Origin: a virus | Lineage: Duplodnaviria; Heunggongvirae; Uroviricota; Caudoviricetes | DNA: 51,681 nucleotides | Direction: 5' to 3' (one strand) | Virus record (IMG/VR): IMGVR_UViG_3300047392_000113 | Coordinates: 119,152-170,832 of that record | Shown: one piece after another, positions 1 to 51,681 of the stretch | Position numbering within the stretch: position 1 is the stretch's first letter | How the letters are laid out: each line of letters begins with the position of its first letter | Made by a program: the position numbers and the translations under genes | The notes under the pieces: model-generated | The model's input: the letters and a program-made list of their open reading frames with translations, nothing else | The model's database searches: none | What the model was told of the DNA's origin: nothing

Positions 1-1
1 T

Positions 2-151
2 ATGTTTCCCGAACACGTTGAACAAAAAGATATTAATGATATGATTATTAAGGGTGGTATGACACCAAAGGAAATTCTCGAAACGATAAATACAAATACC
101 TTTTCGGGAATTGAAGCGAAATTAAAATTTAGTACATGGAAAAAAGTATGA
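2..151 (+). CDS. DNA primase, C-terminal fragment (T4 gp61-like), partial
   Basis: Frame from 2 reads MFPEHVEQKDINDMIIKGG...GIEAKLKFSTWKKV*. The KDINDM motif and WKK end resemble T4-like primases. Stop overlaps the thyX ATG (ATGA). Confidence 0.7.
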   Translation: MFPEHVEQKDINDMIIKGGMTPKEILETINTNTFSGIEAKLKFSTWKKV

Positions 152-840
152 AAGTGAAATTGATTAGTTATAGCAAACCATCCCGACAAATGTATGACGA
201 AGGTTTAGTTGATGCACAAGAGTTAGTTGCGTTTTGTGCTCGTGTCAGTAATCCAAGCAACCAATTCAACACAGAGACAGCAGAGAAGTTAATTCGCTAT
301 TTGGTCAAGAATAAACACTGGTCGCCACTAGAAATGGTCAGTGCTTGTCTTGAAGTTGAAACCACCCGTGACATCGCCAGACAGATGTTGCGTCATCGTT
401 CTTTCTCGTTCCAAGAATTTAGTCAACGCTATGCAGATCCCACTGCAGAAATCGGCGACGCTTTTGTAATTCGTGAAGCGAGATGGCAAGATACAAAAAA
501 TAGGCAAAATTCTGTCGAGGTAGACAAAACAGATGAAGCCCAAAAGTTACTTGCTATTGAATGGGAACGTGCTCAAAAGCGTGTGTTGTACGCTGTTGAG
601 AAAGAATATAAATGGGCTATTGCCAACGGGATTGCTAAAGAACAAGCCCGAGCAGTATTGCCTGAGGGACTGACTGTCTCTCGTTTGTATATGAATGGCA
701 CATTGCGTAGTTGGATTCACTTTATTGAATTGCGTAGCGCAAATGGCACTCAAAAAGAACATATGGAAGTTGCACGTGAATGTGCAAAAGTCATCGCAGA
801 AGTCTTCCCTATGGTGGGTGACTTTGTAAATAAAGAATAA
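148..840 (+). CDS. thyX: FAD-dependent thymidylate synthase
   Basis: ThyX motif RHRSFSFQEFSQRY. Likely start is ATG 148, coupled to the primase stop. Confidence 0.95.
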   Translation: MKVKLISYSKPSRQMYDEGLVDAQELVAFCARVSNPSNQFNTETAEKLIRYLVKNKHWSPLEMVSACLEVETTRDIARQMLRHRSFSFQEFSQRYADPTAEIGDAFVIREARWQDTKNRQNSVEVDKTDEAQKLLAIEWERAQKRVLYAVEKEYKWAIANGIAKEQARAVLPEGLTVSRLYMNGTLRSWIHFIELRSANGTQKEHMEVARECAKVIAEVFPMVGDFVNKE

Positions 841-856
841 AATATTGGAGCATTAT

Positions 857-2653
857 ATGGAAAGTGTCGTGCATGGCATTAAGGTTGACTATTCTCGTGA
901 TAGTCTGTTCGATGAATTGGGTAAGATCAGATTAAAAGAAAGTTACATGAAGGATGACGAATCCTCACCACAAGAGAGATTTGCATACGTGTCATCGAAG
1001 TTTGGATCTAATCCAGACCACGCTCAACGTTTGTATGATTATTCCTCTAAGCATTGGCTTAGCTACTCTACTCCCATTCTTTCTTTTGGTCGTTCTAAAC
1101 GTGGGCTTCCTATTTCGTGTTTTCTTAACTACATTGAAGACACCGCAGAAGGACTAGTTGATAACCTATCTGAAACTAATTGGTTGTCAATGCTTGGGGG
1201 CGGTGTTGGTATTGGCTTTGGTATTCGTTCAGCTGATGATAAATCTACTGGAGTTATGCCACACCTTAAAATGTATGATGCATCATCACTTGCTTATCGT
1301 CAGGGGCGTACTCGTCGTGGATCTTATGCTGCTTATCTTGATATCTCTCACCCAGACATCATTAACTTCTTAGAGATGCGTAAGCCAACAGGCGATCAAA
1401 ACATGCGTACTCTGAACATGCACCATGGTATTAATATCCCTGATGCATTCATGGAAATTATTGAGAAGTCAATGATTGATCCAGAGTTTGATGATTCTTG
1501 GGAATTGGTTGATCCAGCTTCACATGAAGTTCGTGACAAAGTGTCAGCACGTGAACTGTGGCAACGCATTCTTGAAATGCGCATGATGACTGGTGAACCA
1601 TACATTCACTACATCGATGAATCAAATCGTAAGCTGCCACAACACTTGAAAGATCTTGGTCTTAAAGTTCACCAGTCTAATCTCTGCTCTGAGATTATTC
1701 TTCCAACAAATGAAAAGCGTACAGCTGTATGCTGTTTGTCTTCACTGAACCTAGAGTACTACGATGAGTGGAAAAACGATCCTCTTTTCCTTGCTGATGT
1801 TGCAGAAATGCTTGATAATGTGCTTCAGTATTTTATTGATAATGCACCTTCCTCAATCAAACGAGCGAAGTACTCCGCCATGCGTGAAAGAAGTATCGGC
1901 ATCGGTGCGTTGGGTTGGCATGCCTTCTTGCAAAAGAACAACCTCCCATGGGAATCTTCAATGGCAGTTGGAAAGAACAAACAGATCTTCTCTTACGTAA
2001 GAGGAAAACTCGATGAAGCAAATAAGAAACTCGGATTGGAGCGTGGCGAGGCTCCTGATGCGGTGGGCACTGGGAATCGCTTTAGTCATCTTATGGCTAT
2101 TGCTCCCAATGCTTCTTCTTCCATTCTCATGGGGAATACTTCTCCTTCTATTGAACCTTATCGTGCCAACGCTTATCGCCAAGACACTCTATCGGGTTCT
2201 CACTTGAACAAGAATCGCTATTTAGATAAGGTAGTGAATGATTATGTGGAGACAAACCCTAAAGCAAATGCACAAGAAATCTGGAGTTCGATTATTGCGA
2301 ACGATGGTTCAGTTCAGCACCTCGATTGGATGGACGACTGGACAAAAGATGTTTTCAAAACGTCTATGGAAATTGACCAGCGTTGGGTCGTCCAACATGC
2401 CGCAGATAGGCAAGTATATGTAGACCAAGCGCAGTCTCTGAATGTGTTCTTCCGTCCAGATAGCCACATCAAGTACATCCATGCTGTGCACTTCCAAGCA
2501 TGGAAGCAAGGTTTGAAGACTATGTACTACTGCCGTTCTGACAAAATCGCTAAAGCTGATAAGGTTGCTAAGAAGATTGAACGTGAAGTTATTAAAGAAA
2601 TCAACCTGCACGATCTTGCTCAAGGTAACGAATGTTTGGCATGTGAGGGTTAA
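857..2653 (+). CDS. nrdA: Ribonucleotide reductase class Ia alpha subunit
   Basis: PISCF, SNLCSEI, VCCLSSLNL, IAPNASSSI, C-terminal CLACEG. GGAG upstream of ATG 857. Confidence 0.95.
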   Translation: MESVVHGIKVDYSRDSLFDELGKIRLKESYMKDDESSPQERFAYVSSKFGSNPDHAQRLYDYSSKHWLSYSTPILSFGRSKRGLPISCFLNYIEDTAEGLVDNLSETNWLSMLGGGVGIGFGIRSADDKSTGVMPHLKMYDASSLAYRQGRTRRGSYAAYLDISHPDIINFLEMRKPTGDQNMRTLNMHHGINIPDAFMEIIEKSMIDPEFDDSWELVDPASHEVRDKVSARELWQRILEMRMMTGEPYIHYIDESNRKLPQHLKDLGLKVHQSNLCSEIILPTNEKRTAVCCLSSLNLEYYDEWKNDPLFLADVAEMLDNVLQYFIDNAPSSIKRAKYSAMRERSIGIGALGWHAFLQKNNLPWESSMAVGKNKQIFSYVRGKLDEANKKLGLERGEAPDAVGTGNRFSHLMAIAPNASSSILMGNTSPSIEPYRANAYRQDTLSGSHLNKNRYLDKVVNDYVETNPKANAQEIWSSIIANDGSVQHLDWMDDWTKDVFKTSMEIDQRWVVQHAADRQVYVDQAQSLNVFFRPDSHIKYIHAVHFQAWKQGLKTMYYCRSDKIAKADKVAKKIEREVIKEINLHDLAQGNECLACEG

Positions 2654-3304
2654 ATGCTAGAAACGATTTGTGAGACAATGGTTGAGGCGTATCGCCGAAA
2701 CTGGATTACAAGTCGTGATGGTAATGTGAGTATTCGCCATCACGATCGTAATCATTTTTACATCACGCCAAGTGGTGTTCGTAAACAAACAATGCAGCCA
2801 GATCAGTTTAAGAAGATTGCGATTGTTAGGTCTATTAATAGCGGGAACGGAACAGGCGTCTACGGTTATAGTTGGAACGAGATGCTGTATACTGATATTA
2901 GTAGAAATCTAAAACCAAGTGGAGAGATTCCACTTCACTTTGGTTTACAACGAGAACTTGGTCAACACAGTAATGATGTTCGTGTAGTTATGCACTTTCA
3001 TCCAACTTACTGTGTTGCCGCCATGCATGCTGGTATTGAACTTGGTGATATTGCCAAGGACTTTCCAGAGTTAAGTAGATATACTAAGGTGGCATGTAAC
3101 GTACCAGATGTACCACCAATTAGTCAAGAGTTAGCTGATCAGTGTCACAAAAAATTGAAGCTGAATAATAATGGTGACATTTCTTATGATATTGTAGGTA
3201 TCAAAGGACACGGTGTTGTTGCTATTGATAGCAGCCCATGGCGTGCCTTTGAGCATATAGAGAGATTAGAACATATTTGCCAGATAGTTTTGGCATCAAA
3301 ATAA
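2654..3304 (+). CDS. Class II aldolase/adducin-family protein
   Basis: GNVSIR, YITPSG, PSGEIPLH, HFHPTY, GHGVVA metal-binding motifs. Confidence 0.85.
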   Translation: MLETICETMVEAYRRNWITSRDGNVSIRHHDRNHFYITPSGVRKQTMQPDQFKKIAIVRSINSGNGTGVYGYSWNEMLYTDISRNLKPSGEIPLHFGLQRELGQHSNDVRVVMHFHPTYCVAAMHAGIELGDIAKDFPELSRYTKVACNVPDVPPISQELADQCHKKLKLNNNGDISYDIVGIKGHGVVAIDSSPWRAFEHIERLEHICQIVLASK

Positions 3305-3313
3305 GGAATAAAA

Positions 3314-4306
3314 ATGGTAAAGAATAAAACTAGTAGAATGACGGATGAGCGCACGTATTTTAAGCCGTTCAACTATCCATGGGCTTATGAAGCATGGTTA
3401 AAGCACGAGCAAGCACATTGGTTGCACACTGAAGTGCCAATGATGGAAGACGTTAAAGATTGGAAAAAGAAACTAACTCCACAAGAAAAACAATTCTTGA
3501 CAAACATCTTTCGTTTCTTCACACAAGGTGATATTGACGTTGCTGGTGGTTATGTCAAGAACTATCTTCCATACTTTCCACAACCAGAGATTCGTATGAT
3601 GTTGTCTGGCTTTGCTGCACGTGAAGCCTTACACATTGCTGCTTACTCACACTTGATTGAAACTCTTGGTCTGCCAGACACAACATACAACCAGTTTCTT
3701 GAGTACCAAGAGATGCGTGACAAGCATGACTACGTAACTGAATTGTCCAGCAAGAACGGAACACTTGAGTCCACCGCTACGCACATTGCAGTATTCTCTG
3801 CATTCACTGAAGGTATGCAGCTGTTCTCTTCATTCATTATGTTGTTGAACTTCCAACGTCACGGCTTGATGAAGGGTATGGGTCAGATCGTTACTTGGTC
3901 TATCGTTGATGAAACAATGCACGCTGAGTCTATGATCAAACTGTTCAAAGAGTACATCAAAGAAAATCCAGAGATCTGGAATGATGAACTTAAAGGAAAG
4001 ATATATACAATCGCTGAGAAGATGGTTGAACTAGAAGACAAGTTTATTGACTTGTCATTTGCTGATAGCGATATGCGTGACCTGCATGCTGCTGATGTTA
4101 AACAATACATTCGTTACATCGCTGATCGTCGCCTTATTTCATTGGGTATGAAAGGCATCTTCAAAGTTAAAAAGAATCCTCTACCTTGGGTTGAGGAAAT
4201 GATCAATGCACCAGTGCATGGCAACTTCTTCGAGAACCGTGTTACAGATTACGCTAAAGGCGCACTGTCTGGTTCTTGGGATGACGTATGGGGAAAAGCA
4301 GCGTAA
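3314..4306 (+). CDS. nrdB: Ribonucleotide reductase class Ia beta subunit
   Basis: FFTQGDIDV, REALHIAAYSHL, FTEGMQLFSSF, DETMH, NFFENR. Confidence 0.95.
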   Translation: MVKNKTSRMTDERTYFKPFNYPWAYEAWLKHEQAHWLHTEVPMMEDVKDWKKKLTPQEKQFLTNIFRFFTQGDIDVAGGYVKNYLPYFPQPEIRMMLSGFAAREALHIAAYSHLIETLGLPDTTYNQFLEYQEMRDKHDYVTELSSKNGTLESTATHIAVFSAFTEGMQLFSSFIMLLNFQRHGLMKGMGQIVTWSIVDETMHAESMIKLFKEYIKENPEIWNDELKGKIYTIAEKMVELEDKFIDLSFADSDMRDLHAADVKQYIRYIADRRLISLGMKGIFKVKKNPLPWVEEMINAPVHGNFFENRVTDYAKGALSGSWDDVWGKAA

Positions 4307-4458
4307 TGGCAATAACAAAACACTTCGAATGTAAAGAATGTGAAGCAGAAGGTAAGATCGTCGTCAAAGGCAATGATCATCAACTAGCTGATATCGTGTA
4401 TTGCCCAGTGTGTTCTGGGGATATCTATGAAGAAGAGGAATTTGACGAGGAAGAATAA
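4306..4458 (+). CDS. Small zinc-ribbon protein (50 aa), not in ORF track
   Basis: MAITKHFECKECEAEG...YCPVCSGDIYEEEEFDEEE; two CxxC motifs; TAATG coupling to nrdB. Confidence 0.7.
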   Translation: MAITKHFECKECEAEGKIVVKGNDHQLADIVYCPVCSGDIYEEEEFDEEE

Positions 4459-4468
4459 ATAGTCCATT

Positions 4469-4894
4469 ATGTGGACTTATAATTCTAAAATCGTTGAAGA
4501 ACTTCCTGAAGACTGCGTTGGCTTTGTTTACTTAATTGTAAACAAGGTCAACAGTCGTATGTATATCGGGAAAAAACTAGCCAAGTTTTCTAAGACCACT
4601 TACAAGATGGTCACACAGAAAAATGGTGTAAAGAAAAGAAAGAAGATCAAGTCGAAAATCGACTCTGATTGGATGGATTATTACGGTTCAAGCATCGAAC
4701 TAAATAAAGATGTAGAATCTCTCGGGAAGGAAAACTTCAGCCGAGAGATTTTGTTTTTCTGCAAATCTAAGGCAGAGTGCTCTTATATTGAAGCACGAGA
4801 ACAATTCACAAGGAGAGTATTAGAATCAGACGACTACTATAATGGACAAATTTCCGTTAGAGTACATGGTTCTCATATTAAAAATAAGTTATGA
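4469..4894 (+). CDS. GIY-YIG-like nuclease-family protein
   Basis: GFVYLI-x8-YIGKK, YYGSS, YYNGQI; ATAAATA late-type motif at 4455-4461. Confidence 0.75.
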   Translation: MWTYNSKIVEELPEDCVGFVYLIVNKVNSRMYIGKKLAKFSKTTYKMVTQKNGVKKRKKIKSKIDSDWMDYYGSSIELNKDVESLGKENFSREILFFCKSKAECSYIEAREQFTRRVLESDDYYNGQISVRVHGSHIKNKL

Positions 4895-6018
4895 CTTACT
4901 TACTATTAGTAGTAGCGTTATCTTTATCGGCTGTAGCTGAGTGGTATGCCATCGTTGGTTTGATGGCTATCTTTGCTGCAGCTGCTCAATCCATTATGAT
5001 TATGGGTATTTTGTTAGGTGCATCAAAATTAGTTATTGCTTCTTGGTTATACCGTAACTGGAAAGAAATCCCAACTCTAATGAAGACGTACTTCACGTTT
5101 GCATTAGTTGTGTTGATGATGTTAACTTCGATGGGTATTTTTGGTTTCTTAAGTAAGGCTCACCTAGATCAAGCCATACCTAGTGGTGATGTTGCTGCTA
5201 AGTTAGCATTGATTGATGAGAAAATAAAAACAGAAAAGGACAACATAAATGCAAGTCGTAAAGAACTTACTCAACTCGATGCTCAAGTGGATCAAACCAT
5301 CAGTAGAACAACCGAAGCCAGTGGAGCAGAGCGAGCCATTGCCATCCGTAGAGGACAGCAAAAAGACAGAGCCAGAATCCTTACCGAAATCGGTACAGCG
5401 CAAGCCAAGGTCGCCAAACTCAACGAAGAACGTGCCCCAATCGCCAGCGAAGTCCGTAAAGTCGAAGCCGAAGTTGGACCAATCAAATATATCGCAGCCC
5501 TTATCTACGAAGAAAGCGCCAGCGAAGAAGTCCTCGAAAAAGCAGTAAGAATCGTATCAATTATGATTGTTGCTGTTTTCGATCCGTTAGCTGTATTAAT
5601 GTTGATTGCAGCTAACTGGTCATTGAAACACAATAACAAACCAGACTGGACTAGTTTCTTTACAAAGAAACGAGATGAAGAATTAGACTTCCCAGAACCT
5701 AAAGAAATAAAGGTTGATGACGATATTAATATTGTTGATAAACCAGATGCTTGGGTTGCTGATGTTGGTGAAAAACCAACAGAAGAAGAGCTTCTTAACA
5801 TTGAGGAAGAACCAACTCCTACAGAGTGGTCTCCAGAACTATACCAACGTACTAGACCAAAATCAGAAACAGAATCAGATAAAGCTGCTTCTTTCTTAAG
5901 TAAAGTTAACAAGTCTATTGGCGTAAAAACTATCGAGCAAGAGGTTGAAGAAATCCAAGTTAACGACAAAGGTAAAGTTGTTGAATTTGACTCTGCTGGC
6001 AGAAGAATAACACCCTGA
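4891..6018 (+). CDS. Membrane protein with coiled-coil and acidic tail
   Basis: Three N-terminal hydrophobic helices, a heptad region, a further TM (DPLAVLMLIAAN), then a low-complexity tail. Confidence 0.7.
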   Translation: MTYLLLVVALSLSAVAEWYAIVGLMAIFAAAAQSIMIMGILLGASKLVIASWLYRNWKEIPTLMKTYFTFALVVLMMLTSMGIFGFLSKAHLDQAIPSGDVAAKLALIDEKIKTEKDNINASRKELTQLDAQVDQTISRTTEASGAERAIAIRRGQQKDRARILTEIGTAQAKVAKLNEERAPIASEVRKVEAEVGPIKYIAALIYEESASEEVLEKAVRIVSIMIVAVFDPLAVLMLIAANWSLKHNNKPDWTSFFTKKRDEELDFPEPKEIKVDDDINIVDKPDAWVADVGEKPTEEELLNIEEEPTPTEWSPELYQRTRPKSETESDKAASFLSKVNKSIGVKTIEQEVEEIQVNDKGKVVEFDSAGRRITP

Positions 6019-6090
6019 TACTTTATAATCCTAAATAAAAGTGGATTGAGACGTAATATATTATGCCAATTAATAACTAAAGGTAATAAC

Positions 6091-6570
6091 ATGAACAAGA
6101 ACATCGCTGTAGCGGTGCTTTTTGTTATGACTACATTCTCGGCAATGGCAGAGCCCATTGTGACTGACTCGACTTCTAGAAGCACTTCTGATACAAATTC
6201 GACTTCAACTAGTGTAACAACAGTACACTCCCCACCGCCGACAGCAGTTGCCCCCGCAATCACCGTAATTAACAGTGATGTATGTGCTGTAGGTGCATCC
6301 GCAGCTGTTCAAACTCAAATTCTTGGTATCTCCATGGGCGGTACTCAAGTAGATAAAAACTGCGAACGACTAAAACTCGCTCGTGGTATTTACGATATGG
6401 GTATGAAAGTAGCTGCTGTTTCCGTCATGTGTCAAGACGAACGTGTCTTTACTGCCATGATGAACGCTGGAACACCATGCCCGATCGAAGGTAAAATCGG
6501 CGAGCAAGCTAAGGTGATCTGGGAAGCTAATCCAGAAAAGATCCCACAAAAAGTTAAAAGCAAGGACTAA
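6091..6570 (+). CDS. Signal-peptide-bearing protein, Ser/Thr/Pro-rich with Cys
   Basis: MNKNIAVAVLFVMTTFSAMA signal peptide; CTAAATA at 6031-6037; AAAGGT RBS-like. Confidence 0.7.
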   Translation: MNKNIAVAVLFVMTTFSAMAEPIVTDSTSRSTSDTNSTSTSVTTVHSPPPTAVAPAITVINSDVCAVGASAAVQTQILGISMGGTQVDKNCERLKLARGIYDMGMKVAAVSVMCQDERVFTAMMNAGTPCPIEGKIGEQAKVIWEANPEKIPQKVKSKD

Positions 6571-6572
6571 CC

Positions 6573-8381
6573 GTGTCTAGACTGGTTAGTCTTGTACTTG
6601 GTTTTGTACTGAGTCTCTCAGTAGCACACGCACAAGTATCGATACCTGGAACTAATCTTACTGTCACCTCAGTAAATGGTGGAACAGGAACTTTAGTGAC
6701 AGTGCCAATTTCTGGTGCTGCAGGATTGTCCGTAACTGTTGGTACTGGTTCTGCAGCAGTGCCACTGCAAGATATTCGAAACAACCCAGCAGCTGTAAAC
6801 ATTACAACGTATGATGATTCATACAATAATGTTCCACTAGGGTTTGACTTTCCATTCTTTGGTAAGACATTCAACAACTCTTGGGCTATGACCAATGGTT
6901 TGGTTACATTCCAAGATCCTAATCGTTCTGGTTTGGGTGGTGCTTGCTGCGAGGGTGTAGACTTAAGCAAGACAACTGATGCACGTTACAACTATACCAT
7001 CTACGGATTACACACCGATCTGTATTCTTGGAATGGTCAGAACCAATACTACCTTCGTGGCACAAACGAAATGACATATGGTTGGTATAACGTAAGTCAA
7101 TGCTGTAGTAGTCAAGGTGGTAACAGTTTCGAGATTAAGATTAACTCAGCTGGACTAGTTGATACTCGTGTTGCTGGCGCTATGGTAAACTGGAATAGAG
7201 TGACTTCTGGAATGGCAGGTGATCTTTCCAAGGGCGAGTTCTATCAATACTACCATGGTCAGGGATTGAACATAACTGCTGGTAGTTCGAGTATCTTTAG
7301 TTGGCAAGCATTGAGCGGAACTGGTGGCGACTTGTGTGCAGCTAACCCATTGTCTTCACCTACTTGTGCTGGATACCAAGCTGCTTATACTGTCCAACAA
7401 TGTACTATTAGTGCACTATACGACCCATCATGTCCAGGATACGCTGCAGCATTCTTTACTCAGCAATGTTCTATCAGTGCACTATACGACCCATCATGTC
7501 CAGGATACGCCACTGCATATCACGATCAACAATGCTCCATAAATGCGTTATATGCTACAGACTGTTCAGGTTACGAACAAGCATATCTAAACGCACAGTG
7601 TATTAAAGATTCTTTGTATTCTACAAAGTGTGAGGGGTACGCAACTGCTTATGCTATCAAGTATCTTGTTCCACTAGATTCATCAGTAACAACTGCTGTT
7701 AATGCTTCGCTATCAAACACTGCTGCTGTTAAAGCAAATGACCCAACAAATACAGTAGTGGCAACAAACACAGCAAGCACAACAATTAACACTGACGGTA
7801 CAGTATCAACTGGTGTTTCAAAAACTGGTGATACTAACGTTGATAAGGCAATCGCTCCTCCACCACCAACTGCTAACTCTAGTGCAGCACCTGCTGCTGT
7901 TGTTCAATTGGCACCTCCTCCACCACCAGCTGCACAAGCACCACAGGAAAGAAAACCTGAAGGTAAACCAGAAGGTGGTGACAGAGCTGCAGGTGGTCCA
8001 CCACAGATGGCGCAGGGGCAACAAGGTGGAGACTCCAAACCAGCGCAACCAACTGCTCGTCAAGAACTTCAAGCAAAGCGTGAAGCTAATGCAAGAGCAG
8101 AAGCTATTGAGAAGGGTAAGAACCTCGCCAACGAGATGGGTAAGGTTGCTGACATTGAATCTCAGAAACAACTACAGAACGTAGTTATCCAAGCAATGGG
8201 GTTTACTCCAGGATTTGACACATATGGTAAGGCAACAATACCTGACGTTGCTGGATACAAACCATACTCGGTTTATAACAATCAAAAGAATATTGATAAT
8301 CGTACCACACTAAGAATGTTTGGTGGTGCTGATCGACTACACAATGAAATGGTCGATTTACAATACAACAAGGAGAAGTAA
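6573..8381 (+). CDS. Large secreted/virion-type protein: nidogen-like N-region, Cys repeats, Pro-rich linker
   Basis: Signal peptide; LGFDFPFFGKTF..WAMTNG resembles NIDO-like domains; 22-aa Cys repeats; PPPP tracts. Confidence 0.65.
   Translation: MSRLVSLVLGFVLSLSVAHAQVSIPGTNLTVTSVNGGTGTLVTVPISGAAGLSVTVGTGSAAVPLQDIRNNPAAVNITTYDDSYNNVPLGFDFPFFGKTFNNSWAMTNGLVTFQDPNRSGLGGACCEGVDLSKTTDARYNYTIYGLHTDLYSWNGQNQYYLRGTNEMTYGWYNVSQCCSSQGGNSFEIKINSAGLVDTRVAGAMVNWNRVTSGMAGDLSKGEFYQYYHGQGLNITAGSSSIFSWQALSGTGGDLCAANPLSSPTCAGYQAAYTVQQCTISALYDPSCPGYAAAFFTQQCSISALYDPSCPGYATAYHDQQCSINALYATDCSGYEQAYLNAQCIKDSLYSTKCEGYATAYAIKYLVPLDSSVTTAVNASLSNTAAVKANDPTNTVVATNTASTTINTDGTVSTGVSKTGDTNVDKAIAPPPPTANSSAAPAAVVQLAPPPPPAAQAPQERKPEGKPEGGDRAAGGPPQMAQGQQGGDSKPAQPTARQELQAKREANARAEAIEKGKNLANEMGKVADIESQKQLQNVVIQAMGFTPGFDTYGKATIPDVAGYKPYSVYNNQKNIDNRTTLRMFGGADRLHNEMVDLQYNKEK
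7395..7658 (+). repeat. 66-bp (22-aa) intragenic tandem repeat, about 4 units
   Basis: QQCTISALYDPSCPGYAAAFFT / QQCSISALYDPSCPGYATAYHD / QQCSINALYATDCSGYEQAYLN / AQCIKDSLYSTKCEGYATAY; identical 35-nt core at 7410 and 7476. Confidence 0.9.
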
Positions 8382-8382
8382 G

Positions 8383-8967
8383 ATGGCAGAAGATATTAAA
8401 GACGTCAACGCAAAGATTGACGAAGCAGAAGCAGCAATGAAGAAGTATGCTAGCAAGGACACAGTTATCAGCATCGGTGGTTACGAATTTACACCTGCTA
8501 AGTTAATGGTTGCGTTCACTATCGTATCATCCACTCTTGGTGGTTTATATGGCGCTTTCGAAGTTTACAAAGACTATCAGTCTATGAAGAAACGTATTGC
8601 TGAGTATGTTGCTCCAGACTTGTCTGACCTAAACAAGAAGATGGAAATTACAATGCAGAACTCTGAAAAGTCTGTACAATACACACAAGATATCAAGAAC
8701 GATTTGAAGAATGATATTCGTCGTGTTGAAGGTGTAGCTGAGAGCGTTGAGCGTAGCACTAAACAAGCACAGCGTGAGACTGACCAATCCATTCAAGCAG
8801 TTCGTAGTGAAATGACAGCAGTTCGTTCTGAAGTTAGATCAGCTACTAAAGAAGTTGATAACAATATGAAGCAACTATCTCGTGAGACTGATGCTCATTT
8901 GAAACAGATTGAACGAACAGTTGATGTTAAGATTCAAAAGGCTTTGGACAATCCATTAGCTAAATAA
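8383..8967 (+). CDS. Single-TM coiled-coil protein
   Basis: AAGGAG RBS, one hydrophobic helix, long heptad region. Confidence 0.7.
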   Translation: MAEDIKDVNAKIDEAEAAMKKYASKDTVISIGGYEFTPAKLMVAFTIVSSTLGGLYGAFEVYKDYQSMKKRIAEYVAPDLSDLNKKMEITMQNSEKSVQYTQDIKNDLKNDIRRVEGVAESVERSTKQAQRETDQSIQAVRSEMTAVRSEVRSATKEVDNNMKQLSRETDAHLKQIERTVDVKIQKALDNPLAK

Positions 8968-8988
8968 TTGATGTTATAAGGAGTAAAG

Positions 8989-9528
8989 ATGGCAGAAGAA
9001 GTAAAGAAAGCGCCAACACGTAGTGAACGTGAGGCAGCTATTAAAGATAAAGCTGGTTTAGTTATTGTTGTTATGGCTTTGTTATTGGCCATTAATACTT
9101 ACTTTGCAAACAGTTTTAGTAGTGCAGCAATGACTAACTTGCTAAAGGCATCCAACACATATGGATTCTTTCAATCTAAGTCTATTAAACAATCAATTGC
9201 TGAAGGTCAACTAGAAGAAGCAAAATCTAAAGGTGATAAAGATCGTGTAGAAAAATTGCAAGCTAAGATTGATCGCTACGAATCTGATCCAAAATCTGGT
9301 GAAGGTAAACGAGAATTGCTTGAAAAGGCAAGAGCACAAGAAGCTGCAAGAGATGAGGCTCGTGTACATAGCCCATGGGTAACTTTCTCTGGTATGCTAT
9401 TCCAACTTGCAATCGTCCTACTATCTGCTTCAATTATTGCAGTTGATATGCGTATGTATTATGCATCTTGGGGTGTTGGAGCACTAGGTGTGGTACTATT
9501 ATTGCAAGGAATATTCTTATGGGTTTAA
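8989..9528 (+). CDS. DUF4337-like membrane protein
   Basis: LASNTYGFFQSKSIKQ-type segment, TM helices, GMLFQLAIVLLSASII. Confidence 0.7.
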   Translation: MAEEVKKAPTRSEREAAIKDKAGLVIVVMALLLAINTYFANSFSSAAMTNLLKASNTYGFFQSKSIKQSIAEGQLEEAKSKGDKDRVEKLQAKIDRYESDPKSGEGKRELLEKARAQEAARDEARVHSPWVTFSGMLFQLAIVLLSASIIAVDMRMYYASWGVGALGVVLLLQGIFLWV

Positions 9529-9598
9529 GTCAAGAAGAGGGTTGCCCAGTATGTGGAGGCAAACACCCTAAGAAGTAAGTAAGCACTTACTAACTAAA

Positions 9599-9661
9599 GA
9601 CCCCACCTTGTGTGGGGTTTTACATTTAAGGCTTGACATTTACTTGACTTTAGGGCATAAT
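9599..9661 (+). promoter_or_regulatory. Stem-loop plus sigma70 promoter (PeSL-like cassette)
   Basis: CCCCAC-cttgt-GTGGGG hairpin; TTGACA(9633)-N17-CATAAT(9656). Confidence 0.85.
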
Positions 9662-9689
9662 AACTGTGTTAGGGTTGATTAGGAATGTT

Positions 9690-9854
9690 ATGAGAACTAT
9701 CGATGAGATCAATGCTGATCTGCTAGAAATTGCAGAAGAACTCCGTCAAGAACAGACGGATGCTGAGTACGAAGATTTTATGGATCTGATGTACTACTGC
9801 TGGGAATGTGAACAATACGATCGTGATATGGAGTTGTACAATGAATTCGGTTGA
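9690..9854 (+). CDS. Hypothetical acidic protein
   Basis: First ORF after promoter, AGGA RBS. Confidence 0.6.
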   Translation: MRTIDEINADLLEIAEELRQEQTDAEYEDFMDLMYYCWECEQYDRDMELYNEFG

Positions 9855-10113
9855 AAATGAGATTATGCTTATCTGCCAAGAGGAATGTGCAGAAGTAACG
9901 CAAGCAATTAGTAAGGTTTTCCGTTTTGGGATGGAATCAACCCACAATGGGGCATCTAATCGTAGTCGTCTAACTGAAGAAGTTGGTGACTTGCTTTGTA
10001 TGATTGAGTTGATGATTGAACATAAGATTCTTGATGCACAAGCAGTTGGTCAAGCTGGATTGAAAAAGCGTGAGAAACTACTGAAGTGGTCGTCTATTGG
10101 AGCTAAACAATGA
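9841..10113 (+). CDS. MazG-like nucleotide pyrophosphohydrolase
   Basis: EECAEVTQAISK...EEVGDLL acidic helix pattern. Confidence 0.75.
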   Translation: MNSVENEIMLICQEECAEVTQAISKVFRFGMESTHNGASNRSRLTEEVGDLLCMIELMIEHKILDAQAVGQAGLKKREKLLKWSSIGAKQ

Positions 10114-10361
10114 ACGAACGAATTCGCAAACTCGCTGAACAGGCTGGATGCACTATTGATGGCATGGGATATGGCGAAGGGAATGTTGAAAAGTTCGCCG
10201 AGTTGATTGTGCAGGAATGTATTGAGCAGGTAAGAGGAGAATTTCTGCCTGTGCTAGAAGATAAAGAAATGATGAAAGACACACATTGGGATGGTTACAT
10301 TCAATGCGGTGTTGATAGTGTTGTAGCAATTAGAGAACATTTTTACGGGGTTGAGGAATGA
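10110..10361 (+). CDS. Hypothetical phage protein (EKFAELIVQEC family)
   Basis: ATGA-coupled ORF; paralog of the next gene. Confidence 0.7.
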   Translation: MNERIRKLAEQAGCTIDGMGYGEGNVEKFAELIVQECIEQVRGEFLPVLEDKEMMKDTHWDGYIQCGVDSVVAIREHFYGVEE

Positions 10362-10621
10362 ACAAAGGATTGATTCGAGACTTGGCTATTACTGGCGGCA
10401 TATATGACTGTATCACCGATCCCTACGATAAGTTAAAGAATGGTGACCCATACAGTAGTGTCATGATTGATCTGGAACGATTTGCCGAAAAGATTGTTCA
10501 GGAGTGTATCCGTTGCTGTGAGCAAGTTATCAGTGATCCTGTTCCTGAATCAGTAGATACTTGGTTAAATGGTGGTTCGCAATGTATTGACGAGATTAAA
10601 CAACATTTTGGAGCTAAATAA
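10358..10621 (+). CDS. Hypothetical phage protein (ERFAEKIVQEC family)
   Basis: ATGA-coupled; shares FAE.IVQECI and I..HF.G with the previous gene. Confidence 0.7.
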   Translation: MNKGLIRDLAITGGIYDCITDPYDKLKNGDPYSSVMIDLERFAEKIVQECIRCCEQVISDPVPESVDTWLNGGSQCIDEIKQHFGAK

Positions 10622-10842
10622 TGATCCAAATTGAAAACCTAACACCTGAGCAGGTGGAAATGCTTGACACTATGTGGTCTCTTGATACATTCGAAGATTA
10701 TTGCGAGTATCTGGACACATTGAGTTCTGAAGATCGCAAGATGGCTGAGAGTCTTTCTCAGATTGTGATTCTTGCAGAAATAGATGAGTTGCTTGGACAA
10801 TGCGTCGAAGCTAAAGAAGTGTTACAAAAATTTGCCTTGTAA
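10621..10842 (+). CDS. Hypothetical protein
   Basis: TAATG-coupled ORF. Confidence 0.65.
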   Translation: MIQIENLTPEQVEMLDTMWSLDTFEDYCEYLDTLSSEDRKMAESLSQIVILAEIDELLGQCVEAKEVLQKFAL

Positions 10843-10860
10843 GAGAATACCGTGTATAAT
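10832..10860 (+). promoter_or_regulatory. sigma70 promoter
   Basis: TTGCCT-N17-TATAAT. Confidence 0.75.
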
Positions 10861-10866
10861 AAACCT

Positions 10867-11007
10867 ATGAAACCTAAAAACCTTGTTGCCAAGGATTTAA
10901 GGACTCCAAAGTACCGCATGCGTGTGGTGGAGTCTAAGGTTCATTACACACGCAAAACTAAGCACAAAGGACATGCAAATGGAATACCCGCACAAGCTGG
11001 TTATTGA
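10867..11007 (+). CDS. ArfA-like basic peptide (46 aa), not in ORF track
   Basis: MKPKNLVAKDLRTPKYRMRVVESKVHYTRKTKHKG...; resembles the ArfA core (L..P.FR.RV...KG.Y.RK.KH) but lacks GKGS. Confidence 0.5.
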   Translation: MKPKNLVAKDLRTPKYRMRVVESKVHYTRKTKHKGHANGIPAQAGY

Positions 11008-11176
11008 AGAAATCCCTGTTCCTGCAGGATATATCCGAACTATGATTGAATCCGATATGGTAAGTTATAAAACAACCAAAGAGTTTTATGCAACCGCAGA
11101 AGAGTTTTTAGCCTTCTGGCAACCATTAGTAGAACATTATGAAAGAGTGAAAAATGCAAACAGTATTCAAAACTGA
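10973..11176 (+). CDS. Hypothetical protein
   Basis: AAAGGA RBS before ATG 10973. Confidence 0.6.
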   Translation: MQMEYPHKLVIEEIPVPAGYIRTMIESDMVSYKTTKEFYATAEEFLAFWQPLVEHYERVKNANSIQN

Positions 11177-11450
11177 TCGAGAATTCGAAGAATTTAAAAC
11201 ATGGACTCTAGGACTACTTCATGACCGAAATGCAAAAGATTTGCGCATTACTTTTACCAAACGGGATGGCGCTGAACGGGAGATGCGATGCACCCTCGTC
11301 GAAGAAGCCATCCCTCAAGAGAAACAACCCAAAACCCAAAGTGAAGGTAGCCAGACTGCTGGATCCGCAGTTCGGGTCTTTGATGTTGAAAAGCAAGAGT
11401 GGAGATCGTTCCGCTGGGATTCTGTAACTAAAGTGAGTGTTGACCTATGA
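11154..11450 (+). CDS. WYL-like/SH3-fold phage protein
   Basis: FTKRDGAEREMRCTL...VFDVEKQEWRSFR. Confidence 0.7.
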   Translation: MQTVFKTDREFEEFKTWTLGLLHDRNAKDLRITFTKRDGAEREMRCTLVEEAIPQEKQPKTQSEGSQTAGSAVRVFDVEKQEWRSFRWDSVTKVSVDL

Positions 11451-11629
11451 AATACCTTTTTATTGTTGCGATTGTTATCGCCCTCGTTGTTCTTATGCCA
11501 TTTGCCACTATCTGGTCTATTAACACCCTATTTGGACTTACCATTCCATGGACATTTGATACTTGGTGTGCGTCACTAATTCTTAGTGGTGTTGTTGGTG
11601 GGTCAACTGGACTATCATTTAAGAAATGA
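11447..11629 (+). CDS. Small two-TM membrane protein
   Basis: Two hydrophobic helices; ATGA coupling. Confidence 0.65.
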   Translation: MKYLFIVAIVIALVVLMPFATIWSINTLFGLTIPWTFDTWCASLILSGVVGGSTGLSFKK

Positions 11630-12453
11630 TTCTAGATTATCCTGCCTACCATAATGGCAGTTTCTGTAAAGTCCGAGATCTACAGGTATCCATCTTAGAT
11701 CTCGGCTTTATTCATTCTGATGCAACTTATGATGTTATTGCAATTAAAGACGGTGAGTTTGTCAATCTAGATGCACACTTGACTCGCTTTAAGAAAAGTT
11801 GCGAAGGGTGGCGTATTCCTCTGCAATATACCGTTGAAGATCTTGAAGCAATTCTTCGTGTGCTGCACGTTAAAGTGCCATTGGATATTAAAGACTGCTT
11901 AGTTTGGATCGCTGTCACTCGTGGTATTCCTACTTCTGGAAACCCACGTGATCTGGCTTCTTGTGAGCCAAATTTCTACGCTTATATTAAACCTTATTTT
12001 GGTTTCAATAGTAGCAATTCTGCTACTGTGTGTCTCGCAAAGCAAAAGCGCAACGACGCTATCGACCAAACAATGAAGAACTTTGCTTGGAATGATCTAA
12101 ACCTTGCACAGTGGGAAGCTATTGATCGTGGTTATGATACAGCGATTCTAGTTGATCGTCGTGGATATGTAACAGAAGGTCCAGGATTTAATGTTGGGAT
12201 GATTCAAGGAGATACTGTCTATGCGCCAGAATCGAATCGTTTGAGTGGCACAGTTATGGAATTTGTTCGATATCGCTGTGTGAAAGAAGGTCTATCATTC
12301 AAGTATTCTGATATCAAACCAGAAGTATTTCTTCATTATGCTGATGCTATGTTTCTAACATCAACTGCTGGTAATGTTATTACTGTTACCGAATTTGAAG
12401 ATAGAACATTCCACGATAATGAGATTTTAACATGGTTGAAGAACGTCATCTAA
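11626..12453 (+). CDS. PLP fold-IV aminotransferase, (R)-amine transaminase-like
   Basis: GFIHSDATYDV, LDAHLTRF, MKNFAWNDL, EGPGFNV, LSGTV, FLTSTAG. Confidence 0.85.
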   Translation: MILDYPAYHNGSFCKVRDLQVSILDLGFIHSDATYDVIAIKDGEFVNLDAHLTRFKKSCEGWRIPLQYTVEDLEAILRVLHVKVPLDIKDCLVWIAVTRGIPTSGNPRDLASCEPNFYAYIKPYFGFNSSNSATVCLAKQKRNDAIDQTMKNFAWNDLNLAQWEAIDRGYDTAILVDRRGYVTEGPGFNVGMIQGDTVYAPESNRLSGTVMEFVRYRCVKEGLSFKYSDIKPEVFLHYADAMFLTSTAGNVITVTEFEDRTFHDNEILTWLKNVI

Positions 12454-13265
12454 AAGAAACTTTTATTAAAACTTATACAGCAGATGGAAATAATCATCTG
12501 CTGTTTTTACTTCCAGGTCAGAGTTTATCCCCAAGAGTTTTCTGGGATTATCCTACTGAAGAAGGTAGCCATGCGCAATGGTTATGTTCTCAGGGTATTG
12601 ACGTTGTATTATTTGATCCAGTTGGTTATGGTAAAAGTAGATCATTTTATCCATATGATCGAATTGAATATGCTCGCCAGATTTTAGAAGCAACACATTC
12701 ATTGACAAAGGAATACGAGAATAAAGTTGTATTCGGGTTTTCTACTTCTACTGCACCAGCATTGATCGCTTCTCAACGATACTTTAATAAAGTTATTATC
12801 CATAGTCCTGTTATTCGACAAGATCCAAAGTATTTTGTTCCACATGGCGAAGTAATGGATGTTTCAATTGATAAACTAATTCAAAATAGAATTGGTAATA
12901 TTAGTGATAAACTAATTCCAAAACCAAATAGAGTAGATAATTGGCGTGAAAAGATTCTTTCTGTTATCGGTAATACAGAATGGAAAGTACCTGCCAAAGT
13001 AGTACATGATGTTGGAAACTTTTATCCAAAACGTGGTACAAATGGATTTAGTCCAGAATTAGTACCACCAGTATTAAGTATTATCGGTGAGTATGATTAT
13101 GAAATAACCACTGGCGGATATGCATTATTTAAACAGTATTTCCCCGATAATAAAGAGGTTATTATTCCTAATTCAACTCACTTTTCTATGTGGGAAAACG
13201 AGTACAAAATAACCCTACAGACTGTAAGGGATTATGTTAAGGGCTTGACCTTTTTGCCAACTTAG
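12432..13265 (+). CDS. Alpha/beta-hydrolase-fold protein
   Basis: LPGQS, FDPVGYGKS, GFSTS nucleophile-elbow variant, IIGEYD, STHFSMWE; ends in TAG. Confidence 0.75.
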   Translation: MVEERHLKETFIKTYTADGNNHLLFLLPGQSLSPRVFWDYPTEEGSHAQWLCSQGIDVVLFDPVGYGKSRSFYPYDRIEYARQILEATHSLTKEYENKVVFGFSTSTAPALIASQRYFNKVIIHSPVIRQDPKYFVPHGEVMDVSIDKLIQNRIGNISDKLIPKPNRVDNWREKILSVIGNTEWKVPAKVVHDVGNFYPKRGTNGFSPELVPPVLSIIGEYDYEITTGGYALFKQYFPDNKEVIIPNSTHFSMWENEYKITLQTVRDYVKGLTFLPT

Positions 13266-13273
13266 GGTATAAT
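13211..13273 (+). promoter_or_regulatory. Stem-loop plus sigma70 promoter (PeSL-like)
   Basis: ACCCTAC-agact-GTAAGGG; TTGACC(13245)-N17-TATAAT(13268). Confidence 0.85.
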
Positions 13274-13301
13274 AGATACATATTAAGGAGGCTAAGAACC
13301 T

Positions 13302-14402
13302 ATGGCTACAGCAACGAAACGTGCAAAAGCACACGCTACACTACGTAAGACTATCGATGAACCGATGCTGAATCAGGAGAACTATAACGTTTCTCTGACC
13401 AGCGCATTGGTTTGGTATCGTGACAACGTAGACGAAAAGAAGATTCGCAAATTTGCTATCGAATACTTCGCAAAACTCGGCAAGAAAAAAGAAGTTATTG
13501 CCATCAATAAAGCAAACGACTATGATGTTCGCCAACTTGGCGTTCTGTGTCGTCTTGTGTCAAATGAAAACGTGCTCAGCGATGAACACATGAAGACCAT
13601 CGATAACTTGGTCAATCATATCATCCGCAAAGAAGCATTACCCCAAAAGATTAAAGAAGATAAAACAGTTGTTGTTCCAGTGGCAACTGTATCAATCCAA
13701 GACCGCATGGACGAAAAGGCTCATGATTTGGCTGGAGAGATCGAAGGTGCAATCGATGAGTTTGTCACCAACAAAACATCGTTCTCTGCAAAGAACTATC
13801 TGGCAGCTAATCAAGTTGCAGCACCCATCGCAAAACGTATTGGTGACATTTTCGCAAAACGCATTCCAGAAATCAAGGAAGCGATTGAGGGGGATGATGA
13901 CCAACTCGTGGAAGGTTACTCGCACTTCAACAAGCGTGAATTGAAGAAGTTCTTGGCATTCTTGGAAGAGATCGTCTCTGACTGCCAGCAACAAGTACAA
14001 AATGCCAAGGCTAGTCGTGCACCACGTAAACGTAAAGCAGCATCTCCTGCCAAGGTAGTGGCTAAGATGAAGTACATGAAAGAGTTTGCAGAACTCAAAC
14101 TCAAGTCTTGCAAGCCAGAAGACATTTTGACTGCCACTGAACTGTGGGTGTATAATACTAAGTACCGTAAAGTGACTTTGTATAAAACTGATGGTGGAAC
14201 ACTGTCTGTTAAGGGTACGACAATCCTCGGGTTCGATGTCAAAGAATCCAAGACAATGACACTACGTAAGCCAGAAGAATTCTTCAAAGGACTTGCTATG
14301 GGTAAACGTGCTCTGAATGGTGCGTTTAAGAAATTGACAACCAAACCTTCTGCTCCAAATGGGCGAGTAAATGAAGAGTGTATTTTGCTGGGAGCATTTT
14401 AA
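13302..14402 (+). CDS. Conserved T4-like hypothetical protein
   Basis: AAGGAGG RBS; LWVYNTKYRK, GRVNEECILL; lies upstream of rnh. Confidence 0.75.
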   Translation: MATATKRAKAHATLRKTIDEPMLNQENYNVSLTSALVWYRDNVDEKKIRKFAIEYFAKLGKKKEVIAINKANDYDVRQLGVLCRLVSNENVLSDEHMKTIDNLVNHIIRKEALPQKIKEDKTVVVPVATVSIQDRMDEKAHDLAGEIEGAIDEFVTNKTSFSAKNYLAANQVAAPIAKRIGDIFAKRIPEIKEAIEGDDDQLVEGYSHFNKRELKKFLAFLEEIVSDCQQQVQNAKASRAPRKRKAASPAKVVAKMKYMKEFAELKLKSCKPEDILTATELWVYNTKYRKVTLYKTDGGTLSVKGTTILGFDVKESKTMTLRKPEEFFKGLAMGKRALNGAFKKLTTKPSAPNGRVNEECILLGAF

Positions 14403-15307
14403 TGATTCTAATTGATTATAGCCAAGTTGCGCTTAGCACTATCCTTACGTTTCAACGAGAACTCAAAGGTACTGAGTCTGAGGTAAAGAACCTTATTCGT
14501 CACGTAACTCTTTCCACAATCAAATCTTACAAGCGTAAGTATGGTAAAGAATATGGAGAGATCGTTATCTGCTGTGATGGTCGTAAGTACTGGCGCAAGG
14601 AAATCTTTGAGCACTACAAAGCTAGTCGTAAAAAGATGCGTGAGGCTTCCGACCTTAACTGGAAACTAATCTTTGATACGCTATCAGAGATGCGTGAAGA
14701 TATCTCCAAGCATTTTCCTTACCGTGTTATTCATATCGATCGTGCAGAAGCAGACGATGTTATTGCATCAATGACTGTTTGGTGCCAGACTAATCAACTC
14801 AAACAAGAAGGTTTGGTTGAGGAACCGCAACCTATTCTTATTCTTTCTTCTGATAAAGACTTTAAGCAGTTGCAACTTCCACCATTCTCTGCGGGGAATG
14901 TGCGTCAGTGGTCACCTATGCAAAAGAAGTTTGTCACTGCCAGTAAGCAAGAGATTTTAGAATTTACGATTGAACATATCGTAAAGGGTGATACTGGTGA
15001 CGGTATCCCCAACATTTTGTCTGCCGATGATGTGTTTGTTAAGGGCGAACGTCAAAAACCTGTTAGTGCAAAACGTCTTGAAGAGTTTATGAAGGTTGGT
15101 CGTGCAGCTTGCCGTAGTGACGATGAGCGACGTAACTGGGATCGCAATGCTCGTCTTGTAGCATTCGATAACATCCCAACAGATATCGCAAACGAGATCT
15201 GGAACGCTTACCTAAATACTAAACCCACAGGTGACAAGATGTCGATTATGAACTACTTGATCGAACATCGTTGCCGTTTACTCCTAGATGAGATTGAGGA
15301 ATTTTGA
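14402..15307 (+). CDS. rnh: RNase H / 5'-3' flap exonuclease (T4 rnh-like)
   Basis: LIDYSQ, CCDG..YWRK, EADDVIA, SSDKDFKQL, GDTGDGIPN. Confidence 0.92.
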   Translation: MILIDYSQVALSTILTFQRELKGTESEVKNLIRHVTLSTIKSYKRKYGKEYGEIVICCDGRKYWRKEIFEHYKASRKKMREASDLNWKLIFDTLSEMREDISKHFPYRVIHIDRAEADDVIASMTVWCQTNQLKQEGLVEEPQPILILSSDKDFKQLQLPPFSAGNVRQWSPMQKKFVTASKQEILEFTIEHIVKGDTGDGIPNILSADDVFVKGERQKPVSAKRLEEFMKVGRAACRSDDERRNWDRNARLVAFDNIPTDIANEIWNAYLNTKPTGDKMSIMNYLIEHRCRLLLDEIEEF

Positions 15308-15750
15308 TGAGAAAATATGTAACAGAGGTATTTGCTGATATTAATGCAAACCCTAAATCGATAGAACAGTATGCAAAAGACCCACTGTATAATGTATTGC
15401 TTAAATCTTTATGCGAGCATGCATTTGATCCAGCAAAGAAGTGGCTTCTTCCAGAAGGACAACCGCCATTCAAAGTTGCTGCTGAACCACTGGGTATGAC
15501 CCCAACAAATCTTTATGGTGAACTGCGTAGACTTTATGTCTTCACTCGTGCGGATCTCAAGCCAGTCAAACGTGAACAACTATTCATCTCTTTGCTAGAA
15601 GGATTGCATCCAGATGAAGCTAAATTAATGTGCGCTATTAAAGATCAAACCCTACATAAACTTTATCCAAAGATTACTCGTAAGTTGGTCACTGATGCTG
15701 GCATTCTCCCACCTGTTGAGAAGAAAGCCAAAGAAAGTGGAACACCTTAA
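15307..15750 (+). CDS. Conserved T4-like hypothetical protein
   Basis: LPEGQPPF, REQLFISLLEGLHPDEA; follows rnh. Confidence 0.75.
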   Translation: MRKYVTEVFADINANPKSIEQYAKDPLYNVLLKSLCEHAFDPAKKWLLPEGQPPFKVAAEPLGMTPTNLYGELRRLYVFTRADLKPVKREQLFISLLEGLHPDEAKLMCAIKDQTLHKLYPKITRKLVTDAGILPPVEKKAKESGTP

Positions 15751-15949
15751 AGACGAAGACAGAGATTTCCTTCTTTTCCTTTTGAGTTTAGAAGAAGATG
15801 AGTTTAAAATGATGTTAGACTCAATGACTGATCAAGACGCTATGCGTGTTATGGTTATGATTCAGCAAGCCAAGGATGAAATCTTTGATCAGTGGATAGA
15901 AGAAAATGGCACACCACATGCTGATGAATTATTGGATAGAATTAAATGA
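15737..15949 (+). CDS. Hypothetical acidic protein
   Basis: GTG start inferred; coupled to the next gene. Confidence 0.55.
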   Translation: MEHLKDEDRDFLLFLLSLEEDEFKMMLDSMTDQDAMRVMVMIQQAKDEIFDQWIEENGTPHADELLDRIK

Positions 15950-16377
15950 AACAAAAGTGGGTTGATGCATTTATGGACACAGCGGAGCGATTTGCTCAGT
16001 TGTCCAGTGCCAAGAGGTTACAGGTCGGTGCGGTTGTCGTTAAGGATAACCGCATCATCTCAATCGGTTACAACGGAACACCAGCTGGTTGGGATAATAA
16101 TTGCGAGTATACTCCATATGATGACAACGGTGATCCTATGGACATTAAAACTAAACAAGAGGTCATTCATGCTGAAGCTAATGCGATCTCTAAGTTGGCA
16201 AGATCGAGCGAATCTGGTCTTGGCAGTGATATTTTTATTACTCACGCTCCTTGTGTGGATTGTGCCAAACTGATTTACGGTGCTGGTATAAATACGGTCT
16301 ACTACCGCAATTCTTACCGTGATACTAATGGGCTTGAATTTTTAGAAAAATGTGATATACAGGTGAATAAAGTATGA
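15946..16377 (+). CDS. cd: dCMP deaminase
   Basis: VGAVVV, GYNG, HAEANAI, PCVDC. Confidence 0.92.
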   Translation: MKQKWVDAFMDTAERFAQLSSAKRLQVGAVVVKDNRIISIGYNGTPAGWDNNCEYTPYDDNGDPMDIKTKQEVIHAEANAISKLARSSESGLGSDIFITHAPCVDCAKLIYGAGINTVYYRNSYRDTNGLEFLEKCDIQVNKV

Positions 16378-17249
16378 AGAAAATTATTGCTTTGATGATG
16401 TTGGTGTGTACAAATTTGTTTGCAGCGGAAACTATTAAAATCTATTCTCCATATAGCCCATCACACTCAGCGACTCCAGCTATGTTTAGAATCATTGATG
16501 AGGCAAACAAAGAACAGAGTATCTACAAGTTCATTCTCGAATTTCGTCCAGGTGGCAATCAGATTATTGCTCTTAAGTCTATGGACGAAAATAGTCTCGC
16601 AATCATTGCGCCAGCATTCGTGGAAAATGTAGCAGCAGGACAGATTAAAGAGTCTGACTATATTCCTGTTCATGCTCTTGGTGATGCATGCTGGGCTGTT
16701 ATCACAAATGGACCAATCAATGCTAACAAAGAGTTGACTGTTGGTGGTGTTGGGTTTGGTAATGCTGCACATCTAACTGCTCTTGCACTCGGAGAGAAAT
16801 ATAAGTTTGATGTCAAGTACATTGTGTTCAAGTCAAATAACGATGCGTTAGTTAATATGGCTGGCAACAACGGAATCTTTATGGTGATTGATCGTTATGA
16901 ATCTTACGAATCAATGAAGACAAAGAATACAAACTTGCAAGCATTCGCAGCTAGTTGTCCTGATAGACTACCGCAAGCACCCAATCTAAAGACTTTAAAA
17001 GAACTTGGAATTCAAGCACCATACGTCTTTAATATTACGATGGCTCATGTGTCTATGAGTACAGCAAGGCGTGAAAGTATCAAGCAAATTCTAAACAATG
17101 CTCAGAACAAAGTCGGTGCTGAAGAAATTTACAAAGTTTCTGGTATGAGGATTCCCAAAGAATCTGCTGAAGTGTTCTATAACAAATCAACTAAACTTGT
17201 AAAGACTCTACAAGAAAAGTACAGATCTGAGATTGAGAAATCAAAATGA
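16374..17249 (+). CDS. Bug/TctC-like periplasmic substrate-binding protein
   Basis: Signal peptide; RPGGNQIIA, GGVGFGNAAHL, LPQAPNLKTLKELG. Confidence 0.65.
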   Translation: MKKIIALMMLVCTNLFAAETIKIYSPYSPSHSATPAMFRIIDEANKEQSIYKFILEFRPGGNQIIALKSMDENSLAIIAPAFVENVAAGQIKESDYIPVHALGDACWAVITNGPINANKELTVGGVGFGNAAHLTALALGEKYKFDVKYIVFKSNNDALVNMAGNNGIFMVIDRYESYESMKTKNTNLQAFAASCPDRLPQAPNLKTLKELGIQAPYVFNITMAHVSMSTARRESIKQILNNAQNKVGAEEIYKVSGMRIPKESAEVFYNKSTKLVKTLQEKYRSEIEKSK

Positions 17250-17788
17250 TTAAACATGAGTGGTGGGCGACTCCAGTTTGGGAAGTTAAGACTGGATTTG
17301 ATACTAAATTTAACAATGAGTTGTTAAAAGAGATCGCATCAATCAAACCAACTGACGGATCATTCAACGTCTGGGATTATCGTCTACCAAGAATCATTGA
17401 ACTTGAGAGTTACATCTTAAAAACTGTCAACGATTCTATGGAAGAGTACCTACCCGAATATATGCAGAGAAAGTTATCTCTGTCAAGGGGATGGGTCAAC
17501 CGAAATCCTCCAGGAAATGCTCTTGCAGTACATAACCATGGTGGTGCTCTACTGGCTTGTACTTACTATCTTGTCACTCCTCCATATTGCGGAGATCTAC
17601 TATTGGTAGACCCACGTGGTGGTGCCAACTGGGGGTGGGAATATGAAGATGGAATCATTGGAGTGAAACATAAAAGAATCCGACCACTAGTTGGTAATCT
17701 TGTTTTCTTTCCAGCTTGCTTACTACACTCGGTCGAGGCTAATAAGTCTTATACTGCACGTGTAAGTCTTTCCACTAATGTCTATTGA
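17246..17788 (+). CDS. 2OG-Fe(II) oxygenase (TIGR02466-like)
   Basis: WVN...HNH, LLLVDPR, FFPACLLHSV...RVSLS. Confidence 0.85.
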   Translation: MIKHEWWATPVWEVKTGFDTKFNNELLKEIASIKPTDGSFNVWDYRLPRIIELESYILKTVNDSMEEYLPEYMQRKLSLSRGWVNRNPPGNALAVHNHGGALLACTYYLVTPPYCGDLLLVDPRGGANWGWEYEDGIIGVKHKRIRPLVGNLVFFPACLLHSVEANKSYTARVSLSTNVY

Positions 17789-17801
17789 CTAAATATACCA
17801 T

Positions 17802-18206
17802 ATGGCATACTCAACTAAAGTTATCGATCACTACGAGAACCCTCGTAATGTAGGATCCTTCGGCAAAGACGAAGAGGGAGTAGGCACAGGTATGGTTGGA
17901 GCACCAGCTTGCGGTGACGTGATGAAGCTACAAATTAAGGTAGATGATAATGGTATTATTAGAGATGCTCGTTTCAAGACATATGGATGCGGTTCAGCAA
18001 TCGCAAGTTCCAGTCTCGTCACTGAGATGGTTAAGGGTATGCACATTGATGATGCTAATAAACTTAAGAACTCTCAAATCGCTGAAGAACTAGCACTCCC
18101 ACCAGTTAAGATCCACTGTTCAATTCTAGCAGAAGATGCTATCAAGGCAGCTGTAAATGATTACCGTAACCGACACAGCAAAACAGAAAATCAAGCAGCT
18201 GCTTGA
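17802..18206 (+). CDS. iscU: Fe-S scaffold protein IscU
   Basis: GAPACGDVM, FKTYGCGSAIASSS, LPPVKIHCS; CTAAATA at 17789-17795. Confidence 0.95.
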   Translation: MAYSTKVIDHYENPRNVGSFGKDEEGVGTGMVGAPACGDVMKLQIKVDDNGIIRDARFKTYGCGSAIASSSLVTEMVKGMHIDDANKLKNSQIAEELALPPVKIHCSILAEDAIKAAVNDYRNRHSKTENQAAA

Positions 18207-18483
18207 GAAACGTGGTAAGGGAGTCGGCATTCGGTTAGGTGTTAAAACTACAGGATGCAGTGGCTTAGCTTATACGCTAGAATATGTCGATGAACACAAA
18301 ATAGAAATTGGTGTTACCAACTACGCTCAACCAGAATTCTCTGTGCTTGTAGACGCTAAAGCAGATGCCTACTTAAATGGTATGACAGTTGATTGGGTTC
18401 GCAATGGACTCAATGAAGGATTTGATTTTCAAAACCCAAACGAACGTGACCGATGTGGTTGCGGAGAAAGTTTCAGAGTATGA
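18157..18483 (+). CDS. iscA: A-type Fe-S carrier IscA
   Basis: GCSGLAY, NPN...CGCGESF. Confidence 0.92.
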
Positions 18484-18785
18484 TTACAGTAACAGAAAAC
18501 GCTACAACTAAAATCGCTGATTTGTTAGCAGAGAACCAAGAAAACTTCTTGCGCATGTCAGTGCAAGGTGGTGGTTGTTCTGGTTTCACCTATGCATTTA
18601 TGTTTGATGATGTAGCCAACGAAGATGACTTTACTCTTGATAAAGTTGTTGTTGATGCAATGAGCATGCAATACTTGCAAGGTGCGACTGTAGACTACAT
18701 TGAAGATCTGATGGGGTCGTCATTCAGGGTGCAAAACCCAAACGCTGAAACAACTTGTGGATGTGGAAGCTCGTTCTCTGTATAA
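18480..18785 (+). CDS. erpA: A-type Fe-S carrier, ErpA-like
   Basis: [32 protein letters not shown]. Confidence 0.85.
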
Positions 18786-18802
18786 AATATATTTTAAAAT
18801 AC

Positions 18803-18927
18803 TTGACTTTTTCCCACTTTTGGGGCATAATTCCTTATAAATAGATTACTAGCTGCAGGAAAAGACCCTACTGAATGTAAGGTTACTGCAGAAAGTACTT
18901 GACGAAAACAACTTTTTAGGACATAAT
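18803..18927 (+). promoter_or_regulatory. Tandem promoters: two sigma70 sites, one late TATAAATA, one stem-loop
   Basis: TTGACT(18803)-N17-CATAAT; TATAAATA 18836; hairpin 18864-18884; TTGACG(18899)-N17-CATAAT(18922). Confidence 0.85.
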
Positions 18928-18937
18928 TCTTTCTACT

Positions 18938-19054
18938 ATGAAAAACGTTTGTATATCCAGCATGCATAAACAGCTACCGTTAGTAAATAACGGCTGGACA
19001 AGCACACGCCCATCATTTGCGATTGAATATGATACTGGGGGTTTTGGCAAGTAA
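18938..19054 (+). CDS. Putative leader peptide (38 aa)
   Basis: MKNVCISSMHKQLPLVNNGWTSTRPSFAIEYDTGGFGK*; near-leaderless; 3' end pairs with the terminator arm. Confidence 0.55.
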   Translation: MKNVCISSMHKQLPLVNNGWTSTRPSFAIEYDTGGFGK

Positions 19055-19083
19055 GACTTAGAATACCATTAAGGTTACTTACC

Positions 19084-19120
19084 AAAACCCTCTGAGACGA
19101 AAGTCCAGAGGGTTTTTTGT
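19084..19120 (+). terminator. Intrinsic terminator overlapping an alternative antiterminator
   Basis: AAAACCCTCTG...GAAA...CAGAGGGTTTTTT. Confidence 0.85.
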
Positions 19121-19158
19121 TTATACTCTACCATCGTGTGGGGTTATTTTTGAAGGTG

Positions 19159-19187
19159 TTGACTTCCGTAGTTTTTTACTGTAGAAT
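19159..19187 (+). promoter_or_regulatory. sigma70 promoter for the tRNA array
   Basis: TTGACT-N17-TAGAAT. Confidence 0.8.
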
Positions 19188-19294
19188 TCAATCCCTTAGT
19201 TAGTCGAAAGACTTACTGAAAGATCTTTAAAAATTTGCGTACCATTTTAATGAGTCACTAGCGAAGGTTCGCTGGTAGCTAGTGACTCTTTTGT

Positions 19295-19368
19295 TCCCGA
19301 GTAGTGTAGTGGTAACACACCAGACTTTGACTCTGTTATTGTAGGTTCGATTCCTACCTCGGGTGCCA
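19295..19368 (+). tRNA. tRNA-Gln(UUG)
   Basis: Cloverleaf, loop CT-TTG-AC, GTTCGA, CCA. Confidence 0.92.
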
Positions 19369-19450
19369 AACAAAAGCACATTATGTAACCTGAAGTGCGG
19401 TCACAGGACATCGAAAGGTGTGGTAGCCGTGATAGTGTGCCTTTGTTTGG
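19366..19450 (+). ncRNA. Unknown structured RNA closed by a stem starting at the tRNA CCA
   Basis: CCAAACAAA/TTTGTTTGG and GCACATTA/TAGTGTGC stems; CCTG/CAGG and ACATC-GAAA-GGTGT hairpins; possible pseudoknot. Confidence 0.55.
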
Positions 19451-19474
19451 TAACAATGTTCAAGGAGAACGACA

Positions 19475-19495
19475 ATGAAACGTGCTAAACGTTAG
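19475..19495 (+). CDS. Minigene MKRAKR (TAG stop)
   Basis: AAGGAG RBS, then ATG AAA CGT GCT AAA CGT TAG and a CTCAGA/TCTGAG hairpin. Confidence 0.5.
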   Translation: MKRAKR

Positions 19496-19555
19496 TGTCG
19501 CTCAGATCCCCCGTATGGTCTGAGTTGGCACGTAAAATCAAAACAATACGTACAA

Positions 19556-19631
19556 CCACTCGTGGCGTTAATGGTAGCGTACATGACTCTTAATCATCGA
19601 GGTCTGAGTTCGAATCTCAGCGAGTGGACCA
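19556..19631 (+). tRNA. tRNA-Lys(CUU)
   Basis: Loop CT-CTT-AA, CCA. Confidence 0.92.
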
Positions 19632-19634
19632 TAT

Positions 19635-19709
19635 GGGGGTATAACTTAACGGCTAAAGTAGCTGGCTTTTAACCAGTTAATCAGAGTTCGATTCTCTGTG
19701 CCCCTACCA
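19635..19709 (+). tRNA. tRNA-Lys(UUU)
   Basis: Loop CT-TTT-AA, CCA. Confidence 0.92.
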
Positions 19710-19791
19710 TATGAAAACACATTCTAAAACATAAAGATTTAGGATCATCAAGGGATACTTTCAGCACATCCCCGAGTGTGTTTCTATATGG
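19707..19791 (+). ncRNA. Structured RNA closed by a CCA-anchored stem, containing a mini CAGCA element
   Basis: CCATAT...ACACATTC / GAGTGTGT...ATATGG; internal GGGAT-ACTTT-CAGCA-C-ATCCC. Confidence 0.5.
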
Positions 19792-19796
19792 TTTAT

Positions 19797-19871
19797 GGAG
19801 TTGTTAGTTTAGTGGCAAAACCACGGGTTGTGATTCCGTTATCACGAGTTCGATTCTCGTACGACTCCCCA
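19797..19871 (+). tRNA. tRNA-His(GUG)
   Basis: Loop TT-GTG-AT; encoded G-1 and C73; CCA. Confidence 0.92.
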
Positions 19872-19884
19872 AAGAAAATTGTAT

Positions 19885-19960
19885 GCCGAAGTAGCTCATC
19901 AGGTAGAGCAGCAGACTGAAAATCTGTGTGTGGTTGGTTCGAGTCCAATCTTCGGTACCA
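19885..19960 (+). tRNA. tRNA-Phe(GAA)
   Basis: Loop CT-GAA-AA, CCA. Confidence 0.93.
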
Positions 19961-19967
19961 AAATTAT

Positions 19968-20041
19968 TCCCCGTTAGCTCAATGGTAGAGCACTCGACTG
20001 ATAATCGAGCGACAGTGGATCGTAACCACTACAGGGAACCA
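19968..20041 (+). tRNA. tRNA-Ile(GAU)
   Basis: Loop CT-GAT-AA; variant T-loop ATCGTAA; CCA. Confidence 0.88.
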
Positions 20042-20046
20042 AATGT

Positions 20047-20120
20047 ATCTCGCTGGTGTAATGGCAGCATGTCAGTCTCCAAAACTGTTGGTCGGGGTTC
20101 GAGTCCCTGGCGGGATGCCA
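20047..20120 (+). tRNA. tRNA-Trp(CCA)
   Basis: Loop CT-CCA-AA, CCA end. Confidence 0.92.
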
Positions 20121-20125
20121 AATAT

Positions 20126-20200
20126 GGTGATGTAGCATAATGGTAGTGCACCTCCTTCATACGGAGCAAAGTGGTAGTTCGACTCTACTCATCACCACCA
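20126..20200 (+). tRNA. tRNA-Met/Ile2(CAU)
   Basis: Loop TT-CAT-AC; Met versus lysidine-Ile not resolvable by eye. Confidence 0.85.
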
Positions 20201-20206
20201 AGTTTT

Positions 20207-20268
20207 AGGATTCTTTCAGCAAATTTAAAATTCAAACTTATATCTTGAAAAGAAAGCGAATCCTGTTG
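20207..20268 (+). ncRNA. CAGCAA/GUUG family RNA, copy A
   Basis: AGGATTC..CAGCAA..TTCAA/TTGAA hairpin..GAATCCT-GTTG. Confidence 0.7.
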
Positions 20269-20274
20269 TTTTAT

Positions 20275-20349
20275 GTCGCATTAGACTTCTGGTGAGGTCA
20301 TCACCCTTTCAAGGTGACCAGACGGGATCGTAACCCGTATGCGACTCCA
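20275..20349 (+). tRNA. tRNA-Glu(UUC)
   Basis: Loop CT-TTC-AA; T-loop ATCGTAA; CCA. Confidence 0.88.
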
Positions 20350-20354
20350 ATTAT

Positions 20355-20428
20355 CTCTGTGTAGCGTAGTGGTAGCGTTCGTGTTTTGGGGACATGAGGC
20401 GAAGGTTCGATTCCTTCTACGGAGACCA
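20355..20428 (+). tRNA. tRNA-Pro(UGG)
   Basis: Loop TT-TGG-GG, C1-G72, CCA. Confidence 0.88.
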
Positions 20429-20436
20429 AGTTTTAT

Positions 20437-20511
20437 GGGGGCAGTGCTGGGGCACGGCAGTGGCTTGCAACTTCTGCGACTAGATGGATTCGATTTCCAC
20501 GGCTTCCACCA
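20437..20511 (+). tRNA. Atypical tRNA-Ala(UGC)-like gene
   Basis: G3-U70-type acceptor, loop CT-TGC-AA, poor D and anticodon stems, CCA. Confidence 0.55.
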
Positions 20512-20518
20512 ATTTTAT

Positions 20519-20597
20519 TCCGAGAAACCCAAGCAAGGTGCAGGGGCTTGACTGTTAATCAATGGTTAGATGAGTTCGATTCTCATACTCGGAGCCA
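20519..20597 (+). tRNA. tRNA-Asn(GUU)
   Basis: Loop CT-GTT-AA, CCA. Confidence 0.85.
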
Positions 20598-20604
20598 ATT
20601 TTAT

Positions 20605-20680
20605 ACCGTAGAGTTCACCTGATGGTGATAACCGACTGTCTATCGGAGTGTGGCGGGTTTGATTCCCGTCTACGGTGCCA
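20605..20680 (+). tRNA. tRNA-Asp(GUC)
   Basis: Loop CT-GTC-TA; T-loop TTTGATT; CCA. Confidence 0.82.
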
Positions 20681-20683
20681 AGT

Positions 20684-20851
20684 TTTGTAAGTGTAGATGT
20701 TGAGAAAGCAAAGCCTCGAAAACTTTGTGAGCTAACGGTTCGAGTCCGACAACATGGCAGCTAGTAAGTAACGACTATTACTACGTACCTCTAACCCTAA
20801 CGTATACTGGGCGAAATGGTTGCGAATGAGCGAGGCGCAACTACTTACAAA
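20684..20851 (+). ncRNA. Unknown RNA with an internal tRNA-like T-arm
   Basis: Closing TTTGTAAGT/ACTTACAAA; ATGTTG/CAACAT stem enclosing CGG-TTCGAGT-CCG. Confidence 0.55.
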
Positions 20852-20900
20852 TTCAATCTCTCCCTGACATGCGGAGTACAATGTGATAAGTTGTATGTCA

Positions 20901-21012
20901 TCTTAATGAAGTGTATTGCGTGACGCCACGGTCGTAAGAGCCAGCTGGAACGAGAAGACAAAAAGCCTAAGCATGCAGATGGGCTCGCATGGCGCAGTAT
21001 ATTTCATTAAGA
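20901..21012 (+). ncRNA. Unknown RNA with a 20-bp closing stem
   Basis: TCTTAATGAAGTGTATTGCG pairs with CGCAGTATATTTCATTAAGA using three G-U pairs. Confidence 0.6.
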
Positions 21013-21016
21013 TTTT

Positions 21017-21145
21017 GGAGACATGATGTAATGGTAGCATAGCATAGCAAAAAATCAATTCTGTCTGTAGAATTGTTTCCGCAATACTAAAGCTCTAACT
21101 CTGTAAAAGTTCTTGTACGTGGTTCGAATCCCGTTGTCTCCACCA
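21017..21145 (+). tRNA. Oversized (129-nt) tRNA-like gene with an insertion; Tyr-type loop
   Basis: GGAGACA/TGTCTCC acceptor plus ACCA, D-arm, GGTTCGAATCC T-loop, AACT-CTGTAAA-AGTT; about 50 extra nt after the D-arm. Confidence 0.6.
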
Positions 21146-21150
21146 GTTTT

Positions 21151-21216
21151 AGGAAGGGTTCAGCAAATAAAAAAGCTAAACTTTTTGGTTGTCTAGCGAC
21201 AAAAACCTTCCTGTTG
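21151..21216 (+). ncRNA. CAGCAA/GUUG family RNA, copy B
   Basis: AGGAAGGGTT-CAGCAA..GCTA/TAGC hairpin..AACCTTCCT-GTTG. Confidence 0.7.
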
Positions 21217-21224
21217 TATTTTAT

Positions 21225-21299
21225 GCGCCCTTAGTAAAATGAATATTACACAACGCTACGAACGTTGAAGTGGGAGTTTGATTCTCTCAGGGCGTACCA
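21225..21299 (+). tRNA. tRNA-Arg(ACG)
   Basis: Loop CT-ACG-AA, CCA. Confidence 0.88.
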
Positions 21300-21305
21300 A
21301 GTTAT

Positions 21306-21391
21306 GGATGTGATAGAACAATGGCGTTCTAGTGGGCTGTAACCCCATGGTCTTTCGAGATAGGTAGGTTCGATCCCTACCACATCCACCA
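21306..21391 (+). tRNA. tRNA-Tyr(GUA)
   Basis: Loop CT-GTA-AC, long variable arm, CCA. Confidence 0.88.
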
Positions 21392-21397
21392 AGTTTT

Positions 21398-21507
21398 AGG
21401 TTAGGTTCTGCAAAAATAAAATTAGCTGGTTCGATTCCAGCATTATCCACCAAAACTCGAAAGAGACTCGGATGATGTGCCACGGTGGCAATCAAACTAA
21501 CCTGTTG
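21398..21507 (+). ncRNA. CAGCAA/GUUG family RNA, copy C, with a circularly permuted tRNA-like module (YrlA-like)
   Basis: AGGTTAG/CTAACCT-GTTG; CTGCAA variant; T-arm, then ATTATCC/GGATGAT stem, then TGCCAC/GTGGCA hairpin. Confidence 0.7.
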
Positions 21508-21513
21508 TTTAAT

Positions 21514-21603
21514 GGAAGCGTGTCCGAGCGGTTTAAGGAACTAGTCTAGAAAACTAGCGAGTCAGCAATGGCTCCGTGAGTTCGAATCTCACCGCTTCCA
21601 CCA
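21514..21603 (+). tRNA. tRNA-Ser(AGA)
   Basis: CTAGT-CTAGAAA-ACTAG; long variable arm; A73; CCA. Confidence 0.85.
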
Positions 21604-21608
21604 AATAT

Positions 21609-21700
21609 GGAGAGTAATGCAGCGGGGTTGGTCCTGCGACGTGCCTTGAAAACACGGTTCTCAGAAATGGGATGGGGTTCGACTCCTCTGCTCTCCGCCA
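21609..21700 (+). tRNA. tRNA-Ser(UGA)
   Basis: Loop CT-TGA-AA, long variable arm, G73, CCA. Confidence 0.85.
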
Positions 21701-21704
21701 GAAT

Positions 21705-21830
21705 TTAGAGATAGACGATGTGATGAGTCCCTTGTGCGCTAGTGCCCTATTCTTGAGCATGACACACCAGTAGCAACACAAGGTAGTTTAAACTCTCACA
21801 ATCGAGACAACTCCGACGAGTCCTTGAGAA
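21705..21830 (+). ncRNA. Unknown structured intergenic RNA
   Basis: TTAGAGA/TCTCTAA closing stem; CCTTGTG/CACAAGG internal stem. Confidence 0.4.
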
Positions 21831-21878
21831 AGATAGTTGGAACTCTCTAAACCTTTTTATTATTTTATGGAGAAACTT

Positions 21879-22445
21879 ATGCCAAGCGTATTTTTAACAA
21901 GTGACACACACTTTGGTCACGCTGGTGTGTGTAAGTTCTTGCGTGATGACGGTTCTAAATTGAGACCATGGGACAATCCAGAAGAAATGGACGAAGCCAT
22001 GATCAAGATGTGGAATGAAACTGTAAAGCCAACTGACAAGGTCTACCACTTAGGTGATGTAGTGATCAACCGTAAGGCTTTATCTACTTTACATCGGTTA
22101 AACGGTGATAAAGTTTTGATTAAAGGTAACCACGATATCTTTAGGTTGGAAGACTATACTCCGTTCTTCCGAGATATCCGCAGTTACCATGTGATGAATG
22201 GAGTGTTGTTGAGTCACATTCCTGTTCATCCTCAGCAATTGTATCGTTTTGGTTGTAACATCCATGGACACTTGCACAGCAACCGTGTTATGGTTACTGA
22301 CAAGTATGGTGTTACAAAAGTTGACCCACAGTACTACTCTGTATGCGTTGAGCAAACAGACTTCAGACCCATCTTGTTTGAGGACGTCTTGAAGAAGATT
22401 CAAGAGCAGGGTGGTACTGTGGGATTCAAAAACGGTAATCGTTAA
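21879..22445 (+). CDS. Calcineurin-like metallophosphoesterase
   Basis: SDTHFGH, HLGD, GNHD, LSHIP, HGHLH. Confidence 0.92.
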   Translation: MPSVFLTSDTHFGHAGVCKFLRDDGSKLRPWDNPEEMDEAMIKMWNETVKPTDKVYHLGDVVINRKALSTLHRLNGDKVLIKGNHDIFRLEDYTPFFRDIRSYHVMNGVLLSHIPVHPQQLYRFGCNIHGHLHSNRVMVTDKYGVTKVDPQYYSVCVEQTDFRPILFEDVLKKIQEQGGTVGFKNGNR

Positions 22446-22446
22446 T

Positions 22447-22537
22447 AGTGGGTTGGCAGAGTGGCGATTGCAGCAGTTTGCTAAACTGTAGACTCGAGAA
22501 ATCGGGTCCAAGGGTTCGAGTCCCTTACCCACTGCCA
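22447..22537 (+). tRNA. tRNA-Ser(GCU)
   Basis: Loop TT-GCT-AA, long variable arm, CCA. Confidence 0.92.
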
Positions 22538-22641
22538 GTGTTGTGTCGACGACTAATCTCGGTGCTTCCGTTCTCCCGAGTTAAAATAGTTGATTGTGGT
22601 TCTCCCCTGACGAGATAAAACTTTCAACAAGACGGAGCCAT

Positions 22642-22718
22642 GCGGATGTGATGGAATTGGTATACGTGCTTGACTCAAAATCAAGATTCTGCGAGTTCGA
22701 GTCTCGCCATCCGCACCA
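22642..22718 (+). tRNA. tRNA-Leu(CAA), short variable arm
   Basis: Loop CT-CAA-AA, A73, CCA. Confidence 0.9.
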
Positions 22719-22723
22719 GATTT

Positions 22724-22798
22724 GGGCATTTAGCATAATGGTAGTGCCGTCAACTCATAATTGATACGGTTCGAGTTCGAATCTCGGAGTGCCCACCA
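22724..22798 (+). tRNA. tRNA-Met/Ile2(CAU)
   Basis: Loop CT-CAT-AA, CCA. Confidence 0.88.
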
Positions 22799-22827
22799 TT
22801 GACTTGCAACGCTAATTGATGTATAAT
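22799..22827 (+). promoter_or_regulatory. sigma70 promoter
   Basis: TTGACT-N17-TATAAT. Confidence 0.85.
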
Positions 22828-22836
22828 AAAGGTTAT

Positions 22837-22913
22837 GCGGATGTGATGGAATTGGTATACGTATCGGACTTAAAATCCGAGTTTTGTGGGTTCGAGTCCC
22901 ACCATCCGCACCA
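22837..22913 (+). tRNA. tRNA-Leu(UAA), short variable arm
   Basis: Loop CT-TAA-AA, CCA. Confidence 0.9.
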
Positions 22914-22917
22914 GATT

Positions 22918-22993
22918 TCTCGCTTTCGTATAATGGATAATACAGTAGGCTTCTACCCTACGAATATGGGTTCGATTCCTGTAGGCGAGACCA
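22918..22993 (+). tRNA. tRNA-Arg(UCU)
   Basis: Loop CT-TCT-AC, CCA. Confidence 0.9.
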
Positions 22994-23572
22994 TTATTTT
23001 CTAATTCTTTTAATTGATGAAATTGGTATATGATGATAAGAAACATTTTCTTCAGAGAAAATTTGTGCGTCAGGATGAATTGATTTACAATTTTTATCTG
23101 GAGTACACTCACCGAATCTAATACAGATTTTCTGATTACAAGAGTTAATACACTCTATGAAGTTTCCACTATAATCTAGTATGTTTGCTTCAGTAAAGAT
23201 AGAATGTTCGATCTGCCAATTAACTCTTAGAGCATTGACGGTGTCAACCCTAGATTGTATTAATACTCGCTGGTTGTTTTCGTCAAAATCAAATAGTTGA
23301 TTGTTGTTGGCAAAAATGTCGTACCAATATTGTTTGACTTGTTCAGCAGTTTTAAAAAATTTGTGATGATGTATTTGTCTGCTAGATCCGTTTTCCAAAC
23401 GGTCTTGAGTTTTTGAGATGTTGTGAACACCTTTGTAGAAAAAATTTGTATACTTCAAATCAAATTCTTTCTGGAATTTTTCGAATCCTTCTAGATTATT
23501 TTTGTAATCATCGCTGTCTTCGAAAAATAAATTTTCTGTTTTGTTAACTCTAATAATCTCAAGAATGTACAT
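22994..23572 (-). CDS. AT-rich hypothetical protein with a Cys-rich C-terminus, antisense to the tRNA array
   Basis: 192-aa ORF fills the gap between tRNA-Arg and tRNA-Cys; GAGGA RBS on the minus strand. Confidence 0.7.
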   Translation of the reverse strand: MYILEIIRVNKTENLFFEDSDDYKNNLEGFEKFQKEFDLKYTNFFYKGVHNISKTQDRLENGSSRQIHHHKFFKTAEQVKQYWYDIFANNNQLFDFDENNQRVLIQSRVDTVNALRVNWQIEHSIFTEANILDYSGNFIECINSCNQKICIRFGECTPDKNCKSIHPDAQIFSEENVSYHHIPISSIKRIRK

Positions 23573-23588
23573 TCTTTTTCCTCTTTGT

Positions 23589-23664
23589 GTAGGCGTGTCC
23601 CGAATGGCTAGGGAAGTGATTGCAAACCACTTGTATGCAGGTTCGAGTCCTGTCGCCTACTCCA
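23589..23664 (+). tRNA. tRNA-Cys(GCA)
   Basis: Loop TT-GCA-AA, U73, CCA. Confidence 0.88.
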
Positions 23665-23676
23665 GTAAAACTTTAG

Positions 23677-23740
23677 TAACCTACAAAAGTTGAGGGTTAC
23701 TAAAAAACCTGTTGACATGTATTCATATTTAGTGTATAAT
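23677..23740 (+). promoter_or_regulatory. Stem-loop plus consensus sigma70 promoter
   Basis: AGTAACC/GGTTACT hairpin; TTGACA(23712)-N17-TATAAT(23735). Confidence 0.9.
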
Positions 23741-23775
23741 ATAGTCTCATTAGTTGATTATCTTAGTTCTAAAAT

Positions 23776-23849
23776 CCTCTCTAAGTCATTACGTGAAGTC
23801 GGATGCCTGAGGTGAATTTAGAGGTTGGCAGTCATCCACAAAACTGCCA
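23776..23849 (+). ncRNA. Two-hairpin RNA with a possible loop-loop pairing
   Basis: CCTCT..AGAGG stem with GGATG in the loop; TGGCAGT/ACTGCCA stem with CATCC in the loop. Confidence 0.45.
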
Positions 23850-23853
23850 CTTT

Positions 23854-23928
23854 ACTCGGTTCGTCTATCGGTTAGGACATCAGGTTTTCAACCTGAGAAG
23901 ACGAGTTCGACTCTCGTACCGAGTACCA
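23854..23928 (+). tRNA. tRNA-Glu(UUC)
   Basis: Loop TT-TTC-AA, CCA. Confidence 0.9.
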
Positions 23929-24130
23929 TTAGTAGTATCGTTTTGGAAAAATGCAGTGTTCACCTGCATAATGCACTGTCAATGTAATGGATTCTAGATT
24001 GAAGTTATACACAGTTGCGCCAAAGGAAATCAAGGTAAACAGTGGCCACTGTCCTTGTATAAGGTTTGGGCGATAAAAGCAAACGACAATAGGGTTATTG
24101 TTGTCCATAACGAAACGATACTACTAATGG
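23926..24130 (+). ncRNA. About 205-nt RNA closed by a perfect 18-bp stem starting at the tRNA CCA
   Basis: CCATTAGTAGTATCGTTT (23926) / AAACGATACTACTAATGG (24113-24130). Confidence 0.65.
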
Positions 24131-24137
24131 AAATTTT

Positions 24138-24230
24138 GGAGGCATTGTAGATATGGCGTGTTCTGCAGCGGACTGTAAATCCGTTCCCTCGTGGTAAACA
24201 ATGCTGGTTCGACTCCAGCTGCCTCCACCA
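24138..24230 (+). tRNA. tRNA-Tyr(GUA), enlarged D and variable arms
   Basis: Loop CT-GTA-AA, CCA. Confidence 0.8.
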
Positions 24231-24236
24231 AAATTT

Positions 24237-24311
24237 GGCTCGTTCGTATAATGGTTATTACGTCGGATTGTCTATCCGATCACGGGAGTTCGATCCTCCC
24301 ACGAGTCGCCA
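24237..24311 (+). tRNA. tRNA-Asp(GUC)
   Basis: Loop TT-GTC-TA, G73, CCA. Confidence 0.9.
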
Positions 24312-24323
24312 TAAATAAAAAAC

Positions 24324-24397
24324 GCCTCGGTAGTTTAATGGTAGAACGGCATCCTTACACGGTGCATACGGGAGTTCGATTCTCCAACGAGGTACCA
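24324..24397 (+). tRNA. tRNA-Val(UAC)
   Basis: Loop CT-TAC-AC, CCA. Confidence 0.9.
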
Positions 24398-24402
24398 GTT
24401 AT

Positions 24403-24479
24403 TGCGGGTTAGGGAAATGGTTATCCCGTCAGTCTCATAAGCTGAAGGTAGTTGGTTCGATTCCAGCACTCCGCAACCA
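24403..24479 (+). tRNA. tRNA-Met(CAU), possibly initiator-like
   Basis: Loop CT-CAT-AA; TGCGG acceptor; lacks the triple G-C anticodon stem. Confidence 0.8.
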
Positions 24480-24484
24480 GTTTT

Positions 24485-24551
24485 AGGATATTTGCAGCAA
24501 ACAAAAAAGCATTCAACTTGTAATTGAAAAACGCAAAAAGATATCCTGTTG
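24485..24551 (+). ncRNA. CAGCAA/GUUG family RNA, copy F, with an anticodon-stem-loop mimic
   Basis: AGGATAT..CAGCAA..TTCAA-CTTGTAA-TTGAA..ATATCCT-GTTG. Confidence 0.7.
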
Positions 24552-24557
24552 TATTTC

Positions 24558-24631
24558 GCCCTATTAGTATAATGGCATTACACCTGTTTTGTAATCAGGT
24601 TACGGCAGTTCGATTCTGTCATGGGGCACCA
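24558..24631 (+). tRNA. tRNA-Thr(UGU)
   Basis: Loop TT-TGT-AA, CCA. Confidence 0.9.
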
Positions 24632-24638
24632 AATTTAT

Positions 24639-24715
<77 letters not shown>

Positions 24716-24728
24716 TAAGTAGTATTAT

Positions 24729-24805
24729 GCGGATGTGATGGAATTGGTATACGTGTTGGTCTTAGAAGCCAAATTTTGTGAGTTCGAGTCTCACCATCCG
24801 CACCA
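24729..24805 (+). tRNA. tRNA-Leu(UAG), short variable arm
   Basis: Loop CT-TAG-AA, CCA. Confidence 0.9.
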
Positions 24806-24811
24806 TTTTAT

Positions 24812-32810: not shown

Positions 32811-33545
32811 ATGAAAACATACAGTGTAGAAAAGTTCGACAATATAATAGATGAAGACCTCCAGTGGAGAGTCTGGGACTATATTCAAAACCAGACATTC
32901 CACGCAACTAGGAAAAATGTATCATATCCTAAAGTTGGATCTGTAATCTACTATAAACCTATCGATAATAAAAAAGAGTATCTTGACGACTCTGTTCCTT
33001 CTGTGAACAACCAGTATATGCACAGATGCGTGTTTGGTATGCGTGGTGAAGGGCATCCAGTCATATTAGAACTCTGGGAGCAGATCAATTCCCACTTTGG
33101 AAATAAATTTTTTATTGATGGGGATGTAGAAGGTATAGCTGACCCCAATCTAAAACCTAACTATTCTATGTGCTATGTGAATGCGCAACCAGAAGAAACG
33201 ATCAAACGTTCTCACGGTATTCATAGAGATACAATTGATCTTCAAGAAGAAACACACTATACGTTATTGTATATTGCCAATCCAACTTGGTATCCTACTT
33301 GGATGGGTGAGAATATCTTTTATTCTGATGATGAAACCACTGGTGACAAACAGCAATTTCAAAGAGGTTATGGTCAATCAAGAGGATTTGGTGTTGGAGA
33401 ACCATTTGAAATTATTTCTCCAAAACCTGGAAGAGTTATTCTTTATGATGGTAGAACATTACACACTACTAGACCAGTAGCACCATGGGCGGACAAGATG
33501 CGTTATGCTGTAGTGTTCAGAATACGAAAACGTAGAGATAAATAA
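32811..33545 (+). CDS. 2OG-Fe(II) oxygenase (prolyl-hydroxylase-like)
   Basis: HRD, TLLYIANPTW, GENIFY, PGRVILYDG..LH...R; TATAAATA 32798. Confidence 0.85.
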   Translation: MKTYSVEKFDNIIDEDLQWRVWDYIQNQTFHATRKNVSYPKVGSVIYYKPIDNKKEYLDDSVPSVNNQYMHRCVFGMRGEGHPVILELWEQINSHFGNKFFIDGDVEGIADPNLKPNYSMCYVNAQPEETIKRSHGIHRDTIDLQEETHYTLLYIANPTWYPTWMGENIFYSDDETTGDKQQFQRGYGQSRGFGVGEPFEIISPKPGRVILYDGRTLHTTRPVAPWADKMRYAVVFRIRKRRDK

Positions 33546-33551
33546 AAATAT

Positions 33552-33627
33552 GCGGGTATAGCTCAGTTGGTAGAGCACTTCCTTGCCAAGGAAGATGTCG
33601 AGAGTTCGAGTCTCTTTGCCCGCTCCA
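33552..33627 (+). tRNA. tRNA-Gly(GCC)
   Basis: Loop TT-GCC-AA, CCA. Confidence 0.95.
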
Positions 33628-33667
33628 AACATTATGGTACATAATAGTAAAATAAATAATGGCGATC

Positions 33668-33707
33668 AACACACGATTCATAAAACGGATCGTGTGTTTT
33701 CTTTTTT
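33668..33707 (+). terminator. Probable intrinsic terminator
   Basis: AACACACGAT/ATCGTGTGTT plus T-tract. Confidence 0.7.
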
Positions 33708-33722
33708 GTACAATCGAATGTG

Positions 33723-34229
33723 ATGTTCTTCCAAATATTAAACTTACCACCATTCCCAGAAAAGTATATCAAAGAAGCATACACTGCGAAATATACGCAG
33801 ATGTATAGTCCAGATCAACTGCGTGCATTCTCTTCATTTAACAATACAAAATTTGTTAAGATGATGCAAGATAAATTCGGTGTTCGTGGTGGGTTGTATA
33901 TGAAGAACACACCAATGTCTTATTACGACTGGCATACTGATATGGGGAGACAATGTTCGTTGAACTGGCTTCTTCAGAATAACTGTGGTAAAGCGTTCTA
34001 TAGAGAAAATATCAATTCATCAGCTGGTTCTAAATCCATAACATATAATCTAACGAAGATTGATTACACTTTATACAAACCAACTTTGCTTAATGTGACT
34101 AAAGAACACTGCGTTATAAATGATACTACAGAAGATAGAATCATATTCAGTATGAGTATTGATGTACCTTTCGAAGAAGTTCTCCAATATCTTTCTACTA
34201 CGGTAATTGATGATTATGAATCTTGCTAA
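33723..34229 (+). CDS. Hypothetical, 2OG-oxygenase/cupin-like protein
   Basis: YDWHTD, LLNVTKEHCVIN...DRIIFS. Confidence 0.6.
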   Translation: MFFQILNLPPFPEKYIKEAYTAKYTQMYSPDQLRAFSSFNNTKFVKMMQDKFGVRGGLYMKNTPMSYYDWHTDMGRQCSLNWLLQNNCGKAFYRENINSSAGSKSITYNLTKIDYTLYKPTLLNVTKEHCVINDTTEDRIIFSMSIDVPFEEVLQYLSTTVIDDYESC

Positions 34230-35655
34230 CGTTATCGACAAAAAACTAGCAAATAGTCTGTTTCTGATATGTGTTGATAAAGATGGCGTATCAAAGAAGT
34301 ATACCTACATAAATTTAGATGAACATTCTAGCTGGTTTGCTCGTTCTCTTTTAAAGAGAGGATTGGTGCAGGGTGATTCTATTGCTATCTTATCAAACAA
34401 CAGTTTCGAATATGCTGTCGCTTATTATGGTGCTCTTAAAGCTGGCATCGTTGCTGTGCTCGTCAATAACAAAATGAGCAGCACAGAGATTGAGTATGTG
34501 CTCACTGATAGTGGCTCTAAGATTCTATTTTCTGAAGATGAAAGACAATTCAGCATACCAACAATCAAGATGAATGAGTTAGAACTTTTCTACGATGTAG
34601 GAGAGTTCGATACTCTCCAGCTGGAAAGTTCAGCACATGCGGTCTGCATGTATACATCGGGTTCAACTGGTATTCCAAAGGGTGTTGTTTACTCTCATGG
34701 TCAGCATTATTGGTCTATTGATAGACACTCACAGGAAGAAAATCCTGTAGATAAATTCAGAAAAGTTAAGACTCTAATCATCACACCACTATATCATCTT
34801 AATGGATTGGCTGGTTTTGAGATTCAGATAAAGAAAGGTAACGTGATCGTTACATTGTCTAAGTTTGATTCTTCGATTGCTCTTAAAGCGATAGAAGAAC
34901 ATAAGGTTAATGTTATTGCAACTATCACAACCACGATGGCTCTGGTGGCTAACAATCCAGCTGTAGTTAATACAGATGTTAGTTCTGTTAAATCTATCCG
35001 CATCGGTAGTTCTATCACGACAGAATCCACAATCAATAAAATAAAGAAACATTTTCCACGTGCATCAATCTTAATCACATATGGAACTACTGAAACTGGT
35101 CCAGGGATGTTTGGGCAACACCCACAAAAGAAAAAATCTCCATTAACGAGTGTTGGGTATCCACTAAAGGGTATCGAGTATAGGATCGTTGATGGTGTTC
35201 TGCAGATTAAGACGCCATCCATTATGGCAGACTATAAAAATAAGAAAGAGTTATTCGACAGCAGATTCACCGAAGATGGTTTCTATATAACTGGTGACTT
35301 ATTTGAAGTAGATGCAGATGGATTCTACTACTGTTTGGGTAGATCAGACGAGATGTTTAAGTCTGGTGGTAATATCGTATACCCATCTGAGATAGAAAAC
35401 TTATTAGAGTCGCATCCACAAATATCGATGGCTGCTGTTATTGCAGTTGAAGATGAGTTGAAACAATTCCTACCTGTGGCATTCGTGGTTGCAGATGGAT
35501 TAACTGAACAAGATGTCAAGAACTATATACTATCTAAGACCGCTGCATATAAGCACCCACGTAAGGTTATCTTCCTTGAAACGATGCCTACTATCGGTAG
35601 TGGTAAAATTGATAAAGTGAAACTCAAACAACATTATAAGGAACATTATGTTTGA
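34216..35655 (+). CDS. Acyl-CoA synthetase / AMP-binding enzyme
   Basis: YTSGSTGIPKG, YGTTE, TGD, GRSDEMFKSGG, GSGKIDK. Confidence 0.92.
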   Translation: MNLANVIDKKLANSLFLICVDKDGVSKKYTYINLDEHSSWFARSLLKRGLVQGDSIAILSNNSFEYAVAYYGALKAGIVAVLVNNKMSSTEIEYVLTDSGSKILFSEDERQFSIPTIKMNELELFYDVGEFDTLQLESSAHAVCMYTSGSTGIPKGVVYSHGQHYWSIDRHSQEENPVDKFRKVKTLIITPLYHLNGLAGFEIQIKKGNVIVTLSKFDSSIALKAIEEHKVNVIATITTTMALVANNPAVVNTDVSSVKSIRIGSSITTESTINKIKKHFPRASILITYGTTETGPGMFGQHPQKKKSPLTSVGYPLKGIEYRIVDGVLQIKTPSIMADYKNKKELFDSRFTEDGFYITGDLFEVDADGFYYCLGRSDEMFKSGGNIVYPSEIENLLESHPQISMAAVIAVEDELKQFLPVAFVVADGLTEQDVKNYILSKTAAYKHPRKVIFLETMPTIGSGKIDKVKLKQHYKEHYV

Positions 35656-36394
35656 ACAGCTACATTCTTTAATTGGGCAGACAGTCGTTATTACTGGAGC
35701 GAATGGAGCAATCGCCAGAGCAGCAGCAAAACGTCTTCGTGGTCTTGGTGCCAATATAACTGGAATCGCAAGAACAGATAGCGAAGAAGTCAGAAAGTTT
35801 TATGCATCTGAAGAAGTCGAGGGTACACTGTTTATCGCAGATGTTACGGATACCGATTTAATACAACAAATTGTGTCTAAAATTACACAATGTGATATCT
35901 TGATCAACAACGCTGGTTGGACTAAAGCAGTACCACACCACGACCTAGCTGGTTTATCTGATGATGACATCGATAAAATGTTAAACGTGAATCTTAAATC
36001 AGTCTACACTACCACAAGAGCATTCCTACCTCTGCTACGCCAGAGCAACTACGGAACGATCATTAACATCTCCTCTGCTTCTGCCAATGGAGCAGGATAT
36101 GGTAGCAATGTTATGTATTCAGCAACCAAGTCTGCTATCAATTCACTAACAAAGGATTGGGCGAGAGCATTGGCACCGAAGGTTCGTGTTCTTTCTATTT
36201 CACCACCTCTTGTTATGGATTCTGACTTTTCTGGTTGGAGCAGAGATGATAAAATCAAACGTGGAATGAAACTACCTCTGAAGAGAGGATCCAACACAGA
36301 AGATATCGCCAACGCCATCGAAGCATATCTAACTAAAATCCGATTTGCCACTGGCGTTGATGTTATCGTCGATGGTGGGAGAAATTTACAATGA
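35648..36394 (+). CDS. Short-chain dehydrogenase/reductase
   Basis: TGANGAIA, NNAG, NISS, YSATK. Confidence 0.92.
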   Translation: MFEQLHSLIGQTVVITGANGAIARAAAKRLRGLGANITGIARTDSEEVRKFYASEEVEGTLFIADVTDTDLIQQIVSKITQCDILINNAGWTKAVPHHDLAGLSDDDIDKMLNVNLKSVYTTTRAFLPLLRQSNYGTIINISSASANGAGYGSNVMYSATKSAINSLTKDWARALAPKVRVLSISPPLVMDSDFSGWSRDDKIKRGMKLPLKRGSNTEDIANAIEAYLTKIRFATGVDVIVDGGRNLQ

Positions 36395-37287
36395 TTACCC
36401 GTAAACAAAAGACTGTTCTTACATGTGCTGTTACTGGTGGAGTTACCACCAAAGAGAACACACCATACTTACCCTGCACTCCAGAACAAATTGCAACTGC
36501 ATCTCTAGAAGCAGCCGAAGCTGGCGCTGCAGTAGTCCACATCCACGTTAGAGAGGATGATGGTAAGCCAAGCATTAGCTTAGACAAATATAGAGAAACT
36601 GTTGATCTTATTCGTAAACAGAACGATAAACTAATCATCAACCTAACTACTGGTCCAGGTGCTAAGTTTATTCCAGACAATACACGCTTAATTACTGGTC
36701 GTCCAGAATCGACTATGCTTCCAGCTGGTCGTCGTGTGAGCCATATTCTACAGGTCAAACCAGACATCTGCTCTATTGATTTTAACACGATGAATGAGAG
36801 TGATCAAAAACGTATTCGTATGAATATGCCGTATGTGGTCAAAGAGATGCTACGTCTGGTGCAATCTGTTGGCACTAAGCCAGAGTTAGAAATCTTTGGT
36901 TCTGGTGATTTCTTTCTTGCTAGAGAGATGGAGCGTGAGGGTGTATTCACTACTGGTAAACCATTGTGGCAATTTGCTACTGGTGTTAAGTATGGCATTA
37001 TGCCAACGCCAGAAGCTATTCACTACTACCACAGTATGCTACCCGACGATGCTCTGTGGTCTGCATTCGGTATCGGTAAGGAAGAGATGCCAATGGTTGC
37101 CACTACTTGGTTGTACGGTGGTCACGTTCGTGTTGGTATTGAAGACAATGTATATCTAGAGAAGGGTGTACTGGCAGAAACTAATGCACAGCTAGTTCAG
37201 AAAGCAGTCAGGATTGTAAAAGATCTTGGTGGTGAGATTGCTACATATGATGAAGCAAGAGAAATTTACGACTTACCCAAACGATGA
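36391..37287 (+). CDS. Beta-keto acid cleavage enzyme (BKACE/Kce family)
   Basis: TCAVTGG, PCTPEQIA, AGAAVVHIHVR, PELEIF, GHVRVGIEDN. Confidence 0.92.
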   Translation: MITRKQKTVLTCAVTGGVTTKENTPYLPCTPEQIATASLEAAEAGAAVVHIHVREDDGKPSISLDKYRETVDLIRKQNDKLIINLTTGPGAKFIPDNTRLITGRPESTMLPAGRRVSHILQVKPDICSIDFNTMNESDQKRIRMNMPYVVKEMLRLVQSVGTKPELEIFGSGDFFLAREMEREGVFTTGKPLWQFATGVKYGIMPTPEAIHYYHSMLPDDALWSAFGIGKEEMPMVATTWLYGGHVRVGIEDNVYLEKGVLAETNAQLVQKAVRIVKDLGGEIATYDEAREIYDLPKR

Positions 37288-37925
37288 ATCCTATTATAAA
37301 ATTAAATCTACCACCACTACCACCTGAGGTAGAATCCAGACTGTTGATTATGTCGGAGGATAGTGCCAATTTTAAGAACAGTAATAATACTTTGTTGGCC
37401 AAGAAAGAATCTGCTAAACGTAGAGGGATGACCAGAACAGTAGCAGAGATCGATGCAGTTCAGAAACTATATGGATTTGATTACATTCCTACACATAAGG
37501 CTATTCGTCTACAACCACAATTAACAGATGAATTGCGTAGTTATGTTCCTATTGAACTACCAGAAGCAATTGACTTTGTTGTGCAGGTTATTGATACTAA
37601 GAATACATTCATTCACGATGATGGTAGCCGTAAGGTATCATTCTACTATATGATGACAGAAGATCAGAATGCTATCACTAGATTCTACAAATCTGATTTA
37701 AATCCCATTCTGGAAACTACATATCACCCAGACGAAGTAGAAGAAGTTTACTCGATACATATGGATAAAGGATGTTGGTATATGTTTGACCATCAAAGTA
37801 TTCATGCTGTAACTAATGTGACAAAACGTAGAGTAGGTTTTTTGATAGACATGTCAAAGGTTTATACATATAGCCAGTGTTATGAAAAGTACAAGGATTT
37901 GATTGATGATAAAGATAATACCTGA
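37284..37925 (+). CDS. Hypothetical, 2OG-oxygenase/cupin-like protein
   Basis: IHDD, WYMFDHQSIHAV...R. Confidence 0.6.
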   Translation: MNPIIKLNLPPLPPEVESRLLIMSEDSANFKNSNNTLLAKKESAKRRGMTRTVAEIDAVQKLYGFDYIPTHKAIRLQPQLTDELRSYVPIELPEAIDFVVQVIDTKNTFIHDDGSRKVSFYYMMTEDQNAITRFYKSDLNPILETTYHPDEVEEVYSIHMDKGCWYMFDHQSIHAVTNVTKRRVGFLIDMSKVYTYSQCYEKYKDLIDDKDNT

Positions 37926-38367
37926 TTTTGTTTCTTCAGAAACGATTGATAGACTGATATCTTCTATTGATACTAGCAAAGCTACTGACTTCCCACACCA
38001 ACAAAACATTAAAACTGTTAACGGGATTGTCTATCCTCCAATACATAAAGAGGCAAAGAAATATGGTAACATTAGTAACATAGAGTTTTTAACTTATAAT
38101 GTCAACTCACTGATGTTCCCGCACATCGACAAGTATGGGTTCGATGGTGACTTCAAGTGGGTTCAGACTGGTATCTTGTTTATGAATGAACCATCCGAAT
38201 ATGAGGGTGGAGAGTTAGTGTTTAATAAAATGAAAACAGAGTTGAAGTGTCCGAAAGGGACATTCGTTTTATTCCCTGCTGGTGCTGACTCTGTTAACTA
38301 CACACACTCAGTAAAAGTTGTGACAAAGGGAATTAGACTTTCATTGGTCTTACGATATAAGGAATAA
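37903..38367 (+). CDS. 2OG-Fe(II) oxygenase
   Basis: HID, EYEGGEL, FP...H.V..V..G.RLSL. Confidence 0.88.
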   Translation: MMIKIIPDFVSSETIDRLISSIDTSKATDFPHQQNIKTVNGIVYPPIHKEAKKYGNISNIEFLTYNVNSLMFPHIDKYGFDGDFKWVQTGILFMNEPSEYEGGELVFNKMKTELKCPKGTFVLFPAGADSVNYTHSVKVVTKGIRLSLVLRYKE

Positions 38368-38368
38368 T

Positions 38369-39049
38369 ATGGAAAAGAAAATCACGTATCTAGAACACAA
38401 CGAAGAAGTTGTGGATGAAGTGCACAATCTGTGGCACACACCTATCATTACTGCCAAACCATTTGACGATGAATTCTTGGATAAGTTATGCGAAGACGTT
38501 AAGTATCTTCTAAAACCTGGAGCACCTGGAACTTTGAACCAGACCAATGTCTGGGAATTACCAGACCTACCTGATACTATGATTGCTGTCAAGGACAAGA
38601 TGGTTGAGTTGACAGACAAGTATTATCGCCCACTAACTGAGATGCCATTACCACCACTGTACGGTAGTAAGGGATACTTCCGTGAAGTAAAACAAAACTC
38701 GATCTATCGAATCTCTCCACACAAGCATGCACAAACGCTTGGTGTTGGTATCATCTATATCGATGTACCAAAACGTAATGCTGGTAACCTAATGCTAATG
38801 GATCCACGTGGTGGTGTTCTTTGGCACAACCAGTTCACACCATTCAAACGTGTCGCTGTTGAGCGTGGTCTGATGGTTGTACATCCAGGTTATGTAACTC
38901 ACTTTGTTGAACCTACTGACTACAACTGTTCTCGTTACGATTATCGCCTTGCCATTATCTCTAACATTCATTGGAAGCATGCTGACTTTATCAAGGAGTT
39001 GGCTAAGAATGAAGAGTTACTCTACAATATGGGAAGTATCGAGTTATGA
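38369..39049 (+). CDS. 2OG-Fe(II) oxygenase (TIGR02466-like)
   Basis: HKH, LMLMDPRGG, HPGYVTHFV, RLAII. Confidence 0.8.
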   Translation: MEKKITYLEHNEEVVDEVHNLWHTPIITAKPFDDEFLDKLCEDVKYLLKPGAPGTLNQTNVWELPDLPDTMIAVKDKMVELTDKYYRPLTEMPLPPLYGSKGYFREVKQNSIYRISPHKHAQTLGVGIIYIDVPKRNAGNLMLMDPRGGVLWHNQFTPFKRVAVERGLMVVHPGYVTHFVEPTDYNCSRYDYRLAIISNIHWKHADFIKELAKNEELLYNMGSIEL

Positions 39050-40497
39050 TGTTTTTTGATCAATATAAAGAGTTTGTTGATTCTGATATTAGAAAGGATA
39101 GACCATTAACCAGAGTCACCTCTGAATCATTAAGTAAAAGATGTCAAGCTCTTCTACCTTCTTGGTTGATCAAGGATAAAACTGTTCTTGATCTTGGTCA
39201 TTGCTATGGTGCATTTGGTCAGTGGTGTTTGGCAAACGGAGCTAAACATTATACTGGCGTAGACATCCAAAAATTATTTTGTGATAAGTCTAAAGAACTT
39301 CTATCAAAATACTGGAGTGACGAACAATTTAGCATTGAACAAGAAGATGTACTGGCATTCTTACAAAAAACACCAAGCCAGAAATATGATATTATTGTAG
39401 TATCTGGTGTTATGCACTGTTATTCTAATCCTATATCTTTTGTTGAGAGTGTATGTAACTCTGCCAATGAGGTTGTTATTATAGAAACATTAGAAGCTGA
39501 TGAATCTAATGGTGTTCCATCTATTCAGTTTAAAATTTTTAATATGGTCTCTGATGATATCAATTCACCATATCAAGGATGGACAGCTTTAGTTGGATAT
39601 AATGCACTTCGTTCAATAATGGAAGAGAATAACTTCGAGATATATGGACAAAGAATATTCCCCGAGAAGATTGAAAATAGTCATGATGCATATAATGATG
39701 ATATTACCGCTGTCAGTCCTCTCAAAAGCAAACCGAACCGTTATATGGTTCGTTACAAAAGAACCAGAAGAAAAATTAAAAAATCTTTACAATATAACAT
39801 TTTGAATAATGTTCATAGTAGAAATACTGCTTATGTTGGTATGTCTCACTCTAAAATTATTAAGGGTGAAACTTGGAAGTTTGATGATAATGTTGCTTCT
39901 AGATTCCAAGAGGAAGCTAACTCTAATATCCCAGATTATCATCGAGTTATTGAAATGTGTCAACAGATAGCCGATAGTAAGTTTGGTAAACATTCAGTTA
40001 TTGTTGATGTTGGGTCTGCATTAGGTTATACTGTAGAGTCATTCCTAACTAAAGGATACGATAATGTATACGGAGTAGAATCCAGTGAAGCGATGATGAG
40101 TAACTCATTGCATAGAGATCGTATCATTTTCAGTGAATCGTTTCCTATTATGCCAGTTGATTTTGTAATGGCTAACTGGACTCTACACTTTGTGAATGAG
40201 AGAAAGAAATACATACAAGATGTATATGATAATCTTAACTCTGGTGGCGTGTTTGTTTTAACAGATAAAACACCCCAATCAGATATTATAAAAGAGATGT
40301 ACTATGACTTCAAGAGATCTCATGGAGTCACAGATGAATACATATACGAAAAAGAAAAGAAGCTGCAGGGATATATGAATTTGTTACCTGTGCAGTGGTA
40401 TCTAGATACATTGAAAGAAGTTGGGTTTAGTGACATCCAGATAGTCAATAGTAAGTATGGGTTTGTAACCTTTTATTGTGAGAAGAATTATGCCTGA
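39046..40497 (+). CDS. Tandem SAM-methyltransferase fusion; C-terminal domain CmoA-like
   Basis: N: VLDLGHCYG; C: WKFDDNVA.RF...IPDY, DVGSALG, NWTLHFV, LNSGGVFVLTDK. Confidence 0.82.
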   Translation: MMFFDQYKEFVDSDIRKDRPLTRVTSESLSKRCQALLPSWLIKDKTVLDLGHCYGAFGQWCLANGAKHYTGVDIQKLFCDKSKELLSKYWSDEQFSIEQEDVLAFLQKTPSQKYDIIVVSGVMHCYSNPISFVESVCNSANEVVIIETLEADESNGVPSIQFKIFNMVSDDINSPYQGWTALVGYNALRSIMEENNFEIYGQRIFPEKIENSHDAYNDDITAVSPLKSKPNRYMVRYKRTRRKIKKSLQYNILNNVHSRNTAYVGMSHSKIIKGETWKFDDNVASRFQEEANSNIPDYHRVIEMCQQIADSKFGKHSVIVDVGSALGYTVESFLTKGYDNVYGVESSEAMMSNSLHRDRIIFSESFPIMPVDFVMANWTLHFVNERKKYIQDVYDNLNSGGVFVLTDKTPQSDIIKEMYYDFKRSHGVTDEYIYEKEKKLQGYMNLLPVQWYLDTLKEVGFSDIQIVNSKYGFVTFYCEKNYA

Positions 40498-41080
40498 TTA
40501 TTCAGAAATCAAAGATAACCATCGTGATAGAGTTTATGTTATCGAAACACCAGAAGAACTAGATTCTCATATGAAATCTGGTCGTAAATGGGTTAGTAAC
40601 TATTTCTTAATCGACAAGCCAAAGATTGTTCATTTTGCAGAAGCAACTGGTGACACGCAGTGGATTCATACTGCCGATGAATCAGAGGTAAAAAATAGAC
40701 TTAGCCTAATCTCCCATGGGTTTGGTGAAGATCCATTTGATAGAACTATTGCTCATGGATACTATTCATTGGCTATGTTTGGTTCACTACTCGGAAAGGC
40801 AGTGAATCTTCGTTTCACCAAACTTGTTATCAACTACGGATTAGACTATGTGCGCTTCACTAATCCAGTACCAGTCGACTCAAAAGTGCGTGCGGTTGTT
40901 GGTGTCAAAAAGTGGGAGTGGATAGCAGATGAGAATGATCCAACAAAAAACAATGGTGTAAAGATTTGGTGGGATCAAGTACTGCAGATCCAAGGTAAAC
41001 AGAAACCAGCTTGTTACGCTACTGCAGTTATTTTATACTACTTCGACAAAGACTATGCTCCACAAAAACCATCTGAATGA
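40490..41080 (+). CDS. MaoC-like (hot-dog) dehydratase
   Basis: FAEATGDTQWIH, TIAHG, NYGLDYVRF.NPV. Confidence 0.88.
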   Translation: MPDYSEIKDNHRDRVYVIETPEELDSHMKSGRKWVSNYFLIDKPKIVHFAEATGDTQWIHTADESEVKNRLSLISHGFGEDPFDRTIAHGYYSLAMFGSLLGKAVNLRFTKLVINYGLDYVRFTNPVPVDSKVRAVVGVKKWEWIADENDPTKNNGVKIWWDQVLQIQGKQKPACYATAVILYYFDKDYAPQKPSE

Positions 41081-41309
41081 CGCAAAGAAATACTCTCGCT
41101 TGTCAGAGAGTAAATGGTTCTATTTTCTACACATGTGGTGGGCACTGAAGTTCTCTGCCACACTACTCTTCTGGTCAGTCGCTATGTTTATCCATGCTAT
41201 CTTTCCACAGCTGGTAGGATTCACTGTTCTAGAAAACTTGGTAGCATTCCTTAAGAATATGAAAGAAAGTCATCCAGATGACCCCATCCTCAAAGACCTC
41301 AACCTATGA
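41055..41309 (+). CDS. Small membrane protein
   Basis: YFLHM..A...HAIFP motif. Confidence 0.65.
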   Translation: MLHKNHLNDAKKYSRLSESKWFYFLHMWWALKFSATLLFWSVAMFIHAIFPQLVGFTVLENLVAFLKNMKESHPDDPILKDLNL

Positions 41310-42051
41310 AATAATTAGGGTTGGGTTGCCAATCACTAGAGAAGCAATCACTCAAGAGTTTCTCGATATCGTAGATGAATTAGAACGTAATGATGACTGG
41401 GTTGGATTAACTCTTTGTGACTACGATACATCTGGTACAAAAACTAGACTAGATCAACACAACGCTCCAGCAGGATATGAAGTTCTATTGGAGCGAGGTT
41501 TTGTATTCCAACAGAAAGAACTAACCAGAGCGAATAAGATTATTGGCACATTTGGTTATCTCTGGCTTGGTCGTGATCCAATACAAACTACCATTAAGAT
41601 GCTGCAGATCCTTAAGAATGTGCATGCTGTAGAACAATTCAAGACAGTAGTAACATTCACACCTGGAAGTCCACACTACGATGATGCTGTGACTAAAATC
41701 TTATCTTCTGCGTTTGACGATATGAGAATAGTCGATACTGCATCCTCTGCTCAGATAGCTGCGAGTGCTATTGGTCGTGACTGCGAGATTCGTGCATACT
41801 ATGATGACTTTGTTCTTGGTAAAAATAAATCAATAGACAAGTCAAAGGTTTTGATATTCTCTTGCTTACAACATGGGTATAATGTTGATATGCAAAAGGT
41901 GGTCACTGACTTACAACCCAAAGAAATCATTGCAGTTAATATTAAACTTGACCGAGTAGAGAAAACGGTGTATACTTATGAGGAAGTGCTAAACAATATC
42001 GATATGTTGTTTAAATCAGAACAAACTTACATCTTTGGATTTGCTTGGTAA
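41278..42051 (+). CDS. Hypothetical protein
   Basis: Long ORF continuing the operon. Confidence 0.65.
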   Translation: MTPSSKTSTYEIIRVGLPITREAITQEFLDIVDELERNDDWVGLTLCDYDTSGTKTRLDQHNAPAGYEVLLERGFVFQQKELTRANKIIGTFGYLWLGRDPIQTTIKMLQILKNVHAVEQFKTVVTFTPGSPHYDDAVTKILSSAFDDMRIVDTASSAQIAASAIGRDCEIRAYYDDFVLGKNKSIDKSKVLIFSCLQHGYNVDMQKVVTDLQPKEIIAVNIKLDRVEKTVYTYEEVLNNIDMLFKSEQTYIFGFAW

Positions 42052-42479
42052 TGTATTATTTTATAACTCTTAAGTGGAAAGGTGGCTTTACTCATATAGT
42101 CCCATGTAGGAACTATAATCTTAAATCGCAATTACGATTCGCAGAATCACTTGATTACGTTGAGCATATATCGTATAAAGAAGTGACTGAAGAAAAGTAC
42201 AATGAATATTACGCTGATGAAAAGGAGAACTCTAATGGACCAAGAAAGCAAAGAAAAACACAGCAAGAGAATCCACCAAAAGGAAAGCTACGTAAAGAAG
42301 CAAGTAAAGATAGCAAAGCAAGTGTTGGGGCTAAACGAAAAGCAACCACATCGGTTCGCAAAGCACAGCCCAGCAAACTGCGGGAATCCAAAGTGCCTGA
42401 TGTGCGCAAACCCAAGAAAGACGTTAAAGGAACTAACGGTTCAGGAACAAAGACAACTACAAGACGTAGAAGCAAATAG
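42051..42479 (+). CDS. Hypothetical protein with a basic tail overlapping the next gene
   Basis: ORF coupled to the upstream stop. Confidence 0.5.
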   Translation: MYYFITLKWKGGFTHIVPCRNYNLKSQLRFAESLDYVEHISYKEVTEEKYNEYYADEKENSNGPRKQRKTQQENPPKGKLRKEASKDSKASVGAKRKATTSVRKAQPSKLRESKVPDVRKPKKDVKGTNGSGTKTTTRRRSK

Positions 42480-42549
42480 AGACAAACATAGTAATGGTTT
42501 AAAGGTAACCGATGAAACTAGCATCACTGACACAGTACGCCAAACATAA
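42235..42549 (+). CDS. Hypothetical Cys/His protein
   Basis: AAGGAG RBS; HRFAKH..ANCGNPKCLMCANPRK. Confidence 0.65.
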   Translation: MDQESKEKHSKRIHQKESYVKKQVKIAKQVLGLNEKQPHRFAKHSPANCGNPKCLMCANPRKTLKELTVQEQRQLQDVEANRDKHSNGLKVTDETSITDTVRQT

Positions 42550-43015
42550 AGATGGCACATACGTATCCCTAGAAATGAGCGAGGAGTCTAGAAAACTTCT
42601 CGATCACTACGTGGAAATGAATCTTGGATTGACAGAGCGAGTTGATCCATCTACATATCATATCACTGTAATCTATTCTCGAACACCTGTTCCATCAGCT
42701 GAGAATTACTTACACATGAACACTTCTCTGCCAGTCGAAGCAATGGTTACTGGTTATGAAGTATTCCCCACAAACCACGATGGAAAATGTTTGGTAATGC
42801 GAGTTGTTTGCCCATATGCAACTAGATTAAATTCTCAGCTAACGCAAGAAGGCGCAACCAGCGACTATTCTGATTACAAATCCCATATCACTATTGCTTA
42901 CAATATCCAGCAAGAAGTCGATCCGCATACGCTACCAGTACCGCAATTTCAATTAGTGTTTGATAAACTAAAAGTAGAACCACTCGACCCAGTCTTTACG
43001 CCCCAAAATAAGTGA
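42512..43015 (+). CDS. 2H phosphoesterase, Acb1/T4 57B-like
   Basis: Two HxT motifs: YHITVIYSR and SHITIAY. Confidence 0.8.
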   Translation: MKLASLTQYAKHKDGTYVSLEMSEESRKLLDHYVEMNLGLTERVDPSTYHITVIYSRTPVPSAENYLHMNTSLPVEAMVTGYEVFPTNHDGKCLVMRVVCPYATRLNSQLTQEGATSDYSDYKSHITIAYNIQQEVDPHTLPVPQFQLVFDKLKVEPLDPVFTPQNK

Positions 43016-43052
43016 TTGTCTTGCAAGATTCTTTAGTGTATAATATACCTAA
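43016..43052 (+). promoter_or_regulatory. sigma70 promoter
   Basis: TTGTCT-N17-TATAAT. Confidence 0.7.
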
Positions 43053-43063
43053 AGGAGCTTGAG

Positions 43064-43246
43064 ATGAAATGTTGTAATGATAACTGCAGGCAGGGTCGTG
43101 ATTGCCCACATCGCACATCCATACTGGACAATCCAAAGTTCATTATGATATGTGCGATTTTCATTGCACCATTTTTGATATTGTGGACACTGGTTCGTCA
43201 TCCGATACTTTGTTATCGAATCTGGAAGAATAAAGATATTTTATGA
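43064..43246 (+). CDS. Small membrane protein with an N-terminal Cys motif
   Basis: AAGGAG RBS; CCNDNCRQGRDCP. Confidence 0.65.
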   Translation: MKCCNDNCRQGRDCPHRTSILDNPKFIMICAIFIAPFLILWTLVRHPILCYRIWKNKDIL

Positions 43247-43713
43247 ATTACTTGTACGTGTTAGTTGGAGTGCCAGCATCTGGTAAGTCCACTTGGATTA
43301 AGAACCAAGTCTGGGCTAAAGATATCCCAGTTGTATCCACCGATAGATTTGTCGAAGAATATGCTAAAGAGCAAGGTAAAACTTACTCTGAAGTATTCCA
43401 AGAGTATATGCCCATCGCTGTTAAATTGATGGCGAACCAAGCATTGATCTGTCAGGCTAACAAGAAAGATATTATCTGGGATCAAACCAGTACTACTATT
43501 GCAACTCGTGCGAAAAAGATTCGTATGTTGCCAGAGTACTACAAGATTGCAGTTGTTATGAAGACTCCACCAACAGCTGTGTTAGAACAGCGTCTTGCTT
43601 CTCGTCCAGGAAAAAACATTCCATGGGAAGTTGTATCAAATATGGCTCAACAATTAGAAGCAGAGCCACCAACATTAGAAGAGGGATTCAATGAAATCTG
43701 GTACGCTCAATGA
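43243..43713 (+). CDS. P-loop kinase (polynucleotide-kinase-like, AAA_33)
   Basis: GVPASGKST, VSTD, WDQT, R...R. Confidence 0.85.
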   Translation: MNYLYVLVGVPASGKSTWIKNQVWAKDIPVVSTDRFVEEYAKEQGKTYSEVFQEYMPIAVKLMANQALICQANKKDIIWDQTSTTIATRAKKIRMLPEYYKIAVVMKTPPTAVLEQRLASRPGKNIPWEVVSNMAQQLEAEPPTLEEGFNEIWYAQ

Positions 43714-43870
43714 AGTATGTATAATGTGTGGTAAACCTGCTGACTGGATTCGTTCTACTCAGTTTGCTGGTGACCACCCATTCTGTGAACAACATGCCAA
43801 AAAAGAAGATGATTTTGGTGTCAATGACTCTTATGAGTATTGGTACAACATAGAAGATAAGGAGAAGTAA
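43691..43870 (+). CDS. Small zinc-finger protein, not in ORF track
   Basis: CIMCGKPA...HPFCEQHA. Confidence 0.6.
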   Translation: MKSGTLNEVCIMCGKPADWIRSTQFAGDHPFCEQHAKKEDDFGVNDSYEYWYNIEDKEK

Positions 43871-43949
43871 ATGGTTATTGTATGTATGTTAGTGGTGCTG
43901 GCTTTATTGGTCGGTTGGTTTTTGTGGGCAGTAACTCAGTGTAATCCAG

Positions 43950-44165
43950 ATGACGAACAAGATTAATAGTATTTACTTACACAGAGATGATCTGAAAACT
44001 ATATTGCAATTCTTGGATTCATTTCCAGATCGTGATGTAGTAGAAGTTACTAGTGATACATCTAGTGGTATTGGTGCAATTATCAAAGCTAGTGTTATTG
44101 GTTCTACTGTTAATGGTCATGTCGTTACTGTAACAAAAGATATTGTAGACGAGAGCAGCTGGTAA
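43950..44165 (+). CDS. Hypothetical protein
   Basis: ORF in a coupled run. Confidence 0.6.
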   Translation: MTNKINSIYLHRDDLKTILQFLDSFPDRDVVEVTSDTSSGIGAIIKASVIGSTVNGHVVTVTKDIVDESSW

Positions 44166-44461
44166 TGTTTACAAAACCAGATTTTAAAATCTATGACTAT
44201 ACCATCGGTGGAAAGATGGTGGTTGGTCGTGCATCGATGGAACATTCCTACGCTGTACAGATGAATACAGATTTTGACTTCCGTGATGAAGTAAAAAAGA
44301 AATTGATTATGGATATGGCTCAGTGCATCTTAGAGAACAATCTTGTGGAGTTTACTCAGTACGATGATCCATTGACAGGAACTAAAAATATCGCAGTCCG
44401 TGCTTATCTCGCACCCAATGACCAAGTAAAGATCCTGCGATTAGCCAATAAGATTGTATGA
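44165..44461 (+). CDS. Hypothetical protein
   Basis: TAATG-coupled. Confidence 0.65.
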   Translation: MFTKPDFKIYDYTIGGKMVVGRASMEHSYAVQMNTDFDFRDEVKKKLIMDMAQCILENNLVEFTQYDDPLTGTKNIAVRAYLAPNDQVKILRLANKIV

Positions 44462-44733
44462 AGACGTTTGTTATTGCTGGTACTTACGAACAGGGAATGC
44501 TCTGGGTTAAACAAAACATAACCGAAGTTGCAATCAAGTACGGTGAATGGAGATCGATGTTGGATTATATTATCGTCAAGGATGCGATTAGCCTAAAAGG
44601 ACATAGTGATCCGCATGGATTGTTTGTTGGTACTTGGCGTGAACGTAAAGACATTAAAGATATCGTCCAATCATTGATGATACAATCTACCCATCCTAAT
44701 CCAGCGTTGGGTGAAATTTGGAAAGAACTATGA
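44458..44733 (+). CDS. Hypothetical protein
   Basis: ATGA-coupled. Confidence 0.65.
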   Translation: MKTFVIAGTYEQGMLWVKQNITEVAIKYGEWRSMLDYIIVKDAISLKGHSDPHGLFVGTWRERKDIKDIVQSLMIQSTHPNPALGEIWKEL

Positions 44734-44966
44734 AGTATTACACAATTGCATTTCCAGGAGAATTCGGACAGCATGTCGTTGAGACTTGGAGTGAGAAACA
44801 AATTTTAGACTCGTACTATCCTTACTGGTGTGGTATGATGGTTCAGAACGTTGCTGCGCCAGACCTAGATCCAAAGCGTTGCATTGATGATTGGTGCGCA
44901 GTGCACTGGGCAGTAGAAACAGATCAATGGGGAAATAAGAATGTTCAACCTAGTCAAGAAGCCTGA
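44730..44966 (+). CDS. Hypothetical Trp-rich protein
   Basis: ATGA-coupled. Confidence 0.65.
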   Translation: MKYYTIAFPGEFGQHVVETWSEKQILDSYYPYWCGMMVQNVAAPDLDPKRCIDDWCAVHWAVETDQWGNKNVQPSQEA

Positions 44967-45216
44967 TGTAGTCCAAGAACGTGCTCGTCTGCTAGAGCAG
45001 ATGGATCTGGAAGAACTAATGGTCTATATGATTCGTTATGGTAAGCCAAGAGTCAGTTATCTGGATGGTGGTTGGTACTGTAAGGTCGAGATGAATACCA
45101 ACACAAAGGGTACGCAGTTTGATGTGGCAAGTGAGTTTAATCAACCAACTCCACTCCATGCTGCACGTATGTGTAATGAGCGCATTGAAAATGCAATGAA
45201 AGCATTGGGTGTATGA
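44941..45216 (+). CDS. Hypothetical protein
   Basis: ORF in a coupled run. Confidence 0.65.
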   Translation: MFNLVKKPDVVQERARLLEQMDLEELMVYMIRYGKPRVSYLDGGWYCKVEMNTNTKGTQFDVASEFNQPTPLHAARMCNERIENAMKALGV

Positions 45217-45587
45217 AAGTAACCGAAGATCAGTTTAGATACGAATGGTTCAGTGGAACTGGTGGCGGTGGACAACATCGTAACAAGCACCAGAACTGCT
45301 GCCGTTGTATCCATGAGCCAACTGGAATTGTAGCCACTGGACAGACCAGTCGCAGTCGTGATGAGAACAAGCAGAATGCTTACATTAACTGCTTGTCCCG
45401 TGTTCGTGCACACTTTCACAAGGATAAAGAACGATTCTTGGCTGGTAGTGAACGAATCCGTACCTACCATGAGCCAGACAATCGAGTAACAGACCATGCA
45501 TCTGGAATGCAAGATACCTATACTAACGTAATCGTTAAGGGTAATGTGGATCAGATGATCGAAGCAAGAGCAAAGGTAACAAGATGA
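45213..45587 (+). CDS. Stand-alone GGQ peptidyl-tRNA hydrolase domain (RF-1/PrfH/ArfB-like)
   Basis: FSGTGGGGQHRNK, HEPTG, RSRDENK, RIRTY. Confidence 0.88.
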   Translation: MKVTEDQFRYEWFSGTGGGGQHRNKHQNCCRCIHEPTGIVATGQTSRSRDENKQNAYINCLSRVRAHFHKDKERFLAGSERIRTYHEPDNRVTDHASGMQDTYTNVIVKGNVDQMIEARAKVTR

Positions 45588-45895
45588 CCAATGAAGAACT
45601 AATCAAATTCCTACAGGATCGAATCGAACATCTGGATGAGATGCTAGTGCAGTCCATGGAGATGAATCGTAAGCTAATGGAAAGACTCGGAGATCGTCCG
45701 ATTACATCACTACCTTATCCTCTTCCACAACCAGTTACTGTGCCGTTTCCATATGATCCATCGACTCCGTATGGTCCAATTGCAAAAAACTGCGCCAAGT
45801 GTGGTCTTAAGCTAGAAGGTGTAATGGGTTACGTTTGTACACAACCACAGTGTCCAACTGGACTGGGAGGAGCATGGTGTGGAACACAGACCTAA
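45584..45895 (+). CDS. Hypothetical protein with a C-terminal Cys cluster
   Basis: CAKCG...MGYVC...CPTGLG. Confidence 0.65.
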   Translation: MTNEELIKFLQDRIEHLDEMLVQSMEMNRKLMERLGDRPITSLPYPLPQPVTVPFPYDPSTPYGPIAKNCAKCGLKLEGVMGYVCTQPQCPTGLGGAWCGTQT

Positions 45896-46049
45896 TTTAC
45901 CAGAGTGGATCGACCAGATCGATGAGGGTGGCTATCGAGAAGTTAGTCTGGTGACTCCAGAGTTCTTGGAGCAACAAGCAAAGTATCAAGCACTCTGGGA
46001 TAAGTTAAAAACCGAGTGGGACAATTGGAAACCAATAAAGGATTTATAA
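45879..46049 (+). CDS. Hypothetical protein (56 aa), not in ORF track
   Basis: GGAGG RBS, GTG start, TAATG coupling downstream. Confidence 0.55.
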   Translation: MEHRPNLPEWIDQIDEGGYREVSLVTPEFLEQQAKYQALWDKLKTEWDNWKPIKDL

Positions 46050-46576
46050 TGAGTTTAGAATCACATGCGCTAACAGAATTCCGTGCAGCTGGCTGGATGG
46101 ACGAGAACGGTAAGTTTAACGATGATATGCAAGAATTGCTTTGTAAGCAACTCATGGAGTTATTGAACCTATTTGCAGCGCATGGTCACTCTGGTACGAC
46201 TGCTCCTTATGCACTACGTTTATTCGATCGTCTTGCAAAGTTCGAACCACTAGTCCCACTAACTGGTGAAGACTGGGAGTGGGTTGATCATGGGCATACT
46301 AAACAAAACAAGCGTTGCTCCACTGTGTTTAAAGATCCAGACGGTAATGTTTACGATATCGATGGTCGAGTGTTTTGGGAGTGGCAGTCTCGTCCATTGG
46401 ATAGTGACGAAGCAGGATATCCAGGAAATCGAGTCTACAAGTCTTACTACACCAACAGTGGTTCACGTGTACCTGTGACCTTTCCTTACACTAAACCCCA
46501 GAAACCCGAATACGTGTATCGATACTCGGATGCCCATCCACCTGCACCACCACAAACCGAAAGGGGATTGCTATGA
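46049..46576 (+). CDS. Conserved phage hypothetical protein
   Basis: GHSG.TA, PLTGEDWEW, QNKRCS.VFKD, YDIDG. Confidence 0.75.
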   Translation: MSLESHALTEFRAAGWMDENGKFNDDMQELLCKQLMELLNLFAAHGHSGTTAPYALRLFDRLAKFEPLVPLTGEDWEWVDHGHTKQNKRCSTVFKDPDGNVYDIDGRVFWEWQSRPLDSDEAGYPGNRVYKSYYTNSGSRVPVTFPYTKPQKPEYVYRYSDAHPPAPPQTERGLL

Positions 46577-46878
46577 TGGACTATCATGAAGCCATTCGAG
46601 AGATGCACAAGGGCAGGGTGGTCAAATACGTTGGAACAGTTAACGGTAATGTAATGACTGATCGGGGCTGGAGTTGGTGTATGTGCCGTGGTTGTATATT
46701 TCCATATAACGGTGAGCCACTTTGGAATATGGGCGGTCGTATGGTTTATGATCCAGACTTCCGATATGTGCTAACTGGAGAAACAGTTGATCCCCGTGCA
46801 TGGCGACCAGAAGATAGAGATCGCAAAGAGATTAAAAGCCGACTTGGATACTCTAGAATAGGATTAGGTAACGTATGA
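46573..46878 (+). CDS. Hypothetical protein
   Basis: ATGA-coupled. Confidence 0.65.
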   Translation: MMDYHEAIREMHKGRVVKYVGTVNGNVMTDRGWSWCMCRGCIFPYNGEPLWNMGGRMVYDPDFRYVLTGETVDPRAWRPEDRDRKEIKSRLGYSRIGLGNV

Positions 46879-47219
46879 TGCAATATAATCAATACAGAAT
46901 TGCAAAGCGAGACGGTGAGATCATCCAACAAACCCGTACCGTTACATCCACTACTAAAAACAAGTGGTACAAGCCATGGTTATTTACCGTTCAACGTGAG
47001 TACAGTGAGTGGGTGGATCTACCAATTGTAGAGTTATACACATTCCGTGTAGGAGATCGAGTACAGGTACTACAGACTGCTGGATTCCATCGTGGAGCAA
47101 TGGGAGAAATAGTCTTTATCGAACCAATGGGCAAGTGCTGGGTGATCCGAGATAACTCTGGTTCACCAGTCTACTACCATCCTGAAGAACTAACCTTAAT
47201 CTGGAGACGACCAAAATGA
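46875..47219 (+). CDS. Hypothetical protein with a C-terminal SH3/KOW-like segment
   Basis: FRVGDRVQV...GEIV. Confidence 0.6.
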   Translation: MMQYNQYRIAKRDGEIIQQTRTVTSTTKNKWYKPWLFTVQREYSEWVDLPIVELYTFRVGDRVQVLQTAGFHRGAMGEIVFIEPMGKCWVIRDNSGSPVYYHPEELTLIWRRPK

Positions 47220-47563
47220 AAACAATTATTGCAGGTGGTCGCACCATTACTGATTACGATCTAGTGTGTCGTGCTGTACAGGACAGTGGTTTCACTATTA
47301 CTGAAGTTGTCTCTGGGTTAGCTCCAGGAGTAGATACCCTAGCCATAGATTGGGCTGAAGAACATAATATTCCAAGGATAGGGTTTCCAGCTGATTGGAA
47401 CACCCATGGTCGTGCAGCTGGTCCAATTCGTAACAGACAAATGGCTGAGTACGGAGATGCTCTAATAGCTATCTGGGATGGAGAATCCCGTGGTACAAAG
47501 AATATGATCGAAGAAGCAACCAAACGAGGACTAAAAGTCTACGTGCACCGTACAGATGTATGA
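47216..47563 (+). CDS. SLOG-family protein (YspA/DUF2493-like)
   Basis: IIAGGR, SGLAPGVD, ADW..HG.AAGPIRN, WDGESRGT. Confidence 0.88.
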   Translation: MKTIIAGGRTITDYDLVCRAVQDSGFTITEVVSGLAPGVDTLAIDWAEEHNIPRIGFPADWNTHGRAAGPIRNRQMAEYGDALIAIWDGESRGTKNMIEEATKRGLKVYVHRTDV

Positions 47564-47697
47564 ATAAGTGGGAGATCGTCCTAATAACCTATGATAGTCT
47601 GCTGTTCTTGGCGTGTCTGGTAGTCTGGTGGCGTCTATTTAGGCGTGGCTCTCGTAGTCGGCTAAATAAGGACTAATCGTGGTTATGAAGATAAAAC

Positions 47698-47985
47698 ATG
47701 GCGTATAAAGAAAAAGAATGTGCTAAGTGTGGCACGAAACACACCAAGCGTGGTCTGTACTGTTCCCGCTCTTGTGGCAATAGTCGTCCTATGCCAGAAT
47801 ACCAGAAGCAAACTATGTCCGAAGTCAAGCGTGAATGGGCTCACACGACTGATGCTGGTGAAGAATCCCGTTGGCGTATCAATAACTACACTGAGGAAGA
47901 ACTGCCCACTCCCATTAAAGATATGTCCACCATCGAGTCCAATCAGTTTGTGGAAGATGGTGACCTCTGGACTAAGTGCGATTAG
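47698..47985 (+). CDS. Small zinc-finger protein (TAG stop)
   Basis: CAKCG...YCSRSCGN; CTAAATA at 47662. Confidence 0.65.
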   Translation: MAYKEKECAKCGTKHTKRGLYCSRSCGNSRPMPEYQKQTMSEVKREWAHTTDAGEESRWRINNYTEEELPTPIKDMSTIESNQFVEDGDLWTKCD

Positions 47986-47992
47986 TGCACCA

Positions 47993-48090
47993 GTATGTGC
48001 GACACCTATGTCCGAATCTGTGCGGGACTATGTGCGAAACTTTGTGCGCTACGTGTGTGAGCCTAGGTGCGTGGCGTGTGCAATATTGCA
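47993..48090 (+). repeat. Array of TGTGCG-like direct repeats
   Basis: tatgtgcgac, tctgtgcggg, tatgtgcgaa, tttgtgcgct, cgtgtgtgag, aggtgcgtgg, cgtgtgcaat. Confidence 0.6.
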
Positions 48091-48098
48091 AAAAAGAC

Positions 48099-48127
48099 TT
48101 GACTTGGACTTGACTTTGGTGTAGAAT
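48099..48127 (+). promoter_or_regulatory. sigma70 promoter
   Basis: TTGACT-N17-TAGAAT. Confidence 0.8.
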
Positions 48128-48140
48128 AACGGAGTAATGG

Positions 48141-48308
48141 ATGATTATGGACAAGAGTATAGTAGTAAGAATCACCGATGAATTCCATACCGTATGGGAG
48201 TATGCCTCTGTGGACGAGGATGAGGTAATTACTATAGTCTCCGACTGGATTAGGAGTCGCCATGAGACACCCATCTATGACATCTCCATCAATCTAAATC
48301 CCCAGTAA
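48141..48308 (+). CDS. Hypothetical protein (55 aa), not in ORF track
   Basis: GGAG RBS; MIMDKSIVVRITDEFHTVWEY... Confidence 0.55.
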   Translation: MIMDKSIVVRITDEFHTVWEYASVDEDEVITIVSDWIRSRHETPIYDISINLNPQ

Positions 48309-48351
48309 GTAAGTACTCGCTTACTTTTTTTGGTAAGTAAGCGCTTACTAA

Positions 48352-48450
48352 CCGATTGTCGTCTTCAATCGGTTTCTCCAACCCCATTGATGAATTCAAT
48401 CGTGGGGTATCGATTGTCTCTCTCAATCGGTTCCGATAACCCCATTGAAA
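48352..48450. repeat. Imperfect direct repeat in a non-coding block
   Basis: CGATTGTC..TCAATCGGTT...AACCCCATTGA at about 48353-48390 and 48411-48449. Confidence 0.7.
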
Positions 48451-48700
48451 ATAAGTTATTGTCGCCCATTGCAATTTGCGGTATGATAATGGGTGGAGGG
48501 GCGGGAATAGATTTTTATTTGCTTCCTGCAAATTCCAGACAGGCAGGCTCCACGTCCACCCCAGTCTCGCTTTCGAATGAACCTATTCTACTACAATGGT
48601 GGAGATAGACAACAACTACTTGGAAGACCCCACGGACTAGTAGGGAATCTGCCCAGTGGGTTTGACTCATGGTATAATCTTCTTTTTACAGGAGAAAACT

Positions 48701-48847
48701 ATGTTTGAAGTCACGGACGAGTCGGGTAATACTTTCGTTTTCGATAATTTTGAGGAAATTTCACATTTTTTCAACGAGTGTGTGTGGGCGGTCGGCGCTG
48801 AGGACGCTCAAATTTCCGTGAAATTCGCTAATCCCCTCAACGACTGA
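48701..48847 (+). CDS. Small early-type hypothetical protein
   Basis: AGGAG RBS; extended -10 TGgTATAAT at 48670-48678. Confidence 0.65.
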   Translation: MFEVTDESGNTFVFDNFEEISHFFNECVWAVGAEDAQISVKFANPLND

Positions 48848-48894
48848 GGGTTTTTAAAAAAGGGCTTGACCCTTTTGCAATTTTGCGACATAAT
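48833..48894 (+). promoter_or_regulatory. PeSL-like stem-loop plus promoter
   Basis: CCCTCA/TGAGGG; TTGACC(48866)-N17-CATAAT. Confidence 0.85.
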
Positions 48895-48921
48895 TCGTTA
48901 TCGTTGAATGAAAGATAAAAA

Positions 48922-49206
48922 ATGAAAATTTCTCGTCGTCTCCTCTCCTCGCTGACTTTCCGTCCCTTTACCAAAACCGACTACTACGGGTTTGCAGGCG
49001 TGTCAAGCCCAGTACCCCTAATCGCTGAAACCGATTCAATTTGCGTCATTATCGATGGCGATACCGCTGAGCTTTATCAGTTTGACGTTGATGGTACTTT
49101 TGATTGCGTTGATATTTGCGAAAATATCCGTGACTTGCCAAGCGAAACTGAAGTTGAAAATCGCATTGCTAAACTCAAGGCTGAACTAGCCCAATTGGAG
49201 GCGTAA
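48922..49206 (+). CDS. Early-type hypothetical protein
   Basis: Single gene within a promoter cassette. Confidence 0.7.
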   Translation: MKISRRLLSSLTFRPFTKTDYYGFAGVSSPVPLIAETDSICVIIDGDTAELYQFDVDGTFDCVDICENIRDLPSETEVENRIAKLKAELAQLEA

Positions 49207-49210
49207 GTCA

Positions 49211-49265
49211 AGCCCCCACGAAGAGTGGGGTTATCTGTTGACGGATCTGTAATTTACGGTAGAAT
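49211..49265 (+). promoter_or_regulatory. PeSL-like stem-loop plus promoter
   Basis: CCCCAC/GTGGGG; TTGACG(49238)-N16-TAGAAT. Confidence 0.8.
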
Positions 49266-49291
49266 AGACTCATACTTTGAAAGGGTACGAT

Positions 49292-49561
49292 ATGACGAAA
49301 AGTGAAATTCTGATGGCCAAGCTAAACAAGGCTGCTGAGCTGGTTGAACGTGCCAAACGTTGCGTTGAGTACGTGCTGGAAAACGATGAATCGGGTGACG
49401 GTGAGTCAGGTGGAAAATTTATGACTCTAGCCGATAAATTGATTGACTTGACCGATGATTTAGGCTATGAAATTGTGATGCCCATGCAGGTGGAAGAGGA
49501 AGAGCGAGAGGAAGAAATTGCCATCCTAGAAGAACGACTGGCTCAATTGCGTCGTCAATAA
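49292..49561 (+). CDS. Early-type acidic coiled-coil protein
   Basis: AAAGGG RBS. Confidence 0.7.
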   Translation: MTKSEILMAKLNKAAELVERAKRCVEYVLENDESGDGESGGKFMTLADKLIDLTDDLGYEIVMPMQVEEEEREEEIAILEERLAQLRRQ

Positions 49562-49622
49562 CCCTGCTGGCGCTGGGGTCATCCAGAAAGTGGTTGACGA
49601 AGTTGCAAGATTGATCCATAAT
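49560..49622 (+). promoter_or_regulatory. PeSL-like stem-loop plus promoter
   Basis: ACCC/GGGT hairpin; TTGACG(49594)-N17-CATAAT. Confidence 0.8.
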
Positions 49623-49647
49623 AGACCTTACTGAATCGGAGAACACT

Positions 49648-50382
49648 ATGAAACTACTGAGCACTGCGAATCCTAAGGTCTTAAAGGGTCAATCCCAAGG
49701 TTACAATACCTTCATCCTCCACCTGTCTCCAGCCAATGTATCTGGCTACGAAACCTGTGCCAAGCGCACTGCTGGATGTACTGCTGCTTGCTTGAACACT
49801 GCTGGCCATGGTGGTATGTTCAAGAAGGGAGAGACGACTAACGTGGTGCAAGAAGCACGTAAGACTCGCACTCGAGCATTCTTCGAGAATCGTAGTGTGT
49901 TCTTCGAGCAGCTGGTGCGTGAGATCAAGAATGCTATCAAGCTGTCGGCTAAGCAAGGGATGATCCCAGTCTTCCGTCTGAATGGCACTAGCGACTTGGC
50001 TTGGGAGAAGTACGAAGTCGTCGAAGGCAAAAACATCTTTCAACTGTTCCCTGAGGTACAATTCTATGACTACACTAAAATCCTTGGTCGCAAAGTTGCG
50101 CACATCCCTAACTATCACCTTACATTCTCCGCTGCTGACGGCAATGATGCGGATGTTCTGAAAGCCATCCAGCAAGGGATGAATGTGGCTACTGTGTTCG
50201 GTCTCAAGAAGACAGAGCCAATGCCTGAGTCGTACAATGGTCGAGTGGTGTTCAATGGAGACGAGAGTGACCTGCGATTCTTGGACCCACGTGGTGTGGT
50301 CGTTGGACTCTACGCTAAGGGTCGAGCCAAGAAGGATACATCTGGATTCGTCAAGATGATTCCAATAACCCCTGTAGTCTGA
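49648..50382 (+). CDS. GP88-like protein with a Cys triad (possible Fe-S / radical-SAM-like)
   Basis: CAKRTAGCTAAC, RLNGTSD, FYDYTK, YHLTFS, GDESDLRFLD. Confidence 0.75.
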   Translation: MKLLSTANPKVLKGQSQGYNTFILHLSPANVSGYETCAKRTAGCTAACLNTAGHGGMFKKGETTNVVQEARKTRTRAFFENRSVFFEQLVREIKNAIKLSAKQGMIPVFRLNGTSDLAWEKYEVVEGKNIFQLFPEVQFYDYTKILGRKVAHIPNYHLTFSAADGNDADVLKAIQQGMNVATVFGLKKTEPMPESYNGRVVFNGDESDLRFLDPRGVVVGLYAKGRAKKDTSGFVKMIPITPVV

Positions 50383-50428
50383 GGGGAATACAGATAGTTG
50401 TTGACTTTCTTGCAGACTGGAGTAGAAT
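50368..50428 (+). promoter_or_regulatory. PeSL-like stem-loop plus promoter
   Basis: CCCCT/AGGGG; TTGACT(50401)-N16-TAGAAT. Confidence 0.8.
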
Positions 50429-50460
50429 ATACTCTATTGATTCGATAACTAAGGATGATT

Positions 50461-51363
50461 ATGACACAAGTGACTGCTGTTTCTTTCGATGCCAAGAGTG
50501 GCAACTACATGGCTAAAGTGGGTGCCAAGACTATCAAGTCTTACTCCAAAGCCTATGTTGAACGCAAGGTCAAAGCCATGGTCGGCGACATCGAAGTGGC
50601 AGTTGCAGCAGCTGTTGAGAAGTCTAATCGATTCTCCATCGATGAGCGATTCTCCTTCGTCGAGAAACTGGTGACGATGGTTGCCACTGGTGTTCAGCCC
50701 TCTGCAGTCATTACTGGCAGTGGTGGTCTTGGCAAGACTTACACTGTCACTAAGACTCTGGAGTCCAATGGCTACAAGGACATCTCTGATCTGGCTGAAT
50801 TCCAAGTTGGCTCTGTCATTAACACTCGCAAGTGCTTTACCACTGTCAAGGGTTTCTCGACTGCCAAGGGTCTGTATCGTACCTTGTTCGAAAACCAGAA
50901 GTCGGTGATTGTGTTCGATGACTGCGATGCAGTGCTCAAGGATCCAGTGGCTCTGAACCTGCTCAAAGGTGCGTTGGACTCTTACGGCAAGCGCATCATC
51001 TCTTGGAATGCAGACATGCGTGACGAAGACTTGCCTCGTTCGTTCAACTTCGAAGGTCGAGTCATCTTCATCTCGAACATGGACCAGTCTCGTATCGACC
51101 AAGCCATCCGTAGTCGTTCGATGCTGATTGATCTCGAGATGACCCTCGACCAGAAGATTGACCGTATGGAAACCATCTCCAAGTCTGCTGAATTCCTGCC
51201 TGAGTATGACTCGAAGATCAAGCAAGATGCTCTGGCTCTGATTCGTGAAGTCAAAGATCAGTGTTCTGAGATCTCCCTCCGCACACTCATCTCTGTGGCT
51301 AAGATTCGTGCTTCGAATCCCAAAGACTTCAAGGATCTGGCCACTTACATTCTTACAAACTAA
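50461..51363 (+). CDS. AAA+ ATPase
   Basis: Walker A GSGGLGKT, Walker B VFDDCD, sensor-1 FISN, Arg finger AIRSR. Confidence 0.88.
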   Translation: MTQVTAVSFDAKSGNYMAKVGAKTIKSYSKAYVERKVKAMVGDIEVAVAAAVEKSNRFSIDERFSFVEKLVTMVATGVQPSAVITGSGGLGKTYTVTKTLESNGYKDISDLAEFQVGSVINTRKCFTTVKGFSTAKGLYRTLFENQKSVIVFDDCDAVLKDPVALNLLKGALDSYGKRIISWNADMRDEDLPRSFNFEGRVIFISNMDQSRIDQAIRSRSMLIDLEMTLDQKIDRMETISKSAEFLPEYDSKIKQDALALIREVKDQCSEISLRTLISVAKIRASNPKDFKDLATYILTN

Positions 51364-51379
51364 AGTGTTACTTTTTGGA

Positions 51380-51442
51380 AACCCTACACCTAGTAGGGTC
51401 TTCCAGAAACTTGTTGACGGATCTTGCAATCTGAGCCATAAT
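51380..51442 (+). promoter_or_regulatory. PeSL-like stem-loop plus promoter
   Basis: ACCCTAC/GTAGGGT; TTGACG(51414)-N17-CATAAT. Confidence 0.85.
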
Positions 51443-51469
51443 ATAGTCATAGTTTGAAAGGAAAGTGAA

Positions 51470-51676
51470 ATGAAAAAGATGACTTACTCCGAGATGCGTA
51501 CCGCAGTGTGTGATGTGACTGAAATGAGCAATGGCTACAACAATCGTGCTCACTACACCTTGGGTGCATTTAGTGTCCTGATTGCAGACATCGCTGCAGA
51601 CCTGCCTAAGCACAAGCAAGCCGAAGTGATTCGCCAGCTGGAATCTCTCAAGGCTCGACTGGCCACTATCGAATAA
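51470..51676 (+). CDS. Early-type hypothetical protein
   Basis: AAGGA RBS; followed by AACCCC, the start of the next hairpin. Confidence 0.7.
   Translation: MKKMTYSEMRTAVCDVTEMSNGYNNRAHYTLGAFSVLIADIAADLPKHKQAEVIRQLESLKARLATIE

Positions 51677-51681: not shown

Follow-up and report, generated by a model that had tools for sequence, protein, structure and literature searches.

The source phage is T4-like, as judged by its Gp23 match (E = 1.4e-141), and the window (the whole stretch of DNA analysed here, 51,681 nt) carries an array of 32 clustered tRNAs headed by a tRNA-Gln at 19295. Directly upstream of this array lies a module of less than 350 nt with consensus sigma-70 promoters, a short open reading frame (mini-ORF), several stem-loops and an intrinsic terminator, made up of the following features.

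18803–18831, plus strand: promoter P1, sigma-70-type (TTGACT-17-CATAAT), upstream of P2
18853–18891, plus strand: stem-loop between P1 and P2 (inner stem 18865–18883, outer CTGCAG/CTGCAG), the stem-loop half of a PeSL-like unit
18899–18927, plus strand: promoter P2 (TTGACG-17-CATAAT), expected to give a leaderless mRNA
18938–19054, plus strand: mini-ORF of 38 codons, rich in rare codons, with synonymous codon variation at invariant residues and in-frame indels
18976–18994, plus strand: small ORF-internal hairpin of 7 pairs at codons L-P-L..G-W, a candidate RNA polymerase pause/synchronising hairpin
19039–19054, plus strand: 5' arm of hairpin 1 (antiterminator candidate), comprising the last codons G-F-G-K and the stop codon
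19075–19090, plus strand: 3' arm of hairpin 1, whose last three bases, CCC (19088–19090), double as the foot of the terminator stem
19088–19118, plus strand: intrinsic terminator (stem 19088–19112 with bulged A19095 and a GAAA loop; T6 at 19113–19118)
19125–19187, plus strand: PeSL-like unit, a stem-loop at 19125–19144 (loop CATCGT) followed by promoter P3 (TTGACT-17-TAGAAT, 19159–19187)
19295–19368, plus strand: tRNA-Gln(UUG), first gene of the array and the proposed regulated target

We recovered the promoter at 18899, the near-leaderless 38-codon ORF, an intrinsic terminator overlapping the 3' pairing partner of the ORF end and the separate downstream promoter at 19159, all of which had been described in the original prediction. 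Promoter P1, the rare-codon richness of the ORF, selection at the peptide level and a second covarying hairpin had not been mentioned there. Since the −10 box of P2 ends 10 nt before the ATG (6–7 nt in most relatives), the leader would be at most a few nucleotides long. Folding of the leader region exceeded that of shuffled sequences (z = −4.4; 0/200 shuffles equally good). Among assembled contigs from public RNA runs, one metatranscriptome had a 177-nt contig of a close relative that covered 18867–19040 at depth 3; it may be DNA carry-over, shows neither strand, transcript ends nor readthrough, and leaves the terminator uncovered.

The module is present in 29 non-redundant relatives (viral contigs), and a whole-library profile search returned 35 protein clusters at 50% identity, all of them from uncultured aquatic T4-like phages. 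The original prediction had proposed conservation of the ORF and antiterminator as a check; both are kept in 29/29 relatives, and the ORF and hairpin 1 also in four more distant ones. We examined 33 loci for tRNA linkage, one of which (L059) lies on a contig that stops within tRNA-Gln. The first tRNA lay directly downstream of the module in 32/33 loci, 50–540 nt past the terminator, and was tRNA-Gln in 30 of them, tRNA-Arg in L036 and tRNA-Trp in L060. Genes upstream of the module vary by locus, with Isc genes in some and unrelated genes in most. The peptide had no Pfam hits at E ≤ 10 and no hits in PHROGs, and an Rfam scan of 18000–27000 gave for the leader only a sub-threshold match (22 bits) between the terminator and an unrelated 5'UTR family, which we rejected as spurious. 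DNA searches of the GenBank phage collection matched tRNA genes only, and no cultured carrier is known, because tblastn of the peptide against 50,697 GenBank phage records found no match. A homologue search with a 45-aa family member gave five hits, each named 'hypothetical'. The module is thus previously undescribed, with no Pfam, PHROG or Rfam entry and no counterpart in the cultured phages searched. Gene callers mostly overlook the mini-ORF.

We then considered whether the mini-ORF is translated. Across the family it spans 36–46 codons with the motif K-[HQ]-L-P-[LQ]..G-W...R..F-(0-8 aa)-A-I-E-[YS]-D-[ST]-[GE]-G-F-G-K-stop, in which 11 residues are invariant together with synonymous variation in their codons (Leu CTA/TTA/CTC/CTT, Pro CCG/CCA, Glu GAA/GAG, Arg CGC/CGT/CGA, Ser AGT/AGC/TCA). 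Serine codons switch between AGY and TCN among relatives, and indels occur in frame only. A leaderless start, with the −10 box ending 6–10 nt before the ATG, was found in 27/29 relatives and an SD site in the rest; L035, L043 and L061, which represent three lineages, have an AAGGA SD instead of the leaderless start. The same leaderless layout recurs elsewhere in the genome at no fewer than four long genes (115–345 aa) and at two shorter ORFs. Judged by its substitution patterns, the mini-ORF is a real translated gene. A minus-strand ORF ending in EGFGK was discarded as merely the mirror image of the inverted repeat.

By the same comparative signal, the peptide sequence itself is under selection. 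It consists of two conserved blocks with a variable linker of 0–8 aa between them, and some members carry C-terminal extensions (GFGKQM, GFGKRS, GFGKKK). This arrangement resembles a microprotein more than a leader peptide and would be awkward for an arrest peptide of fixed geometry. Because a pure occupancy sensor needs no amino-acid conservation, the peptide may have a function of its own; it probably does more than mark ribosome passage, and may be a nascent-chain modulator of ribosome dwell time or a trans-acting microprotein. An AlphaFold2 model built on a 26-sequence alignment had a pLDDT of 59 and no secondary structure. As the original prediction had said of the peptide, there is no run of one amino acid, and the mini-ORF family has no regulatory codon run for a single amino acid. 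Codon adaptation of all 29 ORFs falls in the lowest 6% for this genome (0.53 vs 0.73 ± 0.09), which fits a slowly translated sensor, and conserved rare codons are scattered along the ORF (ATA, TCC/TCG, CCG, CGC, GCG, GGG). We rejected the idea that the conserved peptide residues reflect the tRNAs at the start of the array: of the 10 amino acids served by the first tRNA block, 8 are among the 12 conserved residue types (hypergeometric P ~0.09), and tRNA order varies between relatives.

The last codons of the ORF form one arm of hairpin 1. In the window, 19039–19054 pairs 15/16 with 19075–19090, as originally predicted, with one C.A mismatch; across the family the hairpin has 16–20 bp and a conserved central A.C or C.A mismatch. 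In 27 sequences, 97.5% of cells over 15 pairs were paired, vs 65–67% when the partner was slid by one column. The 3' arm CCAAAACCC is invariant though non-coding, while the loop of hairpin 1 varies freely, and the synonymous sites of the GGT and TTT codons in the 5' arm are invariant in 29/29 relatives while other Gly codons of the mini-ORF vary. Covarying stems had been another check proposed with the original prediction. Compensatory changes do occur in hairpin 1, with a TAG stop paired with C and a TAA stop with U (6 sequences), and with Gly to Glu (GGN to GAA) in L058 accompanied by CC to TT on the 3' arm; the terminator stem covaries as well. However, the 27-sequence analysis found a two-sided change at one hairpin 1 pair only, and covariation support for hairpin 1 is thin because most pairs are invariant.

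The second, ORF-internal hairpin was found in ~26/29 relatives; two of its pairs covary via synonymous sites (A-U/G-C/G-U; C-G/U-A/U-G), and it does not pair with the 5' arm of the antiterminator candidate. RNAalifold on the family gave no conserved anti-antiterminator pairing with the 5' arm of hairpin 1. A trp-like 1:2 anti-antiterminator, formed by the Arg-Pro codons with the G-run, was likewise tried and rejected, as the P/S/T variation at that site shows no co-variation with G/E in the 5' arm and RNAalifold finds no such helix.

Every member has a terminator stem (−12 to −16 kcal/mol) followed by a U-tract, and across relatives the stop codon and the last base of the T-run stay 54–64 nt apart. 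At −16.6 kcal/mol, the window's terminator is among the strongest predicted in the 170.8-kb genome. Hairpin 1 and the terminator have in common CCC(C) (19088–19090 in the window) and an A-tract (AAAA), an overlap of 3–4 core G-C pairs plus the A-tract. These shared pairs account for ~10 of the terminator's 13 kcal/mol, the family mean energy being −13.3 kcal/mol with them and −3.4 kcal/mol without; in the window, −6.9 kcal/mol is left without CCC:GGG. The original prediction had taken the two structures to be mutually exclusive, and in this strict form the claim did not hold. Only the CCC and the AAAA tract are shared, and in the free full-length RNA of the window both the MFE and the centroid contain both hairpins, differing by 2–3 bp of branch migration. 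The two states are near-isoenergetic in relatives (mean difference 0.5 kcal/mol, range −3.4 to +3.3), and in the window the balance lies 3 kcal/mol on the side of the complete terminator. Branch migration over 3 bp is rapid, so the kinetic block may be weak.

We evaluated the predicted switch by withholding the U-tract, which mimics the termination complex, and masking nucleotides −15 to +12 around the stop codon as a ribosome footprint. The probability of the full terminator across the family had a median of 0.07 (mean 0.15) in free RNA vs 0.97 with the stop masked. In the window it was 0.58 in free RNA vs 0.98 with the footprint at the stop, and this 0.58 falls inside the range of the genome's other terminators in the same test (0.47–0.98). 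The window's own copy thus looks like a weak switch in these folding calculations, and the competition looks strong in most relatives. The thermodynamics therefore support the direction originally claimed, in which a ribosome at the stop would cause termination, for the family, but the predicted effect is weak in the window.

Transcription can also begin on either side of this switch. Transcripts from P1 would place the mini-ORF behind a ~100-nt leader with no SD, and a promoter lies 66–150 nt before the ATG (mostly 87–108 nt) in 21/29 relatives. Downstream, a consensus promoter follows the terminator in 20/29 relatives, the window included, so that the array there is independent of readthrough; P3 can feed the window's tRNA array anyway. 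In the other 9/29 we found no promoter-like site in the 50–53 nt that separate the terminator from tRNA-Gln, so that this tRNA must be transcribed through the terminator. Predicted switch strength did not correlate with lack of a downstream promoter (Mann-Whitney p = 0.69). A conserved TTTAAAAATTTGCGTACCA element was considered as a phage-specific (late-type) promoter of tRNA-Gln and rejected, as the motif occurs once in the genome and thus does not recur as a promoter class would.

P2 and P3 are each preceded by a unit of a repeated class. A PeSL is a stem-loop followed within ~10–20 nt by a sigma-70-type early promoter, repeated around the genome of a T4-like phage, and such composite elements flank small ORFs in T4-like phages (PMC4122927). 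We found ~10 PeSL-type units in this T4-like genome (ACCC(C/T)AC-loop-GT(G/A)GGGTT, ~10–14 nt, TTGAC-17-TATAAT), those before P2 and P3 included. The stem between P1 and P2 covaries among relatives (ACCCTGC/GCAAGGT, ACCTTCA/TGAAGGT).

Our preferred reading, to which we give slightly less than an even chance, is that the module is a ribosome-dependent transcription attenuator heading the phage tRNA array, built on a conserved and mostly leaderless mini-gene. Early sigma-70 promoters would initiate transcription at or just upstream of the AUG, and a ribosome would load at the 5' end and translate the 36–46 codons. The last five or six codons, usually with the stop codon, would serve as the 5' arm of hairpin 1, and the 3' arm would extend into the CCC(C) at the foot of the strong terminator, whose T-run ends 54–64 nt past the stop. 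If the end of the ORF were uncovered, with the ribosome not started or stalled upstream, hairpin 1 would hold the shared C's; the terminator would lose most of its stability and its U-tract contact, and RNA polymerase would read on through tRNA-Gln and the genes behind it. If a ribosome instead occupied the stop codon, hairpin 1 would be blocked, the full terminator would fold and an RNA of ~180 nt would result. The conservation, coding signature, geometry, thermodynamic competition and tRNA-array linkage are results of the analysis above; that termination would respond to translation and thereby tune tRNA supply is what we infer. As a translation-stress sensor, a physiological role that we likewise infer, the module would boost the supply of tRNAs.

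The locus has a translated short ORF upstream of a same-strand tRNA array and an intrinsic terminator between them, and lacks a regulatory codon run. In favour of the attenuator we count the coding signature, the tRNA linkage, the conservation of hairpin 1, the competition between structures, the 9/29 relatives without a downstream promoter, the 54–64 nt spacing from stop to T-run, the covarying ORF-internal hairpin and the low codon adaptation. Against it stand the overlap of only 3–4 pairs, the 0.58 of the window, the downstream promoters in 20/29 relatives, the lack of a switch-promoter correlation (p = 0.69), the thin covariation, the microprotein-like conservation, the lack of regulatory codons and of an anti-antiterminator, and the SD-less P1 transcripts. 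The observation in the original prediction is thus confirmed in part and its attenuator interpretation supported in part; that the mini-gene and hairpin may tie tRNA transcription to ribosome performance is plausible but unproven. A broader version, which we regard as possible but doubtful, is that a clade of aquatic T4-like phages gates its tRNA array through a leaderless, rare-codon-rich leader peptide. Completed translation would lead to termination, and faltering translation (through tRNA shortage or cleavage, host shut-off or inhibitors) to the antiterminator and more tRNA, with the conserved peptide as a nascent-chain or trans-acting second layer.

A serious rival, though less likely than the attenuator, is that the locus is an independent early gene for a microprotein, set in a PeSL-type promoter/terminator cassette that leaves tRNA expression unregulated, the ~40-aa peptide being the sole relevant product. 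Hairpin 1 and the terminator would then form a composite 3' terminus that makes the short mRNA more stable or modulates how translation ends, and that insulates the tRNA array from upstream transcription. In its favour, selection at the amino-acid level is strong on two motif blocks with a variable linker, the unit owns a promoter and a strong terminator, and the stem-loop and promoter units around it (~10 in the genome) are of a kind that flanks small ORFs in T4-like phages (PMC4122927). Transcription restarts after the terminator in 20/29 relatives, and the window's terminator is barely affected by hairpin 1. However, this explanation does not account for why hairpin 1 always reaches the terminator base, why most relatives have a terminator with almost no strength once the shared pairs are taken away, why tRNA-Gln lacks its own promoter in 9 relatives, or why the module keeps its place before the first tRNA despite changing upstream genes; in addition, the peptide has no predicted fold (pLDDT 59) and no family match.

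We consider it improbable that the element has a dual function, acting as an attenuator while the released peptide, the ~180-nt terminated RNA or both act in trans, for example on a host tRNA- or translation-related target. Selection at the peptide and RNA levels within the same 117 nt would suit it, and the Sinorhizobium trp attenuator, reported to yield a trans-acting leader peptide (peTrpL) and a trans-acting sRNA (rnTrpL), offers a precedent (PMC7298713, PMC6614838). Against this, the trans target is conjectural, the peptide model is disordered and every weakness of the attenuator reading is inherited. Very improbable is a non-coding structured leader or processing signal, with the ORF untranslated and hairpin 1 serving tRNA precursors from P1 or P2 as a stability element or as a processing site of the RNase III type: the long imperfect stem with its conserved central A.C or C.A mismatch, the lack of an SD in most members and the position of the region as an internal segment of P1 transcripts would fit, but the codon-level evidence of translation is strong (synonymous switching, Ser AGY/TCN, in-frame indels only), an SD is acquired where the leaderless promoter is absent, and Rfam gives only the spurious 22-bit terminator hit.

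Discussion of phage tRNA arrays usually centres on codon usage or on evasion of tRNA-cleaving defences. If the attenuator reading is true, the module would let translation capacity feed back on tRNA supply, in a minimal two-hairpin design on a leaderless mRNA, and, as far as we know and in the library searched, no leader-peptide attenuator of tRNA genes would have been reported before it. If it fails, there is still a conserved microprotein gene at the head of a tRNA array, which would point to a tRNA-related function of the peptide.

In amino-acid operon attenuators of the trp, his and pheA type (cf. PMC3082878), the antiterminator is lost when a ribosome sits on the stop codon of the leader. 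The module resembles these in its order (short translated ORF, intrinsic terminator, downstream genes), in an alternative hairpin that has bases in common with the terminator, in a stop-to-terminator distance of ~60 nt and in a candidate pause hairpin within the leader. Unlike them, it belongs to a phage, its proposed targets are tRNA genes rather than biosynthetic genes, it has no cognate codon run, and the 5' arm of its antiterminator lies within the end of the ORF and not after it. The overlap of only 3–4 core pairs, the leaderless mRNA and the conserved peptide are further differences. It also has no 1:2 anti-antiterminator, so that, when the leader is not translated, the prediction is readthrough and not super-attenuation.

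Leaderless mRNAs are common in mycobacterial hosts. There, leaderless polycysteine sORF attenuators are reported to sense cysteine via stretches of Cys codons and to control protein-coding operons (bioRxiv 10.1101/834739). They share with the module a leaderless short ORF as first cistron whose translation sets downstream expression, as we propose here, and differ from it in the codon run, which our module lacks, in its tRNA targets and in the proposed competition with an intrinsic terminator.

Leaders of the TnaC type work through arrest at the stop codon. Leader ORFs of the ermC, vmlR and yxjB type sense translation inhibition (e.g. PMC6851288). Both types resemble the module in having a conserved leader peptide, in that ribosome position would decide between terminator and antiterminator, and in an output that would report the state of translation and not the level of one amino acid. 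Unlike the module, those leaders induce resistance or catabolic genes and not tRNAs. Arrest here is only conjectural, and the variable linker and the extensions GFGKQM, GFGKRS and GFGKKK argue against a single fixed arrest geometry.

Sinorhizobium trpL has no sequence relationship to the module, for which a trans function is conjectural, but it sets a precedent, as both the peptide and the RNA of that attenuator are under selection for further functions (PMC7298713, PMC6614838). The PeSLs of T4-like phages are described as shuffling and regulatory cassettes (PMC4122927, PMC2839356), and the module resembles them in the stem-loop and sigma-70 promoter units that flank the mini-ORF and recur ~10 times in this T4-like genome. 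Unlike PeSLs, it adds a hairpin in the coding region that competes with the terminator and a conserved peptide tied to the tRNA array.

The record of which the window forms the terminal 51.7 kb spans 170,832 bp, has terminal repeats and carries the gene for a major capsid protein of T4 type (Pfam Gp23, E = 1.4e-141). Because of this match, and because its closest cultured relatives by capsid protein are cyanophages, the Methylophilales phage Melnitz and Pelagibacter phage HTVC008M (~69% identity), we assign the phage on sequence grounds to the uncultured aquatic "far-T4" phages. The module ahead of its tRNA array consists of the following features.

18803–18831: P1, sigma-70-type promoter
18899–18927: P2, sigma-70-type promoter (TTGACG-17-CATAAT)
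18938–19054: mini-ORF, 38 codons
19039–19054: 5′ arm of hairpin 1, 16 nt, pairing at 15/16 positions with 19075–19090
19088–19112: terminator stem, followed by T6
19159–19187: P3, sigma-70-type promoter
19295: tRNA-Gln, first of 32 clustered tRNAs

P2, the ORF, the arm pairing, the terminator, P3 and tRNA-Gln all lie where the original prediction had placed them; P1 and a stem-loop between P1 and P2 went unmentioned there. The terminator ranks among the top two or three of the whole genome in predicted strength. Upstream of the module, a run of auxiliary genes (17246–18785) found in only some relatives appears, by eye from the translations, to encode a 2OG-Fe(II)-oxygenase-like protein, a scaffold resembling IscU and a pair of diverged IscA-like paralogs (~37% mutual identity, tblastn).

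To assemble the mini-ORF family, we scanned viral contigs using the IscA-like protein encoded next to it and a 20-nt pattern, and then using the first eight peptides as an alignment; this last scan yielded 35 loci, or 29 without redundant ones. Among 1.84 billion proteins, a profile search returned 35 clusters at 50% identity, small proteins throughout. The aligned peptides read K-[HQ]-L-P-[LQ]..G-W...R..F, a linker of 0–8 residues, and A-I-E-[YS]-D-[ST]-[GE]-G-F-G-K-stop. Peptide conservation, which the original prediction had proposed as a check, is evident across the family together with synonymous codon switching: the invariant residues are encoded by CTA, TTA, CTC and CTT (Leu), CCG and CCA (Pro), GAA and GAG (Glu), CGC, CGT and CGA (Arg), and AGT, AGC and TCA (Ser), and length differences are in-frame without exception. 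As judged from this alignment, the mini-ORF is a real gene. Its peptide had no relative in Pfam, PHROG or among named proteins, no predicted fold, and no copy in cultured phages. Two protein-library entries, P0013 (146 aa) and P0014 (153 aa), have the mini-peptide at their N-terminus, the reading frame running on beyond GFGK through a W; they are evidently annotation artefacts in which the gene caller took the TGA stop as Trp, not fusions. On one related viral contig, a decayed copy (L004:3330–3480) has a GTG start, an Arg to His change and a C-terminus altered from GFGK to VL; hairpin 1 and the terminator are deleted, and a small ORF led by a Shine-Dalgarno site and then tRNAs follow.

In 27/29 relatives, 6–10 nt (mostly 6–7 nt) separate the end of the −10 box from the ATG, and the mRNA would therefore be leaderless. 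Three lineages lack this promoter, and in them an AAGGA Shine-Dalgarno site takes its place. Elsewhere in the same genome, at least four long ORFs (115–345 aa) and two shorter ones (72 and 46 aa) begin 6–8 nt past a consensus −10 box (genome positions 5300, 6544, 12325, 13057, 23571 and 130018, the last being window position 10867), so leaderless early mRNAs appear to be routine in this phage. To our knowledge, this is unusual among T4-like phages. The codon adaptation index is 0.52 for the window ORF and 0.53 for the family, versus 0.73 ± 0.09 for 38-codon stretches taken from long genes, and all family members fall in the lowest 6%. Conserved codons include CGC, GCG, CCG, GGG, ATA and TCC/TCG, each making up 5–9% of its amino acid's usage in long genes. 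RNA pairings account for part of this rare-codon content, and the remaining rare codons may slow the ribosome. One freshwater metatranscriptome contained a 177-nt contig that covers 18867–19040 as a close variant, carries the 3-nt CAA insertion of L023 (a close relative of the window copy) and begins 5′ of P2; if RNA, it would stem from P1 or farther upstream.

Hairpin 1 is retained in every member, with 97.5% of 405 cells paired; shifting the partner by a single column lowers this to 65–67%. No member departs from CCAAAACCC in the non-coding 3′ arm, and the loop is free in sequence and length. Every member keeps the GGT and TTT codons of the coding arm; Gly is encoded elsewhere in the ORF by GGC, GGA and GGT. 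Most members also preserve an A.C or C.A mismatch at the centre of the hairpin. The original prediction had proposed covarying stems in relatives as a check, and the terminator stem does covary clearly (G-C/U-A, A-U/G-C); hairpin 1 is conserved, but its two-sided change is limited. It comprises the stop codon (TAG pairs with C, TAA with U) and a Gly to Glu change in locus L058 (GGN to GAA) matched by CC to TT in the opposite arm. In loci L060 and L061 the hairpin extends into two extra codons. A further hairpin within the ORF (18976–18994, codons L-P-L..G-W) covaries at synonymous positions, the Pro third base and the initial base of the Leu codon that follows, which indicates RNA-level selection on synonymous sites.

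The two structures share a CCC plus an A-tract, or CCCC in a subgroup whose 5′ arm offers a fourth G. The mean terminator stem energy of −13.3 kcal/mol falls to −3.4 without the shared pairs (about zero in the CCCC subgroup), and the remaining stem would sit 3–4 nt off the U-tract. Between the two assignments of the shared bases the mean difference is 0.5 kcal/mol (−3.4 to +3.3). We modelled the moment of decision by withholding the U-tract, as still in the hybrid, and masking a ribosome footprint of −15 to +12 around the stop. The median probability that the terminator forms to its base was 0.07 in free RNA versus 0.97 with the footprint masked; since these are equilibrium estimates and 3-bp branch migration is fast, the true effect on termination could be smaller. 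Thirteen other terminators of this genome gave 0.47–0.98 in the identical test. For the window copy the values were 0.58 and 0.98, so its own switch is weak in this model; L023 and L024, both closely related to it, give a similar picture. The proposed mutual exclusivity is only partial, and in the complete free RNA both hairpins are predicted to form. Throughout the relatives, the last T of the run lies 54–64 nt past the stop codon, similar to the classical trp leader spacing.

The module precedes the first tRNA of an array in 32/33 loci examined (the window, 28 relatives and four further loci): tRNA-Gln(UUG) in 30, Arg in L036 and Trp in L060. ARAGORN reports no tRNA in the remaining locus, L059, because its contig ends within tRNA-Gln. 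Isc genes lie 5′ of the module in the window and a few relatives, but most loci have unrelated genes there, so the module is tied to the start of the array rather than to the gene upstream. In nine of the 29 relatives, the 50–53 nt from the terminator to tRNA-Gln contain nothing promoter-like; their first tRNAs would therefore be made only by transcription through the terminator. The other 20, window included, have one to three consensus promoters there, each with a stem-loop of the ACCC(C/T)AC-loop-GT(G/A)GGGTTA type 5′ of it. Predicted switch strength did not differ between relatives with and without a downstream promoter. Genome-wide, about ten composite units combine an ACCC(C/T)AC-loop-GT(G/A)GGGTT stem-loop, ~10–14 nt and TTGAC-17-TATAAT (in the window, near 9614, 19125–19187, 23693–23740, 48847, 49575 and 51395), matching PeSLs, the composite stem-loop/early-promoter motifs of T4-like phages (PMC4122927). 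A separate 20–25-nt element, CTTTAAAAATTTGCGTACCA (19221–19247), recurs nearly letter for letter in distant relatives including L028, L029, L048 and L057, always 4–50 nt ahead of tRNA-Gln, whether or not a promoter lies upstream. The genome has no second copy of it, which rules out a repeated promoter type, and it may be a 5′-leader processing signal.

A ribosome-dependent attenuator is the best-supported account of the module, and we favour it tentatively. A ribosome arriving at the stop codon would remove hairpin 1 and let the terminator fire; were the ribosome absent or held farther upstream, hairpin 1 would stay and readthrough into the tRNAs would be favoured. This direction of control agrees with the original prediction, and translation stress would then yield more phage tRNA. 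The main rival, which we consider possible if somewhat doubtful, is a simple microprotein gene within a PeSL cassette, with the double hairpin as its 3′ end; two conserved peptide blocks joined by a variable linker and the many promoters downstream of the terminator speak for it. A dual-function version, compatible with both the attenuator and the microprotein, seems improbable, and the codon evidence makes a purely non-coding account unlikely.

In a full-text literature search for tRNA operons controlled by a leader-peptide attenuator, the sole match was a pheL paper, and no such report turned up. Mycobacteria are known to have leaderless short-ORF attenuators (10.1101/834739), and in Sinorhizobium both the peptide and the RNA of attenuators are known to act in trans (PMC7298713, PMC6614838). 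The proposed working of the module is like that of trp/his-type leader-peptide attenuators. Unlike these, it has no regulatory-codon run and no anti-antiterminator, and its two structures overlap little. It differs further in its tRNA-gene target, phage setting, leaderless start and conserved peptide.

What the first reader, a model, noticed from the sequence alone, without database searches (positions are those of the whole stretch)
20207..24551. Short copies of the same CAGCAA/GUUG RNA interleaved among the tRNA genes, with covarying stems and anticodon-loop mimics
Seen: copies at 20207-20268, 21151-21216, 21398-21507 and 24485-24551, plus a mini form near 19752-19773. The stem sequence differs in each but always re-pairs (AGGATTC/GAATCCT, AGGAAGG/CCTTCCT, AGGTTAG/CTAACCT, AGGATAT/ATATCCT), while CAGCAA and the terminal GTTG stay fixed (one CTGCAA). 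CAGC could pair with GUUG as a pseudoknot. Copy F carries a perfect 5-bp/7-nt anticodon stem-loop (C-U-UGU-AA) and copy A a similar one. They occupy tRNA-sized slots between U-rich spacers. Inference: they are processed out like tRNAs and could be decoys for anticodon nucleases displayed on a protein scaffold.
Basis: partly seen in the sequence, partly recalled or inferred. Interest (0 to 1): 0.85.

Follow-up and report, generated by a model that had tools for sequence, protein, structure and literature searches.

The report
Phage Ro60-like protein's handle RNAs
Small RNA genes scattered among this freshwater phage's tRNA genes share one conserved "handle", carry look-alikes of tRNA parts, and travel with a gene for a Ro60-shaped RNA-binding protein, so they look like a little-described phage version of the Ro60/Y-RNA particle.

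Summary
Four elements (20207-20268, 21151-21216, 21398-21507, 24485-24551) share a 7-bp terminal stem, a 3-nt spacer, C(A/U)GCAA and a 3' GUUG. A search pattern built on the 5' half gave 4 hits against 0.03 expected by chance. The stem covaries in related phages.

The same handle closes two larger RNAs with their own promoters (30695-30977, 31016-31190). These lie just upstream of gene 31237-32673. Pfam calls that gene DUF2828/DUF7788, but its model folds like Ro60.

A seventh, circularly permuted handle sits inside a tRNA-shaped gene (21017-21145).

In ten near-complete related genomes, handles and gene occur together (4 of 4) or are both absent (6 of 6). A model built from this clade finds handles beside the homologous gene in phages of Listeria, Staphylococcus, Mycobacterium, Bacillus, Salmonella and Synechococcus.

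The cargo is tRNA parts. Anticodon arms occur in 50 of 111 short elements against 0.7 in shuffles. One window copy is a permuted tRNA built on the YrlA plan.

Two details fail: the CAGC:GUUG pseudoknot and the "mini form" at 19752.

My reading is that these are Y-RNA-like partners of a Ro60-like protein. The decoy function is plausible but untested. I rate it a new variant of a known kind. This scan has noted the same family on other DNA.

The parts
20207..20268 (+). Handle RNA A (62 nt). Stem AGGAUUC/GAAUCCU, spacer UUU, CAGCAA, 3' GUUG. The cargo is a hairpin at 20231-20249 with loop CUUAUAU (anticodon-like UAU) closed by an A.C pair.
   Evidence: covariance model R1: 78 bits
21017..21145 (+). 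tRNA-shaped RNA. It has acceptor GGAGACA/UGUCUCC plus ACCA and a T arm with one bulged base. Its interior holds a circularly permuted handle: CAAUUCU-GUCUGU-AGAAUUG (21056-21075), UUU, CCGCAA (21079-21084). It also holds an anticodon-like hairpin, AACU-CUGUAAA-AGUU (21097-21111).
   Evidence: (family D11). It is conserved in 8 relatives with compensatory changes in the handle hairpin, acceptor stem, T stem and anticodon-like stem. ARAGORN and the Rfam tRNA model do not call it in the window.
21151..21216 (+). Handle RNA B (66 nt). Stem AGGAAGG/CCUUCCU, GUU, CAGCAA, GUUG. The cargo is a UUGUC-UAGC-GACAA hairpin and is not tRNA-like.
   Evidence: 67 bits
21398..21507 (+). Handle RNA C (110 nt). 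Stem AGGUUAG/CUAACCU, GUU, CUGCAA, GUUG. The cargo is a permuted tRNA: T arm, then an acceptor stem with ACCA closed by a small hairpin, then a D arm. The handle stands in place of the anticodon arm, which is the YrlA plan.
   Evidence: (MFE -28.6 kcal/mol, z -2.3, with exactly these helices)
24485..24551 (+). Handle RNA D (67 nt). Stem AGGAUAU/AUAUCCU, UUG, CAGCAA, GUUG. The cargo is a perfect anticodon-arm mimic, UUCAA-CUUGUAA-UUGAA (24512-24528, anticodon UGU). tRNA-Thr(UGU) follows directly.
   Evidence: 73.8 bits
30654..30682 (+). Sigma-70-type promoter (TTGACT-17-TATAAT, 11 of 12) about 12 nt upstream of handle RNA E.
30695..30977 (+). Handle RNA E (283 nt). Stem GGGAUGA/UCAUCCC, AUU, CAGCAG, GUUG. 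It has a large structured cargo of unknown kind.
   Evidence: conserved in relatives L125 and L127
30975..31003 (+). Second sigma-70-type promoter (11 of 12) in front of handle RNA F and the protein gene.
31016..31190 (+). Handle RNA F (175 nt). Stem AGGAUAG/CUAUCCU, GUU, CAGCAA, GUUG. It ends 46 nt upstream of the Ro60-like gene and carries two conserved hairpins.
   Evidence: 13-sequence consensus fold; 14 of 29 pairs with compensatory changes
31237..32673 (+). Gene for the Ro60-fold protein (478 aa). Pfam gives DUF2828 + DUF7788, and PHROG 850 names it 'RNA-binding protein'. It has a helical ring, a vWA domain and an intact MIDAS motif.
19295..26278 (+). tRNA gene array (32 of the 33 ARAGORN calls, all on +) that hosts handle RNAs A-D and the permuted copy.

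Best explanation
The four elements are genes for small non-coding RNAs of one family. The family has three more members in the window (21017-21145, 30695-30977, 31016-31190).

Each RNA is closed by a common 'handle'. The handle is a terminal helix with fixed outer pairs (A/G)GG...CC(U/C) and four freely covarying inner pairs, then a 3-nt spacer, an unpaired C-N-G-C-A-R box on the 5' side, and a 3' GU(U) tail.

I infer that the handle is the docking site for the phage's Ro60-fold protein (31237-32673), in the way the terminal stem of a Y RNA docks on Ro60.

The array copies would be made as part of the tRNA operon transcript. They would be freed by the enzymes that free the flanking tRNAs: RNase P at the next tRNA's 5' end, and 3' trimming behind the previous CCA. 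The two gene-proximal copies have their own promoters.

The variable interior is cargo that imitates parts of tRNAs. In the window this is an anticodon arm (UGU; a UAU-like one) and a permuted tRNA lacking the anticodon arm. Relatives also carry a tRNA lacking its acceptor stem.

The particle therefore displays tRNA look-alikes on a Ro-like ring. The use I think most likely is to occupy or recruit tRNA-directed enzymes during infection, above all host tRNA-cleaving defence nucleases (decoy or sponge).

Shown here: the family, the covarying stem, the tRNA-part cargo, the Ro60 fold, and the genomic coupling. Inferred: binding, processing and function.

My odds are: real RNA family 0.95; partner of the Ro60-like protein 0.75; decoy function 0.3.
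For: Family and stem:
- 4 pattern hits against 0.03 expected.
- The strict descriptor gives 6 on + and 0 on - in the window, and 110 on + against 2 on - in 1.2 Mb of 80 loci anchored on an unrelated array gene.
- With pairing not imposed, 94 of 100 half-site pairs have all four free positions paired, against 13 on permutation (maximum 26 of 2000). There are 21 different stem 4-mers.
- On 38 short elements, 4 of 7 pairs covary and 60 cells show double changes against 17.6 in shuffles (0 of 500 shuffles reached the observed value). Slid registers fall to 31-48% paired.

Protein:
- The model has pLDDT 90 and pTM 0.90.
- The top 13 PDB matches are all Ro60/TROVE (TM by query 0.48-0.63; best E 6e-9). 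They include Xenopus Ro with RNA, Deinococcus Rsr and Thermus phage phiLo Ro60. The Swiss-Prot models agree.
- The MIDAS residues D280, S282, S284, T355 and D387 are invariant in 63 homologs.

Coupling of RNA and gene:
- Two handle RNAs with near-consensus promoters lie directly upstream of the gene.
- In 80 loci anchored on the gene there are 88 strict hits on + against 1 on -. Of these, 49 end within 600 nt upstream, and 34 of 72 loci have such a hit.
- In 10 near-complete relatives the gene is present in 4 of 4 genomes with handle clusters and in 0 of 6 without.
- Model R1, built from this clade, finds 16 of 17 hits on the gene's strand. Twelve lie within 600 nt of the gene, in 8 of 10 distant phages.
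- Within a genome all handles share the same outer stem (UGGAC in Lumos, AGACA in the Bacillus phage). This differs between genomes, as expected for one genome-specific binding partner.

Cargo:
- 50 of 111 unique short elements have a perfect 5-bp/7-nt hairpin with loop Y-U-NNN-R-N, against 0.74 in shuffles.
- The permuted-tRNA and acceptor-less tRNA types are seen.

Precedent:
- Bacterial and phage Ro60 bind Y RNAs encoded beside them, and YrlA carries the same V-T-acceptor-D module (PMC4201824).
- Phage phiLo Ro60 binds two phage Y-like RNAs and host PNPase (PMC12135203).
- In Listeria phage CKA15 the homologous protein was found in virions, and three very highly transcribed non-coding regions lie within 2 kb upstream (PMC12282133).
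Against: - No binding, processing or expression data exist for this phage. The RNA-library contigs that cover the region cannot exclude DNA carry-over and show no ends.
- The canonical Ro-binding motif GNCGAA(N)G is absent, and Pfam does not place the protein in TROVE.
- No Rfam Y RNA or YrlA match in the window.
- Four of the seven copies lie 6.7-11 kb from the gene, not beside it.
- Element B has no tRNA-like cargo, and the cargo of E and F is unexplained.
- For the decoy step: mimic loops are mostly identical to the phage's own tRNA loops (20 of 29). They are therefore not visibly tuned to host tRNAs, and no host or host nuclease is known.
Confidence: 0.65

Rival explanations
1. Same particle, different job. 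The handle RNAs tether the Ro60-like ring to an RNA-processing or repair enzyme, such as host PNPase as in the Deinococcus and phiLo RYPER complexes, or a ligase/kinase. The tRNA-like cargo would guide the machine to damaged or misfolded tRNAs for repair or degradation rather than acting as a decoy.
For: - Known Ro60/Y RNA particles work this way (PMC4201824, PMC12135203).
- The Salmonella rsr-yrlBA-rtcBA operon answers to damaged tRNAs (PMC7790460).
- The homologous gene lies next to an RNA ligase in Cronobacter phage GAP32.
- Mycobacteriophage LeBron has the Ro-like gene together with a polynucleotide kinase and an RNA ligase (PMC13148394).
- A metallophosphoesterase gene lies inside this array (21879-22445) and near the gene in Lumos and MrDarsey.
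Against: - This complete 170.8-kb genome has no detectable RtcB or Rnl2-type ligase.
- Isolated anticodon arms are poor guides to damaged tRNAs because they offer no complementarity.
- Nothing here links the protein to PNPase.
Confidence: 0.25
2. Protein-independent cis elements of the tRNA operon. They would be spacers that guide or pace RNase P/RNase E processing, stabilise the precursor, or terminate transcription. Their link to the Ro60-like gene would be incidental.
For: They lie flush between tRNAs, behind (A)GUUUU and in front of U-rich spacers. About 45% of family members in relatives lie within 12 nt of a flanking tRNA.
Against: - Two copies lie outside the array with their own promoters, directly upstream of the protein gene.
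- Related phages with similar arrays but no Ro60-like gene have no handles.
- In distant phages the handles cluster at the gene even where no tRNA is adjacent, for example Mycobacterium phage Lumos and the Staphylococcus phage.
- The conserved box and the anticodon-arm cargo have no role in this model.
- The scan for terminator-like sites found none at the elements.
Confidence: 0.07
3. Decayed tRNA genes or small selfish repeats that spread within tRNA arrays and have no function of their own.
For: - Cargo is tRNA-derived.
- Element C is rearranged as a unit relative to its neighbours in a related phage. RNA-library contigs join 21700 to 21394 and break at 21511.
- Copy number varies between relatives.
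Against: - The box and tail are strictly conserved, and the stem changes are compensatory, across phages of several bacterial phyla. That is purifying selection on an RNA structure, not decay.
- The elements are strictly strand-specific (110 against 2; 88 against 1).
- They co-occur with one protein gene.
Confidence: 0.03

Closest known systems
Bacterial and phage Ro60 (Rsr) with Y RNAs, especially YrlA (Rfam RF02553; Chen et al. 2014, PMC4201824) and Thermus phage phiLo Ro60 with Yrl1/Yrl2 (PMC12135203)
   Same: - A ring-plus-vWA protein of the Ro60 fold, encoded beside small RNAs on the same strand.
- RNAs closed by a stem made from their 5' and 3' ends, with several different RNAs per genome.
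- One RNA (21398-21507) has the YrlA order of modules: A-rich region, T arm, closed acceptor stem, D arm.
- YrlA-type relatives of this element score 34-39 bits against RF02553.
   Different: - The protein is not in Pfam TROVE. It is DUF2828/DUF7788, with 13-16% identity to Ro60 in the structural alignments.
- The docking motif is CNGCAR next to a covarying stem with a GU tail, not GNCGAA(N)G.
- No window RNA reaches any Y RNA model.
- Most members are about 60 nt and carry only an anticodon arm, a cargo not described for Y RNAs.
- Many copies are embedded in a tRNA array and one is built into a tRNA frame.
Class I RNAs of dictyostelid social amoebae (Rfam RF01414; Kjellin et al. 2021, PMC7919456)
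   Same: - About 60 nt and AU-rich.
- A 6-bp covarying stem joins the ends.
- A conserved unpaired motif containing CAGCAA lies directly 3' of the 5' stem strand.
- The interior is variable and the 3' end is ...CUGU.
- Window copies score 27.2 and 20.4 bits, and a relative scores 29.4 bits.
   Different: - All scores are below the gathering score of 41.5.
- Class I RNAs are eukaryotic, have their own DUSE promoter, are reported as unique to Dictyostelia, and are known to bind an RRM protein.
- No link to a DUF2828 protein is known, and I could not test for one because organism names are masked in the structure library.
- The likeness could be convergence on a short motif.
Stable small RNAs in the phage T4 tRNA cluster (species 1 and 2, rnaC/rnaD). 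From my own knowledge, not checked here.
   Same: Non-tRNA small RNAs encoded among phage tRNA genes and released by tRNA-processing enzymes.
   Different: No shared handle or protein partner is known for them. I made no sequence comparison.
Listeria phage CKA15 'possible Y RNAs' (PMC12282133)
   Same: The same protein family: CKA15_055 matches Rsr by HHpred, and its close relative in phage AG20 is 32% identical to the window protein. That paper reports abundant non-coding transcripts just upstream, near tRNA genes, and guesses they are Y RNAs.
   Different: - That paper defines no RNA family, motif or structure.
- The one region it gives coordinates for (26,236-26,727) is not the handle cluster. 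I place the cluster at about 25,286-25,552 of OR088597.1.

Membership tests
Y RNA / YrlA (RF02553) | Encoded near a Ro60 ortholog (within about 4 kb), on the same strand | tested here: met
   E and F end 260 and 46 nt upstream of the gene. The array copies lie 6.7-11 kb upstream on the same strand. Across 72 relatives' loci, 34 have a strict hit within 600 nt upstream.
Y RNA / YrlA (RF02553) | Stem formed by the RNA's 5' and 3' ends | tested here: met
   7-bp terminal stem, of which 4 pairs covary.
Y RNA / YrlA (RF02553) | Ro/Rsr-binding motif GNCGAA(N0-1)G near the 5' end (GGUCCGA in vertebrates) | tested here: not met
   The conserved box is C(A/U/C)GCA(A/G). No copy has GNCGAA (motif definition from PMC4201824).
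Y RNA / YrlA (RF02553) | tRNA-like domain in the order V, T arm, closed acceptor stem, D arm | tested here: met
   Met for 21398-21507 only: the fold gives exactly these helices. Not met for 20207, 21151 or 24485.
Y RNA / YrlA (RF02553) | Rfam gathering score (69 bits) | tested here: not met
   No hit in the window at E up to 10. Homologous elements in L126 and in Mycobacterium phage Lumos score 33.9 and 39.3 bits.
Y RNA / YrlA (RF02553) | Physical binding to the Ro60 protein | not testable with these tools
   Needs co-immunoprecipitation or a gel-shift assay.
Ro60 / TROVE protein (the partner, 31237-32673) | Helical ring plus C-terminal vWA domain with a MIDAS motif | tested here: met
   Model with pLDDT 90. 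Full-length matches to Ro60 structures, TM 0.60-0.63 for the best, best E 6e-9. DxSxS...T...D is invariant.
Ro60 / TROVE protein (the partner, 31237-32673) | Match to the Pfam TROVE model, or sequence similarity to Ro60 | tested here: not met
   Pfam gives DUF2828 + DUF7788 only. phmmer against PDB sequences finds no Ro60.
Dictyostelid Class I RNA (RF01414) | Short terminal stem plus an adjacent conserved motif, at or above the gathering score of 41.5 bits | tested here: not met
   27.2 bits (20208-20265) and 20.4 bits (24486-24548). The architecture is alike but the scores are below threshold.
Dictyostelid Class I RNA (RF01414) | Dictyostelid gene with a DUSE promoter about 60 nt upstream | tested here: not met
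   This is a phage tRNA operon. The promoters here are sigma-70-type.
tRNA | Cloverleaf recognised by ARAGORN or Rfam RF00005 | tested here: not met
   None of the four elements, nor 21017-21145, is called.

The most novel reading that the evidence does not exclude
The handle is the address label of a widespread modular system that has not been properly described. In this reading a Ro60-like (DUF2828) ring carries interchangeable RNA cargos that imitate tRNA parts, and phages use it to neutralise tRNA-targeting immunity. The same label in dictyostelid Class I RNAs would then mean that those orphan RNAs are Y-RNA-like partners of a eukaryotic DUF2828 protein.
Probability: 0.12. Interest if true: 0.9.

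Novelty: new variant of a known kind. Interest (0 to 1): 0.72.

Why it matters
Ro60/Y RNA particles are known from animals, some bacteria and a few phages, but what their tRNA-like modules are for is still open. This window shows a second, far more phage-rich branch. The protein is Ro60-shaped but unrecognisable by sequence. It is paired with a family of RNAs whose common handle is easy to search for and whose cargo is plainly tRNA parts: anticodon arms, a tRNA without its anticodon arm, and in relatives a tRNA without its acceptor stem.

That modularity makes the question testable. The handle can be mutated and restored, cargos can be swapped, and cultured relatives exist (Felix O1-type, A511/P100-type, cluster L mycobacteriophages).

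If the cargo acts on tRNA-cleaving defence nucleases, this would be an RNA-based anti-defence strategy that complements phage tRNA arrays. More than 700 phage records in GenBank carry the protein. Most annotate it only as 'hypothetical' or 'RNA-binding protein', and the RNAs are not annotated at all.

Tried and rejected
- **Rfam.** At gathering thresholds it finds only tRNAs in the window. At permissive thresholds it adds only weak Class I RNA hits.
- **Covariance model R1.** It does not bridge long cargos. It scores element C at only 18.7 bits and misses E and F. I used an explicit descriptor for the long elements instead.
- **Pseudoknot CAGC:GUUG.** Rejected. In 263 unique elements the last tail base is G/A/U in 146/74/38 cases while the box C never changes. 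Box position 2 varies A/C/U against a fixed tail U.
- **Mini form at 19752-19773.** Rejected as a family member.
- **Does the mimic's anticodon match the neighbouring tRNA?** Only 5 of 29 cases, all Thr-UGU, so there is no rule.
- **Do mimic loops differ from the phage's own tRNA loops, as decoys tuned to host tRNAs might?** 20 of 29 are identical, so this is uninformative.
- **Expression.** Fourteen RNA-labelled freshwater runs hold 5-11% of the region's words. I laid the contigs of four runs. An exact 171-nt contig spans element C (21349-21519), and others span D and 21017-21145. Coding parts are covered at similar low depth, contigs show no ends, and DNA carry-over cannot be excluded, so this is not evidence of discrete RNAs.
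- **Near-identity DNA search of GenBank phages.** It found only single tRNA matches. A large window protein (6573-8381) has no phage match, so the phage has no close cultured relative.
- **Literature.** A search for DUF2828 gave only plant and tardigrade mentions. A search for anticodon-nuclease decoys gave nothing on such RNAs.
- **Does Dictyostelium have a DUF2828 protein?** The AlphaFold cluster search masks organism names, so I could not tell.
- **RNA ligase genes in the phage's own genome.** RtcB and PF09414 are absent. The PF09511 search is uninformative because its control did not ring.

Full report
**Setting**

The window is the last 51.7 kb of a complete 170.8-kb phage record with terminal repeats. 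Words from it occur in freshwater metagenome runs. It has no close cultured relative. ARAGORN tRNA genes, all on the + strand, and 32 of them lie between 19295 and 26278. Rfam at curated thresholds sees only tRNAs.

**The observation**

A pattern built on their 5' halves occurs four times against 0.03 expected. Each starts 5-6 nt after the CCA of a tRNA, behind (A)GUUUU, and stops 6-8 nt before the next tRNA.

A strict descriptor (perfect 7-bp stem, 3-nt spacer, C[AU]GCA[AG], 3' GUUG) finds six copies on the + strand and none on the - strand. These are the four array copies plus two larger RNAs at 30695-30977 and 31016-31190.

A seventh copy is hidden in a tRNA-shaped gene at 21017-21145 that ARAGORN does not call. 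There the handle is circularly permuted: its 3' strand, a GUCUGU loop, its 5' strand, UUU and CCGCAA sit in the interior of an RNA with a normal acceptor stem, ACCA end and T arm. Eight relatives keep this gene, with compensatory changes in all four helices.

The 'mini form' at 19752 lacks every handle feature. It is conserved only in one near-identical relative.

**Is the stem real?**

I fetched 80 loci from related phages using the metallophosphoesterase gene inside the array as anchor, so the choice did not depend on the RNA. The strict descriptor gives 110 hits on the gene strand and 2 on the other, in 1.2 Mb.

To avoid circularity I then searched for the two half-sites without asking them to pair. 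In 94 of 100 candidates all four unconstrained positions pair, against 13 when partners are permuted (maximum 26 in 2000 trials). There are 21 different stem 4-mers.

On an alignment of 38 short elements, four of seven pairs covary and three never vary. Double-change cells number 60 against 17.6 in shuffles, and any slide of the register drops pairing to 31-48%.

The proposed CAGC:GUUG pseudoknot fails the same kind of test. Among 263 unique elements the last tail base is G, A or U while the box C is fixed, and box position 2 varies against a fixed U.

**The protein**

The gene at 31237-32673 has a good ribosome-binding site and follows element F by 46 nt. Pfam gives DUF2828 and DUF7788, and PHROGs gives 'RNA-binding protein'. 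Sequence search of the PDB finds nothing.

An AlphaFold model built on 63 diverse homologs is confident (pLDDT 90, pTM 0.90). Its top 13 PDB matches are all Ro60, over the full length. They include Xenopus Ro with RNA (TM 0.60-0.63, best E 6e-9), Deinococcus Rsr, human Ro60 and the Ro60 of Thermus phage phiLo. Swiss-Prot models agree. The MIDAS residues of the vWA domain are invariant.

It is therefore a Ro60-fold protein that sequence models do not recognise as TROVE.

**Coupling of RNA and protein**

- E and F each have a near-consensus sigma-70-type promoter, and no convincing terminator separates F from the gene.
- In 80 loci anchored on the protein gene the strict descriptor gives 88 hits on the gene strand against 1 on the other. 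Forty-nine end within 600 nt upstream, 30 of them within 100 nt. More diverged relatives keep the handle with tails GUUA, GUUU or GUAA and sometimes the box CCGCAA.
- In ten near-complete related genomes that all share the array phosphoesterase, the four with handle clusters have the gene (E below 1e-239). The six without handles lack it, and there the 5'-half pattern is at background.
- A covariance model built only from this clade was run on ten 7.4-kb loci around the homologous gene in unrelated phages. It gave 17 hits, 16 on the gene's strand and 12 within 600 nt of the gene, in 8 of 10 phages: Synechococcus, Listeria, Staphylococcus, Mycobacterium, Salmonella, Campylobacter, Bacillus and Enterococcus.
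- Within each genome the outer stem pairs are the same in all copies, but they differ between genomes. That is what one genome-specific binding partner would produce.

**Cargo**

Window copy D carries a textbook anticodon arm with loop CUUGUAA. Copy A carries a near one with loop CUUAUAU. Copy C is a tRNA permuted at the anticodon: T arm, acceptor stem with ACCA closed by a hairpin, then D arm, which is the YrlA layout. Copy B carries a plain hairpin.

Relatives show the pattern clearly. Short elements carry 5-bp/7-nt arms with anticodons UGU, GGA, UUU, UCU, GUU, GUA, UGA, GCA, CUU and GAU. Elements of about 101 nt are tRNAs whose acceptor stem is replaced by the handle. Elements of about 100-115 nt are YrlA-like.

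Fifty of 111 unique short elements have a perfect arm with a Y-U-NNN-R-N loop, against 0.74 in shuffled cargos (maximum 5 in 300). Of 152 long elements, 55 contain a T-loop motif, and none of the short ones does. Mycobacterium phage Lumos has all three cargo types in a row just after its Ro-like gene.

The cargo of E and F is unexplained. F has two conserved hairpins supported by covariation.

**How it most likely works**

Shown: a conserved, strand-specific RNA family with a covarying closing helix; cargo made of tRNA parts; a Ro60-fold protein; and tight genomic coupling between the two.

Inferred from the Ro60/Y RNA precedent (PMC4201824; PMC12135203): the handle docks on the ring, and the cargo is presented to something that recognises tRNAs. 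Release from the operon by RNase P and 3' trimming is inferred from position alone.

For the downstream function I favour decoys or sponges for tRNA-directed host enzymes (about 0.3). Bare anticodon arms are what anticodon nucleases recognise, and phage tRNA arrays are themselves linked to such defences.

A RYPER-like adaptor role in tRNA repair or turnover is nearly as likely (about 0.25). In its favour, RNA ligase or kinase genes accompany the gene in other phages. Against it, this genome has no RtcB or Rnl2-type ligase.

The tests I could run do not separate the two. Mimic loops mostly equal the phage's own tRNA loops, and mimic identity does not follow the neighbouring tRNA.

**Comparison with what is known**

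The system works like Ro60/Y RNA, and one window RNA has the YrlA body plan. It nevertheless fails defining features of YrlA membership. It has no GNCGAA(N)G motif and no Rfam match in the window, relatives score 34-39 bits against a threshold of 69, and the protein is outside Pfam TROVE.

The handle closely resembles dictyostelid Class I RNAs in four respects: about 60 nt, a 6-bp covarying terminal stem, an adjacent CAGCAA-containing motif, and a ...CUGU end. All scores are below that family's threshold, and I could not test whether amoebae have the protein.

A 2025 study of Listeria phage CKA15 found the homologous protein in virions and three very highly transcribed non-coding regions within 2 kb upstream. 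It guessed they might be Y RNAs. It defined no motif, and its one stated region is not the handle cluster, which I place at about 25,286-25,552 of that genome. Mycobacteriophage annotators already call the protein 'Ro-like'.

I found no paper that describes the RNA family.

Earlier notes of this scan report the same family on other genomes. I saw the Class I hit and the Ro-like lead before reading those notes, and I tested the main claims independently here.

**Verdict**

The best reading is a Ro60-like particle with modular, tRNA-mimicking handle RNAs: a new variant of a known kind, with function still open.

Noticed in passing
window 20517-20600 and 20608-20680: Two tRNA-shaped genes with CCA ends, T arms and anticodon loops CUGUUAA (Asn) and CUGUCUA (Asp), but with odd D regions. 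Neither ARAGORN nor the Rfam tRNA model calls them. The array also has a normal tRNA-Asn and tRNA-Asp.
   Followed up: no
window 20688-21016: About 330 nt without an ORF between tRNA-like genes. It holds a T-arm-like ACGGTTCGAGTCCGA and a 21-nt inverted repeat (20900-20920 / 20993-21013). RNA-library contigs show their highest local depth here in one run (76 at 20628-20831). Possibly another structured RNA.
   Followed up: no
window 23926-24130: A perfect 18-nt inverted repeat (CCATTAGTAGTATCGTTT / AAACGATACTACTAATGG) encloses 169 nt. It overlaps the CCA end of tRNA-Glu (23854-23928) and ends 8 nt before a weak tRNA-Tyr-like gene (24138-24230, 31 bits).
   Followed up: no
window 26204-26278: A tRNA with anticodon CUA (ARAGORN labels it 'Pyl'; Rfam tRNA 43.6 bits). 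This is an amber-suppressor-type tRNA, and TAG reading in this phage might be worth a look.
   Followed up: no
window 21609-21700: A tRNA-like gene with a long extra arm and a GCCA end. It scores only 30.5 bits against tRNA-Sec and ARAGORN does not call it.
   Followed up: no
window 21879-22445; L282 1-14; L285 4999-6240: A calcineurin-type metallophosphoesterase gene sits inside the tRNA array here. Similar genes lie near the Ro60-like gene in Mycobacterium phage Lumos and Bacillus phage MrDarsey. It could be an RNA end-healing enzyme.
   Followed up: partly
window 22994-23572 (- strand): A 192-aa ORF on the opposite strand in the middle of the tRNA array. It has no Pfam match and is the only stretch of the array region without RNA-library contig cover in three of four runs.
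   Followed up: no
window 31016-31190 and relatives (alignment A3): The gene-proximal handle RNA keeps two conserved hairpins. One is built around GCUUUGAAGG. The other is GUGAG-UUUCGAUUU-CUCAC, followed by AAACAAAAAG. I could not identify what they imitate.
   Followed up: partly
L286 1489-1980 (Listeria phage AG20; = CKA15 26,236-26,727): This is the region reported as the most highly transcribed of phage CKA15. It is a roughly 490-nt ORF-poor stretch with its own strong promoter, between tRNA-Pro and the handle cluster. I saw no handle in it.
   Followed up: partly
window 21394-21511: In RNA-library contigs from two studies a related phage has element C placed after the block 21512-21700 instead of before it, with junctions exactly at 21394 and 21511. 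The element therefore moves as a cassette that includes 4 nt of flank on each side.
   Followed up: partly

What the first reader, a model, noticed from the sequence alone, without database searches (positions are those of the whole stretch)
21398..21507. Copy C contains a circularly permuted tRNA (T-arm, loop-closed acceptor, D-like arm), as in YrlA
Seen: inside the closing stem the order is GCTGG-TTCGATT-CCAGC (T-arm), ATTATCC-ACCA (acceptor 3' strand plus CCA), a CTC-GAAA-GAG hairpin, GGATGAT (acceptor 5' strand) and TGCCAC/GTGGCA. Known: bacterial YrlA Y RNAs carry a permuted tRNA-like domain joined to the Ro-binding stem. Inference: this is the strongest internal link between the RNA family and the Ro-like protein. 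The internal ACCA could become a chargeable or ligatable end after cleavage.
Basis: partly seen in the sequence, partly recalled or inferred. Interest (0 to 1): 0.8.

Follow-up and report, generated by a model that had tools for sequence, protein, structure and literature searches.

The report
Phage Y-like RNA with rearranged tRNA
This 111-base stretch in a freshwater T4-like phage's tRNA cluster encodes a small RNA shaped like a tRNA cut open at the anticodon end and closed at the acceptor end, probably the partner of the phage's Ro60-like protein; it is a new variant of the known bacterial Y RNAs, not a decoding tRNA.

Summary
At 21398-21508 (+) a 7-bp terminal stem encloses, in this order, a canonical T-arm, a 7-bp acceptor helix whose 3' strand is followed by ACCA, a variable capping loop, and a small D-like hairpin.

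In 24 distinct homologues from IMG/VR, 99% of pair cells stay paired and 15 of 22 pairs show compensatory changes. CCA is invariant, while the rest of the loop varies from 3 to 17 nt beyond NCCA.

The order T-arm, acceptor, D-arm is that of YrlA. Copy C is not an Rfam YrlA member, though: RF02553 gives no hit at E<=10, and the stem motif is CUGCAA/CAGCAA, not GNCGAA.

It belongs to a family of 'CAGCAA-stem' RNAs. There are five copies in this window, and more lie beside the same protein family in Felix O1-like, Cronobacter, Listeria, Mycobacterium, Sinorhizobium, Vibrio and cyanobacterial phages. That protein (31237-32673, DUF2828+DUF7788) folds like Ro60.

Close relatives encode the same RNA in normal tRNA order, with an open NCCA end and the CAGCAA stem capped by a loop.

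Cleavage at the internal CCA is plausible but not shown.

This scan has noted the family many times on other DNA. I found no paper describing it. Verdict: real, a new variant of a known kind.

The parts
21398..21404 (+). 5' strand of the terminal (closing) stem, AGGUUAG
   Evidence: Pairs with 21497-21503. 100% paired in 24 distinct homologues, and 4 of 7 pairs show compensatory changes.
21405..21416 (+). Conserved single-stranded motif next to the stem (GUU-CUGCAA...). It is the family signature, CAGCAA in most copies.
   Evidence: Shared by 5 copies in the window, by 117 scaffold matches to my screen in related loci, and by RNAs beside DUF2828 genes of 7 of the 8 phages checked.
21425..21441 (+). 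T-arm: 5-bp stem GCUGG/CCAGC with loop UUCGAUU
   Evidence: T-arm positions of the tmRNA models. 100% paired, 3 of 5 pairs covary, and the loop is UUCGAYU in all.
21442..21448 (+). Acceptor-like helix, 3' strand AUUAUCC
   Evidence: Pairs with 21470-21476. 99.4% paired, 5 of 7 pairs covary, 9 stem variants.
21449..21452 (+). ACCA: a discriminator-like base plus CCA, directly 3' of the acceptor strand
   Evidence: CCA is present in 24 of 24 distinct homologues. The base before it is A in 20, G in 3 and U in 1.
21453..21469 (+). Variable capping loop holding a small CUC-GAAA-GAG hairpin (21456-21465)
   Evidence: The whole loop, NCCA included, is 7-21 nt long. The hairpin is present in 11 of 24 homologues with three stem variants (CUC/GAG, GCC/GGC, GUC/GAC) and absent in 13. 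It is therefore optional.
21470..21476 (+). Acceptor-like helix, 5' strand GGAUGAU
21478..21490 (+). Reduced D-like hairpin (core GCC / ACGGU / GGC) with a conserved GG in its loop
   Evidence: The 3 core pairs are 95.7% paired and all 3 covary on the model-fitted alignment. On the unfitted MAFFT alignment they are 77.8% paired. GG is present in all 14 sequence variants of this arm.
21497..21503 (+). 3' strand of the closing stem, CUAACCU
21504..21513 (+). Conserved 3' tail GUUGU plus spacer, up to the first base of tRNA-Ser (21514)
   Evidence: GUUGU/GUUAU follows the stem in nearly all family members. tRNA-Ser starts at 21514, so RNase P cleavage there would set the 3' end (inference).
20207..20269 (+). 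Sibling copy with the same stem and motif and a simple hairpin inside
   Evidence: 30.3 bits with model R1.
21151..21217 (+). Sibling copy with a simple hairpin inside
   Evidence: 31.9 bits.
24485..24552 (+). Sibling copy with a simple hairpin inside
   Evidence: 34.1 bits.
31016..31191 (+). Long sibling copy, 45 nt upstream of the Ro60-like gene
   Evidence: 42.9 bits. A TTGACT..TATAAT pair can be read at about 30976-31004.
31237..32673 (+). Ro60-like protein gene (478 aa; DUF2828 + DUF7788/vWA; PHROG 850), the presumed partner
   Evidence: Pfam; PHROGs. The AlphaFold2 model has pLDDT 92.7. Its top 13 PDB matches are all Ro60/Rsr/TROVE, E 8e-9, TM 0.63/0.58.

Best explanation
Copy C is the gene of a phage Y-RNA-like small RNA made of two modules.

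Module 1 is the terminal 7-bp stem with the adjacent CUGCAA/CAGCAA motif and the GUUGU tail. All five copies in the window share it, and I take it to be the docking site for the phage's Ro60-like protein (31237-32673).

Module 2 is a tRNA mimic in circularly permuted order. A T-arm stacks on a 7-bp acceptor helix, and a reduced D-like hairpin carries a GG that can dock on the T-loop. Together these reproduce the acceptor/T-arm limb of a tRNA plus its elbow. There is no anticodon arm.

The RNA sits between tRNA-Tyr and tRNA-Ser and is probably cut out of the tRNA-array transcript by the tRNA-processing enzymes.

The NCCA after the acceptor 3' strand is invariant while the rest of the capping loop varies. 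I therefore think RNase P cuts before the acceptor 5' strand (before 21470) and exonucleases trim back to CCA (21452). This would give a two-piece RNA with a tRNA-like 3' end, held together by the two 7-bp helices.

The particle would present a tRNA-like acceptor end to tRNA-binding enzymes or to host factors that attack tRNA, tethered to the Ro60-like ring.

Shown: the structure, its conservation, the family, and the Ro60 fold of the protein. Inferred: binding, processing and biological role.
For: - **Structure.** The fold gives exactly these helices.
- **Covariation.** In 24 distinct homologues, 99.2% of cells are paired, 15 of 22 pairs have compensatory changes, and the covariation score is 0.609 against 0.145 in shuffles. 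The independent MAFFT alignment gives 96.1%.
- **CCA.** It is invariant in 24 of 24, while the loop (NCCA included) is 7-21 nt long and has 9 different acceptor stems beneath it.
- **Same RNA in tRNA order.** It occurs in close relatives (L008:3778-3874, L009, L183, L108, L158 and others). There the acceptor is open and ends in NCCA, and the CAGCAA stem is closed by a 4-5-nt loop. The rotated halves are about 65-83% identical to copy C.
- **YrlA likeness.** Canonical siblings with the same acceptor sequence (L008:3373-3487) align over the full YrlA model in the order T, acceptor, D (33.9 bits, E 3e-6).
- **Link to the protein.** The long copy lies 45 nt upstream of the gene. CAGCAA-stem RNAs lie on the gene's strand within 4 kb of DUF2828 genes in 7 of 8 phages checked. 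Per locus there were 1-6 matches on the gene strand against 0-1 on the other strand and 0.02-0.24 in shuffles; two of the six Alf5 matches lie inside coding genes.
- **Protein fold.** The predicted fold matches Ro60.
- **Precedents.** M. smegmatis YrlA, with a 7-bp acceptor, is cleaved by RNase P and carries CCA in vivo (PMC4201824). A phage Ro60 binds phage Y-like RNAs (PMC12135203).
- **Transcription context.** Three promoter-like sites lie upstream of the array, and no + strand terminator-like site lies between 19300 and 22600.
Against: - No experiment bears on this RNA. Expression is not shown: metatranscriptome contigs hold the sequence but cannot show ends or exclude DNA.
- The Rfam YrlA model does not match copy C at all.
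- The D-like arm is much reduced (3-5 bp, 3-6-nt loop), so a tRNA-like elbow is plausible but not certain.
- The Ro60-like gene is 9.7 kb away from copy C.
- Most canonical siblings have short closed loops without CCA, so cleavage is not general to the family.
- CCA could be conserved for another reason. UGG often occurs in the D-like loop and could pair with it.
Confidence: 0.75

Rival explanations
1. The RNA is a Y-like tRNA mimic as above, but its acceptor loop is never opened. On this reading, CCA is conserved as a contact for the protein or for a tertiary pairing, as in Salmonella YrlA, which is not cleaved.
For: S. Typhimurium YrlA and D. radiodurans Yrn1 are not cleaved (PMC4201824). 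Canonical siblings have 3-8-nt closed loops. UGG in most D-like loops could pair with CCA. Some loops are only 7-8 nt long, which leaves a 3-4-nt leader.
Against: CCA sits exactly one base after a 7-bp helix, as in every tRNA of this phage, all of which encode CCA. Relatives encode the same RNA with this end open. UGG is missing in several D-like loops, which have AGG or CGG instead. A 7-bp acceptor is the feature that Chen et al. link to RNase P cleavage.
Confidence: 0.3
2. The element is only a processing signal. On this reading it is a tRNA-shaped spacer that lets RNase P and other tRNA enzymes cut the long array transcript, with no function of its own afterwards.
For: It lies between tRNA genes with tRNA-like spacing. 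tRNA-like minihelices can act as cleavage signals (established knowledge).
Against: A spacer would not need the conserved CAGCAA motif, the GUUGU tail or the covarying terminal stem. These recur beside a Ro60-like gene in unrelated phages, including loci without tRNA arrays (LeBron, BUCT-ZZ01). The flanking tRNAs already supply cleavage sites.
Confidence: 0.07
3. It is a circularly permuted gene for a working tRNA, or a two-piece tmRNA, matured by cutting and joining as in the red alga Cyanidioschyzon or in permuted ssrA genes.
For: The gene order T-arm, acceptor 3' strand, CCA, spacer, acceptor 5' strand is the order found in permuted tRNA and tmRNA genes (established knowledge). CCA is conserved.
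Against: There is no anticodon arm. Between the D-like arm and the T-arm lies only the 7-bp stem with the CAGCAA motif, and in the tRNA-order relatives that stem is capped by a 4-5-nt loop. ARAGORN and the Rfam tRNA and tmRNA models do not call it; only the T-arm matches, at 7-8 bits. There is no tag reading frame.
Confidence: 0.03
4. It is a decayed remnant of two neighbouring tRNA genes (the 3' half of one and the 5' part of the next) with no function.
For: Chen et al. warn that tRNA dimers mimic the T-then-D order. The YrlA model's weak hits in this genome are such tRNA pairs.
Against: Pairing between the upstream 3' strand and the downstream 5' strand is kept through 9 different stem sequences. 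All four helices covary, and the element is always framed by the conserved stem and motif.
Confidence: 0.02

Closest known systems
YrlA, the tRNA-like bacterial and mycobacteriophage Y RNA bound by Ro60/Rsr (Rfam RF02553; Chen et al. 2014, PMC4201824; structure preprint 10.1101/312249), especially M. smegmatis YrlA
   Same: A terminal stem formed by the 5' and 3' ends encloses a T-arm, an acceptor-like stem-loop and a D-arm in that order, with no anticodon arm. It is encoded on the same strand as a Ro60-fold protein gene, and several sibling RNAs occur per locus. M. smegmatis YrlA has a 7-bp acceptor, is cut by RNase P and carries CCA.
   Different: The YrlA model does not match copy C. The stem motif is CUGCAA/CAGCAA, not GNCGAA(N0-1)G. 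The D-arm is reduced. CCA is encoded here rather than added. The partner protein is DUF2828/DUF7788, which Pfam does not file under TROVE. The RNA is embedded in a phage tRNA array 9.7 kb from the gene.
Yrl1 and Yrl2 of Thermus phage phiLo with phage Ro60 (PMC12135203; PDB 9KOP, 9L5Y)
   Same: Phage-encoded Y-like RNAs lie next to a phage Ro60-fold protein. That protein is among the structural matches of the window's protein (ranks 6, 12 and 13). Binding was shown there in vitro.
   Different: The phiLo RNAs were picked by a CGAA motif and a stem-bulge-stem shape, and the passages I read describe no tRNA-like domain. Sequence identity of the proteins is about 15%.
CAGCAA-stem RNAs beside DUF2828 Ro60-like genes in cultured phages
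   Same: They have the same stem, motif and tail. Several carry a permuted tRNA domain: E. coli phage Alf5 (NC_031082.1 about 25088-25217), Mycobacterium phage LeBron (HM152763.1 about 40270-40395), Sinorhizobium phage phiN3, and Cronobacter phage S13 (NC_028773.1 about 132961-133099). The S13 RNA also has ACCA in the acceptor loop.
   Different: Copy C and its 23 distinct homologues form a subtype with invariant NCCA and a reduced D-arm. No deposited phage genome holds a near copy.
Class I RNAs of dictyostelid amoebae (Rfam RF01414; Kjellin et al. 2021, PMC7919456)
   Same: They have a short covarying stem joining the 5' and 3' ends, a conserved motif directly after the 5' strand, a variable interior, and conserved ends (AAG... 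and ...CUGU). A sibling RNA gets a sub-threshold match to RF01414 (22.9 bits, gathering score 41.5).
   Different: Copy C itself gives no match. Class I RNAs are 42-65 nt long, eukaryotic, and known to bind an RRM protein. The likeness is a lead, not a tested relationship.
Permuted two-piece tmRNA genes and permuted tRNA genes
   Same: In the gene, the T-arm, acceptor 3' strand and CCA lie upstream of the acceptor 5' strand, and the stretch between them is removed by tRNA-end processing (established knowledge).
   Different: There is no tag frame and no anticodon arm, and ARAGORN finds no tmRNA.

Membership tests
YrlA (Rfam RF02553) | Score at or above the family's gathering score (69 bits) with the Rfam covariance model | tested here: not met
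   No match to 21398-21508 at gathering. None at E<=10 in 2 kb, in 136 nt or in the whole genome, whose hits are tRNA pairs. Canonical siblings elsewhere reach 33.9-39.8 bits.
YrlA (Rfam RF02553) | Terminal stem enclosing T-arm, acceptor-like stem-loop and D-arm, in this order | tested here: met
   Folds, covariation, and the order of the YrlA consensus shown.
YrlA (Rfam RF02553) | GNCGAA(N0-1)G motif in the Ro60-binding module (Chen et al. 2014) | tested here: not met
   The motif here is GUU-CUGCAA (CAGCAA in siblings), read. The model aligns CAGCAA to its gGCgaA positions in a sibling, so the two may be related but are not the same.
YrlA (Rfam RF02553) | Encoded near (within about 4 kb), and on the same strand as, a Ro60 ortholog | tested here: inconclusive
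   The strand is the same, but copy C is 9.7 kb upstream. A sibling copy lies 45 nt upstream. The protein has the Ro60 fold but gives no Pfam TROVE match.
YrlA (Rfam RF02553) | Bound by Ro60; carries tRNA modifications; substrate of tRNA enzymes | not testable with these tools
   Needs immunoprecipitation, modification mapping and enzyme assays.
Phage CAGCAA-stem RNA family (uncatalogued) | 5'-AG(G/A)NNNN stem, 3-nt linker, (C/U)NGCAA motif, variable interior, complementary strand ending (C/U)CU, then GUU | tested here: met
   Model R1 finds all 5 window copies. The stem covaries.
Functional tRNA (permuted gene) | Anticodon arm with a 7-nt loop; recognised by tRNA models | tested here: not met
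   No anticodon arm in the folds. ARAGORN and Rfam tRNA do not call it.
Two-piece (permuted) tmRNA | Tag reading frame and tmRNA-like domain recognised by ARAGORN or Rfam | tested here: not met
   ARAGORN finds no tmRNA. The permuted-tmRNA model matches the T-arm only, at 7.3 bits.
Ro60 / TROVE proteins (for the partner gene 31237-32673) | HEAT-repeat ring plus vWA domain | tested here: met
   Model pLDDT 92.7. Foldseek ranks 1-13 are all Ro60/Rsr/TROVE, aligned over 511-569 columns, E 8e-9 to 5e-6. No similarity to solved Ro60 chains was detected by sequence, and identity in the structural alignment is 12-15%. Pfam gives DUF2828 + DUF7788.

The most novel reading that the evidence does not exclude
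Copy-C-type RNAs are matured by RNase P and 3' trimming into a nicked, two-piece tRNA mimic with a genuine CCA end. That end is then used: it is either charged or extended by tRNA enzymes, or it is offered as bait to host defence proteins that attack tRNA acceptor ends. This would make the Ro60-like protein and its RNAs an anti-defence particle. It would fit the report that the Ro60-like gp130 of phage Bas63 counters the ppl defence system. The co-existence of both circular permutations of one RNA in sister phages would then show how such mimics arise from tRNA genes.
Probability: 0.2. Interest if true: 0.85.

Novelty: new variant of a known kind. Interest (0 to 1): 0.6.

Why it matters
Ro60 and its Y RNAs are a conserved RNA-surveillance system. 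They are best known from human autoimmunity and from a few bacteria.

This RNA belongs to a second, apparently undescribed set of Y-like RNAs. They travel with a divergent Ro60-fold protein (DUF2828/PHROG 850) that is present in over 700 deposited phage genomes, including Felix O1-like, Listeria, Staphylococcus and Mycobacterium phages.

A preprint reports that the Ro60-like protein of the Felix O1-like phage Bas63, which by its position before the tRNA genes looks like this family, counters a bacterial defence system. Its RNA partners were only guessed at there.

Copy C adds a subtype with an encoded, invariant CCA. Together with sister phages that encode the same RNA in tRNA order, it gives a clear test of whether tRNA-end enzymes act on these RNAs. 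It is also a natural case of circular permutation between a tRNA-shaped and a Y-shaped RNA.

Counterparts in cultured phages (Cronobacter S13, E. coli Felix O1-like phages, mycobacteriophage LeBron) make this testable at the bench.

Tried and rejected
- **Rfam.** Only tRNAs reach gathering score in the whole window. E-value searches around copy C gave no YrlA, Y_RNA or Class I match.
- **YrlA model on the whole phage genome.** It found only junctions of neighbouring tRNAs at 10-18 bits, the false positive that Chen et al. describe.
- **Similarity to deposited phages.** Megablast of 2 kb matched only a tRNA-Ser, and blastn of copy C matched nothing. Homologues came from IMG/VR instead.
- **Sequence search of the protein against PDB chains.** Nothing at E<=1. 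The Ro60 likeness appears only at the fold level. NCBIfam gave no match.
- **CAGC/GUUG pairing as a pseudoknot.** The YrlA model forces such a pairing in a sibling. With a 3-nt linker and no spacer after the 7-bp stem, it cannot form together with that stem (my geometric reasoning, not computed). I set it aside as at most an alternative conformer.
- **Expression.** Four freshwater metatranscriptome runs hold copy C. One holds an exact 171-nt contig (21349-21519). Three hold a relative with the gene order tRNA-Ser, copy C, phosphoesterase. All are contigs, so they show no ends or strand and cannot exclude DNA. No conclusion on transcription or cleavage.
- **Aeromonas phage Aeh1.** My strict screen found no CAGCAA-stem RNA within 4 kb of its gene. 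This is not evidence of absence.
- **Literature.** The supplement of Chen et al. 2014 (its phage list) and two Wolin-lab reviews are not held. I could not check whether any DUF2828-type phage was in their set.
- **Not used.** Complex prediction was left out because it does not take RNA.

Full report
**Setting.** The window is the last 51.7 kb of a complete 170.8-kb IMG/VR virus record with terminal repeats. Earlier notes of this scan call it an uncultured T4-like aquatic phage. ARAGORN finds 33 tRNA genes, all on the + strand, 32 of them between 19295 and 26278 and one at 33552, and every one encodes CCA. The finding lies between tRNA-Tyr (21306-21391) and tRNA-Ser (21514-21603). Three promoter-like sites precede the array, and no + strand terminator-like site follows before 22600.

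**The observation.** The parts are:
- closing stem 21398-21404 / 21497-21503;
- T-arm 21425-21441, with loop UUCGAUU;
- AUUAUCC at 21442-21448, followed by ACCA at 21449-21452;
- CUC-GAAA-GAG hairpin at 21456-21465;
- GGAUGAU at 21470-21476;
- a small hairpin at 21478-21490.

The minimum-free-energy fold and the centroid give exactly these helices. The z-score (-1.9 to -2.3) is modest, so the fold alone would not be convincing. One detail needs correcting. The real options are 5 bp with a CGG loop, or the conserved core GCC / ACGGU / GGC.

**Homologues and covariation.**
- No deposited phage genome has a near copy.
- The phosphoesterase gene just downstream (21879-22445, PHROG 547) brought in 80 related IMG/VR loci. 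Nine of them hold an orthologue of copy C close to that gene.
- A pattern scan of IMG/VR added more.
- A covariance model built from 21 sequences (R1) scores copy C at 114 bits. It recovers 30 matches, 24 of them distinct.

On that alignment 99.2% of pair cells are standard pairs, against 75% in shuffles (0 of 500 shuffles reach it). 15 of 22 pairs have changes on both sides. Sliding the partners by 1-3 columns drops pairing to 33-49%. Per helix:

| Helix | Cells paired | Pairs that covary |
|---|---|---|
| Closing stem | 100% | 4 of 7 |
| T-arm | 100% | 3 of 5 |
| Acceptor | 99.4% | 5 of 7 |
| D-like core | 95.7% | 3 of 3 |

That alignment is fitted to the model. The independent MAFFT alignment gives 96.1% overall. 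The three large helices stay at 97-100%, and only the small D-like helix is weaker, at 77.8%.

There are nine different acceptor stems. The T-loop is UUCGAYU in all, and the D-like loop always holds GG.

**The internal CCA.** Directly after the 7-bp acceptor strand comes one base (A in 20, G in 3, U in 1) and then CCA in 24 of 24 distinct sequences. The rest of the loop ranges from 3 to 17 nt. The GAAA hairpin is present in only 11 of 24, with three covarying stem versions. The hairpin is therefore optional, and the CCA is not.

**A family, and three ways of wiring it.** Copy C shares its frame with four other RNAs in the window: 20207-20269, 21151-21217, 24485-24552 and 31016-31191. The frame is an AGGNNNN stem, a 3-nt linker, CAGCAA or CUGCAA, then the complementary strand and GUUGU.

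In the related loci, 117 stretches fit my screen for this frame. Their interiors fall into types:
- simple hairpins;
- copy-C-type permuted tRNA domains;
- more canonical permuted domains, with a variable-arm-like hairpin, a T-arm, an acceptor closed by a 3-8-nt loop and a textbook D-arm (for example L008:3373-3487, which has the same acceptor sequence as copy C);
- normal-order tRNA bodies whose acceptor is replaced by the frame (for example L007:3877-3978);
- longer forms like the copy in front of the Ro60-like gene.

In L008 and L009, in the stretch just upstream of the phosphoesterase gene where most relatives carry the copy-C orthologue, the same RNA is written in tRNA order. The order there is: acceptor 5' strand, D-like hairpin, the CAGCAA stem closed by a GUAUU loop, the identical T-arm, the acceptor 3' strand, and GCCA at the free 3' end. 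More such RNAs exist in L108, L114, L137, L158, L182 and L183. L183 carries both forms. After rotation, the two halves are about 65-83% identical to copy C. The window itself has a tRNA-order carrier of the closed module at 21017-21148.

**Relation to YrlA.** Chen et al. 2014 describe YrlA as a Ro60-binding stem plus a domain with T, acceptor-like and D stem-loops. They also show that M. smegmatis YrlA, the one with a 7-bp acceptor, is cleaved by RNase P and carries CCA in vivo. The Rfam model RF02553 has that order.

It matches the canonical siblings below threshold but over its full length:

| Sibling | Bits (gathering score 69) |
|---|---|
| L008 | 33.9 |
| Mycobacterium phage LeBron | 39.8 |
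| Sinorhizobium phage phiN3 | 35.9 |

It does not match copy C at all. The stem motif also differs from GNCGAA. So copy C works like a YrlA by architecture but is not a member by the family's own model.

**The protein.** The gene at 31237-32673 (start corrected) has Pfam DUF2828 and DUF7788 and no TROVE match. It belongs to PHROG 850, 'RNA-binding protein', and mycobacteriophage records name it 'Ro-like RNA binding protein'. A confident model (pLDDT 92.7) has Ro60, Rsr and TROVE chains as its top 13 PDB matches, among them the Ro60 of Thermus phage phiLo. Homologues occur in 706 deposited phage records. The protein library holds 6,212 cluster representatives at E<=0.001.

**Link between RNA and protein.**
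- The long copy lies 45 nt before the gene.
- Synechococcus phage BUCT-ZZ01, whose protein is 48% identical, has three CAGCAA-stem RNAs directly upstream of its gene.
- A simple screen found such RNAs on the gene strand in 7 of the 8 phages checked (BUCT-ZZ01 and E. coli phage Alf5 from earlier steps, plus six picked for host diversity). Per locus there were 1-6 matches on the gene strand, 0-1 on the other strand and 0.02-0.24 in shuffles. Two of the six Alf5 matches lie inside coding genes and are probably chance.
- Those of Alf5, LeBron, phiN3 and Cronobacter phage S13 include permuted tRNA domains. The S13 RNA has ACCA in its acceptor loop.

This is co-occurrence, not binding. For a more distant phage Ro60, binding to phage Y-like RNAs has been shown in vitro (PMC12135203). 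For the Felix O1-like phage Bas63, the Ro60-like gp130 was reported to counter the ppl defence system, and the authors guessed that some 'tRNA genes' are its Y RNAs.

**Most likely mechanism.** The best explanation section gives it in full. Shown here are the structure, its conservation, the family and the Ro60 fold of the protein. Three steps are inferred: release from the array transcript by tRNA-processing enzymes; docking of the stem module on the Ro60-like ring; and opening of the acceptor loop by RNase P with trimming to CCA. The main rival for the last step is that the loop stays closed, as in Salmonella YrlA.

**Expression.** Four freshwater metatranscriptome assemblies hold the sequence. 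They are contigs and show nothing about ends.

**Novelty.** Phage Y-like RNAs and tRNA-mimicking YrlA RNAs are known. I found no paper on the CAGCAA-stem family or its DUF2828-type partner, but the library is incomplete. This scan has already noted the family, its internal-CCA members and its tRNA-order members many times on other DNA.

This window adds three things:
- a well-sampled subtype with invariant encoded CCA;
- strong covariation for every helix;
- sister phages that carry the two circular permutations of one RNA in corresponding places.

Noticed in passing
window 21017-21148 (+): A tRNA-shaped RNA (acceptor GGAGACA/UGUCUCC, ACCA end, T-loop UUCGAAU) that ARAGORN does not call and Rfam touches only with a 10-bit tmRNA match. 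Inside it sits a loop-closed version of the family's stem module with a CCGCAA motif. Two tRNAs of Synechococcus phage BUCT-ZZ01 (L006:4583-4697 and 4711-4827) carry the same kind of insert.
   Followed up: partly
L007:3877-3978, L008:3880-3981, L014:3205-3307 and similar: A third wiring of the family. Inside the CAGCAA stem lies a normal-order tRNA body (D-arm, an anticodon-like arm with a 7-nt loop, T-arm), and the acceptor is replaced by the family stem. The 'anticodon' differs between relatives (UCU, UUU, UUC, GAA readings). Rfam tRNA scores the L008 copy at 35 bits.
   Followed up: partly
window 20519-20594, 20604-20677, 21609-21696 (+): Three further tRNA-like genes that ARAGORN missed and that match the Rfam tRNA or tRNA-Sec models. 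20519-20594 scores 32.3 bits with the tRNA model (above its cut-off of 29). The other two score about 30 bits with tRNA-Sec (below its cut-off of 47). 21609-21696 has a long extra arm.
   Followed up: no
window 21700-21878 (+): About 180 non-coding bases lie between the last tRNA-like gene and the phosphoesterase gene. They hold no family motif and have no match. In many relatives this slot holds family RNAs instead.
   Followed up: no
alignment A3, pairs at columns 47/77, 46/78, 45/79 (window 21444/21474, 21443/21475, 21442/21476): The three acceptor pairs nearest the T-arm barely vary: a U-G wobble in 23 of 24, U-A in 23 of 24 and A-U in 19 of 24. The four outer pairs covary freely. This could be a recognition element.
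   Followed up: no
L193:2471-3022 (Listeria phage LP-064): A ROOL RNA match (87 bits, gathering score 99) lies 1 kb upstream of the phage's Ro60-like gene. Three CAGCAA-stem RNAs lie between them, and an RtcB-like RNA ligase gene lies 1.3 kb downstream.
   Followed up: no
L192:5896-6138 (Cronobacter phage S13), L191:8193-8314 (Aeromonas phage Aeh1): Oversized annotated 'tRNAs' (121, 113 and 122 nt; one is named tRNA-OTHER) lie near the Ro60-like genes. They may be tRNA-order carriers of the stem module rather than ordinary tRNAs.
   Followed up: no
L189:7363-7686 (E. coli phage Alf5): An annotated minus-strand 'hypothetical protein' gene overlaps two plus-strand CAGCAA-stem RNAs (7376-7446 and 7462-7591). 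It is probably a miscall.
   Followed up: no
window 26204-26278 (+): ARAGORN calls a tRNA with anticodon CUA (an amber-reading tRNA, labelled Pyl), and relatives L008 and L009 have one too.
   Followed up: no
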